In this document: piece by piece, positions 1 to 64,000 of the stretch | How positions within the stretch are numbered: the first letter of the stretch is position 1 | Layout: every line of letters starts with the position of its first letter | Assembly: GCA_907165135.1 (NCBI GenBank) | Contig: OU015568.1 | Span: 4,402,001 to 4,466,000 of the forward strand | Reading direction: 5' to 3' | DNA length: 64,000 bases | Origin: Oikopleura dioica | Lineage: Eukaryota > Animalia > Chordata | Notes under the pieces: generated by a model | What the model saw: the letters and a program-made list of their open reading frames with translations, nothing else | Databases searched by the model: none | What the model was told of the DNA's origin: nothing | Position numbers and translations under genes: made by a program

Positions 1-1363
1 AGCTCCTTGCGCTTAATCCATAAAATCAACAAATTCTATTTGCTTCCGGCCATATTGCAAGTTGCAATTCGAAACAGTTTTCATGCATTTGCGAAAGTCT
101 ACTCATTTATCCACTTATTCAAAAGTCTACATTTCAAAGTTCATAGTATGACCTTCATACTTCTGAATCATTCAAGTCAATAGAAGGATGAAAGAAACCC
201 TTAATTATTCGAAAGAGTACTAAAAGACTAAAAGGAAGGGAAACCGCAAGCTGCAGTGCCCCACTTTTTAGTGATGAAAAATTCAAAGCGTTTTTTGTGT
301 TATTTTCAAGCTCTTTCATCCTTCAGTTCTTTCAGTAAGAGAAATGACGGAAAACAACGAAGAAAGCGATTTTGCTGAGTGGATAAAAATGACCCTGGTG
401 ATTGGACTTTACGAGAAGGACTCAAATATTTGCGTTTCTGACTCGTCAATTGGCAATTGCTTTAGTTGCAATTTTAACAACATGGTTTTGAGTCCTCTTT
501 TCTAGCGTTTATGGCGACGGCCTTTTTGTCCTTGTCTCTGTGCCTTTCAATCACATGATGAAATAGTAATAAAGTTCAAGATTCAAATTCACTTTTTTAT
601 TTTTTGAAATTTACCTTTTCTTAGCTTCTTTATTTTTTCATCAAAAATCTCTTTTTACAATTTTCTTCGTTGATTTCTTCAATAAATGAAGCTCTCTTTT
701 TTCTCTTTATTTTTGTTGAAAACAATGAAAAATTCAAATTCGCGAAAAAGCGCTTCCTTTTTTGATTTTCGGTAAACAACTGATTTGTAATAAAAGAGGT
801 GGGAAATTAGGTGTACCCTTACTTTGAGCCTAGGTGGCCGCGTTTTCTCGCGAGTAGGGGCCAAAACGACGCTGCCGCTGTCCGTTTTCCGGGGGATGTG
901 GATCAAGAGGAGAGTAACGGTCACGCTCGGCGGCGGCTTATCGCACCACTCGGCCTTACCAGGGCCCTAATTGACCAGTCAAATGGACAAGTTGGGAAAG
1001 GAGATCTTTTACGCGCCGCTGATAACTTATCAAGGCAAAAGTGGTTTGATTTCTCTTCACAAAAATAATTTCTTTTTCAAAAACTATTTTTTGGAGTGAT
1101 AAAGCCGCAAGCGGCTTTTTTTGCTTTCTGAAAAAAAAATTCAGTGACTTACGTTTTTGACAATTTTCTTCGGCCTAGAACTCGTTGTCGGCGCAGAAAT
1201 CTGCCTTTTCGGTGGAATTCTGGAAATATCTCTTGAAGGGTTGGCTTCGGAAACGGAAACGACGGATTTTCGATCAGCTTCGATATCGGAATTGCTGATA
1301 TTTGAGTTGCTAAAACGCGGATCATGATGAGTAGGAAAGGATAATTTGTTTATGGTTTACGGT

Positions 1364-2194
1364 GAGTGGTCTCCGTTTGCCCAAGTCGCCGTTTGCCCAA
1401 GTCGTCGTCTGCCCAAGATCGCCGTTTGCCCAACTTGGGCAGACGGAGACTTGGGCAAACGGCGATCTTGGGCAGACCCAAAACCTCAGGGAGACGGACG
1501 GTGCCGGAACCAAATTGGTACCCTGTACCAAAGTCAAGCATATTTTCTGGCTCATCAAAAAACTAATGTCCGCTCCGCGGCTGCAGTGTGAGGAAACTCT
1601 ATTTATGGTTAAGTTGATTTTTTGTAAGTTTACCCTACGAATATACCTAATGACCGACCGAATATACTTCAAGTATAATGAATGATTAACTCTTCCGGGA
1701 ATAGTTTATTAGGACTTTTATTGGGAATTTAGCGACTTTCATAATTAAACCATCCATTACGAAGGCTCTTCGTTATCAATGTAAACGATGTCATAATTCG
1801 GAAAGCTTCCGTAGAGTCCACGATACTGTTTTTTCATTTCGCCTCTTATTTATGTTTTTATGCTCAAGAATTTATTCGAAAATCGGATACAACTATTGAA
1901 AAACAATATAAGAAAATTGTGGTGGTCAAGGATCCACGGTTAATAACCGTTCAAAAGACATCACAGGACAACCTTTGTTTTCACCTGAAAGTTTCCGCAA
2001 ATCAGAGCGCAACCAGCAGACTAAGTTATGATGATAAAATTGTCGCCTTACTTCTATCATTTTATGATCAATCAATTAAAAAAAAATTCACATCGCCGTT
2101 TGCCTAAGATCTCCGTCTGCCCAAGTTGGGCAAACGGCGACTTGGGCAGACGGCGACTTGGGCAAACGGCGACTTGGGCAAACGGAGACCACTC
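1364..2194. mobile_element. Non-autonomous foldback/MITE with long TIRs and 9-bp TSD (Mutator/MULE-like)
   Basis: Ends GAGTGGTCTCCGTTTGCCCAAG (1364) and CTTGGGCAAACGGAGACCACTC (2194) are reverse complements, with ~110-bp TIRs made of 15-16-bp units. Identical flanks GTTTACGGT at 1355-1363 and 2195-2203. No long internal ORF. A 9-bp TSD with G-terminal long TIRs is typical of MULEs. Confidence 0.88.
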
Positions 2195-2318
2195 GTTTAC
2201 GGTATCTGACGGAATCGTAAAGAAATAGACACTAATACGGTCATTTTTTTGTTGAAAATTTCAAATGAGAAGTCTTTTTGGGCATTTCAAAAAAAGGGTT
2301 CCCACCCTTTTAAGTTAA

Positions 2319-2493
2319 GGGTACTAGTAGTGGTACTAACTTAGTACTACCTTCGATGTTAAAGATAGAAAAACGGCTCTGACAGATTAAAGGGCTTAGT
2401 AAGATCTACTTAGAGACCCCTTTTGATAAGCTCTAGCATTTACAGGTTTGGAGTTATTCAGGGCCAAAATTTTGGAAATCGAAGGTAGTACCC
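2319..2493. mobile_element. Short MITE with TTAA flanks (Kolobok/piggyBac-type target)
   Basis: TTAA(2315-2318)+GGGTACTA...CCTTCGAT on the left (interrupted by ~23 bp); ATCGAAGGTAGTACCC+TTAA(2494-2497) on the right. A TTAA TSD with purine-purine termini fits Kolobok. Confidence 0.55.
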
Positions 2494-3608
2494 TTAACGC
2501 ATGAACGCACGAAATATTTTTCCTGCTGAACGCATATTGCGCAGATTTCTGCGCAGCACCTTTAGAGCGCTCTAGCGACGATTGTGGTCGAGATTTGAAA
2601 ATACCAAAGCTATCAAAATGAAGCTCAGACGCTTGCAAAGAAGCCAATAATAATTCAAAATCCTAACCCTAACCCGAACCTCACTTAAAATAGTGATTTC
2701 TAAAGTTACCCGAAAATGAGCCAGGTTTGTCCATTTTTTTCTATTTCATTGATCTCAAATACAAATGTACAAAATAGATATTCATGATAAAATTTATGTT
2801 TTATTTGATGCAGAAATGCGATAAAAAGTCGAAAAAATATTTTTTATCGACAGAAAAACTGTTGCAGAACTGTTAAAACGCTAACAAAACATTATTCGAA
2901 AATATCGGAAATTTTCGTTCTGAAGCCAAATTTTTACCCTGAAATCAAAATTTTTTTTCGATGCCAGATTCGGATTCCTCATCGAAAAAGAGCTCCTAAA
3001 GTGGGGGTCCATTTAAAAATTTGGTCAAGTAAAGTACGAGATATCGAGCTTTAAAGGGGCTCTGCGCAGAAATCTGCGCAATATGCATTCAAGCGTTAAC
3101 AGGAAAAAATTGTGAGAAAATTCTGCTAAAACTCGTTAACAACAGTCGATACTTTAATAACCTAAGCAGAAAATAACGAGCAAACTAAAGTATTTTCAAA
3201 TACCAAAACGGATCAAAAACTAACCTGTCTAAATACTCCGCTTCTTCGTCTAAACTTTCCGTCAAACTGGGGTGATGCTTCATTCGGGAAACTGGACAGA
3301 ATCTCGGGAAAATCGCAAAACGAGTATTTTTAGGAAGCGATCGCATTTTCAACTCTACGAAATCAGAATGGAAATTCTGTTCGATCATTTTTTTTCTCTT
3401 TTTTCTTTTCGTAAAATTTGCGAATCTGTTAGGGGCTCGTTAAAGAAACGCAGAGAGACGTAAAGATATGATTCGGGATTGGCAAATAGAACGAATCAGG
3501 AAAAATTTGAGGGATTTTTTTAAAAGAAAAAAGCTAAAATTTTTTTTAGCTAAAATCGGGCAGAACCAAAAATAGGAAAACAATTTTATAGAAGTGAATT
3601 TTTGGATA

Positions 3609-3761
3609 ACCAATAAGATTGCTGTATTTCGCCCACTGGCCAATGAAAACCCTGATCCATAAAATCACTTTCATGAATTGGTTTAACCCCAAAAACGGAA
3701 GTTATTTTTTGGATCTTGGTTTTGATTGGCCGGTAGGCCAAATACAGCAATCTTATTGGCT
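3609..3761. repeat. Palindromic dispersed repeat (ACCAATAAGATTGCTGTATT family, MITE-like)
   Basis: Arms ACCAATAAGATTGCTGTATTTCGCCCACTGGCCAATGAAAACC and GGTTTTGATTGGCCGGTAGGCCAAATACAGCAATCTTATTGGC are near reverse complements. Further partial copies at about 25250-25360, 48955-49015, 51354-51420 and 61612-61700. Confidence 0.75.
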
Positions 3762-6700
3762 ATAAAAAAATCATCAGAGATTTCTGTCTCCTCCCTTTCC
3801 TGAGTTCTAGTGCTTCCCTCGTGCCAAGTATTGGGCCTTCCGGAATTGCTCTCCCTTCTTTTTCTCGACGAAACTCGCGCTGGATCGGATCGTTTGCTAG
3901 AAAATCAGGAATGCAAATGTTTAACGGAAATAAAACTGAAAGTAAGCAAATCAGCACATGCAAACATAAAACGTAACACTTAAAAACTGGCGACAAAAAG
4001 CAAAGCTTTTGACTTTTTTGGTTTCTCGTAGAAAAAATTTAGTGGTATTTTAAAAAGCCTGGAAGTTGATTTACCGGACTCGAGGGTATGATGCATTTTT
4101 TCGCCTTCCACGAAGATTTTCATAAAAAAATCTTGAAATCTCGAAGCCGCGCGCGGCTTCCCTTTTTTACTCAATTTTCCAATAGTCAAAAGCCGCTGCA
4201 AAAATATTGAAAAAAAAGCCGCGCGCGGCTCTTTTAATAATGAAATTTTCCGAAAGTTTTTTAAGAAAAAAAAACCGCAAAAATGCGGCTTTACTTTTCA
4301 AAATTCAAAATCTCCTCCTTCGAACGACTCTTTCTGCCATGGTTTCTCTTTTTGTCCGGTCTTGACTGTATAATGAACTTTTGAAAAAAAAGACGGTTAA
4401 CTGTAACGGGGAAATCAAATTTACTTTTGGCTTGTTATCGGGGGAAATTTGAAAGTTGGAAATTTACCTTGAAGAGGCGGATCCCGATGATCTACGGGTC
4501 GCATTTCTACGTCTTTTTGGATTTATTGAATTTCATAGCGACACCCTTAAGCGCAAGAATGTTTTTTTTCCTCTCAAATCGAATTTTCTATTATAAAAAA
4601 ACTCATCTAAAGTGCAAGAATTAGATGGTCAAAGTTCATTTTCGAATTCTGAGTTTTTTAAAATAAGGTGGCGATACCCTTAATTTATAAATCCGAACAT
4701 GGCTAAGCGAAGATTCTGTTCTCTGCATTACTCTTATTTTTGTTGGTCTGGTTAGTGCAAACTTCTGAAAAAGTTTGTTTTCATCGCTGTTTTATTATTA
4801 GCCATGAGCAAACAGCGAGTCATAAAAAATTCTCATAAATTTCAAAAATAGTAAATTTTCAAGTGCATCCGCTCGGCACCTGTCCTTTTTTGGCGCCGAT
4901 AATGGTCCCAAAGCTCTACTGTAAAAATCAGATCACAAGACGAGTACTGTATTTTATCAGCTCGATAAAATACTGAATTATGCTTGTTTTTGCGTAAGTT
5001 CAAATCATCAATTTCTAAGAAAAAAAAGAAGCCATCCAAAAATTAAAGGCACGCTTGCATTGAGAAACTAAACTTACAAGTTCGAGCAATTTATTTCGGC
5101 AACGGATTGCCTTCGACAAGTTGGGCGGTCTTTTCGAATCGGTCTGATCAAAATAATGATTTTTAGATGTCTTAAATGACTGTAAATTTTACTGCTCTGG
5201 GCTAACAAACCTGTGTCAGGGATTTCTAAAAGAGCTATATTTAAAAGCCGCGTAGCGGCTTTCTCGAAAACAAAGCCGCGCAGCGGCTTTGCTAGATATA
5301 AACTAAAGGGTCTAGGTTTTTTTGGCAAAGCCGCTGAAAAAGCCGCAAAAATAAGGACCCTGACTCAGGTAAAAAAAAATATTTTTTTCTTTCGAAATTT
5401 TCGTCTCAAAAAATTTCTTACCGTAAAAATCCAGCCGTCAGGGAATTCTTTCTTTTCAGCGGCTTCGGTTTTTCGTCGAATCTGTCTCTATTTTTCAACT
5501 CTTCTTCAAAATTTTCGTCGATCGAATTCTTCAAATCGAACTGCTCATTCTCGGGATGCGTGAATAAACTCTTCGTTGATCCATATTTTTGGGAGTTCTT
5601 CAAAGTAGAATTTGCAGAACTGGAGCTGCTGCTGGAGAGATTCTGGTTGAAAAAAATTGTTATTTGAAGAAAGATAAAAAAATGAGGACCAAGTGTGAGG
5701 AGCTGCCGTACAATTATCAATGAAAAGGGCCACATGCCACGAGAACTGACAGGACAAAAGGACGTTCTAAGAGTCGCTTAGAATTTTTTGTACCGCCGCC
5801 AGAACGGAAATAGTTCGAAAATAAGGGCGAACAGAATTGTTCCCTGATTTTAATTTTTTGCTCGATTTTTTGAGATAAAATTTTTATTATTTTAGTTTAA
5901 TCTTATAAAAAAAGCTCCAACCCTTATTTTGGGCAGCTCAAATCGACAAAAAACCGCGAAATAAAGACCAAAATATTGGTCAATTTTTGACCAATCGAAT
6001 TTCCCCATTCGGTCGGTTAGCCAATCAGATTTCGAAAGAAAATTTTTGGAAAATTCGAATTTTTGTCGGATTCTTTTTTGTCGATTTGAGCGGACAACCC
6101 TTATTTTTTTCATAAAATAAACAAAACTTACGAGAGCATCAGAAACACCATTCTTAAAAATCTGGCCCAAGTCGGACACCGATCTCAAAAACTGTCTTTT
6201 CCTCCTCAAATTCTCTCTTTTCCCGCTTCTTTTCATCACGATTTCCTCTCTCTATTTTTCTTTTCAACTATTTTTGTCTCTATCGTAAAATATTAAATTA
6301 TTCGATCCAAATGATAAATAAAAAGAGAGTGATCTACCACTCTTGACAGCAGTTCAACTTTTTGGGACATGGTAGGAGTAGTAGCCGACTCAGAGAAAAT
6401 TAAGGAGGATCATTTTATGATTCATTTGAGTCCAAAAATTATTCACGGAATCGTGGATTAAGGCTCTCCCCAATTAAAAAAAGCTATATAACGAACTTTA
6501 AATTACTTCCCAGCTCGACAATCTTTCAGCAAAACCTGACTCAGGGTCTGACTCAAGGTTGAAGAAAAGATTGAGAATTTTTTCTTTGAAAAAGCCGCAT
6601 TCGGCTTCGTTTTTTGGCCGCTTTGCGGCTTTCTTTTTTCAAAGATTTTTCAGGACCCTGACTCAGGTTTTCAACACAGGTTTTCTAGCGCTTTTTTTAC

Positions 6701-9490
6701 CTGGATTGAAGAAAAATGCTTCGCCTTTCTCAATCTTCCTGAATTTTCATCTGCTCCTGTAGTTGTTCGGCTAAAAATACAGTAGCGAATCGTTTATAAA
6801 GCCAGTTTTTGTCAGCTGAGGGACGGAAATTCCGGGTTATTTTTTATTACCTGGGACGGCGACCAAAGAGAAAATTCATTTCGCCAGTTGCGTGTCAATT
6901 CGACTGTACAATTACCAATATACAGTTATTTGAGTTTTCTTTGAGATTCAATTTTTCAGTTTTCTTTGTTTTCTGCGATTTTTCTTGCCGATTTCATTCT
7001 TGAAAAAGAAAAGTTTTTTGCTTTTTAAATTTTGAAATTTGAAATTGTTGAAATTGAAGTTGCCAAGAGGGGGGCTATTTTTCTGGATAATCTCTTTAAT
7101 GAGCGCGAGTTGTGAAGCTTGCCGAGGCTGCAATTTACTTGTAGATCGTTAAATAATGTCTGACATGTGACAGACATCAATTGTGCTCGATATAATAACA
7201 AAATGTTAACGAAGCAGCTTCTCTATTATTTTTAATAAACACGAATTCAGAAAAGCTGAGTCTTTACCAATAAAAATTTTACAGTCTTTAACTTTTGTTC
7301 GTTCTTTTCAATTTAAAATGTGCAGCTTTCTGGTGTTTTGGCAAAGGTCAAACAAGAGTGACTCTTGACGCAACGTAGAAAGCTGCATTTCCATTGTACT
7401 CGCCGCCGTCCGCCCGGATAAGCCCTAAGTCAACACGCGCCCCAGGTCAATCAAAAATATCATTGCTTCTATTTCCCCCAAACCGAATTCTAGCTGAAAA
7501 ATAAACCTTCATATTTCAAAATTTTGCTTCATATTTCAAGTTGAAATTTTGAACGAAAAATCATTAAGAAAAATGAAATTGTTTTTTTATTTTTTTTCTT
7601 AATGAATAATATATTTTGCGATTTTAAAATATTAAAGAAATAATTAAAATAAGATTAAATTGAAGAAATAATTCAAAATCAAGCCAACAGATTTAAAGAA
7701 TAAGGCAAACGCAAATTCGGTCCGGTTTGCCCCGGGGCGTGAGACTGGAGCACTCTCACTCTCAGAGTGTTTTATTAAACTCTATCTATAGATTGTTTAT
7801 CTTGAGCTTATCCTCCCGCAGGAACGGATTTACGAGATCAAACGATCAAATTATATAACGATTTTTCTTTCAATTTCATAAAATAGAAAAATTTCAATAT
7901 TTTTTAAATTTTCATAATTTCGAAAATGATTTTGTCTCCATTATAAAAATTCAAGGTTGAGACTCACTATTGATTGTTTCAAAAAAATCTTCGTTTTCGA
8001 AAATCTCTGTCAATCTCAAAAGACTTCCTTTTTCTTAAAATCTTTTGAAAATCCTTCGACAATCTCTTATTTCCAAGCCCAGCACATGTTTTAGCATGAA
8101 TTGCTTGTCATGGCTGAGCTAATCCGCCTTTTCAATCGACTCTGAATTTTCTCTTCATCCGGCGAAAAGCCCGGAGCAAAAGCTGAAAGGCCCTGGGGCG
8201 CGAGCAAAAAATGTGTTTAATTATTAAGAAAAAAGAATTTGGTTATTATTATTTTAGGCGGAACCATAAAGCTGACTTTTCAGCGTCGTAAATCACACTT
8301 GCCAGACTTGACCATCCGCCGGGCGGGGAACTTTATAGGCTAATTAGAGGACAAATAAATGGTCAAAGTATCGAAAAACCACAGCGATAAATATCAGAAA
8401 TTTTTCGTAAAAGAAACATTTTTCTCTGGATTAAATTGTGCGTAGCGTTTTTTTTTGTTCTTTCAAGAGGTGTTAAAATTTTAATTTTAAAAAGCCAACA
8501 AAGCTCAAGTGGACTCGGGGGCTATTCTAAAGAGGCATGTTTTTAGTGAGATACAAAACAAGATTTTTATGTTATCTTGGAAACAAGAAAAAAGACAAAA
8601 AATAAATTGTCATAACCCCAAAGTTTTTCCTGAGATCTTCAATTTGTTCACAAAACCTGACTCAGGCCCTGACTCAGGGTCCTTTAAAACCTTCGATGAA
8701 ACCCCGGAGCGGCTTTATCAAAGTTTTTTCCAGGACCCTGACTCAGGTTTTCCACTGATACTGACAACCCTAGCCCTAATTCTCAACCTTTACCTTAAGG
8801 GTGTCAACAAGTTAATTATTTTCTTCTGCGAGGACTTTCTTCTTTCTATCTCTCGAATGATTTTCTTTCCTCCTTATCTGACAAAGCTCTTTCTTCGTAA
8901 AAATGGTAGATCAAATACAGTCAGATCGGCTCTGTTAAATCGCGGGGCAACTTCCAAGATCAAATAGAAAATTGTCCTTTGTTCGGGTGAGCTGATAAAT
9001 GCCTATCTGACGAGTAGCAGCGGTAAAATTTATTATGGCGAGGCAGAAAAAAATGGTCGCGTATTGTAAATTTGGTGCTTCTTGTGCAAATAGAAACAGG
9101 TGAAAATCGACTTCAAACGTCATAATTATCATGTTTGGAGATGCTTCCAACTTTCAACGCGTCACGAAAAGTACCTCTTCGAATTTTTAATTCAAACATC
9201 CTAAGAGGTGAATTTCCATGACAGGTCTTTTCCACTTCATAACTTCACGTGACCACAACTATCATCATTCTTCCAGCAGCTGGAAGAGCCGCGCGAGCGC
9301 TGGAGGACTCGAGAACGCTCGCGCGCGCCATCGAAAATTGACGAAGATTCTAGAATCGACTTGAAAAGCGGCTCCTCCTCCAGTTTTCTCTCGCTTTTCT
9401 CCGGATTGTTATATAAATTGGCGACCAGAGTAAACTTCTTCATAACAAAAAATTCTTTATTGCCAAAATAAGAAAGAAGAGACATAAAAA

Positions 9491-9979
9491 ATGTTTTTCA
9501 ACGATCCTTTTTACACAACCAGCTTTCGACCAAATTACAGCTCTATGGCTCAGTATGCCGACAGAACTTGTAACTGTCCTGATTGTCGTCCTCCTCGGCG
9601 TCAACCTCGGCAGCAACAACGGAGAACACAACCAGTTCGACAACAACAACGACTTTTTCAAGATCCGTTTTTCGAAGAATTCCAACCTTCGAGAACTGTC
9701 CGACAAGAAAGGCCAAAGAAAAATCAGCCTTCCAAGGCAAATAATTCTCAATCAAAATCAACGAAACCGCCCGTTCCGAAACCACAGAAGGCAAGAACAA
9801 AGAAGAAACCAGTGGAAATTCCTGTAGAGATCGTCAAAGAAGGTCAACCTGTGCAAGAAAAGGTTGGCGATAGAAAAATTTTGACAAATATGGAGAACCT
9901 AGTAATAGAAGAACTTTCAACGCCGATTGAAATCAAAGAAGATCCTTTTTATGCTGACGAAGAAATCGTCATAGAATGA
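9491..9979 (+). CDS. Hypothetical 162-aa Q/R/P/K-rich protein
   Basis: Single clean ORF, ATG in AAAAATG context. Its C-terminal ~40 aa are paralogous to the C-terminus of the next gene, which supports coding status. Confidence 0.6.
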   Translation: MFFNDPFYTTSFRPNYSSMAQYADRTCNCPDCRPPRRQPRQQQRRTQPVRQQQRLFQDPFFEEFQPSRTVRQERPKKNQPSKANNSQSKSTKPPVPKPQKARTKKKPVEIPVEIVKEGQPVQEKVGDRKILTNMENLVIEELSTPIEIKEDPFYADEEIVIE

Positions 9980-10226
9980 TTTTTGTCTGCCCATTTTATA
10001 ATCTGCTGTTTTTTTTTCTCAAAATATTTACTTTTAATAAAAATCATGTTATTCACATCAATCAAGAGCATTTTCAACCCTTTTTGCAATAAATCAAGAT
10101 AAATTCTTTGGGTTAACGTCAATCGTCTCATATTCATGAGAAAGTCAATTTTGAGTCAAAACAAGAAATGATAAGGCTCTTGCGTTTCTCGCCAAAGCCT
10201 GAGATCTTCATTAATAGAAACGAAAA

Positions 10227-11003
10227 ATGACTGAAAAAGTTATTGACAAAATAAAAGAGTTTATTGAGGACCAAAGTACAGCCAAGCTTGGCATTCTTCT
10301 TACTTGTAAGTATTCTTGTTTTGAATTCGGTGTACTTTTTAATTCAGTTGTGTTTCTCCTTATGACTTTTTCGAACATTGTTCTGGTTTTTCTGCTCGTC
10401 CTCTTCGTCGTTCTACCCATCATCTTGATAAAGTGCTATCTTATGTATGAGAAGAGGGAGAAGCAAAAGCTTACTCTTCAACTTGAGCTCGCTCGATCAA
10501 AAAATCAAAAACCTCCGGCTCAAAATGCGCCACTTCGAGATGCCCAAACGGCCACGAATAAGCCTCTCCCATTGATACAATATTACCCGCAGCCAATTCC
10601 AGTCAGTAACAGTTTCTCGAAGCTTTCTTGATGGAACTTTATTCAGATTCCTTTTCCGTACTACCAACCTCAAGCCATAACACAGCAAAATCGACAAAAT
10701 GAAATTTCAAAAGGTAGGTTTATTGATTTCCAAAGCAGGAATCCTTTAGCAAAGTATTCAGATGCCACAAATAATAAGCAAGCTCAGAAGTCACCAAAAT
10801 CGTCCGCTTCAAACTCCCAGAAGATCGAGAAAAAAGATCAACCCGTTGAAATCAAAAATCAGCAAAGTCCAAGCAAGTCAAATAAAGTCGGAGATCGAAA
10901 AAATCTGACAAATAAAGCAGATTTTTTTATTGAAGAGCTTTCAGCACCCATTAAGGTCAAAGAAGATCTCTTTCATGCTGACGAAGAAATTGTTATTCAG
11001 TAG
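10227..11003 (+). CDS. Single-pass membrane protein sharing its C-terminus with the upstream gene (4 exons inferred)
   Basis: Hydrophobic stretch VFLLMTFSNIVLVFLLVLFVVLPIILI followed by a basic coiled-coil. GT-AG introns near 10306-10347, ~10600-10646 and ~10713-10758. Ends KVGDRKNLTNKADFFIEELSAPIKVKEDLFHADEEIVIQ* (TAG 11001-11003). Confidence 0.6.
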
Positions 11004-11248
11004 ATTCATTTTCCTGGTTTTATTATTGAGAAGATTCTCCTTTCAATAAAATTGAGTTATAAATAAAAATAAAAATTCTTCTTCGATTCATTCTGAAAGT
11101 CAGATTTTACGCAACCGCCAAACGCAGAATTTTATGTGGCAGTAACGAAAGAATAGAGAAGTTCTATTTGCCAAGCTATTCTTTCAAATTTTCGTTCAAC
11201 TTTTTCCCGCAATCTTTCTTTTACAAAAGAAATTTTAAACTTTCGACG

Positions 11249-13738
<2,490 letters not shown>

Positions 13739-13911
13739 TACAAACTCACTTCAAAATGCTCGTCGGTAAGATCGTTAAAACGAACCCAAAAAGCGGAATC
13801 AGAAGAGTTTTATGATCTGCGCGTAAAACCGGCGAATCGAGCATCATTTCAAAAATAAACTACTTTTCTTGTTGATTATTATTTCTTTCGAGAAATCATA
13901 ACAAACAGCTA

Positions 13912-16304
13912 ATGGATCGAGCAATCGAATTGAACAAGAGAATCTGTTCTTTGGTCGAGCTTCTGGGAGGCGAAGGGATTCCGATTGTTCTTGATCGAAT
14001 CGGCGGCGATTCCGGCCAAAAGAAAGCAGGTTTGCAAGAGGCTTCTGGAAGAGAGAAAAAGGACGAGACAAGTCAAGAATCTGATGAGTCTTATGAGTTG
14101 GAAAACGTATTGACGCATCCACAAGAACTGACAAGAGAAGTTGTTGAGAAATGGCTGGAAGAGTTTCTAAAGAAATTGAAGAGAAAAACGAGCAGAAATG
14201 ATTTGGAAAGGTTGATTTTGTCGATGGACAGAATGCAGTTTAAAGATAATCGTTGTGCTCACTGGGACGAGGTCAATTTCGAACATGGAAAAGGAAAGCT
14301 ATCTGGAGCAAACTATCGGGGAAACAAAGTTCAGGGAGAATGGAGAGTAACTCCATTCCAAAAAATGATTCTCGACAAAAATCCTGGCTTCGAAGGACGA
14401 AAAATTCAACGTTCGGAATTAAAAGAAGAAACCGGAGAATCGATTCTTGATGAATCTTTTCAGCAAATTTCAGCTGGAGGAGAAGCGATTGTTTTGAAAG
14501 AAAAATTCGGAGAATTGGAAGTTGCTGTTCGGGTTCAGGCGTTTGATCCCGCGTTGTTTACGGACAATGAAAAATTGGAGTTCAAAATTCATGTTTCAGA
14601 AGGTAATTTTTATTTCTTAATTTTTTTTTCAATATTTTTAAGAATACGAAATCGCCCAAAACAAGAAAAAAGACAACGCCCGAGTAATTCCTGTCCACAA
14701 AAACGTGATCAAGAATTTCTGCAACATCGAAGTCTCTTTGAGCAGCGACTTGGAAAAGAAAGACTGTGTTGGCTGGATTACGATTATGGAGAAATGCGAC
14801 TCGGATTTGAGAAGGAAATTGAAGAATAATGAGTTGAATTTGGGAGAAAGGAAGAAAATTGCGATTGGCGTCAAAGAGGGAAAAGATTATTTGCGTAAAA
14901 TTGGAATTTTTCATTTGGATGAGAAGCCGGAAAATATCCTTCTGAAAAATGGAGAAGCCAAATGGATCGATTTCAGCATTATTCACGAAATAACTGGACG
15001 AGAGAGTTATCGGGAGATGGGATACGCGAGGAGAGGAAGCAGATTTAGAAGATACATGTGTTTATGTAAGTTTTGAGCTTGTCGAAAAATTCTAGTGTTC
15101 TATCTCTTTTTTCGTAGATGCGGGGACTCCTGCCTTTTCTTTTGGCGCACAGATAGGCGGAACCTTCGGAAGATGTGTATCTCGTCCTCATATTTTGATT
15201 CTTTGCGAGTGGAAGACAGCCTGGACTCTTTTATTCAAACCAATTGAAGAAAAAGATAGAGAGATAGTCAAAAAAGAACTTGAGGTGAGTGTTTACTTTT
15301 TGTATAAAAAAATAATCTTTCTTAGACTTGCAATGCTGGCTGGCTCCCAAATAACGTTCCTTCAACCGAAGAAATCCAAAACTTGTCAAAAATCATTTCT
15401 CTTGAAACCGCGTCTTCTGATTTTTGCTTAGACGATCCGAATTTGACGAAATCAGCTGCAATGGCCAGTCTCAAACAAAAACTGACAAAAGAGATCAATT
15501 TCGACTTCAAAAACGTGACCAAGAATGTTTTAAACCAAAAAGAAAGCAATCTCTGTGTACCCATTTCAGTTTCGGTGCTTTTGAGATGGACACTCAAAAA
15601 TGATTTGGGAATTGATGATTCTGAAATGGTAAGATTTTTTACTCTCGAAAAAATCTTCACAAGACTGACAATGCTGATTTATCCGCGGAGTTTGGCTGGC
15701 TTCAATCTCAACCCAAAATTCGAAGAACAAAAATTTCAAACGAACGAAATTGAAATGCTTCTCAGAAGATTGAAGTTCAGGACTTTTTTGAGTAGAAGTG
15801 GATGGGATATTATCAGAGAAAACTCAAGCGACTACTCGATAAATGCCAGTGGACGGCAAATTAATAAAAAAGAGACAAACATCGACTCGATAAATGCCAA
15901 TTTTGATTTCGAGAAAAGTAAAAATTCAAAGCTAAAAATCAAATTAAATTAAATATTCAGTCCTCCTCCACGGCAACTTCGTCTTCTCCCGTCCCCTAAC
16001 CGTCACCGGCGTCTATCTAAATCCGGACTCTTCAATGATTTTCCACCAAATGGTGCTGGACCGAATCGAAAACTCCGAATTCATTCTCCAAAACACGCTC
16101 ATCGACCATTCCGGCTCTCAAATCAGAATTCCAGTTTCAAGAAAATACTACGCCGTTTACGAAATGATGAAAGACTGCTACTATTGCTACAACGATTATG
16201 TGTTTTATGGAGACAACAACAAGTTTCTTGAGTTAGTTAACGAAAATTCAACATGGAAACAGAAAAATGGTATCTTCTACCGCAAGCTTATTCAATTACT
16301 CTGA
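13912..16304 (+). CDS. Protein kinase-like domain fused to a C-terminal papain-like (clan CA) cysteine-protease-like domain, 5 exons, ~740 aa
   Basis: Four GT-AG introns (~14603-14643, 15067-15117, ~15285-15326, ~15920-15960) join the ORFs in frame. Kinase motifs SAGGEAIV, VAVR, HLDEKPENILL, WIDFS, YAGTPAF. Protease-like motifs NQKESNLC and FHQMVLD...ILQNT. Confidence 0.75.
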
Positions 16305-16524
16305 CGAGAACTCGATGACTGAAAAACATTCCTTTATTACGAACACGTGATCGTGAAAATAAAAATTGTGAAAATAATTTTCATTTTCTTATAATTTTGC
16401 AGTAGACTATTACTAGAGCGGCGACGAGACAGCTCCTGTCCAGAAACCAACCAGAGCAAAAACAGCTATTTTGTTTTGTTTTATTATCGATGTACACTGT
16501 ACAGTTTGAAGAGATTGTGGCAGG

Positions 16525-17007
16525 CATAGTCGGGGTGCGCGTGCGTGCGTGTTTTCGCACGCGCACGCACTCGCACGCAAGATTTTCAAATACTTGCGCA
16601 CGCGCACCCGGAGATAAAAAGAGCGCACGTGCGCGCACGCGTGCGAATAGGAAAAAAAAGGGTTTTTCTTCGAAATTTGGAGTTTTTTCTCCTTACTCGA
16701 AAATTTTGCGAATATCGAAGAGAAATCGTTTTTTGGTGTTTTTGAAGAGCCCTTGATAAGCTATTATAGGTATAAAGTGTTTATAAAACATTATTCATAA
16801 GAAAATTACTTGAAAAAACCTCAATTTTCGCCAAAAAAACTCGAAAATATACCTTGAAAAATACGCACGCGTGTTCGCGCGTGCGCGCGCACGCACGCGC
16901 ACTCCTCTTTTTTAAAGCGCACGCGCACACACGCGCACGCGGATTTCGAGAAAAATTCGCACCCGCACGCACGCGCACGCGAGTTTCGGGTGTTTTTTCC
17001 AACTATG
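16525..17007. mobile_element. 483-bp MITE with 8-bp TSD (hAT- or P-like) and CGCA/GTGC-rich subterminal arms
   Basis: Begins CATAGT and ends ACTATG. GTGGCAGG is duplicated at 16517-16524 and 17008-17015. The arms are rich in GCGCACGC and GCGTGCGC units. Confidence 0.8.
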
Positions 17008-17059
17008 GTGGCAGGTGGTAGGACAAGTGAAAGAAGCAGATTTACAAAAAAAGGGCTAA

Positions 17060-18039
<980 letters not shown>

Positions 18040-20369
18040 GGGTCGGTGGTGAAGTCGGTTGGGGAGCCGGAGTCGTAGTGGACGGTCGAGGGGACGGTGA
18101 TGTAGGTCGGCTGGGATTGGTAAAGAGTCTCGGGATTGTAAGTTGGCACCTAGAAAAAGGTATTTGAAAACAATAAATGTTTAATAAAACTGATATTTGC
18201 TATATTTTCGAAGAGAACGGGAGCTCTGATTGAAATACTAAATAAGAAAAAAGAAGGAAAAAGCAAAAACAGAAATATGATTACCTGAGTAGTTGAATAA
18301 GGCGAATATGTCTGGAAGTATCTGCTGACTTCCGAAATCGCTGGGTCGGAGTGGTAGAGCGTGTGTGAAACTGAATGCGCTTGGGTGGCGATTTCTTGCT
18401 GGGGATGATTCCATGGCGCGGGTGGTGGAGGAGGATGAGGAGAGGACGTTGCAGTTACGCCTCCTTGCTTGCCCATTCGCTCTCTCCAGGCAACATGAGC
18501 TGCGTAGGATCCTGAAAGTAAACGTTAACGTGTCGTTTGGACGTTCGAGATATTTTTGAGTGTATTTACCTGGAACAGGTTCTCCTCCTTGTTCGTAAGT
18601 GTTGTGCACTTTCGCGTTTCGACCGTTGTTTCTGAAGCCCTTGGCGAATGGATTTCTGTTGATCTTCAACTTCGTGATCGCCTGGTTCTGGTACGCCGTG
18701 ACCGTGATGAACTGCGTCTCTCGGAAGGTGAATGTCGAGGTTGGGTAGGTGCTGATGTCGACGCCTCGGAGAGAATCTTCCTGGAAGGGAGCGCCTTCCG
18801 GAATCTGAAGGAGAAGGGTTGAAAAAAGCAGAGTTAGATTGAAATACCTCGACGACATGGACTCGGGGCTGGTACTTGTGCATCGAGTGAAGGATGATTT
18901 GACCCTTGGTGTCGTTCTCGTTGTTTGTCAATTTCAGCTTGTCGAAGTTAACCAGAGATCTAACGGAAGATTGGAGGTGATTTTGATATGAACAAATAGT
19001 TATGGGTATGGGTCCTGGATGGACTGTAATGTGTGCTTAGGATTTTTCACTGTTAACACACTCAAAAAATTCAGACTTATTGCAAAATATAAGTAGTTAT
19101 GGTTTTCTAAATTCTTAAGTCAGTTCTAGTTCTCTCGATCTAGAGAGGAAAATGGATAGGATCGATGCGGATAGTACCGACAACTGAGTGCGCCCATAAA
19201 AGTGATACATAAACTACGGGTTACCTCATCCACTCAGATCCCTTCTGCGGCGATTCTGGATGAACATAGACTCGTTCGGGAAGACTCGTGTCTGCATTTC
19301 CAACTGAGACCCACTAAAAGAGACAAATTTAGTTTCGAAATCAAGGAAGAAGCAATTACCTTAGAGGAATTGTACACGTATCGGTAGCGACTGTCGTCAA
19401 CTGGAAGAATGTCGAGAATCATCGCGTATGTTTTCTGAGGATCGAGGCCATTCACGCTGACTTTCATTGAAGGAAACATTCGGCGGCCAACCTAAAACAA
19501 GTTGTGTTAGAAAAAATATCAGAAAAAATATTTTTTACCTTTGTGATAATCATTTCAGTTCCATATCTGTAGAAGGTCCTCCAGAGGTCTCTTTTGTCGA
19601 GGTCCATCGAGATTCCATCCACGATTTCCGGCCCATTCGAGGAGCTGATGTAGGCGATTGAAGCCATGTCAGGGTGCGCGGACTGGGTATTGTCGGATTC
19701 TTTTTGCTCCTTTCGCTCTTCGGCTTCCTCGGAGTCTAAAATAAAAAGTTAATTATAGCAAGAAAACTAGAACTTCTAGTCTAGAAGAATAAGGCTTCTT
19801 CAATCTAGCAATAATAATGAGCACAAATAATGAAAGAAGTCCCCCAATTTCAAAGTTGTTTAAAAGAGAAATTTCTTTTGCTAAGAATTCTAGATTTGAT
19901 GAAAGAAAAAAAAGATTCTTTCAAATGAGAATTTTCAATTCTTAAAACTTACCTTCAGAACTTGACCGATCCGGCGTCGGATAGACTGTCTGGTAGACTT
20001 GGCTCGCATCTGTCGCCTCTGTCGTCTGATAGACCTGCTGTGTCGTGTAGTACGTATGATACGTGGTCGCTTCTTGAGTCGCATTTTCTGAGCTTGCGTA
20101 TGCTTCTGTCTCTGTTGGCTGAATTGTCTCTTGCTGATGGTGCGTTGGCCAAGCTCTCTGGTCTGGTTCGAGGGACTCGAGTGTTATCTCATGGCTGTCA
20201 GGCGAGCTGGAGCTGTGAGCAGAATGGCCGTCCATTTTTTATCTTTTTGTTGAAAATTAAAAAACTAGCTCTTTCTGGCTGTTAACTTGCAAGGTTGTGA
20301 AATTTTCGCGATTCGCAACTTTTGTTCTAGACCGTTTTAAGGTGCAAAGCCAGGCTCTTGTAGGAGGCG

Positions 20370-20560
20370 CATTATGCGTCAGCCCAGGTGGCGTGCTCCC
20401 TCGCGCGCCCGACTCGGCGGGTGCCCAAACATGCACGCAAGCGATAGCGATACAAAACTAAGGCCAGCAGGCGGGGACGAGCAACTGATTGCGACCGCTT
20501 TGATATGCCGGAGGTGCAAGCAACTGTGCGCGAGGATCACTTTCTCGCTAAAGTTGCAAG
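20370..20560. promoter_or_regulatory. GC-rich block upstream of the T-box gene (promoter/enhancer candidate)
   Basis: CpG-rich island in an AT-rich background, 130-330 bp 5' of the T-box ATG. Contains CAGGTG, TGCGTCA and CTTTGAT motifs. Confidence 0.4.
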
Positions 20561-21225
20561 TTGTTTGAAACTACCTGTTATTTTTATTTAAAAAATCATT
20601 CAAGATTATCATAATCATTTTGAACATCTCGTTCATATTTAGAAATAATAAAATTATCGTTGCTATAGAAGTAAAATACTTATTAATGGGAAAAAATTTT
20701 GTAATTGACACTTTTAAGGGGGGCTGGACGATTTCGGAAATCTTTCGACCAAAAGTGTGGCTAAAATATCCAAAAGGAAGGTTATCCTAATTTGAAAAAA
20801 TAACTTATAGAATATATTTCCCACATCTAAGCAACTCAGAATTAGAAAATCAAAGACCACAAGATTGCCATTGATCAAAATTTTTAGAGACTAGATAAGT
20901 ATAAAACTTTTGGTTTTCCTTCAGTAGTCGGGCGCATGTTCAAAATGTCCCAAGATACGCTGACCCGTGTAAAAAGCGCTAATCCTCCTTCAAATTACCA
21001 AAATTATTTATAACCTTGCCCGAGCCCGGTTCTTCTCCGGGGTCAGCTTCCTTAATCCAGGTCACCTGACTTAGCGCTCGCAAAATTTTTGTCCTCACGA
21101 AAATATAAATTCATATTTCAGGGCAGCATTTCAGTTTATTATTGGGCAATAATAAAAGTATAAATATTTGGCTCAGGTAAAAATAGTATCAAAGTTGGAA
21201 CAGAAAAAAGTGATTGGGAAGGGAG

Positions 21226-24200
21226 CTAAATTCTAGTTCCTCTTCGTTTTCTTCTCATTGCAGCGCCGTTTTCAAGAAGGACCAGGAATTTGAGATCAGT
21301 TTCTGGATCGTGAATGCATCGACCGAGCAGTTCCAAGTAGCTCAGGTTTTCATCAGTATTCGGGTCGAAAAAGCCCTAGAATTTATTTCAAGAAAAGGTA
21401 AAAAGTGAAGACCAACCTTGGTATCGTCCGTCGGGTCTTCCAAAATTTGATTCATTCGTTGGTCAAAAAGTCCTCTTTGATAAGCAGCGCTGATTGGCAC
21501 TCGATGTCCTGCTTGGGGATCGATCAATCCTCCGGTGGCGATTTGAGCTTCCAGAAGTCTAGCGAATAGATCTCAGAAAATGATATCAAATGCGTTTCTT
21601 ACCTCAGGCCTCTGGATTCAACGACCAGTCCCCGCTTCATCGCTGCGAAAAGAGATAATCTCTGGCCGTTTCCATTTACGTCGACGGTTACGAAGCCTCT
21701 GAAAATGACGATCGGTTCAGTAACAGGTTAAAAAATAACCTGCAAGCGCGTTCTGCTCTTCTAACTGTATCTAACTGATAGTCAAGGATTAACCCTTCAT
21801 CCAAGGCTTCAATCGCGTTGTACATTTTAGAGGTTCTTGGGTCAATTATTCCTCCTGTCGCCGCCTCAATTGTCCGTCAGAACTCGCCAAAGAAAAAAGG
21901 AGGTACCTGAGCTTCAAGAAGTTCCAGTCCAGTTCCTCGGAGCAGGAGGCCCACTTCGACGGCTTCGGAGATGGTGAGAACCTGATCATCTTGCGCGTTG
22001 TAAACTCCGGCGATGGCGCTAGAGCCTGAAAAGGAGTGTTCATGATAATAAGTGGCGAAAAGAGCCACCTTAAAAGATTCAAAAGCTTTGTGTTTGAGTT
22101 TTTCAAAGATAAGCTGATCGGCAAGGAAAAATATCCCGACAAAATTCTAGTTTTGAATTTTTATGGTTTTTTCTTGAAAAAATTTGTTGGGAAACTTTAC
22201 CTGCAAAAAGCCATCTGTAAAGATCTCTCTCAACTTCCGCATGAGTAATCTGCCCAGTAATTAGCTCTTCAGCTTCTACTGGTGTTATCAAGCCCGCATC
22301 AATTACTGACCGGAGGGATGTCTGAAATATCAATTTCTACAGCTGAAAAATCTTCATTCTTTAACCTTCATTCCGAAACCAGCATTGAAAGTAATTTCAT
22401 CCAAGGGGTCAAAATTCAGCTCTTCGTCTTCTCCAGTTTCTGTGTAAAGCTCTTAATAACTGTTAAAAAAGGGCATGTTCCAAAGCGATAATTTGAAAAA
22501 AGAGTGTCGTAAATAAAAAATAATCTTTTTTTCTCATGCATCTTGATTCAAAAAAGCAGCTTCAGAAAAAGAGAGCTAAGCAGTTTTACCTGGAACAGTG
22601 CCTGGCACTTTTAGGCTTGCCATTTTTCCTGATTTGAGTTTGATATAGATTTCATGAAGGATAAGTTATGATAGGGTACCTTGTTGGCGGTTGAACTCGA
22701 ATTCGGATGAGCTAAGGCTTCCATTGGAAAGGGCTTTGGTGAATTCATCCTCAGGCTTGCACTTTTTGTCGGTTTTATTTTTGATTGATCTTTCCAAAAA
22801 ATTGGATGATCTGGTCTCTCAAGTAAAGAAAACCCTGCCTGTAATTCGGAATATAGTGACCCAGAGCTGGTTGAAAAGTTATCAGGTTCTCTAGAATAGT
22901 TTGAGCGATGGAAATATAGTTTTAAACTTACGATGAGAAGTCTTGCTCCTGATCCCGCATCAGAGACCTCGTTTTTGCGAGTTTATCTTGATACGATTTC
23001 TAAATAAACAAAATCAGATCTGAAAGAAAAATGAAACTGTACCTTGCTGTCAGTAGGCGAAACTGGTCCAGGAGAAAATGCTTCTTCTGGCAATTCTTGA
23101 GCTTCAGAAACTGGAGCGAGCTCGCTCAACAGGCCCTCTGATGAAGACTCGACTTGATTTTCTAGCGATTGCAGATTGGAAACTTCAGCATTTTGAAGTT
23201 GGAGTGCTTCGATTTCGGCTTTTCCCGGGCTGATTTTGATTTGGCTTTTGATAATGAAGGGGGCTCCTTGGGGCTTGGTGGCTTCGAGATTTACTTGCTC
23301 GGAAATTGGTTCGACTTCTGGTTCGAGAACTAGCTCGGGTTCGAGTTGAAGCTCGGGCTCGAAGTCTGGCTCATCTTGAGGCTCGGGATGGATTGCTGGT
23401 TCGGGAAGAAGTTCTGGTTCAACTTGAAGCTCGTGCTCAATTTTCGGTTCGAGTTCGATTTCTGGTTCTAATTGGAGCTCGGGTTCGATTTTTTGATCTA
23501 GCTGAACCTCGGATTGGACTTCACTTTCGGGCTGGAAGGAAACTTGCTCCTGCTTTGGACTCACATCAACGACTATTGTTGTTTTTGGCTCGACCTCAAC
23601 AAGCTTTTCCAATTCTGGCTCAATCAGTTTTTCATCTTCATTTTGAAAGTTCCCGCTCGAGAAATCTTGAACAAAGCCGGAATCCAGTTCCAACTCAATT
23701 GTACTAAACGAACTCTCTGAGCTTGGAGAAAAAGCGACGTCCAGCATCGTGGTTCGAGCGATTTCATTCGCTATTGGAACCATTATCGGCATCGCTTCTG
23801 GCAGGGGCTCTTCTGGCTCGGAAACAGGGGAGGTAGAAGTAGACTTGAAGAATTTCTCGGCGAAATCTTCGCTTGAGAGGACTCGATTAAGACTGACTCC
23901 CTCGCTTGGTTCGTAATTGGTCACTGATGGTTTTCGCTCCCCACCCACTGTGATATCGACTGTGATCTTACTGTAAGTTGCTTCTTCAGAAATGACCTTT
24001 TCATTCGGGTTCCGTTTCGTATCAAACTCGGAACCGAAGAAGTTCAAAAGGAAATCATCTTTCTTCAATGGCGATTTTTTCTCTTCCTTGATTTCAGATT
24101 CTTGCTCTTTTTCTCCATATTTCGGCGCAGGCTTCGGAGCGGATTCCTGGACGGGTTTGCTGATGGCTTTAATTGATCCGTCACTCTTGAAGAATTTTTT

Positions 24201-24761
24201 CATGAAGTCCTCGTTGTTTGATTTGATTTTGCGAAGCCCAGATTCATCGTCAACCTGGAATGTCGAAAGAACCGATTCTCCCCCGGCGCGATTTCTTACA
24301 GTCCGGCTTGTTTCTAGCGCATTTTGACTCGAATTTTCGCTTTTCAAAGGTTCAAAAGACTGATAAACGGGTTAAAAAAACCTTTACTTATTTGTCTCCT
24401 TTTTTATTCAGAGAAAAAGAACCTTTCCCAAAGTACTTATGCAAATAAACATTTTGTTTTTTCTCGACTTTTGCAGTTTCTTCTGGCTCAATTCTTGGCT
24501 CATCAACCAGCGGCGCGGTTTTCTGCTCTCCATTCTCAATTTTCTTCGGCTCTGCCGACGATTTGAGCTGATTCCCGTTTGGCTTGATGAAGTTGAAATA
24601 AATGTAGTAGACGAGCGGGGCAGTACAAGCCGCGATGTAGAAGTAGTCGATGATCTAAAAAGGCAATTAGCGACGAGATACCCTTATTTTCAAAAAAAAA
24701 ATTTTTTTACCGAAAAGCCAGCTTCTTCATAAGCCACTATTTTCGCTACGTCTCTTTTCAT
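21226..24761 (-). CDS. Plakin repeat domain (plectin-repeat) protein with an acidic E/P-rich linker and a putative N-terminal TM segment
   Basis: C-terminal exons give [59 protein letters not shown] and [21 protein letters not shown], all plectin/desmoplakin PRD signatures. There is a 1.3-kb E/P-rich exon. The inferred first exons give [17 protein letters not shown]|[25 protein letters not shown]. Confidence 0.8.
23310..23510 (-). repeat. Coding 18-bp (6-aa) tandem repeat, EPELQL-like
   Basis: [30 protein letters not shown]...[18 protein letters not shown] within the large exon. Confidence 0.7.
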
Positions 24762-26201
24762 TTTTATGAATTATATTTTCCTAGCGCCGGGTGAAGAAGA
24801 AAAAAAAGGAAGAGCCCCCTTGTTTGAGTGATGCGCCCTGCGGTGGGTGAGGGAAATTGGGTAACAGATTATTTTTGTCGTCTTCTTACCCGTGAAGTTG
24901 AGCCTTGAGCGCGTCTTCTCCACAATTCAATTGGGTCATTTGTTGCTGAGCTTAGCAGCCTCTGACAAGTGCTAAAGGATCAATCAATTGAACGAGATTA
25001 TGCAATTTGTCAATTTACGCGGTACAATTTGTCAATTTCGCCTTGGCGTCTTTGAAAAATCCATTTTCAAGGAGCGCATTTAGAATTCTTCCGGGTCGGT
25101 GGAAAATATCACAAAGCAAGTTCCAGATCTTTTCGGCCGTCTTAAATATTTTAAAACAAAAAGAAACCCTTTTTTTCTGGAGAAGCCCTTATTTTTTGCC
25201 TTTTATCAATCCAAAAACACTTCAAAACCACAAAAAAAGGCAAAAAATAAGGGTTAAACCAATTTATGAAAGTGATTTTATTAATCAGGGTTCTGATTGG
25301 TCCGTTGGCCGAATACAGCAATCTTATTTGTTATCCTAAAATTCACTTTTATAAATTGGTTTAGTCCAAAAATATCGGATTTTCACTATATTTTTTTCTC
25401 TCTAGAATTTTGAAACTTACGCTTTCGAAAAAATCACTAATTCCCCCCATAATTCCCTATCTTCCAATTCAACTTTTTTAATTCTCGCAATATCTTTCTC
25501 TTTCTATTTTTCTTGAGCCATGACTGGGGATTAGATTTTCGAATCTGCGGGAAGGAATGGGTAAACTTTTTTTCAGAAACAGCTTTGCAACCTCACACAT
25601 TATAATTTTGAACATACGGTCTCGTCGTAGGGTAACATACAGGTGCATAATGCATTTCTTTGCCTACAGAATGAACAGTAATTAACTTCGATATTCGCTT
25701 ACTAGTTAATTTTTTTCCTACATATACCTTCGGCCATGAGAACCGCTGAAGCAGCAATTCATGAATTATTTCTTGTCCTTTCTGTTCTACCCCTGAACCG
25801 AGCATAATCTTTCACGGTCATCAGAGTTGTCTTCGGAGAAGTAATAATTAATAAAAAATCTGGTTATAAAAGGTCTTCGTTGTTTCGATCTTCGGATACC
25901 TGCTTTTTACAGTATGCTTTCACGATTTTTATTTCTGACTTTTTCTTTTTCCTCTTTTGCTTATTTGACCGGAGTTTCGCCTTTGCCCAAGATGACTTAC
26001 CTTCAAAAATTTTTCAGTGAAGTATTTCCTTGAATCATTTGTTGAGCAAAAAATTAAGGGAGGCTGGAAAAGAGCGATTATAAAGCCCTGAGAAATAAAT
26101 TTGTGATGCGAAATTTTGACTACCATGATTTGAACTAAAATCTGTCTCCATGAGTCTTTCTGTTTTTGAATAACTGTATTTTATTAATAAAATAACGAAA
26201 A

Positions 26202-26977
26202 TCAAACATCAGTGAAGCAAAGAGAATCATCTTTACTGCTCATCGTGCTCTTCTTGTGGTGCTTACTCAGCATTGGATTTCTCGACTCGTTTCCGGACTT
26301 AGAGGACTTTGTGGATTGCTCGTATTTGGAACAAGATACAGTGCTGAATGACTGAATCAATAAAATATTCCCTTTTGCGTTTTATGTACCTGAACGAGTT
26401 CGATTTCCAGTCGATGTCCGGCTTCACAACGATTCCAGTTGGCCAAAGATTCGAGTTGATTTCGGTTTTGGTGACGATGTCTTTTGATTTTCTTCGTTTC
26501 AGGAACCGCCAGACGCCGAGAATTATCGCAAGAATGATCAAAATCAGGACGAGAAGGGAACCAATGATGAGAATTTCCTAGATTAAGTATTTTAAAATGA
26601 CTTCGTGAGAAGTTTGGAATGAAAATTTGATGAGTTTTTTACCTTGGTAACATTTTTGCCCATTCTTATTGAGCATTCTTGTTGATCCTCGCGTGACTGT
26701 ATGACTGTCAGTGGGAGAGGTCGATCATAGCAGCACTAGAATAAAAGATAAGCCTTTTATCTAACTAGTTTCAAAATATATAAACATAGTTACTTACCAA
26801 CAGATTGTCCCTTAGCGGCGTCCTCGACTCAAATCTGTCCGCTGGAAAGGTCCTCTGAATTTGCTGATATCTGCTGGAAATACTGAAGCTGCTCTGACTC
26901 GGCACTGTAGATTCACCGATCCGGCGAAGAAAGCATTTGGTGGGTGCAACATCCTCAAAGTACTTTTTCGACGCCAT
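26202..26977 (-). CDS. Hypothetical single-pass membrane protein (4 exons inferred)
   Basis: Begins MASKKYFEDVAPTKC. TM segment ILIIGSLLVLILIILAIILGVW followed by RFLKRRK (positive-inside). GT-AG introns give an open frame to TGA at 26202-26204. Confidence 0.55.
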
Positions 26978-27205
26978 TTTTATTTTTTTCAAAATCTGAT
27001 GAGAGAAGCGGGCTGAGAAGCGAGTTTTATGCGGAGGGGATTTACCGGTTTCACGATGAAGGGAGATTTCTATGGGAACTGTTAATTGAGCTCTTTTCGC
27101 CAGAAAATGAATCATATTTTTTCTAGGTCAAAAAGGCATTAGCAAAAGTTTTTTCTAGAGCGATTATTTGGACATTTATATTGAATCAGTCTAAATGTCT
27201 TCAAG

Positions 27206-28589
27206 ATGAAAAATTCTTTTATATTACTTACTCTTACAGTAAGTGGTCTTTGGCCAGAAAAAGTAGAGAAAACGGGAGATCACAATATAATCACCATCAA
27301 CAGGTAACCGCAGATTTTGCGCTTATTATGACTGTACTTGATTTCAATAGTTTCGATCATAGATTCACCTCCCCGAGCTTTGCAAGAGTTATCTACCGCC
27401 CAGAAAACCAAGAGGATAATATATACAAAGCCTCGATTGGGTGCAATGGTTTCATTGGCAACCGATTTCGGTTTTGGACAATCAAAGGCATTGGATCTTG
27501 AATTTTTGCGAGCTTTTCTATACAGTAATAAATTATAATCATTTTAACTTTTGCTTAAAAATATTTGTATGAATCTTAAAAAATTGCCTTCTGGTTTTTA
27601 CTAGATCCTTTTACAGACTGTCTGGATACAACTTATCTTCCCGAGCTGAAGAAAAAGGTCCTAGCTGGCGATATCTACATTATGTACCGCGGAATCAACC
27701 AAATCGAAGGCCCAAAATCGCCAAATGTCAAGTACCAAAAAGTCTCCCGATTCTATGTTCGAACTTACCACCTCGTTTTCGCCGTCGAGGAGGCATTTCA
27801 ATTCGACGAGGTTGCGCACCCAGCTAGATTTATGAATCTTCAAGAATACGTCAGAAACGTAAAGAAGCAAAAATGGCCTAACTGCGTCTTTCTTGGAGAG
27901 AACGAGGAGAATCGAAGGCGAGTTAGAGGAGGCCTTGAGTACAAAAATGTAGCAGAAAAGCTGATTGTGCAGAGGGTCTGGAAAAGAAAGAGCTTTGATG
28001 CATGGCATGATACATTTACGATTTCTGGCGATTCAGGTGAGATCCAAGATCGATCAATATTCGTGAAAAAAAACTCGAATTCTAGCTCTTTCGAATAGCG
28101 ACATTGGTTCTCCAGTCCTCTGCAAGACCTATCCAAACAACAACGCCAAGGGAAGCTTCAAAATCATCGGGATGATCGTCAACCACGACGTCTACGACAA
28201 AGAACCAATGCGCGCAAAAGGAAAAAGAGACTTCGCAGAGGTCAAGATCAACCTCTCTTTCGCCGAGTTCTTCGCTTCCAACACAACAGACAGCAGAAAA
28301 CGAGTCAATCGACGACCAAGGCCGAAGCGGAAGAAATTCGACGTCGAAAATACTCCCGACAAGTTTTGGAAGCTGAGCAAGAATAATTTCATTTTAAAGG
28401 AAGAAGTTGACGGGACGAAGAAAAAACACCCGGTTCATAGAGCGTATTTGCATCCGGAATTTCTCAGACCGAAGTATTTGGTGGCAGCAATGATGGCGAA
28501 ATATCTACCGTTTGTTTTTATAGGGAAAGATTTAAAATAGTTTTATTATTGGAAAATTCGCCCAAAAAACTATAAAGAATAATAATTAA
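27206..28589 (+). CDS. Secreted protein, possibly a degenerate non-catalytic trypsin-fold homolog
   Basis: Signal-like MKNSFILLTLT. CNGFIGNRFRFWT resembles CGGSLIxxxWVLT, and SDIGSPVLC...FKIIGMIV resembles GDSGGPLxC...LVGIVS. Catalytic His and Ser are not seen. Exon joins are inferred. Confidence 0.4.
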
Positions 28590-28684
28590 TTTCCAAAGTG
28601 GTTGAATATGAAAAAAATTGAATTTTCTTCCCTTTGAAGATAAATTATGGTCTGTAATTTCAAATCTCTCCAATAGTCGTCGGA

Positions 28685-29756
28685 TTGCTTGGGATCGCAC
28701 AGGCTTGGAATAGATATCGTTCTGACCGCGATGAATATGGCGAAATCGACAGTAAAGGAAAGGTCTTATTCAGGTCGAAGAACAAACTCTATCGGTTCCT
28801 CCCTCACATTATTTTTCTCCTCGTCGGCTTGGCGTTTTATACCGGATGGAAGGTTTTCAATCTGTCAGTGGAAAAATTGAGGTCAGATTTGTATTTTCTA
28901 CCGATAAGAAAAGTGATGTTAAAGCCATTGGATCATGAAAGGTGTTGGTTTTTTGCTGTGGATTTTCTTGCTTCTTGCGTATCTGATGAAACTTGATACT
29001 GATGAAGATCCTGGAAGTCAACTGTATACCCTTTACGGGCAATTTATTCAGCAGCGGAAGACGAAGGTAAATTTTTTCATACGCACAGGGATATCAACCG
29101 TTTAGGAGATGGAAAATCCATTTTCTGATCGAGCCTCTCTCCATTCAAAATTCCTCGAACTTCAAGAAAAAATCGGCAGCTACAGCAAATCAACTCCAAA
29201 AAGCAAAATGTTGATTCGACTTGTGAAACTTGGATCGGCAGCTTTGATTGTTTTCGTAATCGTGTTCAAGCTAGATTTTTTCAAAGAAATCGTTCCCTTC
29301 GTCGTTCCAGGTAGCGATTTTTTACCAAAAGATCTTAATTTTCTACTCGTAGTTGCTCTATTGCTTGTCCTCTGCCTCGTTGATCATAACAAGCCATTGC
29401 TGAAGAACGAAAGCTACAAGTCTGTAGACATCAGATCGATGCACCGAAACTTCATCGAAAACGAGCTCATTTGTATCCGAGAACATTTGCTTAAAGACTC
29501 GACCTTAGAATATTCAACGATGCTTTCTTCCTCTCCCTCAGGAAAAGAATCAGAAAAGTGCTTTTCACCCCCTTTGAGAAATTATTATTTCTAATTTTAA
29601 AAAGATAGTAATCTGATGGAGGAAATCGAAGCGCTCACGGAGCTCAATGAGAAGAAGCAGGCGGAAATCCAGGCGAAACTCGAGGCCCAAGAATCACTGA
29701 ATTTCGCGAATGAATCATTTGAAAACGAAACAACTGCCTTTTTATCCCCTAAATAA
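28685..29756 (+). CDS. Hypothetical multi-pass membrane protein with C-terminal coiled coil (5' end uncertain)
   Basis: Hydrophobic segments FLPHIIFLLVGLAFY, GSAALIVFVIVF and FLLVVALLLVLCLV. The last exon (DSNLMEEIEALTELNEKKQAEIQ...) is joined via an inferred GA-AG intron at 29542-29604. Confidence 0.5.
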
Positions 29757-29882
29757 AACTCTTAAAATCATCTCTCTCCGATCAACAGGCTGTTTGGCAA
29801 TATAATCGTAAAAACGCATCAAACTCATAACTTGGCCGCTGAATTGGCATCAGCTAACGACAGAAAAAATAATAGAGGAAAA

Positions 29883-31302
29883 ATGAGTTTTTCAAAACTC
29901 CACTTGTTATTTTTCATTTTGATTTTGACTTCTTTAAGTTTTGTTATTTTCTTAATATCCAATGAAAAGAGAATAAAAAGTGGGGATATTGATCCAAACA
30001 AATTCCTGCTCGAAGATGAAGAAAATAAAAGGGAGGAAAATTGCGGCCTACTAAAAACAAGATTCGGAAGGCGACACGAATTCTCTGTTTTTCCTTTTGT
30101 CTCGGCTCGGCAACCTGTGTAGAAAACCTGAGTCAGGTTCTGGAGAGCGAAAATGAAAAGCTCTTTATTTTAGCTCTTCAGAACCTGACTCAGGTATTCC
30201 ACACAGGTTGCCGAGCTCAGCCTTTTGTTTCCCTACCTGGCAGTGGAAATACGTGAGTGAAAGCATTTACTACTGATGGGGTGTTGGATAGCGGAAAAAA
30301 TCTCATCGGAGCCTGCGTTAGGCTTGTAAGGCTAGTAACCATACATCCCACTGACGGGCGCTCTGATTCGTCCGTTTAATTTTTCTCGAATTTTCCATAA
30401 GATTCACGTAACCCGTTTTTCCAACATCTGACGAATCAGAGCGCCGACCAAGAAAACGTGTGGTAACTGGCCTCACTAGCCTTACTCAGGTCCGCTTGAG
30501 ATAGGCACTCTGATTCGCCACAGCGCTCTGATGGAAATTCCGCTATCAAACACCCCATCAGTAGCAAAATAAATGAAGAATTAAGCTGGACAAGGATGCT
30601 CCTTGAGAAAACAACGGGGATTTATACAGGAAGCATTTACATGGACCGACAGTTGCTGGAAGGCGGATTTCTTGGAGAAAAGACTGTGCCGAAAAATGGC
30701 CAAACTCTCTTTCAAAAATCTCATGTCTTCGAAGAGCGACGAATTCCAAACGCAAAAGCCTTCCTTTTCCTCGTCAGAAATCCGTTCGACGCTACCATCG
30801 CTGAATGGAAAAGACGACACGGCCAAGGCCACACGGGGACAGCAAAAGAACGGATTTTCAGAGGACAAAAGTGGGAAGAAACTGGAAAAAATATGCTCAG
30901 AAATTGGAAGAATCTAACGGAACAAGCTGTTGATAAACGAAAAACGCTGCCAGTTCATCTTCTTTATTATGAAGATTTGAAGAAAAATGCGACTTTTGAG
31001 ATGGAAAAAATTCTCGATTTCATCGAACAAGAGGATATTTACGTTGTCCCAGATCGAGACCAAAGAATGAGATGTCTTCAAGAGGTAACAAGGATAATTT
31101 CAATGATAACGTTGATAATTTTCAGTCGTTATCGGAAACAGAAAAATTTCATCGGCCGAAAGCTCAACCGACTTTTGAATATTTTACTGAAGAAATGAGT
31201 CAACTTGGCAATCAATGCATCCGAGATGTTTTCAGCTTATTGAAGAAGAATAATCTTCCTCTTTTTGACATAAATTCATATTTAAAAACGTCCTCTCAAT
31301 AA
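29883..31302 (+). CDS. WSCD1/2-like: WSCD-type Golgi sulfotransferase (type II membrane, no WSC domain seen)
   Basis: N-terminal TM; PAPS-binding [63 protein letters not shown]. This matches the WSCD1/2 sulfotransferase pattern. Confidence 0.85.
30101..30220. mobile_element. 120-bp MITE with 8-bp TSD inserted in coding sequence; forms a GT-AG intron (30099-30220)
   Basis: TIRs CTCGGCTCGGCAACCTGTGT / ACACAGGTTGCCGAGCTCAG, with subterminal CCTGAGTCAGG and CCTGACTCAGG. TSD CCTTTTGT at 30093-30100 and 30221-30228. Confidence 0.9.
30270..30564. mobile_element. MITE with ~26-bp TIRs inside intron 30253-30586
   Basis: CTACTGATGGGGTGTTGGATAGCGGA pairs with TCCGCTATCAAACACCCCATCAGTAG. There is an internal inverted pair GCGCTCTGATTCGTC / GACGAATCAGAGCGC. 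No clear TSD. Confidence 0.75.
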
Positions 31303-31439
31303 TAATTTTGTTGAAGTAATGCGTTCTCTTTATAATTCTATTAAGTATTGTTTGTTCTCTCAAATTATTAATAAAAAACTTGGTTTGTTTATTTGTTTCG
31401 ATTGAAATTCTCAAATCTGTACGTTTTCACTTTTCGTCT

Positions 31440-31625
31440 TCCAGTAGCCCGAGCGTGAGGAGGGTAAGCCCGCGACGTAGTGAATAGGGCTGGGACGCGC
31501 GCGCTGATTGGCGGAGGCGCGTGGGCTCGTAGCGGCGCTGGCGAATGAGCGCGCGGCTCGGAGCTCGCTACTCCCGAGTGAGTGAGCCGCCGCCGCTGAG
31601 ATCATCTCTTCTCGCCACTCACACA
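31440..31625 (+). promoter_or_regulatory. CpG-rich promoter-like block upstream of the Ig/FN3 gene
   Basis: Strong local GC/CpG enrichment with a reverse CCAAT (GATTGG ~31507), followed by a CA-rich leader-like tract. Confidence 0.4.
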
Positions 31626-33571
31626 CACACAAGCCAAGATCGCACACGATCGCACAAAAAGAATCTTCGAGTGAACATACCCTTAGAATAAACACCACCA
31701 AAAACAAAAAAGCATTTCATTGAAAAACATAAACAAAAAACAGTAAATCGAGAGAACTTTTTTTTAAAAAGAGATTCTCCGGTGGGAAATTTCAAAATCG
31801 AAAGAAAATTTGGGAAAAATTTGAAGAGAAAACTTCGTGATTTTTGATTGGACGAGGTAAATAACGGTGTAGTAACTCGCCTGAGGGCAGGGCATTTCGA
31901 GGGAAGGCCAGGTTCTTGATGGAAAAGGTGCTGAATACTCAAATTGCGTAGGTTGACCCCTTAAGTTCTTGTAAAGGCATGCTACTGTTACTTATGTAAA
32001 ACTGGAAATGCAGTCACTTGTTTAGGCCAATATTTGTACTTATAGCTTGATACGATTCTCTAATAAGAGAACAATTTTTACAGTAAACAACTTTTTCTTA
32101 TTCTGCAGCTGTGGGACGATGTTTTTAGCTTTGAAAATAAGCAATGATTTTAATTTTTTTGAATAAGCGTGAATATAAAAATGGAAAGTGAATAAGTCAG
32201 TTTCTCAGCATTGTTGATTCTACAAACATTTTCGCGTGAATACTGTATTTGCTCATTTATAAGCGGATTCAATGAAAGGTCCTTTTTTATTTATCATCTG
32301 ATACTAGTAAGTGTTAGTTTGTTTTAAATCACTTACTGTATGCTGATAGTTGGCTACGTTGGCTAAAATTTGATAGAGGATCAAGTTTACTGATAGAGTA
32401 TCAATTCAGTGATGAGTATTTTGAGTTCATGAAATATTTCTAGTAGAAATTTTTGATAGAACATTTTGAAGAAAAATCTTTAAAATTAGAGTGCGAAAAA
32501 TTGACAAGATACTTGGCCAGATCCTTTTACAAACCCAAAAGCTCGGGACACGTCGTGCCCTGGAGCTTAGAACCTTGTTCCAGAAGCGAGAACTGTTCCC
32601 TTCATCAGACCCTCTTGTTTTTCAATAATTAATCAACAATTCATGATTACCATTTTATTCAAATCATTATTTAAATCATGAAAATTTACTTATAATATAA
32701 AATTTCATTCCGCTTTCATAAATCTGGAAATTTTTTTCCACAGCAAGATAGTAGCCATTTGATATTTCAAATATCATTCTTGGTATTTGCATTCTTTGAA
32801 TAAAGAAGTAGAAATTACTAGTCATGCTCTGTCTAGTCAGATCATGAAAAAGGAAAAAGTTGAAAAGCCGAGACTTTGCGCAAACAAATCACGGACTGGC
32901 TCATTCTCACGAAACGACTGTCTCCCTAGAGCAGCAGGAATACCATATTTTTCCCTGATATCATTCATAAAGTATATTCTTCCTTGACTCCTCCAACGGA
33001 TAGGCTTGCTTCTGAGTCGAATCACCGCGAAACACCCTTACTATCGATCTTCCCTTTTTCTTAAATATTGATTTTCTCCGTTCAGAAAGATGGTCTCCTA
33101 AAGTGCTCCCTTTCCATTGCCGTTCAACAGTCACCAGCGAAAAACCAAAAAAGCGTCGTTCTCGCGAAAGGAGAACGAACGTCCCGATGCATGAGTGCAT
33201 GCAACATGGCTAACTGGCCGAAGGAGTAAATTTCAATGGAACCCAACGCTGCTTTTTTACGAAACGCCTCTCGCAAAAGAAGAATCTGCCGAGCTCGCTC
33301 AAACGCAGCCACACACCTCAGGCACGGGGCTCATATTTTGGCTTCAATGTAAATTATGAGCAAGTAAACTGTCAAATATGTCTACCCCGAACTCTACCCC
33401 CTGCCCTCGCCCTAGCCTCTTAGTCATTAATAATATGAGCCCAGTTCTAGCTTTCAAAAGAGCGCCAACCTACTCTATGTCTCTTTCCTATATCTCAATT
33501 TTCTGAATCTAAATCACGCATTTGGTAAGATGAATTTCTCAAAGTCCCCTCTCTCAATCTCATCTTTCCAG

Positions 33572-36500
33572 CCTCTGCTGAATCTCAACACACCTATGGC
33601 TACAACGGCTACTATTCCGGATACGCTCTTGATGCTTTACCCGTTATTTCAATCGACGACAACGCTCCCTACGATCTCGATGTCGTCAGCAACGCTTCTT
33701 CTCCTTCCTCCTGGAACAAACTCGACTGTCTGACCAACCAGAACAGCCTAGGCTTCGCCGACCGGGCTCGCTTCGGCGAATCGTCGAAGCTTCGCTGGAT
33801 CAATCAGAAACTGTGGAATGTGACTTGGTTCGCCTTTCAGAGCTTCGATGCCGCGAGTGGCACCCTTGTACATAATTCTCAACACACTCGCGTCAACGAA
33901 GACGGATCACTTTCCATCCACGTCGATCTGATCAACCCAGCTGATGCCACAAACGATACTCTTTACTTTGAATGCGTCCTCGAATACATCGGCCATCGAC
34001 GACAAAGTTTGGAGAAAATCATGAAATCGCAGTTTCCCGCTTCGACGCTGAATATGAAAGCGAATGAGCGTCAAACTGGCTGGCTTACTTTGGCAAAAGA
34101 ACTCCCAAGGCAGAACTACAGCAGATCCAGCTGCATCAACGCTCAAGGAAGACGCTATAAATGCCCAAAAACGCGCAAGAAAATCATCTGGCGCTCTCGT
34201 CGCGCGCGTTACAGAATTCGCCGGCCACGATCGCCACCGAAAATAAAATGCTACAACGATATGAAACGAAAACGCGATTCTAAAGACGAGCTTGTCGTTC
34301 TTCCGCAGTTAAAGGAATGCGAAGAGATTTATGAAGAGTCAGCGTTCGTTCTTGATTGCTCGATTGAGGGCCAGAATTACCAGTCGGATGAAGCGATCTG
34401 GTTCATGAATGGAACGAGACTGGAAAAGCAAAAGTTTGGCTTTAAACCTGCGACTCTAGAAAATGGTATTGGTAAGTTTTGATAATGCTTTTGAGAAACA
34501 GAGCTTCTTCCACGGTGGGAGTCCCACACTCTCTCATGATTGATTTCATGAAAGACAATTTAGACGCGTTGGAAATCTTCCTCGTCAACGGTCGCCTCCA
34601 CATCAGCCGTGCCATTTACAATTCCACCGACTTTACTTGTCAACTTCTCGGTCTCGAATCGCTTCCCTTCACTCCAGTTCTCCTTCCTTTCTCTTTTGAT
34701 TCTAGAGAAATGCCCCCGAACGCTCCTACTGATTGTTTCTTTCCTGGAATCCTGGACGCGCACAAACACATTTTTACAACCGAGTCGGAGTCGTTGACCG
34801 CATTTGTCGTTCATAGAATCGAAGCCGGTAATGCGTTCAACTTCGAAGTTCTCTGCCAGCCGGTTGCGTTGACGGAAGAGAACGCGCAGGTCTATTTCTG
34901 GGCAAATAGGTTTGTCAAGAAGTTTTTTTGGCTGCTTTTAATATTTTTAGGGAAATTTTCCTCAATGAAAGTCTACACCAGCAACTCTACGACCCTTGTA
35001 TTGCTCCTTCTTCCCCTTCAGGCTCTGAAAAGATCAGCTACAGAACCATCTACGATCAGGAGAACGGGAACTCTCGCACTTCCCGAATTCACCATTTGCT
35101 ATCGCCAATTTTTCACGATCTCCATTTGCGAAGCCTAAAAGCGGATAACGAAATCATGTTCCGCGAAAACATCTTCGCGAGCTCAAAAGATCGAAGCATT
35201 GACTTCAATCTCGGTATGCGAATAAACTATTTCGGTCAGGCAAGGATGCTTAATTTCCTATCGCAAGCTACTGCTGCTTATGGCTTTCGCTTTATCACAA
35301 ATTTCTCAATTCCAAAATTACTGCTCGGGCTGTTTCATGAAAGAAAATCACCTTGATGTTGCTCTTGTAGTCATTTTTTCTCCACCTATTTCGCATCCTA
35401 TTTTATAGCAAGTTAATTTTGATTACAACGCGCTTGTGCAGATTTTGACGCTTCCGGATGTGCTTATGCAATATCGAACTGTTAAGGAAATGCTACAGTT
35501 TGAGATCGATGGTTTCAGCAGCAAAATGGATCGTTCAAACTGGTCCAAGGAATGATTTTACAATTTTTTCTTTCCTATTTCTACATTCTCGCACATCTTT
35601 AGACTTTGCGACGACTGTTATAGGCCATAAATTGATATCTACTGACGTCTACAAATATCTACAGATATTTGCGGCTCTCTAAAGACATCTTTAGACATTT
35701 ATTGACATCTCTAGACATTTGAAGACATCTGAAGATATCTTATGCGATCTTGAACATTCTGTTACGTCGATTGATCATATTTAAAATCTCTAAAAAGCGA
35801 GCAGAGTACAGCCTCATTGAAGAAGAAACCATCCTTACCTGCCATGTTCAAGGCCAAAATATAGAGAACTGGAGATTTGAATGGCTCCACGATGGAAAAC
35901 CTATACGAAATCGCGAGTTTAGAACAGTTCTTCGAAAAGCAAGGAAAATTACGGATAACCGAGGAACAAATGATGTCGATAAAGCGAGGCAACTTTGCTT
36001 TGTTTTCAACAAGTATGTTGTCTTATCCGATGAAAGGTGATAATTTTTGAATTCAGGGGCGATCAAAGAGGAATCGACGAATGCCTGGAAGAGCAAAAGC
36101 TATTTGGATATTTGCCAGACGAGGCTGTAGAAATCCTGCCCGAATTCGACCCTGAACTTGGCTCCGACGGTGTGAGCACCTCCTTCACCGACATTTGCCG
36201 AGAGTATACGAATTCCGAGAAGAACGAAACTTGCATTCAAATGAAATACAAATACCTCAAACATCGCTATGCAAGGATGGACCTTTACATCACCCCGAAC
36301 AAGGCGCGCGGCAGCTTCCAGTGCCGAGTCACATCAGATCTTGAAGCTGAAGGAAGTGTGATCAAGACCTTTGTCTTTTTCGACTCTTACGACTCTTACT
36401 ACACACCTGCTGCGCTTTCTCTCGTTCATGATTGGCGACCGCGTCCGTCTTTTGGCGCCCCAAGTGTGTTCTCCGCCAAGTTCTCCGACATCTTTACCCA

Positions 36501-39500
36501 CGTTCAACCAATGAAGCTCGTTTGCCAGTTGTATGGAATTGACGAAGCAGACGTTCGGCGATTCGATTATACAGAGCATCATGCGGGTGTGCGAGGCGAT
36601 ATGACGCGAACCAAGGGACACTGGCCCTCATTATTGTGGAAGCAGAACGGGGAACGCTTCCAGCCGGGCGAGGGGAACAGGCTTTATCGCCACCAGGACG
36701 AGAGCTACATATTCCAAGCTGATACGCTCGGAGATCCGACGGGGCGCTTCGGGCGCTGGAACCCCGATCAGATTTGGGAAACGGACGAGTCAATGGCGCA
36801 CCTCGCAAAACGCATCAAAAATACGGATAAAGCCACGATCATGTCGGAACTCCTGATCTACGACTTTAGCCACGGCGACGAAGGAAGTTATTCCTGCGAG
36901 TTTGACCTTGCCAAGGCGCGTCTGAACACTCCAAATGCGATGAATCGAGGAAAAATGGAAAGCTTCGCTCTTATGATTGAAAGCGTCGAACCGAGCAACA
37001 CTCAGTTGAAAGAAAAAGTAGGCGTTAAGATCACTTGGTCCGTGCCGTTTGAAGTTTGCGACGGGCAACGAGCAGACGACTGTAATGAGAATATTATGGT
37101 TCGAAAAGAACATCGACAAGCAGCAAAAGAAGCGTCGTTTTTCTGGGAAAGCTTTGATAGATCTGAAACGCGGTTCGCGATCATGCTTTATCCAAGACGG
37201 AGATTTCGGAACGCTGCTTTCACTCCTCCGGAAGGGCAAAACCCGACGCTACAAATTGATATCGCCAGCAAGACCGGCGAAAATGACCCAATTTATGAGC
37301 GCGTGTTGGATCCTGAAAACACTCTGTTGGGCCATCATGATTGCGATCTTGACAATATCCGATGCTTCGTTGATCCGAAGTTTATCTGGTCGAAATGTGA
37401 AGAACTTATAGATATTCTAGAGCGATTGGAGTGTGATCGATATCGGCGAGCGCTCAGGACAAGGATCGTCTGCAGCTGTACTTTCAGAGATCCTTCGAAT
37501 TTGAGTGAACGGGACTTCGGCAGACGCGGGCGATTCGAATACGGAGTCGATTACGAGGTCCAGGTCCGAATGAAGACCGGCAAATTCAGTCAATCCACCG
37601 GCTTCGACTTCAGTGAATACCTCGTCGCGCACAATCGGCCGATCGTGCGCGTTCCTGTTCCAAAAGACTCGGACGATTTTGACCACTTCAGTCCTGCTAG
37701 AATCAACCGCGAGGAATCAAACGTCCTCATCGACGGCATCGCAAGAATTCGTTGGGACTACACTTTCGAACATCCGGAGAGCTTCTTCAATAAGCAGAAA
37801 TTCCAACCAATGATCAGTTCTCAAACACTCGTCTGGGGAACCCTCTCTCAGCACCTCAAAGTCCGCCAAATCCTCTCCCCTGAATTACGAATTGTCGACA
37901 TCGGCCCTTTCAGCCCCTGGGAGAATTTCACTTACGTGGTTCATCTCGAGACAACGTTTGTTTCGGACCCAGAAGTGATCAAAAAGTCGCAGAACTTCTT
38001 CGTAAATGGCGATAATTTGAACAGATTCGATCGCTGTCAGGATTCGCGTCGAGGAGCTCCTGTCCGCGACCTCTGGTCATCCCTTGATTCTGATTTCTCT
38101 TCCCTGACCGTTAATTACCGCTTTCCAACGCTAAACAGAAACGAGTACGCGAATGTAGAAGTCTTCACGACCAATTTTACCCAGCTGGCGCAAGTCAATC
38201 CAGGGAGAATTGAAACAGAAACAGATAGAACTAGCCTTCGCGTTTGCGATGTTGCCTACTCTCCGAAGCCGTTGGCGCTAGAAATGAGCCTGCAGAAGCC
38301 AATGAGTCGTTCCTTCGCCGTGGCGATGGACATCTATGACTTCAAGAAGATCAAGTCACAGCCAGCGCATAATATTTTGGTAAATGAAAAAGAGGGGTTA
38401 TTCGCAGCGAATATTCTTCCCAAATGCGACATTTTGCTCACCACGCCCAACGAAGAGCCGTCTGAATTGCAGGAATTGACCTGGATCTGCCCGAATCACA
38501 CGAACATCGCCTTTTTCGGCAATAGCGAGCATCAGAAACAGCGAATTTTGACTAGTTCAAAAAGTAGAAAACGTTCTTCGGCGTGGAAGCCTACAGACGA
38601 ACTCTCCTTCATTCAGCAACTAAAGAATCTTGATTATCTTCAATATCTTCTTTTCGAGCTTCGATGGTCCTTCAAGAGCGAGCACGGCGACTGGAAATAC
38701 ACGCAAATTCCCTTCGAGAAGGTGGTAAATCTGGACAATGGAAAACTCAAAAATGTCCTTGGAACCATTTCCGATCCGTTCAAATACAAATGGGAAAAAC
38801 CCCAGCCGCCTAAATCGTCAAAACCAACTTGTGACAAGACAGTCGTCGGAATAAGAATGATCCTCAGAAACTCTCGTAAGATTAACTCATTCAGCTTTCA
38901 ATTATTCATGTTTTTAGAAAATAGCGGGGAATTTATCACATCGAATTTTTCAAACGAAGTCAGTTTTGCGGCTCAAGATGAAGACAATCTGACCCCTCTT
39001 TCGGCGGTCGTCATTTACCACGGAACAAATCACATGATCCAGGTAAATCATCGCTCTCATTCATTTCTCATCTTCATTATTTCAGGTTTTGCCGGATACA
39101 GCGCCGCAGCAGTACTGTAGCCAGGAGACGTATTTGCAAATCATGGTCAAGAAAGTTGACGAGAAGTTGCGGGATGGAGAAAATAACGCTACGGAGTGGA
39201 TCGGCTGCTCTCTTTTATCAAGCGACACAGCAAGCAACAGTAAGTCAACCAAGGAATCATCCTTTTCTTAGTCCGTTTTTATTCAGATCTGATTTCCATT
39301 TCCAAAATGTACAACAAACAAGGAATCCCAAAAACCGTCAAGGAGATCATGGCTAACTCGAGCGACTGCGCGCTCTACAAGTTCAAAACGCGCAAGGCCG
39401 TCAAGAACAACAAATTGCGCCCAAATCGGCAAAAGATCGACCGGGAACGATGTCTTAGTCCAGATGAATTCGAAAAGTCGTCCGATTGGACAAGCTGGAA

Positions 39501-40464
39501 AACGATGCACAATTCAGATTGTGCTCAGCCGACGCCCGCGCCGATTCCGCAGATAAATGCTACAAGGAAGGGTTCCATCATAACAACGATTGTTGTGTAT
39601 TTGTTAAGAGATATTTCTTTTTGAACCCAAAAAAGTGCGAAAAAGAGCGAGCAAGAGAAAGAGCCGGAGTGCGACTTCAAGTTCAAGGGCTCTTGTCTCA
39701 ACCCGCGAATAGTGCTTGCCGTCTTCATAGTCCTGGTCCTCCTTATCATTCTCATCCTCGTTTCAATTTACGTCTGTCTCTGTAAAAAGTATTTCTCCCA
39801 ACGCCGCGATCAAATGAACGATCAGGGAACTGGCCAATATCCCGCTAATCAGCTTCACGATGGTACCATTACTGCCAAGGTACATTCTCTCTCAACCGTT
39901 ACTCTTCATCATTCCTTCCCTAGCCCTTTAAAGACGATAACTGCTCGCGACAAGACGAAAACCTCCCGCTCATGTCTCTCCCTCAAGATTCTCGATTTGC
40001 TACTGAAATTTGTCCTGACACGCCGCTCCTCGGTCACGAGAGTCCAACACAGCTCCAAGACTCTGATTTGGAGAAACGAGAAAGCTCCACTTTTCCGTCC
40101 AGACCTTCTACGCCTTCGGAAAAAGAGGTTAGCTTCGTTTCTTTCTTTGAATTCTCGAAATCGTCCTTTTCAGACTTCTCTTCGGCTCCAGCATTCAACA
40201 GAATTGGTCGCTTTGGCCACTAGCGTCGGAGAATCGCTTCCCTCTTCTCACAATAGTCTCAGTAACGGCGAGTCCTGCTGCTCGTCAAGCAGCCTGGACG
40301 AGATTGCAAAAGTAAAAACAAACATTCGATTGTTTGAGCAAAAAAACGAAACAAGTTCAAGCAACAAAAACCCCTCCTCCGCAGTTCAAGAGATGTACCC
40401 GCGCATTTTACAAAGCTCGCTGCTTGGCGATAATGCCGACAATCGCCACCACTGTCCAGGCTAA
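33572..40464 (+). CDS. Large type I membrane protein with multiple Ig-like and FN3-like domains (5' exon(s) lie upstream, not resolved)
   Basis: Ig signatures LDC...LRW...YFEC, VLDC...AIWFMNG...FTC, ILTCHV...FEWLHDGKP...GSFQC and LVC...LWKQNG...LLIYDFSHGDEGSYSC. FN3-like ITWSVP, YEVQVR and IRWD...YVVHL. TM segment LAVFIVLVLLIILILVSIYVCLC followed by KK, then a Ser-rich tail with no catalytic domain. One ~3-kb ORF (36037-39120). Confidence 0.8.
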
Positions 40465-42839
40465 CAGGAAACGCGGCTATATTCAGCTCTGGAATCGCGA
40501 AATATGTCTAAAACAACATCCATTGTATAGCCGAAAAAAGCGTTTCATCCTTGCCTTGACCCGATTATCTCATCGCTACAAATTCTTGACCAAAAATCCA
40601 GCTTCTCTCCGACTGAAAGAAAAAATAAGAAAACAGCACGCTCAAGAAAACCGCTTTTGGGCCGCTCAAGACTTGAGCTGCTGTGAAACATAATATTTTT
40701 TATTCTCCTTTTTGTTCAATTATTTTCAATTTCGAGCTTGATGTGAAGTGACCTACCTGATACCTCCTTTTTCGAACGTACAACGACGACGTATTTTTTA
40801 TAAATCTTTGCTTTATTTTTTCTCCAAAGCATCTTATGCTTATCGAAATTCTAGCGCCCCTGTCCAATCTTGCCAAAATCATTTTACGCATTTGCTGATT
40901 TTTGGGGTGCTGATTTATCGATTTCGATTTTTTGAGAAAAGAAAAACAAGAACTTTATTAACTTTTGTCTTTATTTCTCTCCTTTACCTCAATAATGAGT
41001 GCTCTTCGATCGTTGATCCCCTGTCTGGCAGACAGTCTCGCCGACTCCAGACAATGTCGAGCAATCAAGATCACTTTTTGATACGCTGTATGTACCTCAA
41101 GAATTTCCGATAGCTTCCCTTTGGCAGATCTATTCCCTGTTTTTTCTCTTATCCAGCTACAGTATTATCTAACTGTAACACTTTGCTAGTGCTGACCCTA
41201 AAAAGAAGATCCCCCTTTTTCACCCCGCAGCTCCCTTTTTGCCACAGCTCTAAGCTCGCTCAAAGACCCCAAACTTTCACTAAAAGATAAATCTAAGAAA
41301 GGAAAAGATAATTTTATATTTATGATCACGTGACTACCTCCAATGCTCCACCTGTGCTAGGCCTCTTTTTGGCCCCTATTCTCCTTCTCCATCTCTCTCT
41401 TTCTCTCCTTTATTCAAGGACTCTTGATTCAGCTTCAAATTTGAGGCTCATCAAGGGACTCTTGATTTCTCCAGTATATAAATTGATATCTATTACTAAT
41501 TATTAATATTTATTTTTTACTGCTACACTCATCCAATCTTTCTCAGGTTATCAACTAGAAATCATGATTTTCGGTCAAGATAGTCGCCAGATTATTTGAG
41601 AATCGACAATTATAAGCCGATTTTCGATATTTTATCAACTATCTTGGCGGATTATTTATGATTTTTTGCCGATAATCTTGGTAAAAAAGGATGATTGCAA
41701 ATGTGAACCAATTGGTTTCTCCTTCGTTTACTTTTTTTGTTCAAAATTGCTTATTCTTTCTTGCTATTTTTCTCTCTGCATCCGTACATGTTCAAGCTCT
41801 CCTCAAGTTCACTACCTTATTCAATTTATTTAATAAATTCATCGAAACCGTCACCGACCCTTCAAGCAACATTTACAGTAAGGCAGCTGGCAAAATCGCA
41901 GGCTTTGCATATTTCGCACCATTAGTCGGTTAAACCTCTTCTAAAACATTCATTAACCTTGAGCCTTTTTCTTTATAAAAATCGCAGCCATTTAATTATG
42001 AATCTGTCATTTGCTTGTAAAATGAAAGCAGCTTGATCAAACGATTCCTCCGAAGAGCTGAAAAGCGTTCCATAAACGCGGAGAAAAAATAAATGTTTAG
42101 GCTTTTTTATGTCAGAAATACGAGCGATGATCAGAGGGGCAAAGAGTAAGAGTCGTCAATAATAGGGCTAGGCAGACTGTGCAGAAAGAACCTGAGTAAT
42201 GGTTGTGAGGGATCTTTCGAAACCCTGACTCAGGTTTTCTTCGCAAGCCTAGGCTCGATATTTTTGATCGGAAAGTTCAAACAATTCTTAAGCTGGATTC
42301 GCAAAAACCAATTGAAACGAACCACGAGCATGACTTCCTTCAGCAGCAGCAAGGTAGCTTTCACTTTGATCCTTCTATCAGAATTTATCTTGACTGTATA
42401 TTCAGCAATTATCCCTGAAAGCTGCTTATTCGTACAGGCGTCAAAGGAATCGGCCTGTTCATCGTTATTTTTTTGTGTTTTGCTTTTCTCCATTCTGGTG
42501 GTTTTTAATTAGCTGCATATTCGATGCGCATAACAAAGGGCTGATACTTTCACTTCTATAGACAAGAAACGAAAGGCAGACATTTTCAATTATCATTTTC
42601 CCACTGAGCCTTGCGCCACTGAATTCATTCATACTAATAAGTTGCTATACTTTCAGCCAAGTCCGCCAAATCATCGAAATATTGATCATTTTTTTGTCCA
42701 GGGTGTTTTATATACAAATTAATTTAATTTTCACATGATGAAATTGGAGAGAAATCGGCACTCGCAGGGACTTGTTGAGCTGAAGTTTTGACAATTCGAT
42801 TTCGAATCAGTAGAAAACGGGAAGTAAAAGAGTATCTGC

Positions 42840-43566
42840 GTGGCTAGGGAGAGAAGCGACTCAGTCCGGTTAAAAAGTTCTAATTTGAGCACTCGAGAAC
42901 AAAGTAGAAGAGAACTTCATCCCTTCATTAGGCCCTGGATTTGCTCGGCGATTATCGGAATCACTTTTATACTCGGTAAAAATGTCTACTTTTCACCAAA
43001 ATTAACAGTTTCAGCCGCTTTCTTGTGCACAGAAGCATTCAATAACGCTGGATTGATTCCGAAAAAGCCAATTTTATACGCACTCAGTGGAGTTTTCTTT
43101 CTAATTGCAATTATTGGACTGTTCTTTTCGATCCAGTTTTTAGTCAAGCACGGCGGGGTAGGTTGAAAATGAAGAGTTAATCAGCGCTTTCAAAGTCGAA
43201 TTAATCATTTTCTTTGATTTTAGGGCGATCACTTACCGTCAATCGACTCAAAAATGTCCTTGTCTTCGATTTCTAGGGCGATTTTTATCGACGAAGAGGC
43301 CAGCAAAGCATCTCAAAGAATCAAGGTCAGGCTTCTCAAAAAAGTCATTGTTCTCGAATCAAATTCAGTTCGAGGCACCGGAGGATCACATTATTCTTGA
43401 AGACAGCCAATCTTCCATGCCATCGCCATATTTTCAAATGCCCTTTCGAGAACGACTTGCGATCGAGGAGTTTATCAAGCGATCTGCGGCGGAGGATCCT
43501 TGTGTTGATAATGCGAGAACTGTTCCGAATTGTAAATTTTGCTTGAAAAACTGTAAAGAAATTTAA
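42840..43566 (+). CDS. Hypothetical small multi-pass membrane protein (exons inferred)
   Basis: Hydrophobic segments PWICSAIIGITFILG and ILYALSGVFFLIAIIGLFFSIQFLV. Downstream open exons end CKFCLKNCKEI*. Start not resolved. Confidence 0.4.
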
Positions 43567-43617
43567 TCAGGTTTTTTGTGGCTGAGTGTTTTTGCTTATT
43601 TATTCAGCAGATAAAAC

Positions 43618-45453
43618 CTATTTCTTGTTCGAAGTTGCTTGAGTGATAAAAACATAGGAGTGTCCGGAGATTTCTAGTTTTTCATCGCCAACTAGTTCTG
43701 CGTAGTCGGCAATATTGAATCGTAGCGCGCCGGGTTTGAACTGTGCTTCGATTCCGTTGATCATTACCGTTGACGATTGCAGATTCGGAGAAGTTAGATG
43801 GTACTTTGTCGCGGATTTGAAGTCCTCGAATTCCTGGAAAATTGAAGATCAGGAAGAAACAGATGAATACTTACGTCGCAATAAAACAAGATTGGCTCGT
43901 GACTGTAATTGATGACGAGGAGTGTTTTCTGGAGCTTTCCATTTATCGTTTCCGTCTCGGCGAAATATTGATGTGTCGAGTTGCCCTTATCGTTCCAAGC
44001 TTGAAGTTTTTAGTTCACAAAGCTCATCTTGTTTCCCTACCTTTATAGATTTTTCCGACCATCAGTTCTTTGAAAAGTAAGGCGCCATAAAAATCTGGAT
44101 TCACCAACATTTTCTTTGAATTAGAATCGACTTGAAGTAGTCCATAATTTCCACCAACAAAAGTTTGTCGACAAAAAGCTTTGTGGCCACTTTCGGCCAT
44201 CACCGCCATCCAATCAACGTACCAAAAGGCGGACATGAATCGGTTTGTGACGGTATTCCGGCCAGAGTTGTATGCTCCGCCGGTTTCGCCCATCCACACG
44301 CCTAAGGGCAAATTATCGAAACTGCTCGCTTGGCTGAAATTAAAGGTTAGGTTAGGTTAAGGATTTCGAGCAAACTTGGCAAGATGATAAATTTTTGAGT
44401 TAAAGTTCTCGTCCATAATTTCTTCATCAACCTTGTCACTTGACCCCGCTCCTAGCGGATAAGAATGATAAGTAAAAGCATCAAGTTGGAAGGTCGGATC
44501 TTTGATTTTCATTTTCGCGAGAAACTCCTTCACCCAAGCGATGTCAAGCGCCGTATCCACGCCAAAGACTTTCGGGCGATCAATCGACGAAAAAAACGAT
44601 TCTTTGAGCACTCGCCAGAGCTCTGCAAAAGTATCGACTCCTTCGTCAACAGTCAACTTTGCCTCGATTCCATATTGTCCATAGATTTCGTTTCCGAGTT
44701 CGAACGCAAAGATATTTTTCATGTATCCCTCTTCTATCCAATCCTCAAGCATGTGATGAAATTGTGTTGAGTTCCAGTCGCCTGTCCAGTTTGTAGAACC
44801 GGTTTGAGTTCTTCCCTCCATTGCGTTCACTCCCCAGAGTACTTTGAAGTTGACGCTGTTGACGAAATTGAAGAAGGTTTTTGCGCGACCTTTTGAGAAA
44901 CAGCCATCGCCGAAACCACTGTGTCGTCCTGGTTCGGGACTGATTGGATAGGGTTTGCTGAATGGAATCATATCATCCGGCGGATTTTAAAATGCTTACC
45001 AATGTTGCTCTGAAACTGACATATTGTAGCGAATATGATCTTGAAGCGTTCCACCAACTCGTAGAAACGCATAAGAATCCCCGAAAGCGAGCGAGCCGCT
45101 TGTCTCAGAATATCATCACCAAAATCAAGCGCATTCATTCCAGCTCCTGTCCAACTGCAATTTCCATAGTCGCATTTCGAGTCCGGCCACCAGTCAAGAT
45201 TGACGCAAACATAAGGATGCTCGAGTCCAATATTGTTCAAAACAGTACTTTTTAAATCTCAGAAATTCATATTTCCATAATTTTTCTACCTTTTATCAAT
45301 CTTTATTCGCATTTCTCTTTTGGCCGAGGCTCTTATCACATTTGCTGTAATTGTACTAAAAGCAACAATAGTAAAAACGATAAACCAGCCATGTTTTTCT
45401 ACAAGAGCCTTTGGTGAGCCACATTTTTGAATTGAAAAGGGGCTTGAATGCAT
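43618..45453 (-). CDS. Glycoside hydrolase family 79 (heparanase-like / beta-glucuronidase), multi-exon
   Basis: Motifs VCVNLDWWPDSKCDYGNCSW, FELGNE (acid/base Glu), FTYHSYPLGAG, VWMGETGGAYNSG (nucleophile Glu), FWYVDW, CRQTFVGGNYGLL, NPDFYGALLF and YHLTSPNLQSSTVMING. N-terminal hydrophobic segment WFIVFTIVAFSTITA. Confidence 0.93.
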
Positions 45454-45979
45454 TTTTGAACACATAAGATATGTTTTTTCGCGAACGGGGGAGATAGTAA
45501 AACTTGACCTATTCGAGTCTTTTGGTTATCGATATTTTTTCTTAGTTCTTTTAAATTTTCTCCCTTTGATAACGATTGAAATGCAAATTTATTAAGCAGT
45601 TATGATTTTAGTTAAGTTTGACTGAGGCTTTTTATTATTCCCTTTTTTCTGAAATTTTCCTTTTGTTCACATAAATTTCAAACGCTCCGATAGACCTAGT
45701 AAACCACCAGATCAGAAAACCTATCAAAGACGCCACCATCAATCCAAGCAAAAAGTAGCGAAATCTCTTGCTCTCAAATGCGAGGAAACAGATGCAGAGG
45801 AGGAGGTCCTCCATTTTTATACGATAATTCGTTTGAGGAACAATATTTGGGATGCTATAAAAACGCCACCGAGGGCGAGGAAAAGGTCGAACGGATTAAG
45901 TTTACCTTTTCTTAGAGAAAATTGAGTTTAAACATCAAGATTCTTGATTCAAGAAAATTGATTCTTCCGGTCATTTTCT

Positions 45980-47364
45980 ATGACTCATAAAGACATTGAC
46001 AGAGCTACTTCTGAACCTGATAAGCCCAAGCACACCGGGGTCATCCTTGGTGATAACAGAATAATTTATTATTTCCTTGAAGGGGGTCCCATAAGGGCGA
46101 GACGTTCAGAAATGGAAGACTTCGTAGAATGGGGTCGAGAATTCGGCGTCGATTTTACAAAATTTTCAATTCAAAAAATAGAGAATCAAGGCTTCGGAGT
46201 CGTGGCAAAGAAGAGCATTTCTTATGGAGAGCCGCTGATAGAAATTCCCGAAGAAATTATCATCACGCTTGATAAAGTACTGAAGGACAGAAGGATACAG
46301 GACGTTTTGCGATATGGAAAACAATTTGAAAAGGTCGATTCGATGGACATGTTTTTGCTCTTTTTGACAATCTACAGATTTGAAGAAGATTCGTTCTTTT
46401 GGAAGAAATACTTCAGAATTCTCCCGGAAGAATACGGCCTGCCGATTTTTTGGGAAGAGAAGTACAAGTCCTGTCTTCCAAAAAGCTTCCAAAAGATGCT
46501 GTCAAAAGAGCGGGCGATTTATGAGAAACGCTTGAGCTTCGCAAAAGAAATGTGCCCTGAAATCAAAGATGATGATTTCAAATGGGCCTGGAGCGCGTTT
46601 TTAACGAGAAATGTCAAGGTCTCACATGCGGAGTACCTCAAAAGAGCGGATGATTCTGCTTGGAAAAGACCTTCATGGTTGCAAGAGGGGGATTATGACG
46701 ACTCGGCGCTAGGTACTCAAGCAATTTTACGATGAAAAAGCGAGGTTTTTAGTGCCGTTTTTCGACCTGATCAACCATACGGAATCCGCAAGCGTTCAAT
46801 ATATCTACCAAAGAAGGGACGAAAAATTCAAGCTAACTGTAAAACAAGAAATTTGCGAAGGAGATCAGATTTTTATCAATTATGGAACGTATGGCTCGTT
46901 TGATAAACTGATGGATTATGGTTATGTAGAAGGTGGTATGCCGAATTTCAACGAGAGGTTTGATAAAAATTGCGCTTTGTTGAGAATTATTGTTAAGTTT
47001 TTTCGTTGAAAAAGAAGAAATTCTAGAAGTGTCGAAAAAGCTCAAGATTTCACTGCCAAATGCGTCGGAAATTGAAGACATAAAAGAGAATTCCTTTGAA
47101 ATCTTTCGTGCATCAGTCTCGCCGCAGATGGAAGAATTTCTCGAAATTCTAACGAACGAAAACGAAGAAGCAGCTGCTCAGATCAAGATAGAGCTCTTTT
47201 CGGATATCATTCAGAATATTCGGAAGAATCTTTGTAAGCGAAAAATATATTTGGCCGATTGATTTTTAGTGAATCTTGGCACGGATTTCGGCGATGAGAT
47301 TGTTTTCTGCAGAAGATTGTATAAGAAAGTGTATACGATGATAAGTGATATTTTGTACGACTGA
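45980..47364 (+). CDS. SETD4: SET-domain lysine methyltransferase of the SETD3/4/6 (Rubisco-LSMT-like) group, SETD4-like; 5' end uncertain
   Basis: Motifs GFGVVAKKSISYGEPLIEIPEEIIIT, WKKYFRILP, FKWAWSAFLTR, LVPFFDLINH and EGDQIFINYG...LMDYGY. Orthology within the group is tentative. Confidence 0.75.
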
Positions 47365-48349
47365 AAAAAAGACTGAAATAGAAATGAGAATAGAAGGGAC
47401 GAAAAGTCATTACTGTACTTTTTTGCAGACAATGGAATAAGTTCAAGAGCTCGATGTTTTGACACCTGTTCGAATTTAGAACAAGACATGTCATTTCCTA
47501 GCGCCAAAAAGAACATGTTCGGGACACTTGTCTAAATATTATAAGGCTCTTCTTCTCTGAAAAACAAGACCCTAATGAGATTAGCTTTAATATTCTAATT
47601 GCAATTGCCCATTCAACAAGTACCCTTCTTTCCAAGAAAATAGATCAGTTGAAAAGAGACATATCAGAAAAGAAGGGATTTTTGGGCGCAATATGAAGAG
47701 TTTTATTTTAATTTTTTTCGTCATTTTGAAGTTGACAAGCGCCGGTTTTGGCAGTTTCTTGATTGGTAAAGTAAATTGATAGAAACCCCTTTATTCTTCG
47801 ATTTTCTTTAGAGAACAACAAAGATATTCCACCACACATGGCCAAATTCGCCGATTTCTTCCGAGCTGTCCAAAGAGATGCGGTCGAAAGTCCATCAAAG
47901 AAAAGGTCAAAACACGAGACATTGTCGAACAGAGAAATTTGGATCAATTTTTGACCGTAATTGTAGCGAAGTCGAGAAGAACGAAAAAGATCGCGCGCAA
48001 TCAAGAGATCAAAAATTGCTCAAAATCGTCTTAAAAGACTTATACGGCTGCAGTCAAGGTCAGAGCTTAAGAGACTGTTGTTCTTGACAAAAACGTTCAT
48101 GCAAATATTCAGAAAGCTAAGAGATATGATAAGACAGGAAAGAGAGCGAAGATTTATGGAGAAACATAATTTTTCGTATGGAGTTCTGTACAACTAATTT
48201 TCAAATAATAAAAATCCTCTTTATGTTGATTTTATTGAATCCACCGTGCAGTATACAGTATGTTAAGACTCTAAGAAGAAAAAGAGTAGTTTGAAAACCT
48301 CTGAAATCTCTTTTTCTTGCAATTTTCATTTCTTTGCTTTATTTTATTT

Positions 48350-48550
48350 TCAAAAATCGTAGAAATTCAAATTCTTTTGGCAAAATTGCTTGTTCTGAAG
48401 TTCCTTCAATCTCTTCAATTTCGCTTCTCTTTCTCTCACGAGCGAGATGAGCATGACAATGACTCCAAGGATCAACAGACCCGTAAAGATTCCTGCGATT
48501 CTGCATTCTTTTAGACACGGGTTTGTCCAGATATTCGTCTCATTATCCAT
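48350..48550 (-). CDS. 66-aa single-TM microprotein
   Basis: MDNETNIWTNPCLKECRIAGIFTGLLILGVIVMLISLVREREAKLKRLKELQNK; paralogous to the ORF at 49449-49613. Confidence 0.55.
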   Translation of the reverse strand: MDNETNIWTNPCLKECRIAGIFTGLLILGVIVMLISLVREREAKLKRLKELQNKQFCQKNLNFYDF

Positions 48551-49448
48551 TTTTCAGGAAATGGTCCATTTCAAAATCAGCTTCTGGCAAATGTTTCTTG
48601 TCGATTATTTTAGGAACCAATGCGGTTTTTAATTGAATAGAAATGGTCCTCGAAATTGATTTAAACATTTTTTTTCGACTTTTCCTTCGAGATCATAATT
48701 AAAATTACTGGAACAACTACACTTACGTGTATCGGTAGAACATATTGGTCTGAAGATAGGCAGGTGAGTAGCCTAGCCTTCACCGCAAATAGAGTTCTAT
48801 GAGGCCTTGTAGGTGCGATTGAAAAACCACAAAAGCTGGCGGAGCTGTTCAACCAACTTATCTACTCAAAGGACGAAATACTTCCTATTCTTAATTTCAA
48901 GATAAAAAATCTTCAGAAGAAATAAATATTTTGGGCAGAACCAAGAAAAAAGAGTGATTTTACGGATCTTGGTTTTGATTGGCCGGTAGGCCAAATATAG
49001 AAATCTTATTGGTCTTTCAAAACTGCATTTCCTTTTCTAGGTTTGTACCAAATTTTTCTCCCTTGTAATTTTTTTACTTGAAATCAAGGAAGAAAATATC
49101 CCAAAATACCCGAAAAAATAATCGTCCTTACTTGTAGCCATAATCTTGGACAACAAAGAAGGAGCAATCTGATGACGGATTTATAACCCAATTAGTTTTG
49201 ACGGGTAACAAAATAAATTTATCGCGCCAGTCTTCTGAAAATCTAATCTGAAGAAACAAGCAGTTCGCCGCTGATTTACAACATTCCATTTATTTCCAAC
49301 CACCTTCTGGGGCCAAATTTTATTCCATTCGATTTTCAAGACGAAATAAAGTAATTTTCATATTTTGGAAGGGAGAAATCGCGATGCCTGTCAATCATTT
49401 AGAGCACGGTTTGAGAAACAACTGTTTTTTTTTTTGGAAACTTTTAAA

Positions 49449-49613
49449 ATGGAAAGTGAAAATTCAGAAGTCACAAATTCGCTGACGAATATCATTGGCG
49501 GTTCTGTCACTGGGATGGTCATTCTAGCGCTAATTATTTTGATGATTTGGTTGATTCGGCAAAGAGAAGAAAAAGCAAAAAGATTGAAGCAACTAATGAA
49601 CAAGCTAATTTGA
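49449..49613 (+). CDS. 54-aa single-TM microprotein
   Basis: MESENSEVTNSLTNIIGGSVTGMVILALIILMIWLIRQREEKAKRLKQLMNKLI*; paralogous to 48350-48550. Confidence 0.55.
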   Translation: MESENSEVTNSLTNIIGGSVTGMVILALIILMIWLIRQREEKAKRLKQLMNKLI

Positions 49614-49656
49614 TCAAATATAGATTTTTTGCTTGAAAAAATATGGTTGAAAAGGA

Positions 49657-50655
49657 GGCTGCTCCTGGATCGCGCGGAATCCTGGATCGCGCGGATCCCG
49701 GATCGCGCGAATTCCTTGATCACGCAGATTGGGTGATTCAGGATTCCGCGCGATCCAGGATTTCGAAAAAAATCAGAAATTTAATTCACAATTTTGCTTT
49801 TCTTATTAAAAATGGCCAGAACTGGTGTTAAACAATGTACCATGAGATTTTTTTAGAGAGGGAGAAGGCCCCTGGCCTCGCTTTCCCGTTTCACTCTCGG
49901 GGAAATCTAGAAAATTCTTTCAGCTCCAGTTGGGCACCTCAGAATAAAGAATTTAGAGTGCGGCGCACTACGGAAAAATACAGTCATTTGATTGGCTAGC
50001 CGCGCTAGGCGCGCGCGGCTAAACTGAGAGTCCCAAAGGGTTAAAAATATCAAATATAATGAACCTTCAACGAAATCTTCACTCAACTATTTTTGGTTGT
50101 TTGATTTCCGGGACCTACTACGCAGGGATTAGCAGCGCTCAAGTTCCATTTGGAGGTGACAAATGGATGGCGGTCCCGGATTTTCGCAGTGACAGATTAG
50201 AATAAAAATTGAGAGCTACTCTTATATTAAATAAGTTACTTATCATTATTAACGATTCCTTTCATTTCCTTCTCTTGATTCTTTTCAAAACATTTCTCAA
50301 ATAACTGTCTGTCCCTGCGAAAATCCGGGACTGCCATCCATTTGTCACCTCCAAATGGAACTTGAGCGCTGCTAATCCCTGCGTAGTAGGTCCCGTAAAT
50401 CAAACAACCAAAAATAGTCGAGTGAAGATTTCGTTGAAGGTTCATTTTATTTGATATTTTTTAATTTCTAAATTGAAAAGATAATAATTACATTGTTTAA
50501 CACCAGTTCTGGCCATTTTTAATAAGAAAAGCAAAATTGTGAATTAAATTTCTGATTTTTTTCGAAATCCTGGATCGCGCGGAATCCTGAATCACCCAAT
50601 CTGCGTGATCAAGGAATTCGCGCGATCCAGGATTCCGCGCGATCCAGGAGCAGCC
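49657..50655. mobile_element. ~1-kb foldback element with 9-bp TSD (MULE-like)
   Basis: Ends GGCTGCTCCTGGATCGCGCGG / CGCGATCCAGGAGCAGCC. Outer arms ~49657-49839 vs ~50490-50655; inner arms ~50047-50197 vs ~50305-50458. TGAAAAGGA is duplicated at 49648-49656 and 50656-50664. Confidence 0.88.
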
Positions 50656-51399
50656 TGAAAAGGATGATCAAAATTACTCTCTAGAATCGTCTAACAAAAA
50701 CCCCGACGAATTCGAAGGGCCCGATTGATGCTGTTTGAAATTTGACTGTAAATAAAGCCCATTTTTTATATTTTCTCTCTGAAAAACATTTATTTCAAAA
50801 ATGATTTTGACCATTTTTATTCAAAAAAATGACATTTTCATGAGATTTCATGATATTTCTCTGCTGTTCGAATAATTTTTATGTTATCATTTAATTATAC
50901 TGCTCTTTTTAGTAAGTTTTTTTGAAAAAATATATTCGCGCTAACTCTGTGGTTAGTACTATTACTAGTACAGTTCAATAGCCGTTTCGCAAGCACGCGA
51001 AAACTGCACCCTTTGCCTTTAACCACTAGTGCCCGTGGAGTGGTAAACAAATTAACGGTTCAGTGAAAATCCACAAACGATGTTCAACCAGGCCACAAAC
51101 ATTTTAAATGCGCGCCCGAATACGTTTCCGTCCGCGTTCTGGAGAAAAATGACTGAAAATTATACCATTCTAATCTGTGAGAAGAAACTTTATTCAAAAG
51201 AAAAAAATTTTGCCAAATTAACAAAAGAAAAAGTTATTTATTTTCAGAGCAGGCGAAGAAGGGCAATGCCTTCAAAAAAGTCAAAAAAGAATGCTCAAAA
51301 CATTGAGACTTCAAAAATGGGCACAAACCAAGAAAAAGAAGTGCATTTCTGGAAGACCAATAAGATTGCCGTATTTGGCTCAGCGGCCAATGAAAACCA

Positions 51400-54300
51400 A
51401 GATTTATAAAATCACTTCCTTTTCTTGATTCTGCCCAAAAAATGAAGCCATGAGCTCTTTTTTTTTCGACTTTTTCCTGAATTTGTGTCGAAATGGCTCC
51501 ATTCAATAAGCTATCGAGAGCCTTAATTTCCGCCACAGAATCGTCCGCGTCAAAAAGATATTCCAACCAAACATGCTCCTCCCTATAAATAACAGTAAGA
51601 CACTCAAATGATCTTGTAAGCTGTTCTATTTAGAAGGATTTGTAAACTCCCCTTATCTCCTCAATGTCTCCCTCCCTCTTTTTGAATGAAGAAACTCGCT
51701 CCTTTTATCTGATCATTAAACATCAAAAAATCGTCAGGGCAGGAGCAGATAAGGATCATTTCTAAATCCGTCGCATCAGAAAGAATGGGCTTGCTGGGGA
51801 CACGATAAGCCCAGAATTGGCCTTGTTGAGGAGCGAAATTAGCTGACTCTAGAATGCGTCCATACCAAGTTTATCAGTTGTGTTAAAGGTTTAGCTTTTA
51901 TCTGGGATGTCTTCCAGTGGAAGGGGTCGACAAGTTTCTTTCTAAAAAGAGACTGCTATCCGACCTTTTTCGTCTCTTTTGGATAAAAACGGTAAATTAT
52001 TTTGGTGTCAATAATTTGGCATCAATTTTCAAAACAATCCACTGTTTTCTCTCATCAAAGAAACACCTTGTCTATTTGATTAGACTGGTTAACTCTCATT
52101 AACCCGAAAGTATTTTGCAAAAAAGAAACAAAGGATAAGGACTTACACTTGATTCAGAACTCCACAAATTTCAGTATTGGCTACGTATATTTCCAGCGCA
52201 TCGCAAAGACTAAAAACAAGTTTGCATTTTCTTACAGGAAGAAAAAAGACGGCAGCTTCCTTTTCAGCTCGATCAGTCAAGAAACGTGACTTCGCGAAAG
52301 CCCCGAAATTCGTAAGTGAAGGAAACAAACCCACATTGTCAGGTGCGCAAGAATCGCGAGGAAACTTACCTGTCTGAAATCATCAGCGCTGATCTTGCGA
52401 CATTTTGAGCAACATCAACAACTGCTGTTCTAAAAACAAATTGTTACAAACGGCAATTTTTTTTTCTTTCTTTCTGGAACACGTGCTGCGGCACACCAGT
52501 CCGGATGGTTTACCCAAATGTTTTTGTACTTCAACAATTTCCGGGTGTTTCTTGTACTTCAATTAAAAATTATTCGAAAATTTGCAAAATTGCAATTCTT
52601 CGAAAGAAAAATAGTAGACAAAAACATTTAGGATCGACGCCATATTCCGGCTCAAAAAACGGGGTGGCGTCAGTAACCGACAAAAACTTTCGACTAATTT
52701 TGCGTGGGCGGCTACTCGGCTGTGGATTGGCGGGTCAGCCGAATCCAGACTTCTGATTGGTTGAAAATTTGTCGAAATTTTCTTGTCGGTTCCTGACATC
52801 TTCCCTCAAAAACCTGTGTAAAAACCTGAGTCAGGGAACTTACAGATATTTGATAGGATCTTTGCAAGCATCAGCCTTTTGAAAACGGTCGAAGTCATCA
52901 ATAATTTGGTAGTACTCGTTTCTAAACATGAGCGCAAATTCGCTGAGTCTGATCGAAAAATCAATCGAGTCCAATTCGCTGAGTTCTAAAAAACATTCAT
53001 AAGCAGTTGTTCACGCGTTGCGTTGCTTTTTCACCGAAAGCGAGGTCCAATGAATTGTAGAACACCAACGAATCCTGGATGAGCTCCATGATAAATGCGA
53101 GTGATGAGCTGGAGTCAACATCGAGTCTAAAAAAGCGAGATCGTTTTAGAAAAAAACGTATCATTTAATAATTGCTACCTCAAGAATGGCCTCAAGTTTT
53201 GAAATATCCGGAGCAAAGCCAACGCGGCTTCTTCTATTTCCTCCTGTTGGTCCGGCGAGAAGGTGCTTTTACTTGAATTAAAACGCACGATGCTGGTTGT
53301 TTCTAAAACGCCCTTGTGGTCAATGCTATCGGCTTTTTTGACGCGGAAGAGGGTTGTTTAACATCTATAAATATCTAATAGATAATCCTGCCGAACACGT
53401 GACCTTTTTTATGAGAAAAATTATGTTTTTAATTCAATTTTCCTGTTTTCTCCAACAAAATATTCGGCAAAAACTTCCGCATCGAAATCATCATAATTCG
53501 GCCTCTCAGATTTCTGCTTCAATCGATTGAACTGAATCCGGAAGTCGCTAACAGTAAATCCGTTCGCCTCGACTGAGCTCAATGAGAAGCGGTTTATGTA
53601 CTCGACCAAGCCAGCAGGAGTCACGTTTTCGTTCTTTCAAAGGGAATAAGTCCAGATTGCGAAACAAACAATGAACTAGGAAGAAAGAGAACTTACAATA
53701 TCGGCGGAAAATGATGCGATCAAAAGTTTTGCTTCATCACTGATTGTCGGGCTCTCGTTGATTCGTGAAAGCATCAACTTTTGTTAAGATGAATTTTATT
53801 GAAAATAATAGGATTTGGTTTCCAATTAACTAGTGGAAAATCGAGGAAGATTTTATCATTTGTATATCAATTTCTTTCGAGATATTTTTTCGCCAATTTA
53901 CCATTTTTTTTTTTTAAATTTATGGTTTTTCTTAAAATGAATTTTCAACTCTTCCTGAATTCCATTGAGCACTTGTTCGGCGACGAAGTTGTTGACCGGA
54001 GCAAGTAAAGAAATCGCGCTAGAATTCCAAATAAGATCCCCCAGAGAAAATCGTCCCCTCGGAAAAGGGTTGATTAAATTCTCATTTGCTGTATTTCAAA
54101 CTGAAAAATTCGGGCTGCTCCCCTTATTCCATTCTTTCTTACAAGAGAGAAGGAGTTCTGAACTCATTTCGTCAGGAACTTAAGTACAGTATCTGCCTCT
54201 CTTCCTCCCTTCGTTCCAAAAACAAGTGCCTTCCTCATACTTTCTTAGCGAGCTATTTACCAACGCCTTCCTCCAAAATTCCGGGAGAGGGGGAAGTGCC

Positions 54301-54420
54301 GTTATTTAAGCGAGCTTTAGAAGGTGACCCAAAGGCATAAGCGTGAATAGCTAATAAACGGGAAGGAGGCGGATTAATGGGGATGAGCCCCTCCTCGCCC
54401 GGATCTCCGCAAGCTTACCG
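51400..54420 (-). CDS. Probable multi-exon gene(s) of unknown function
   Basis: Several exon-like open segments with GT/AG edges: EEHVWLEYLFDADD, ELSELDSIDFSIRLSEFALMF, TPAGLVEYINRF and AISLLAPVNNFVAEQVLNGIQEELK. No domain was recognised and the structure was not fully assembled. Confidence 0.3.
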
Positions 54421-56449
54421 ATTTGGTCACCCCTGCACGTAAGGCGAGAACGTCTCTTATCTACTGTTAGATTTGTGTAAGACTTATTACCTGGCGTAAC
54501 TTGAAAATAACCAAAAAAGACGCATTTTTCTCGATTTTCTCGATTTTCCGGAATTTTCCAAAATGGAAAAATGGCGAAAATGATCATCCAGCTCAAGCAG
54601 ATCGAGAAGCAGAACAATAAGGGAGTTAACAAAGTAGCGGAACTTGACTGTGATTGTTCTTCTCAATCATTGTATAAATACAGGTCACAGATCAAAAGAA
54701 TGCTTTTTTACTGCGTCAGACAATTTTTTTCCTGATAGGAACTTCCTATTACTAATTGGCTATCAGGATTGAATCACCATAAGAATTTTTTTGGCTAAAT
54801 TTTTTTCATGAAAACTCAGGAAAAAAATTTTAGTCGAAAAATTTTTATGATCATTCTGAATGAGTCATTCATAATTCTGTTTTTAACCATCTCATTTGCG
54901 TAAAAAAATCTTTGTTACTGTGAGTTTTTTACTAACAAACGCCTTGCCTGTTCAAAAGATCCTTACCATATTCAATTTGAAAAAATCAACGTTATTAAAA
55001 TCGCGAAGGGATTCAGTTTCGTTTGCTTTTCACTTCCTTCTTCCTCCTTCACGAATCGTTGGTTTATTTTCTTCCACCAAGAGGTGCTGAACTCGGCGAT
55101 TTCCGCACACTTTCGTGGGCCCACTTTACTTTTGCTTATTTCTCTTTCCAGTCAGCTGCGGTTTCATTTTCCGAGATGATCGAGTGCCACCAAGCGAGGT
55201 CGCCGAACATATATTTTAATTCCAGCCACGAAATACTATACGCGAACGATTGGGATCAGAGAAAACTTATTGACTCTAAACTCGAAGTCCTCCTTCTCTG
55301 TAACCATGTTTTCGTGTTGTTATACACGCGAAACATCAATGGCGGTTTTTATTCAGTAACGATGTCTAAATCATTATTATAATAAAGGAGAGAGGACGGA
55401 AAGACAAGGTAATTTTCATGACAATTTTCCAGGTCAATTTCGCAATATTCTAGTAAAATGAATAAGTAGATATTCTTCAAAATTAATTGTCTAAGTCACT
55501 GTTGAAAACCTGAATCAGGGTCCTGAAAGGTCGCAGCTTTTCTCGGCCCTGAGTCAGGTTTTCTTCATACCGATGATTTTTGATGATTGCCCCAAAAATA
55601 AAAGGTCGAATAAGCGACGCCAAGCGAGTAGATTTTTTCTTTAGTGCCTGGAGGACCCCCCTGCTGGAAGAATTCTTAGTGAAAAGAAGAATAGTCTCGG
55701 CCTTTTTTTATTTAACCCGGTTTATTATGCCGTTTTTATTCGTGCCCTATTGAAGAGTTTATTTGAAAGTTTGAACTCTTTTTAGAAATGCTCGCAAAAG
55801 TTTGGCCGAAAATTTCTGTGTAAGTTTTCACAAATTTAACGATTTTATTTGATTTTGACTTTTTAAAACTCACTGTTTAAATTCATGAACTGTCGCGGAA
55901 ATAAACATTACGAAATCGCGAAATTCGTTAAATTCGATTAAAAGTACCTTGGTTGACTTTCGGAGGAAAGATCGAATTTAAGAGCTGGCTGTTTAAAATT
56001 CGGACAGCTCTGAGTCGTCATAACATTTTCAATTACAAAAGTGAGCTGGCCCCAGCCGATCTTGCGGTTATTCAAATGCTGATTTCTAAGGAACTCGGGG
56101 GTCCCTGATTTAATTGCCGAGCAAAAGCAAATTTTCAGCCTTTCATCAGCAGAATCAAACAGTCCAAATAAGAAGAAGAATAAAAAACGTATACTCGGAG
56201 GGGTCTTTTTTACAAACAACATTCCGGAATTCGGGAGATTTGAAGAAACAACTCGGAGTGGCGAAATTACGTGGAGTAATTTCAACTCATGGAACGGCCA
56301 GGAAATCAAGAGCTTGAGGGTTTACCACGTGAGTTGAAGGAAGGACGTAGAAAACAACAATTTCGATTGTGAAAAACGCTAAATTGAGTTTTTTCTCGAG
56401 AAAAAATAACGCAATTATAAAAATTAAAAAATTTTTTCGATAATTTTTT

Positions 56450-56580
56450 TATCTAGAATTTTATCTAGAATTTTTTTCTTGAATTTTTTCTAGAATTTTA
56501 TCAAAAATTTTTTCTAGATTTTTTTTTCTAGAAATTTTTTTTCTGGAAATTTCTTCTAGTATTTTTTTTTCAAAAATTTT
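56450..56580. repeat. Degenerate TCTAGAATTTT-type tandem repeat
   Basis: About 8-9 imperfect units of (T)nCTAGAA(T)n. Confidence 0.6.
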
Positions 56581-59296
56581 GATTATCGAACTCAACAGAG
56601 AAGAATCCACAGTCAATTCTCAAAAAACTATCATTCTTGAATTATTTCGAGCTCATACCGCTATTACCCCCTTTTCCATTCCCGCGGTTGGGCAGCTTTA
56701 CTTTCGCAATTTCGAGCTTCGAATTTATTCGGCGGTTTTCATTTCTGCTCCCAAAAATTCAATTGCAAAATTCTAAAAGGGCGGCTGTTTCGATTTAATC
56801 GCATTTGCTCGTTCCATTTTTGTCAAAACAGGGCTCGATACGATTGTTTCACTAGCTGCATTGAAACCAGTTGATTTAATCACTTTGAATGGAGTTCATT
56901 TAATCAACGTGGATAATCCAATCAGCGCGCATATTTTGCTTGACAAGAGTATTGTCAAAATATTAGCACTAAAACACGAAAAAGGAAATAAAGAAAGAGA
57001 CGATAAACGTGGCGATAAAAGTTAATGTTTGAAATCAGCAGAGCTTTATCAGAAAAAAGACTCTTTTATATTTTTCGAGCCAAAAAAAATCAATTATTTG
57101 GCGAATTTTTGAAGTTTCATCGTAATCGTCTTGACTTCGTTTTTTTTTACCAAGAGTGACAGCATGATTACTGCAGCCCTCCTCATCTCATGATTTTCTA
57201 GAAATCTGCAAAAGCTGATGAAATTTCAAATCTGTTTGAAAGAATGTCAAATTTTATTAAGAAATATCTGCCGAAACACGTCTCCATGACCGTATCTACC
57301 CAGATTTAGAGCGTGTCTCTCTTTCGAAATCAAGCTTTTCAGTGTCCTGGATGAAGGAGTTTCTGAAGTGAAATACTTCTACAAATCACTTGGTTTTTCG
57401 GAAGAGGTCGATTAGTGGCGGCCCATTTGGTTTAGAAAAAGACGGACGGGTTGACACACGGCGCGAAATCGAGAAGAATTGGAGATGAGCATATTAATTT
57501 TGGAAAGGAACTGAAATTCAGCCAATTTCTTCTTTTTTTCCTTTGAATCTATTTTTTCTGTTCTTTTCTGCCTTTATATCAGGAGTAAGTAACGTGAGTT
57601 TTTTAATACCATGTCAAAGCAATTGTAGTTTTTTGACCGCTTAGTTACCACAACGTGGGCGAAAGACCTTCTGTAGCTCTATAAAACTGAAGCTTCTTTG
57701 AATTTCACGATTATCAATATTAGTTTAAATAAGAATGCGCTTTTCGACTTTCTTCTTCTCCTCAATTTTCGTCATTTCGATGGCGGCCCTATACGCCTTA
57801 TACGATTTTCCACGAGGAAGTCGACATTGCTCTTGCAAAATTTGATGTAAGTATTTTTTGTTTTAAGTGTTTTTATCATTTCTTTTTGAAAGGATCTTGC
57901 TGAAAAAATGCCGATAAGAAATAACATTGCATCCCGTCGATATACTACCAAGCTCCGAAATTTCGGACCCGGAATCAAAAATCTTTTTGGACACTGTGCC
58001 CATCAAAAAGAAAGTCGACCTCGATGCAATTATCCCGCTCGCGGTCCGAAAGATTGGTGCCAAAAAAATGCAGATATTGTTGATTGCTTGTCGTTTTTGG
58101 CGAAAAAGTATGAATGTGGACTTCAAAGTAAACGAGAGAGAAGAGCTGTTCGAAAGGCAGGAAGAAAGCTTCGAAAATTTAAACAAAAATTTGACAAAAA
58201 ATACTGCGAATAAATCGATGAAATATTTTCATAAAATTTCGTCAGAGGAGTTCTCAAGCCGGTGTTTCGCTTTTTTAGAAGACAGAAGCGCTATCAGTTA
58301 AACCAATGTTGTCTCACTTCTTCGATAAAGATCATCTCCGTGTTTTGGCTTGAGAGTTCACTCCACGAAGCTGCGGTTTGTTCACCACTTTTGAGACTTC
58401 TTCTAAAACGGAAAGGGCTTTGTAGAATCTCAATTGAGACGAGCCGCAACTGAATTTTAAGGAAATCACAAGCAGCGAGTCCTTTTTCTGGAACATTCGT
58501 CATTACAGAATTATTCTAGTAATTTGTCAATAGTGTAAGATAGAACCTTACTCTTCTTCTTTTAATTCATTATAAATAACTTTAATAATAAATACGAGAA
58601 GGTTCACGAAGAAGGGTCAAACTTGTTATTATTCAATAAAAAATTCACGACTTTATCGTCGGAACGAAAGAGCACTAACGACAGATAAGGGCTTATGACA
58701 GATTCAGCGTCTTTTTGGGTGAGCTATAATTAATGAAAACATACGCTTCGGGTCCATAAAAATCGACAAATGAAAGGTCTCAATTCAGAAGTACGAAAAT
58801 GAGACTCGCAATTTTTCTCTTTTGATTGAATCCATCGCGTCTTATCATTTGGCGTCTCCATTTTTTCTCCAATGAAAAGGCAATTTCCGGGTAATTTTGA
58901 CCTCAAAATGCCCAAGCCGCAATATTTCAACATAGCAGACTACATCAAAAAGCACAAAGCTGCGGTGAAGAATATTCAAAATCACATTGATCTTCAAACT
59001 CGATCTTTCAGAGCTCATGTTCTCTAAAACTGCGAAATTCATTGTCCTCCGAAAAACTGAAATAAATTAAAATAATCTAAATTGTCTCGACGTACTTGAA
59101 GTTGCAGGCGATCGCAAAGCAGGCATCTTTTTGTGGCTGATCTTATTTTTTCCGAAATTGAAAGAAGAAATGTTGCCACCACATATCGCGACATAACTAC
59201 ATATAAACAGCGGTCGGGGTTACAAATTCGGGCGAAATTGAAGAATCAAATAACTTATGAATGTCTTTTTCTGACATCTAAAAATGCAGCCTTTAT

Positions 59297-59403
59297 TAAT
59301 ATAATATAATATAATATAATATAATATAATATAATATAATATAATATAATATAATATAATATAATATAATATAATATAATATAATATAATATAATATAAT
59401 ATA
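59297..59403. repeat. (ATAAT)n microsatellite, ~21 units
   Basis: Directly visible perfect pentanucleotide run. Confidence 0.97.
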
Positions 59404-59425
59404 TTGGTGGTTGACGAGTGTTCAA

Positions 59426-59836
59426 TATATTATCACGTTTATTGCAGAAGCTTTTCGCCTTACGGCATCATCAGTGCTATGGAAAGTTAGAAACAGACAG
59501 AAAACAAAAGCAGTTACCTTTGGAGATGCAAAGTTGTATCTGACTAAACCACGAAAACAAACGCCAAAATCCATCCCATTCTAGAGAATTTGTTTTTAAA
59601 AAACAATCACATGCGAAAAACTGTCTCATTGTCAACACTTTTTCGCATGTTATTGTTTTTTTAAAAACAAATTCTCTAGAATGGGATGGATTTTGGCGTT
59701 TGTTTTCGTGGTTTAGTCAGATACAACTTTGCATCTCCAAAGGTAACTGCTTTTTTGTTTTCTGTCTGTTTCTAACTTTCCATAGCACTGATGATGCCGT
59801 AAGGCGAAAAGCTTCTGCAATAAACGTGATAATATA
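59426..59836. mobile_element. Near-perfect 411-bp palindrome (foldback MITE-like)
   Basis: Arms ~59426-59619 and ~59639-59836 are reverse complements with only a few differences, around a ~19-bp spacer. The ends are TA-rich. Confidence 0.85.
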
Positions 59837-60538
59837 ATATAATATAAAAGTTCGAATAAGCGACACCAAGCGAGCAATTATCTTTTTCTATCTTTTTAAG
59901 AGAGGACCTCTCTTACTGGAAGAATTTTAAGTTAAAAGAAGAAACTTTTTATAATGTTAGAATCATCTTTTCCTTTTTGTTCTTTGATTGAGTTAGTCAG
60001 GAAATCATCGTGATGTTCTAAACAGTTTCTGGACTGCCCGGGCTAAATTTCACAGTGCCGCGTTTTCGGTTCCTCCAGTTGTCCCAGCGCGGTCCAAAAC
60101 TGACATCGCCGACCGCAAGAAGCCAAAAAGGTTTAGAAATTATATAATCCCATTAGATATCAGTCAGCAGACAACTGGGTTAAATTTCTTCCGTTGCCCT
60201 AATCTCTTTTGCCAATTTCATTACTGTACTGAATTTTCTTAAGAAAAACGTGTTAAAAGCAGTAATTTATTTTCAAAAAAGTGAGAAAAGAAGCGATAAG
60301 GCGAGAAATCGAAGCTTCGAAATTTGACGGGAATAGCGTCTTCTCTGCGCGATAAGGCAGCCGACTTCATTGAACGGGACACTTTTCAACTCGGCGATAA
60401 AACAAACTGGCCAGGTGCCCGCTCCTACTTTCCACTGAAATTTATTTTCCCAAAGTCCGGCTTGACCAGACGAAAAAGAAAAAAGAGACGAGGGAAAGAT
60501 AAATAGTTTCATGGTAACGTGACTTTTGCCTCTTTAAT

Positions 60539-60774
60539 CTGAGCTCGGCAACCTGTGTAAAAATCAAAATAAGGTTCTATAGAGCGAAATTGAAAAGCCG
60601 CGTAACGGATTTTTAAAAAGAAGCCGCGAAGCGGCTTCCCAATTTAACCATTCAAATCTTTAGATTAATGAAAGCGAAGCCGCTCCGCGGCTTTATTTAA
60701 AAGCCGCTTTGCGGCTTTTCATTTTCACTTCTTAGATTCTGACTCAGGTTCTCAACACAGGGTGCCTAGCCCAG
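60539..60774. mobile_element. Longer, diverged copy of the CTGAGCTCGGCAACCTGTGT MITE family
   Basis: Left end CTGAGCTCGGCAACCTGTGT, right end ACACAGGGTGCCTAGCCCAG. Internal AAGCCGC-N-GCGGCTT palindromes and CTGACTCAGG. TSD not preserved. Confidence 0.75.
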
Positions 60775-63704
60775 AAAATAACTTTACTTCGGATTCTCGC
60801 CGAATTCCAGATATAGATCAACCATCGTCATTTCTTACGTTCCATCGAAAAGGAAAGAAAGAAGAGAGCGTTATCTTTTAATCCGTTACAGGTTAATTTA
60901 TCCGGTCTTCCGTTATTTTCCCAAGTTATATCGCCGCCTTTAGAAAAATCGTCTTCCAATCATCTAATTGCATCAAACAGGGTGTCTGAAGTTTTCTTTC
61001 AAAACAAGTGAAAAACCGCGAAAGGCCGTCATCTCTTATTTGATATTTTTGAGTTAAGAGATTCTAACGTAACTTGTCAAAATGCGGTTTCTTCTCTCAC
61101 TAAGTGACGAAGCGACACAGGGTCATGTTTTACCAAGAAAAAATGGTTGTTCCAGCTTTCAAACAACAGTTTTTCATTTGAAATTTTTTGATCATATTTT
61201 ATTTGAAAGAAAAGGCCCAATCAGGCAGGCCAGGAAGATTTTGAAGCTTCAAAACATATTTTTTCTGCGCTTGAATTCCTCTTTCTCTTGTTTTGATATA
61301 ATCGGTCAGGGTAAAGAGTTGGCTTTTTTCGAAGAAATTTGCAATTGAAGCTTGTGATTCGATTCCAAAAAAAAGAGAAACAATATCAGCATATTTCAAT
61401 AGGAATTTTTTTCAAATCTACCTAGATGTTCCAACGTGCCGTTTTATTCAGGCGTCAAGAGGTTCATTGACTATTCCCATTATCGAATCTTATCGTCCAT
61501 TAATTTTTCTCGCCAATATATTCTAATTCGAACAGTTCAAAATTTGAACTTCAAATCTATGCAAACGAACTTTTTCTGGACAAAAAAATAAATGGAAGTG
61601 AATTTTTTGATTGACCAATAAGATAGCTGTATTTGGCCTACGGGCCAATCAAAACCCTGAACCACAAAATCCCTTCAATATTTTGGTTAAACCCCTTTTT
61701 TAACAACTTGGCTACATTTTTTTGCATTTCAATCAGTTTGTACTGAATATCTGTCGATCTCGAATCGTCTAAATCGCTGATAACGGATTCCCTATCAGTC
61801 CCAACCGACCACGCTGTTTTGAGTCATTTCTTAAATTGTTTACTGTCCAGAGGAGCTTCTAGTTCCGTTTGTATTCACTAGAATCAAAAATCGTACTCAA
61901 AAATAATAAAAGTTCTGACGCGTCCGAACGTAATTCAATATTTTTGAAAAAATCAAAGTCCAAGTTTGATAAATGCAGCTTTAGGAATGGCGGATTTATT
62001 TTCTTCCTATTGGAAATTGTGAAGCAGAAATAACCCAATCAGGCATTCCAGGAAGTCGCTGAAGATAGTCAACGAGTCGTTTTTGGTAGTCGATCGCTTC
62101 TCGTCTTGATTCGATGAAATCGGACATTGAATGCTCGTTGTTTTCAACGTAAAAATTTGCAACTGATGTTTCGCTTTTTGGAAAAATAAGAAATAAAAGC
62201 GTCGAAAAATTCATCTTTGCCTGTCGCTTTCTGGGAACTTTCTTTTATACACAAAGAAACGTATTTAACATATGCTCCGGATTCGATCCAGAACACTTTT
62301 CAATCACTTCCCATTTGTTTTCGCCGACCTGAATAACTAAAACAACAGTTTTGACGCACATACAGTTTTATCTTAAAGTTCACGCCCTCCTCTTTTCTTC
62401 CTCCCTTTTTATCCCTTAGAACGTAATCCTCTTTCAACTTTTTGATAAGGACAACATTCAGTTAGGAAGTCTCCCCTCCAAGGGAAGGCAAATAAGCTGA
62501 TTTCAACACGAACCCAACGTAGAATTTGGGGATGATGCGAACAAAAGCCAAAGTGTTTTTCTTCAAAAAAAGGGGGAGAAATTTTTAAAAAATTCAGGAG
62601 CTTGATCATCACACGCTGATAAAAAGTACTGATAAGCGTTATCGCTGATTTTTAAGCGGCCTTTGAGCTGGCTGACAAATATTCATCGTGGCCGGAAGAA
62701 GAAAAATCAGAGACAATTTTGATTTTTTCTTCTTTACTAAAGAAAAAAGTTGCAATTGCAATTATAAAAAATTGAGCAAGCAGCATTCCCCGGATGCTGC
62801 ATGGAATTAGTTAGATTTCGGGTCATGTAGCACTTGAACCTGTTATTTATTATTGTTGAGACGGGACTTCGTTAATACGAGATGATTTTAATTGAGGTTC
62901 TTTTCAATCTTGAAATGAATTTTTCTAGAGAAAGAATTCCCCCGTTTTCAAGGCTTGGAGTTTTCCCGCACACGTTCTGATACTGTTTCACTTCAGCTCG
63001 ATGCACGTGATTACCCAATGATCCGAGCGAGGTTTGACTAAACTCATTTCGAAGTCAAAAGCAATATGCGGCCGGCGAGCGAGCAAAAAAGCGATTTCCA
63101 CAGCTTCTGAATACTTTAACCAAGTTGAGCAGAGCTGAGTCTTTTTCGGAAAAAAACTTATGAAATTTACTTCTAATTTCAGCCGCCAACTTCAGTGTTG
63201 TTAGAATATCAAGAAAAGAAGCGATAAGAGAGTATCTTCAGTAAATCGAATACCTTCCCAATCTTCGATAGTCTTATCAGTAAGAGGCTTATCAAATAAA
63301 ACCTAACCCTATCGATACGTAGCGCGTAATCTTCTGAGCCGATTTTCGTGAACCCTTCTAAAACGGCGTTAATTCTTGGCCATTGTCTTCGTCTCTTCTT
63401 TTTCTTCTTATCATAAATAGCAGTTTTGGAACCATTGTCAGCATTTATCAGCAGCTCCGCGTTGCTAACTATTCGTTTGCGGAGTGGATACCGTAAATTT
63501 CTAAGCAGCTCAACTAAAAAGCGTAGCAGAAGAAACGTCCGCCCAGATCGCTAGCGGAAATGTTCCGGACGGGTTAAAAACGTGCCGAATATACGAGACA
63601 TACACCCTTAAGAATTTCAAATTTTCGCTGAAAATATTTTTCTTAAGGTCGTTTTTAGAATTATCGATCGAAATTACTGTTTTCTCTGAAAATTAAAATA
63701 AGTT

Positions 63705-63862
63705 TGTGACACCCTTATTTTATGACGAAGAGGGGGTCATTTTTTGTCACCTTACTTGAGTCACTAACCTTAATCGTTAGGGGCTAGCAACGGTTAAGGA
63801 TAGGGACTCAAGTAAGGTGACAAAAGATGATCCTCTTTTTTTCATTAAATAAGGGTGTCACA
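63705..63862. repeat. 158-bp imperfect palindrome (MITE-like)
   Basis: TGTGACACCCTTATTT...GTCACCTTACTTGAGTC pairs with GACTCAAGTAAGGTGAC...AAATAAGGGTGTCACA. Confidence 0.8.
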
Positions 63863-64000
63863 GTGACACTGTCACTCACATATATGTTAGTTTTCAGAGA
63901 AAACAGAAATTTCGATCGATAATTTTTAAAACGGCCCTCTCAGCACTTTCATAAAACGCAAAATTCGAATTCAACAAAATTATTCTGCTTTGTGCTCATA

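Follow-up and report, generated by a model that had tools for sequence, protein, structure and literature searches.

A kinase-like domain joined to a diverged papain-fold domain in a large Oikopleura family, and a recent, probably crippled duplicate of one member

In a 64,000-nucleotide window of the Oikopleura dioica genome (assembly GCA_907165135.1, contig OU015568.1, positions 4,402,001 to 4,466,000; all coordinates below count from the first letter of the window), a five-exon gene occupies 13912-16304 of the forward strand. Its four introns are 40-52 nt long and each runs from GT to AG, which upholds the spliced open reading frame (ORF) proposed in a sequence-only reading of this DNA. In the ~739-aa product, a region of unknown fold at the N terminus is followed by a divergent protein-kinase domain and then by a ~310-aa C-terminal domain. 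Exon 1 (13912-14602) begins with an extension that is variable (aa 1-67), continues into a conserved region from THPQELT (14113) onward, and holds the beginning of the kinase N-lobe; the first 170 aa gave no Pfam match and no usable ESM Atlas feature match. The kinase core, recognized by Pfam and by its motifs, is carried by exon 2 (14643-15065), and exon 3 (15118-15284) completes the kinase-like domain with GTPAFS (15123-15140) and CEWKTAW, the equivalent of DxWSxG (15204-15224). Exon 4 (15326-15917; in frame over 15326-15916) contributes a linker with the conserved motif CLDDPNLTKS followed by the first half of a papain-like fold, as assigned from a paralog model, and exon 5 (15961-16304; in frame over 15963-16301) supplies the beta half and the stop of the assembled frame. 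A candidate polyadenylation signal (AATAAA) lies at 16358-16363. As the earlier reading had stated, no transmembrane segment or signal peptide is apparent, since no 19-residue window exceeds a Kyte-Doolittle value of 1.11; a cytosolic location is predicted.

Searches and fold predictions were run on individual exons or on paralogs whose domain naturally forms an open frame. Exon 2 matched the Pfam protein kinase profile (PF00069) with 36.5 bits, above the gathering score of 31.7 (E 4.5e-9). The catalytic-loop Asp and Asn and the Asp of the DFG motif are all present: the loop reads HLDEKPEN (14912-14935), a non-RD form, and the HLD of this copy is replaced by HCD, HFD, or HSD among paralogs. 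Other kinase hallmarks are degenerate. In exon 1, a G-loop-like SAGGEAIV (14470-14493) departs from GxGxxG, and VAVRV (14521-14535) places Arg at the usual beta-3 Lys of VAIK, as is also the case in three of four aligned relatives. In exon 2, DFS (14969-14977) stands where the family consensus is DFG. Because of the Lys-to-Arg change and of DFS in place of DFG, kinase activity is doubtful, judging from these motifs.

A search for the nearest solved kinases returned generic matches (CDK9, MAPK, and GCN2, E ~1e-4) and gave neither a subfamily assignment nor a link to the kinases of Ire1 and RNase L. With non-RD eukaryotic protein kinases of the IRAK/Pelle/RIPK type the domain shares the kinase core, an HxD motif that is not followed by Arg, and the retained catalytic Asp, Asn, and DFG Asp. 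It differs from them in its Arg for the beta-3 Lys, its degenerate G-loop, the lack of a death domain in the Oikopleura protein, and its weak similarity to solved kinases, the best of which are CMGC kinases and GCN2. Non-RD kinases of this type act in innate immunity; a link to immunity here would be by analogy.

The C-terminal domain carries four residues in the order and spacing of papain-like peptidases, at exactly the positions that the sequence-only reading had given. Exon 4 reads NQKESNLCVP, with Gln (CAA, 15536-15538) six residues before Cys (TGT, 15554-15556), and exon 5 reads FHQMVLD...ILQNT, with His (16044-16046) sixteen residues before Asn (16092-16094). Exon 4 also includes the family motifs YPRSLAG (15680-15700) and SGW (15797). 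When paralogs from the same genome and public relatives were aligned, the four columns held Gln in 53 of 57 sequences, Cys in 57 of 59, His in 53 of 56, and Asn in 45 of 65; because they are conserved to this extent, the motifs are not a product of chance. Some paralogs have Ser in place of Cys or lack the Asn.

The fold was predicted with AF2 from L029, an intronless paralog in which the domain is one open frame, using a deeper alignment (A2); L029 is 47% and 35% identical to exons 4 and 5 of this copy, so the model describes a paralog and not the copy itself. It reached a pLDDT of 81 (above 90 in the core) and a pTM of 0.74. In this model Gln76 precedes Cys82, which opens a helix (82-98), His203 lies in a strand (199-211), and Asn221 follows the next strand (216-220). 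VIA-align placed papain-fold peptidases at 46 of the top 50 solved-structure matches, among them Der f 1 (Z 10.2, rmsd 3.1 over 147 residues), xylellain (Z 10.1), cathepsin B (Z 9.6), and the C39 domain of PCAT1 (Z 9.5). The aligned segments begin at Gln76 of the model, whose partner is residue 23 in cathepsin B, residue 228 in cathepsin C, and residue 11 in ComA; in published numbering these are the oxyanion Gln residues. Foldseek (E 0.014 or weaker) and ESM Atlas matches of the model all fell in the same fold class. An initial model, built on L009 (a paralog in whose open frame 42-43 nt resembling an in-frame intron are read through) from 59 mostly fragmentary rows, had a pLDDT of 53 and was replaced; its Foldseek matches were C58 peptidases (YopT/AvrPphB, E 0.2-0.8) amid FERM domains.

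At the level of sequence the domain matched no peptidase family in Pfam or among PDB sequences. Pfam searches of the five exons and 10 relatives returned nothing for it at E values up to 5, exons 4 and 5 and the same relatives had no match to PF00112 (Peptidase_C1), PF03412, or PF13529 (C39), and a family profile compared with PDB sequences found chance matches only. The papain family C1 (Der f 1/Der p 1, cathepsins B, C, L, and K, and xylellain) nevertheless provides the best structural matches (Z 9-10.2, rmsd ~3 Å over ~150 residues) and shares the order Gln, Cys, His, Asn, the spacings of 6 and 16, Cys at a helix N-terminus, and His on a strand. Identity to these enzymes is only 9-15%, and the secretory signal peptide and inhibitory prodomain of MEROPS C1 are absent from the Oikopleura protein, which is predicted to be cytosolic, has a kinase in front of the domain instead, and bears its own motifs (YPRSLAG, SGW, WYLLPQAYS). 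Family C39 (PCAT1, ComA) and Peptidase_C39_2 resemble it in their compact papain-like core, cytosolic placement, and fusion to another enzyme module (Z 8.7-9.5), and they are the top ESM Atlas matches by shape and language-model features; the ComA alignment starts at its Gln, and the same Gln-Cys spacing is therefore implied. C39 domains differ in being bacterial, fused to ABC transporters, and ~130-150 aa long, compared with ~225 aa and an added helical insert in the Oikopleura domain, which lacks the C39 profile matches. The papain-like alpha+beta fold of L029, the Cys at a helix N-terminus with Gln six residues upstream, and the His on a beta-strand followed by Asn are features of clan CA. 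The model thus supports the C-terminal domain as a highly diverged papain-fold (clan CA) cysteine peptidase domain. The kinase-like plus papain-like reading of the gene was in this way supported, by the Pfam match on exon 2, the order and spacing of the four residues, and the structure prediction that the sequence-only reading had proposed as a check, made here on a paralog.

The gene had been regarded as singular. It belongs instead to an Oikopleura family whose loci number more than 100: the genome-wide paralog count that had been suggested gave at least 137 exon-4-like and at least 123 exon-5-like matches in searches of the same genome. Broken copies are common, since 22 of the 137 exon-4-like matches carry stops. 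All named public relatives are uncharacterised O. dioica proteins, and the family has so far been found only in Oikopleura and in marine metagenome fragments. Compared with its four closest paralogs, this copy has a dN/dS of 0.45-0.51 at a dS of 0.21-0.26; on the protease exons dN/dS is ~0.3-0.55. A C-terminal strand is conserved in the family, with W in 37 of 43, Y in 40 of 49, and P in 37 of 48 sequences.

Comparison with paralogs L042-L045 on contig 2 (blastn, boundary alignments, and own-genome DNA searches) revealed sharp ends of homology that delimit a duplicated single-gene unit at 13756-17074 (forward strand). The unit corresponds to 2.8 kb from a gene of the contig-2 cluster, and its span includes a later 485-bp insertion in the 3' flank (16525-17009). 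A close paralog that is intact lies at 12124249-12127558 of contig 2. The insertion, which the paralogs lack, is MITE-like; its terminal inverted repeats are GC-rich, and it has 43 matches in the same genome. The unit is bracketed by two 0.97-kb direct repeats of host sequence, at 12772-13738 and 17094-18039, which are 88-96% identical and spaced ~4.3 kb apart. A mobile element with fixed ends was considered and rejected: the non-coding flanks are common to only a handful of contig-2 copies, and the unit therefore has the appearance of a segmental duplicate bounded by two breakpoints and not of a transposon. We propose that a 2.8-kb single-gene unit was recently duplicated from a cluster on another contig and landed between two convergent genes, duplicating 0.97 kb of target sequence in the process. 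After insertion came the MITE, an internal duplication, and a frameshift, making this copy a dated snapshot of the family's spread and decay.

The latter two changes lie within the coding exons. In exon 4, a 51-nt in-frame tandem duplication (15797-15898, two units 73% alike) adds 17 residues, absent in the compared paralogs, to the loop that connects the helical half of the protease domain with its beta half. In exon 5, one base is missing relative to the 10 closest paralogs within an A4TT run (16243-16248). As a result the conserved family tail, FNMETEKWYLLPQAYSITLTRTR and its stop (16247-16318), is out of frame, and the assembled ORF ends in 19 unrelated residues; the tail corresponds to the last beta-strand (strand 285-294 of the model), so the conserved WYLLPQAYS strand is not read in this copy. 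The deletion and the 51-nt duplication had both been overlooked in the earlier reading. Four raw RNA runs labelled as this species each yielded 1-5 partly fitting reads (95-99% identity), none across a splice joint, which we took for paralog transcripts, and no indexed RNA run contains this stretch. Strain divergence, or expression limited to certain stages, could account for the missing reads, which are weak evidence against transcription. Loss of the conserved last strand to the frameshift indicates that the copy is probably decaying or crippled, and the earlier view of an intact gene does not hold for the sequence as assembled, which also lacks RNA support in the four runs.

The missing base could be a genuine frameshift or an error of the assembly within the homopolymer, and in the second case the copy would be intact and functional, its true protein ending in the WYLLPQAYS strand. 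The difference is a single base in an A4TT run where L016 has A5 and L004 has A4T3, apart from it all five exons stay open and have canonical splice sites, and the dN/dS of the protease exons also fits an intact gene. No read in the four runs can be placed cleanly on this copy, however; neither version of the run is confirmed by a second assembly or a called gene (the frameshifted exon-5 ORF has no exact match on record in public assemblies), and stop-carrying copies are frequent in the family. We regard an intact copy as a serious but somewhat unlikely alternative to a crippled one. A reading in which the kinase and the C-terminal domain come from two different genes or transcripts, and are joined only by an artefact of the exon model, is compatible with the lack of RNA evidence for this copy but is very improbable. 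In the paralogs L025 (655 aa) and L026 (669 aa), the catalytic loop and DFG of the kinase and the Gln/Cys motif of the protease occur in one uninterrupted ORF with no splicing assumed, and both domains are also present in the annotated O. dioica proteins CBY13560.1 and CBY31701.1. In this copy exons 3 and 4 are separated by a 41-nt GT-AG intron, and nothing between them reads as a stop, a start, or a poly(A) signal. The combination of a kinase with a papain fold, which the sequence-only reading had thought non-standard, was indeed not described in the literature found or in any Pfam family.

Two further alternatives concern what the papain-fold domain does. It could be a non-catalytic pseudo-protease with a binding or scaffold role, its Cys and His serving structure or recognition. 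This would fit with sequence searches that matched no active peptidase family, with the Ser-for-Cys and Asn-less paralogs, and with a kinase half that likewise appears degenerate in its beta-3 Arg. Gln, Cys, and His are nonetheless kept in more than 93% of members, at canonical spacing and on canonical secondary-structure elements, a pattern that, on the alignment and the model, would be hard to explain without catalysis; we judge the pseudo-protease reading to be quite unlikely. That it is, as opposed to a general endopeptidase, a ubiquitin or ubiquitin-like-modifier (UBL) hydrolase, which would make the protein a kinase-DUB signalling enzyme, is improbable to a similar degree: UfSP1/2, ZUFSP/Mug105, and ATG4 are among the structural matches (Z 6.4-7.8), but C1 and C39 peptidases rank above them (Z 9-10.2) and no UBL-binding element was identified.

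We therefore favour, with good though not complete confidence, an Oikopleura family with an N-terminal region, a non-RD kinase domain, and a papain-fold peptidase domain in a single cytosolic chain, and this copy as a recent, probably crippled duplicate. In the proposed mechanism, Cys 15554 at the start of the long helix would be the nucleophile and His 16044 on its beta-strand the base, while Asn 16092 would orient the His and Gln 15536 would form the oxyanion hole. The kinase-like domain may regulate or target the protease in cis through nucleotide binding, phosphorylation, or oligomerisation. The earlier suggestion of a phospho- or nucleotide-regulated protease with a defence or toxin-like role is only plausible; the birth-and-death pattern of the family would point to a fast-evolving role of the conflict or immune type.

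RNase L and Ire1 offer an analogy of working, in that a cytosolic chain carries a kinase-like domain ahead of an effector hydrolase, and the KEN effector is switched on when the kinase binds nucleotide or dimerises. KEN domains are themselves reported to have undergone lineage-specific expansion in Oikopleura (PMC3710099). The two systems differ in their effectors, a HEPN RNase as opposed to a papain-fold protease, and no homology of the kinase domains was found. By this analogy the family might be a home-grown intracellular conflict or innate-immune system, with a kinase-like sensor triggering a fused protease effector and more than 100 loci, rapid in their turnover, providing recognition diversity. 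We hold this to be unlikely as it stands, and offer it as speculation; if true, the family would be the protease counterpart of RNase L, and a cue from a pathogen or selfish element would be sensed by, and trigger, the non-RD kinase-like domain.

Both domains are of known kinds; it is their fusion that was not met with in the literature or in Pfam, and the protease domain is too diverged for recognition by any sequence profile. More than 100 loci are a large share of a genome that ranks among the most compact in animals. The size of the family, its pseudogenes and clusters, and a dN/dS near 0.5 suggest strong, changing selection, a pattern typical of immunity, reproduction, or genomic conflict. 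The family also provides a testable system for the regulation of a protease in cis by a kinase-like domain.

The gene at 13912-16304 is a compact-intron, animal-type gene on the + strand, and its spliced model, open in frame throughout, encodes ~739 residues in five + strand exons (13912-14602, 14643-15065, 15118-15284, 15326-15917 and 15961-16304). Its four introns span 40-52 nt and all have GT..AG borders. A sequence-only reading had proposed a kinase-like domain fused to a cytosolic clan-CA protease domain, and the catalytic residues that it named lie where it placed them: CAA (Gln) at 15536 and TGT (Cys) at 15554, with a spacing of 6, and His at 16044 and Asn at 16092, with a spacing of 16. 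The maximum 19-residue hydropathy (1.11) is below transmembrane or signal-peptide level, in keeping with the same reading. Database searches with this model were run per exon, rather than with the joined protein as query.

Exon 2 matched the Pfam Pkinase profile with 36.5 bits (gathering score 31.7, E 4.5e-9). Alignment with paralogs supplied the kinase motifs, located on the + strand: a degenerate glycine loop, SAGGEAIV (14470-14493); VAVRV, in which Arg replaces the ATP-anchoring β3 Lys of kinases, a residue shared by three of the four relatives that the alignment covers there; a non-RD catalytic loop, HLDEKPEN (14912-14935), that keeps the catalytic Asp and Asn; DFS (14969-14977), whereas the family has DFG; and GTPAFS followed by CEWKTAW, the equivalent of DxWSxG. 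The nearest solved kinases were generic only (CDK9, MAPK and GCN2, E ~1e-4). The kinase half is a genuine ePK domain, though an atypical one. The first ~170 residues had no match in Pfam or the ESM Atlas, and the first 67 are present in only some close paralogs.

The C-terminal domain had no Pfam match, and a family profile likewise gave no recognition among PDB sequences. Since an intron interrupts this domain in the window copy, we instead modelled own-genome paralogs with one natural open frame. A first model, on paralog L009 (69-77% identical to the window copy), reached a pLDDT of only 53 with an alignment of 59 mostly fragmentary rows. Running the family profile against 1.84 billion proteins yielded 212 relatives and a deeper alignment, with which the intronless paralog L029 was modelled at pLDDT 81 and pTM 0.74 (core >90). 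Here Gln76 precedes Cys82 at the start of a helix (82-98), His203 lies within a strand (199-211) and Asn221 just after another (216-220). In an exhaustive comparison with 48,161 PDB representatives, papain-fold cysteine peptidases made up 46 of the 50 best matches, with Der f 1 at Z 10.2 (rmsd 3.1 Å over 147 residues), Der p 1 and xylellain at 10.1, cathepsin B at 9.6, PCAT1 C39 at 9.5 and ComA at 9.0. Several alignments start with Gln76 opposite cathepsin B residue 23, cathepsin C 228 or ComA 11, which we take to be the oxyanion-hole Gln by published numbering. Foldseek, a check that the same reading had suggested, returned the same fold class for L029 but at E 0.014 or weaker, and the ESM Atlas returned C39-like and C1 families by shape and by features alike.

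The catalytic columns are conserved across the family alignment (Gln 53/57, Cys 57/59, His 53/56, Asn 45/65). Together with the structural matches, they support a clan CA fold and the predicted catalytic layout. That the papain-fold domain is instead a pseudo-protease module seems unlikely, and we regard a ubiquitin-like-modifier hydrolase as similarly improbable. Nor do we give much credence to kinase and protease lying on separate transcripts, a very remote prospect. Four raw RNA runs gave the window copy no support, with only 1-5 partly fitting reads each and zero splice joints. In two paralogous loci, L025 (655-aa ORF) and L026 (669-aa ORF), one unbroken frame takes in the catalytic loop and DFG of the kinase as well as the Gln/Cys motif of the protease, and both domains also occur together in the annotated O. 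dioica proteins CBY13560.1 (664 aa) and CBY31701.1; the proposed fusion is thus a property of the family, with no splicing assumption needed.

The genome-wide paralog count that the first reading had called for gave at least 137 matches resembling exon 4 and at least 123 resembling exon 5, often clustered, across contigs 1, 2, 4 and 5; 22 of the 137 exon-4-like matches contain stops. Every named public relative is an uncharacterised O. dioica protein and the remainder are marine metagenome fragments, and a literature search for the kinase-papain-fold family found no description. The family is a new clan-CA family within a new domain architecture, built from two domains of known kinds. Three distant relatives from ENA metagenome contigs (P0124, P0140 and P0149) carry HAVxL...xIKNS, a more classical papain-type signature than the HQMVLD...LQNT of Oikopleura, and form a bridge from the family towards C1-like sequences. 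In a divergent subfamily (locus L039, 252-2039; relatives P0072, P0143 and P0140 (L041)), a single ORF spans the end of one unit's protease domain and, after it, the next unit's N-terminal region and kinase; in P0140 the order within 686 aa is protease-kinase-protease. Such ORFs reflect either read-through of tandem genes or an altered order of domains. In L009 (G000:C2:12693217-12696741, contig 2 of the same genome), unrelated repetitive DNA replaces the kinase exons upstream, so this paralog is truncated and probably pseudogenic. Intron 4 of L009 is open in frame by chance.

The window copy is most closely related to a contig 2 cluster (85-89% DNA identity), with homology starting abruptly at 13756 and ending abruptly at 17074. 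Its closest paralog, L042 (G000:C2:12120000-12129999), has a ~490 bp insertion at ~5141-5633 where the window has the 40-nt intron 1. Flanking the duplicated unit are 0.97-kb direct repeats of host sequence (12772-13738 and 17094-18039; 88-96% identical), in which a gamma-glutamyltranspeptidase-like gene and a gene convergent with it have their 3' ends, with 17 nt and 19 nt of unrelated filler at the junctions. The unit looks like a copy of a single gene whose insertion produced an unusually long duplication of the target. An insertion of 485 bp inside the unit (16525-17009) is MITE-like and has terminal inverted repeats that are GC-rich, of the GCGCACGCG type; it has 43 genomic matches, including a near-full-length copy on contig 5 (93%), and the paralogs lack it in their 3' flanks. 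In comparisons with four close paralogs, dN/dS was 0.45-0.51 (dS 0.21-0.26), with stronger constraint on the protease exons (0.29-0.57) than on the linker exon (0.54-0.99).

Private to the window copy is a 51-nt in-frame tandem duplication in a loop (15797-15898). In addition, its A4TT run at 16243-16248 is one base shorter than in all ten closest paralogs, so that the tail FNMETEKWYLLPQAYSITLTRTR* (16247-16318) is no longer in frame. This tail forms the last strand of the L029 model (285-294, pLDDT ~90) and ranks among the family's most conserved segments (W 37/43, Y 40/49, P 37/48, A 38/48); should the deletion be genuine, this copy probably has a crippled protease domain. The missing base sits in a homopolymer, so an assembly error is possible and the gene could be intact, an outcome we consider the less likely one though well worth entertaining. 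The locus is one ordinary member of its family, and probably a damaged one.

Most likely the family encodes predicted cytosolic Cys-His peptidases that an atypical kinase-like domain would control in cis, and the window copy is probably a recent duplicate in decay; our confidence, good though not full, applies to the domain architecture and to the condition of the window copy. Far more tentatively, three features hint that the family may have a conflict or immune-type role: its non-RD kinases, how far it has expanded and its birth-and-death pattern.

Follow-up and report, generated by a model that had tools for sequence, protein, structure and literature searches.

A probably intact GH79 hydrolase gene of the plant heparanase-like type in the appendicularian Oikopleura dioica, and its possible transfer from a microbial eukaryote

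The minus strand of the window (the whole stretch of Oikopleura dioica DNA that was analysed, 64,000 nucleotides) carries at 45453-43618 a gene with six exons and five GT-AG introns of 41-42 nt. Translated in a corrected frame, its product is a 542-residue glycoside hydrolase family 79 (GH79) enzyme with an N-terminal signal anchor. Its sequence assigns the enzyme to the DWWP (plant heparanase-like) type of GH79 and argues strongly against orthology with animal heparanase (HPSE), and the gene is one member of a diversified appendicularian family rather than a lone gene. The complete reading, in which a functional nuclear gene of O. dioica encodes a secreted or membrane-anchored retaining GH79 hydrolase whose family was probably transferred, has in our estimate an even chance of being correct.

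Gene structure, integrity and genomic setting

The coding sequence begins with an ATG at 45453 and ends with the final base of a TAG at 43618; an in-frame ATG at 45465 is a second candidate start. Exon 1 (45290..45453) contains the start codon and the hydrophobic signal anchor WFIVFTIVAFSTITANVI (45387-45334), which has a Kyte-Doolittle mean of 1.84 across 19 residues. Intron 1 (45248..45289, 42 nt) separates it from exon 2 (45000..45247), and the junction peptide IKIDK/STVLNNIG agrees with relatives over this splice site. Exon 2 contains the DWWP..KC.Y..C.W motif (45210-45151), the LRVGG strand (45064-45050) and a break in the reading frame. Exon 3 (44376..44957), which lies beyond intron 2 (44958..44999, 42 nt), encodes the core of the (beta/alpha)8 barrel, including ELGNE (44701-44687), with the putative acid/base residue E228 at 44689-44687, and HSYPLGAG (44467-44444). 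Following intron 3 (44334..44375, 42 nt), exon 4 (44041..44333) encodes WMGETGGAYNSG (44296-44261), with the putative nucleophile E348 at 44287-44285, and a second block, CRQTFVGGNYGLL (44173-44135), with Tyr395 at 44146-44144. The C-terminal beta-sandwich domain begins in exon 5 (43875..43999), which is flanked by introns 4 (44000..44040) and 5 (43834..43874) of 41 nt each. Exon 6 (43618..43833) supplies the remainder of this domain and the stop codon (TAG, 43620-43618). All of these features are on the minus strand, all five introns have GT..AG ends, and the four peptides quoted in the original prediction (VCVNLDWWPDSKCDYGNCSW at 45210-45151, HSYPLGAG and the two exon 4 blocks) are present in this translation. 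An AATAAA sequence at 43599..43604, 14 nt past the stop on the same strand, may serve as the polyadenylation signal.

The frame break in exon 2, which is absent from the original prediction, is a one-base deficit in a homopolymer at 45079..45082 (C4 on the plus strand, G4 on the coding strand). The public gene model of the OKI2018_I69 assembly of Oikopleura dioica, PAR.g9666.t1 (P0181), is 100% identical to our translation over residues 131-542, exon 6 included. This model comprises 412 residues and begins at Met131; it is truncated at the N-terminus because the homopolymer is one base short. The frame was corrected on the basis of Logan contigs from one run (X1), in which a fifth C inserted behind 45078 restores the frame; the loose end of the X1 contig behind 45082 reads CGAAAGCGA. 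The corrected reading, SLSG[D]SYAFLRVGG, agrees with the Bergen orthologue SLSGNSFGLLRVGG. Among the haplotype coding differences listed, 33 of 39 are synonymous, as are 10 of the 11 that lie upstream of the break. The gene is probably intact and under constraint, as indicated by the five-base X1 reading, the synonymous haplotype differences and the match in frame to the Bergen orthologue, and the break is most likely an assembly error and not a mutation.

We considered whether the break might instead be real, such that the locus is a recent pseudogene or an N-terminally truncated gene without signal anchor or initial barrel strands, and whether the whole locus might be algal or protist DNA that contaminates the assembly. 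A genuine break would fit the four bases in the window sequence, the Met131 start of the public annotation and one low-depth X2 contig without the insertion, but this contig stops 8 nt beyond the homopolymer. It is improbable given that the X1 contigs that span the homopolymer carry five bases, that the rest of the 542 codons hold no other stop or frameshift, and that the changes found upstream of the break nearly all fall on synonymous third positions of the upstream frame. Moreover, a protein started at Met131 would be missing two barrel strands and any targeting signal. Contamination deserves mention since appendicularians eat algae and prey DNA is therefore present in samples, yet its probability is negligible. 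PAR.g9666 sits between host-like genes on PAR, a 17.09-Mb chromosome record of the Okinawa lineage, and the gene is found in two independent O. dioica assemblies, with orthologues in the Norwegian one. DNA runs from three studies contain it, with two haplotypes at host-like depth, and relatives of the gene share contigs with FGF and MGAT5 genes. Contamination is thus refuted for practical purposes by the chromosome context, the 41-42-nt introns, the second assembly and the haplotype depth, in agreement with the earlier argument from short host-style introns.

The GC content of the gene (0.436, with GC3 of 0.444) falls inside the range of neighbouring ORFs, and bacterial promoter-like or terminator-like sites at the locus are no more frequent than expected by chance. 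Two oligo-dT RNA runs that carry the same species label yielded no reads on the gene, a result that does not bear on its expression because the organism may not be in these runs.

Family membership, active site and subtype

Membership in GH79 is evident from Pfam PF03662 (Glyco_hydro_79n), which matches exons 2, 3 and 4 with 51.7, 91.7 and 38.5 bits (cut-off 23.1; E-values of 8.6e-14, 5.8e-26 and 8.9e-10) and PAR.g9666.t1 with 133.7 bits (E 9.3e-39). Matches on three separate exons and on the annotated protein exclude chance. An AF2 model of residues 131-542 (pLDDT 88.7, pTM 0.87), which omits the first two barrel strands because they are encoded upstream of the frame break, alternates strands and helices before an all-beta C-terminus, the topology of a (beta/alpha)8 barrel followed by a beta-sandwich. 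All 33 of the best PDB fold matches found by Foldseek are GH79 enzymes, and human heparanase ranks first (TMq 0.78).

A profile alignment with heparanase and the leech hyaluronidase places ELGNE, GETGG and GNY in register. E228 of ELGNE aligns to E225 in heparanase ELGNE, and E348 of WMGETGG aligns to E343 in WLGETSS, such that both catalytic glutamates are present as originally claimed. Tyr395 of GGNYGLL aligns to the carboxylate-binding Y391 of heparanase (GAGNYHLV), and within the G-G-N-Y block N, Y and both G vary little or not at all among 40 relatives. The catalytic residues are identified by this alignment, and the roles and chemistry that we assign to them are those suggested by solved GH79 structures.

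The window peptide VCVNLDWWPDSKCDYGNCSW conforms to the N-terminal motif C-x-[TN]-[LMF]-D-W-W-P-x2-K-C-x-Y-x2-C-x-W, a motif shared by the majority of full-length relatives, plant and protist alike. Exon 3 alone retrieves DWWP-type matches (E 1e-14 to 2.6e-34) among 1.84 billion representatives. A word-index search with this exon, restricted by a length filter, gave only three fragments of exon size. When the same exon was searched against the PDB with phmmer, neither heparanase nor leech nor any other GH79 sequence was found at E<=1, in a database 10,000 times smaller. A profile built from the appendicularian clade scores plants and algae at 290-393 bits and a group that contains an amoebozoan at 225-240 bits, compared with 177.6 bits for leech hyaluronidase, 123.7 for human HPSE and 68 for Acidobacterium. 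The proheparanase linker, which lies between the 8-kDa and 50-kDa subunits, is a long insertion relative to this profile, and the window protein has only the short HCKPYPISPEPGRHSGFGDGC at this location. The exon 3 search and the profile scores agree on the plant heparanase-like assignment of the original prediction, and the similarity scores argue strongly against grouping with metazoan HPSE, a comparison made outside the tree, which contains no HPSE sequence.

Could the gene nevertheless be a fast-evolving orthologue of HPSE/HPSE2, or of the leech-type hyaluronoglucuronidase, with a likeness to plants that is convergent or an artefact of divergence? Oikopleura proteins are generally fast-evolving, the fold and catalytic residues are common to the gene product and animal GH79, and human heparanase heads the Foldseek ranking. 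However, exon 3 finds DWWP-type proteins in the far larger database and no heparanase or leech enzyme in the PDB at E<=1, and the two animal enzymes trail plants and algae widely in profile score. The cysteine-rich DWWP motif is fully conserved yet cannot be aligned to the solved animal enzymes, and the heparanase linker is absent. We therefore regard such orthology as very improbable.

Comparison with characterised GH79 enzymes is consistent with this assignment. Plant heparanase-like GH79 proteins (Arabidopsis AtGUS1-3 and Scutellaria baicalensis sGUS) share the Pfam family and the C.x.DWWP..KC.Y..C.W motif with the Oikopleura protein. They likewise have the ELGNE, GETGGAYNSG and CRQT.GGNY blocks, are of similar length (about 520-550 residues), begin with a secretory N-terminus and carry no heparanase linker. 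Against the appendicularian profile plant sequences score 330-380 bits, and their identity to the Oikopleura protein is 30-37%. Unlike the plant genes, the Oikopleura gene resides in an animal and belongs, with other appendicularian-like sequences, to a separate, long-stemmed clade outside streptophytes, and the paralogue in the window has a signal anchor where plant GH79 has a short signal peptide. Databases name the plant members 'heparanase-like protein 1/2/3' or 'glucuronidase 3'.

Algal and protist proteins of the same subtype come from Durusdinium trenchii (CAK9001546) and Seminavis robusta (CAB9521690), and also from Triparma, Polykrikos, Pycnococcus, Klebsormidium, Phalansterium and Ploeotia. 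The Durusdinium/Seminavis group has the top profile scores (342-393 bits), but the algal and protist members are distant (about 30-33% identity) and none encloses the animal clade. Among proteins of solved structure, the closest in sequence (E 3.7e-51) is the leech hyaluronoglucuronidase (EC 3.2.1.36, PDB 7EYO), an animal GH79 enzyme that is not a heparanase and that has been given as the GH79 hyaluronidase (PMC12254123). It shares GET..YNSG and R-Q-T-..-G-Y-Y-G-L-L with the Oikopleura protein, whereas it scores only 178 bits, its alignment begins past the DWWP motif, and it comes from a blood feeder and acts as an endo-enzyme. Human HPSE (PDB 5E8M, 5LA4) has the same fold (TMq 0.75-0.78), the two catalytic glutamates and the carboxylate-binding tyrosine. 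In contrast, its identity is 22-24% (124 bits), it has neither the DWWP nor the cysteine motif, its N-terminal strand differs, a linker of ~6 kDa is excised from it, and it is endo-acting on heparan sulfate.

An appendicularian family and its origin

O. dioica has at least two paralogue lineages of this gene, each present in both the Okinawa and Bergen assemblies. Many related sequences occur on marine metagenome contigs, two of which also hold animal genes (FGF and LRRNT on one, MGAT5 on the other), and the appendicularian clade has a support of 100/99 in the best tree. The animal-like clade has its deepest branch in P0192/P0289 (locus L004), which is interrupted by four introns of about 45-50 nt; these share no position with the introns of the window gene, and the neighbours of the locus are uninformative. 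Conservation of intron positions was dropped as a line of evidence because the positions vary even within the clade. A metagenome scan with P0289 found nothing, and ESM Atlas searches with the GH79 exon and with a neighbour gene of L004 returned only generic glycoside hydrolase or choline-kinase clusters with no useful taxa.

The original prediction took the DWWP motif for a plant or algal signature. The DWWP type is borne out, but the subtype is pan-eukaryotic and not specifically plant or green, with named members in plants, green algae, diatoms, bolidophytes, dinoflagellates, a rhizarian, a euglenid and an amoebozoan. Since it is found in Amoebozoa too, it could be as old as the last eukaryotic common ancestor. 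Among the named relatives there are no other opisthokonts, where about half of 148 representatives carry no taxon label and where the plant-dominated profile search used to label the sister clade covers the best 120 of 1142 matches. A motif scan of 185,579 prokaryote species genomes and one of IMG/VR recovered no relative, and a bacterial donor and a giant-virus vector were set aside on these grounds.

In the best tree, which is unrooted because it includes no heparanase sequence and which likewise leaves out the leech sequences, the sister of the animal clade is a group that includes Durusdinium, Seminavis and picoeukaryote sequences, with moderate support (90/94). The topology tests that had been proposed along with such a tree admit more than one partner. 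A partner from the green lineage is not rejected (AU test, p 0.294), nor is one composed of Phalansterium, Ploeotia and Apiculatamorpha, the group that contains an amoebozoan (p 0.337). The animal clade has a long stem (0.54) and is nested in no named lineage, so that strongly supported nesting within a donor lineage, with the alternatives rejected, is not what these data give. The data are compatible with both readings offered in the original prediction, a gene taken up from a microbial eukaryote and an old one that other animals have lost. Transfer is plausible and unproven, a matter on which we are evenly divided, and this much of the proposed acquisition stands; what we find is a diversified appendicularian family rather than a single acquisition in one species.

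Under a vertical origin, a DWWP-type GH79 gene would have been present in the last eukaryotic common ancestor as a paralogue of the heparanase lineage, with appendicularians as the sole, or nearly sole, animals to have kept it. The spread of the subtype through Archaeplastida, stramenopiles, alveolates, Rhizaria, Euglenida and Amoebozoa fits such descent, as do the AU result for the amoebozoan-containing group and the long stem of the animal clade outside every named lineage; other opisthokonts may also be hidden among the many unlabelled relatives. However, this origin requires at least a dozen independent losses, in fungi, unicellular holozoans and all other animal phyla. The named matches contain no other opisthokont, and the amoebozoan-containing group scores lower than algae and plants. 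On balance we consider vertical retention rather unlikely, though it is by far the strongest of the alternatives.

Transfer from a eukaryotic microbe, which we slightly favour, would have brought the family into the appendicularian lineage once, long ago, from an alga or protist, after which it would have acquired host introns and duplicated and diversified within appendicularians. A fuller version, held tentatively and with a little less than even confidence, is that the gene was captured from an ingested diatom-, dinoflagellate- or picoeukaryote-like donor and gained introns and an anchor, and that at least three paralogues now digest algal polysaccharides that bear glucuronate or remodel the secreted house. 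Tunicate CesA and GH6-1 are known horizontal acquisitions (PMC10334666, PMC3390340). These genes are a precedent for foreign carbohydrate-active genes that became fixed in tunicates and later carried host introns, but they have a bacterial source and are common to all tunicates, whereas the GH79 family has no prokaryotic relative that we could find and a range that appears to be appendicularian.

Proposed activity and biological meaning

The N-terminal hydrophobic segment would route the protein into the secretory pathway. Within the (beta/alpha)8 barrel, E228 (ELGNE) is expected to act as the acid/base and E348 (GETGG) as the nucleophile, by comparison with solved GH79 structures, and Tyr395 (GGNY), together with the Gly-Gly that follows the nucleophile, would bind the carboxylate group when a beta-linked glucuronic acid occupies the -1 subsite. 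The enzyme would most likely trim terminal beta-GlcA from glycans, an activity proposed because of the analogy to the characterised plant members AtGUS2 and Scutellaria glucuronidase. The nearest solved sequence, that of the leech hyaluronidase, belongs to an endo-enzyme, as opposed to one that trims termini. The enzyme could act on algal polysaccharides from the diet, in the gut, or on the secreted matrix of the animal itself. A literature search found no report that joins Oikopleura and heparanase and nothing relevant on GH79 with tunicate or invertebrate transfer, and the house proteome paper mentions no glycosidase.

An assembly error has probably cut short the public model g9666; the protein to express and assay is the full-length one, including its targeting signal. 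Few marine grazers are more abundant than appendicularians, whose discarded houses take much carbon to depth. Tunicates are also the classic example of animals that owe part of their make-up to a foreign carbohydrate-active gene, that for cellulose synthase. If the GH79 family is an ancient relic, the earliest animals had two GH79 lineages, one of which has since disappeared from almost all of their descendants. If it was transferred, it would be a second, eukaryote-derived glycosidase family that was fixed and expanded, a rare case of transfer from an alga or protist to an animal, and glucuronate-containing glycans would be indicated as a substrate class in digestion or house turnover. Transfer would then have left its mark on how a major marine grazer feeds.

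Structure of the GH79 gene and a frame break in exon 2

The GH79 gene on the minus strand (positions 45453–43618) comprises six open segments, exons 1 through 6 (45453–45290, 45247–45000, 44957–44376, 44333–44041, 43999–43875 and 43833–43618), joined via five GT-AG introns of 42, 42, 42, 41 and 41 nt, in that order. The short introns of the original prediction are thereby confirmed, and all four peptides that it quoted are found in the translation. The joined exons provide 542 codons plus a stop, with an AATAAA sequence located 14 nt 3' of the stop. We read the single strong hydrophobic stretch at the N-terminus of the protein (WFIVFTIVAFSTITANVI, residues 23–40) as a predicted signal anchor. 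Exon 1 is supported because the peptide at its junction with exon 2 (IKIDK/STVLNNIGLEHPYVC) has counterparts in relatives.

A convergent ORF on the plus strand (43348–43566) terminates at a distance of 52 nt from the stop codon of the GH79 gene. The 3' ends of the two must therefore all but meet, or overlap, an arrangement characteristic of very compact genomes. On the same strand as the GH79 gene and about 170–180 nt upstream of its start, a 59-residue ORF (45635–45814, minus strand) with one hydrophobic segment may be the upstream gene of an operon, or may be spurious. A further neighbour, a 251-residue ORF on the plus strand (45980–46735), is a divergent gene whose match to the SET domain is weak (E 0.002) and falls short of the Pfam cut-off.

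The reading frame shifts by one base inside exon 2, at a CCCC run (plus strand 45079–45082). In X1, the DNA sequencing run with the best coverage of the locus, a contig spanning this run carries an extra C inserted behind 45078, and another contig stops right at the run with loose letters (CGAAAGCGA) that indicate a fifth C as well. With five bases, the protein reads ...AARSLSG-D-SYAFLRVGGTLQDH, and the Norwegian (Bergen) orthologue at the same place reads ...AAKSLSGNSFGLLRVGGTLQDH. Between the window and a second X1 haplotype, 33 of the 39 listed coding differences are synonymous, among them 10 of the 11 upstream of the break when read in the upstream frame, so that protein-level constraint acts on both sides. 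We think, from these sequence comparisons, that the frame break is an assembly artefact caused by a one-base homopolymer deficit. Some doubt attaches to this reading because a low-depth contig from a second run (X2), which ends 8 nt past the CCCC run, shows no insertion. As a consequence of the break, the database protein from public model Oidioi.mRNA.OKI2018_I69.PAR.g9666.t1 (412 aa), which begins at Met131 of the 542-codon model, is without the signal anchor and the N-terminal DWWP motif. This shortening appears not to have been reported before.

The second X1 haplotype differs at many sites across 43550–45550 (up to 20 per 238 bases), and the pattern of differences indicates high heterozygosity with clear purifying selection. 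One X1 contig (depth 156) joins 45267 to 45415, omitting 147 bases, and the intron 1/exon 1 region may be replaced or deleted in this haplotype.

GH79 subtype, catalytic residues and predicted activity

Pfam family PF03662 (Glyco_hydro_79n) matches separately on exons 2, 3 and 4 (E 8.6e-14, 5.8e-26 and 8.9e-10). The 204 residues of exon 3, used as a query, identified 148 relatives at E<=1e-3 among 1.84 billion representative proteins, and almost all full-length relatives carry the motif C.x.DWWP..KC.Y..C.W; the same query against the PDB yielded no heparanase or other GH79 at E<=1. Each of four very long proteins in this search (P0020, P0071, P0075 and P0150; 1,777–2,903 residues) matches the part of exon 3 around ELGNE (residues ~86–147) at five to eight places, and they look like arrays of GH79-fragment-like units.

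A scoring profile built from the appendicularian-like clade gives 331–380 bits for plants, 275–393 for named algae and dinoflagellates, 225–240 for the Phalansterium/Ploeotia/Apiculatamorpha group, 177.6 for leech hyaluronoglucuronidase (7EYO), 123.7 for human heparanase and 68 for an Acidobacterium beta-glucuronidase. Alignments of the leech and human enzymes to this profile start only downstream of the DWWP motif. In human heparanase, the proheparanase linker is an insertion relative to the profile, and E225, E343 and Y391 align with its ELGNE, GETGG and GNY segments. An AlphaFold model of residues 131–542 (pLDDT 88.7) has a barrel plus beta-sandwich architecture, and its best 33 PDB matches are all GH79. 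Based on the profile scores, the catalytic alignment and the modelled fold with its matches, we judge the window enzyme to be a genuine member of GH79, of the 'plant heparanase-like' subtype, and very probably no orthologue of heparanase. Both the subtype and the presence of the two catalytic Glu residues had been correctly anticipated.

The N-terminus of the window protein is of the secretory type. Its catalytic pair is complete, the Tyr that binds glucuronate and the cysteines conserved in the DWWP type are present, and there are six N-glycosylation sequons. The protein would act as a retaining beta-glucuronidase inside the secretory pathway, at the cell surface or in the lumen of the gut; candidate targets are algal polysaccharides from the diet or the matrix of the animal itself. 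Characterised plant members of this subtype are exo-acting. For this reason, and because the heparanase linker is absent, we favour, by analogy, a role in removing terminal beta-GlcA from glycans rather than in the endo-cleavage of hyaluronan or heparan sulfate.

A diversified family in appendicularian-like animals

Residues 131–542 are 100% identical to O. dioica g9666.t1, which sits on a record of 17,092,476 bases. The GC (0.436) and GC3 (0.444) values of the gene lie inside the range of neighbouring ORFs, and the stretch is present in DNA runs from three studies. These observations rule out contamination, as the original prediction had held for a bacterial source. Bacterial promoter- and terminator-like sites around the gene occur at chance level only.

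At least two GH79 paralogue lineages exist in O. dioica, each found in both assemblies: g9666 with Bergen P0184 (57–61% identical), and g8640 with Bergen CBY37768 and CBY24752 (40% identical to the window protein). Many further members, such as P0178 and P0007, are present in marine metagenomes and Tara metatranscriptomes. P0177 and P0004 are on a contig that also bears FGF (E 1.7e-10) and LRRNT genes, P0180 and P0280 adjoin an MGAT5-type GT18 gene (E 1.6e-28), and the P0192/P0289/P0299 group has introns of ~45–50 nt. About 25 more short representatives are exon fragments nearest to appendicularian-like members. In a 66-row tree (IQ-TREE, LG+C20 PMSF), eleven appendicularian-like sequences form one clade (support 100/99), within which metagenome sequences fall between the O. 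dioica paralogues. We conclude that the family is old and has diversified within appendicularian-like animals, rather than being represented by a lone gene.

The deepest-branching lineage in the animal-like clade is a metagenome gene (L004:1120–2861; P0192/P0289) with four introns of ~45–50 nt, none at a position common to the window gene, and with choline-kinase-like and GST genes as neighbours. Two JGI marine metagenome contigs (L012 and L024) are 95% and 99% identical at the protein level to the two Bergen O. dioica GH79 paralogues, and those metagenomes therefore contain North Atlantic-type O. dioica DNA.

Origin of the family

Named members outside land plants come from Klebsormidium, Pycnococcus, Triparma, Attheya, Seminavis, Durusdinium, Polykrikos, Apiculatamorpha (which we take to be rhizarian), Ploeotia (Euglenida) and Phalansterium (Amoebozoa). 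This spread shows that the subtype is pan-eukaryotic, so the label 'plant/algal-type' is apt in that plants and algae carry it, but not in the sense of a specifically green trait. Motif scans of prokaryote genomes (185,579 species) and of IMG/VR contigs revealed no relatives, and the named hits include no opisthokont other than O. dioica.

In the best tree, which is unrooted and includes no heparanase or leech sequence, the sister group of the animal clade is a clade of 10 sequences that includes Durusdinium, Seminavis and a number of compact contigs from picoeukaryotes, but the support is only 90/94. AU tests reject neither a joining of the animal clade to the streptophyte plus green group (p 0.294) nor its joining to the Phalansterium-containing group (p 0.337). 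Since parsimony prefers one gain to a dozen or more losses, and since similarity is higher to algal members, we slightly favour gain of the family by transfer from a eukaryotic microbe, to which these sequence data give roughly an even chance. The same two points weigh against vertical retention of an ancient paralogue lost in other animals. That history seems less likely than transfer, yet it stays alive because the subtype is present in Amoebozoa, because the animal clade sits on a long stem and is not nested in another lineage, and because taxon labels of the relatives are incomplete. Minor rivals and uncertainty account for the rest.

The GH79 family and its mechanism are already known, and the proteins described here can be found in public databases, where they are listed as uncharacterised. 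Our literature search found no paper linking Oikopleura with heparanase or GH79, and the presence and expansion of this subtype in an animal lineage appear to be unreported. The interest of this expansion would rise if a clean eukaryote-to-animal transfer were shown.
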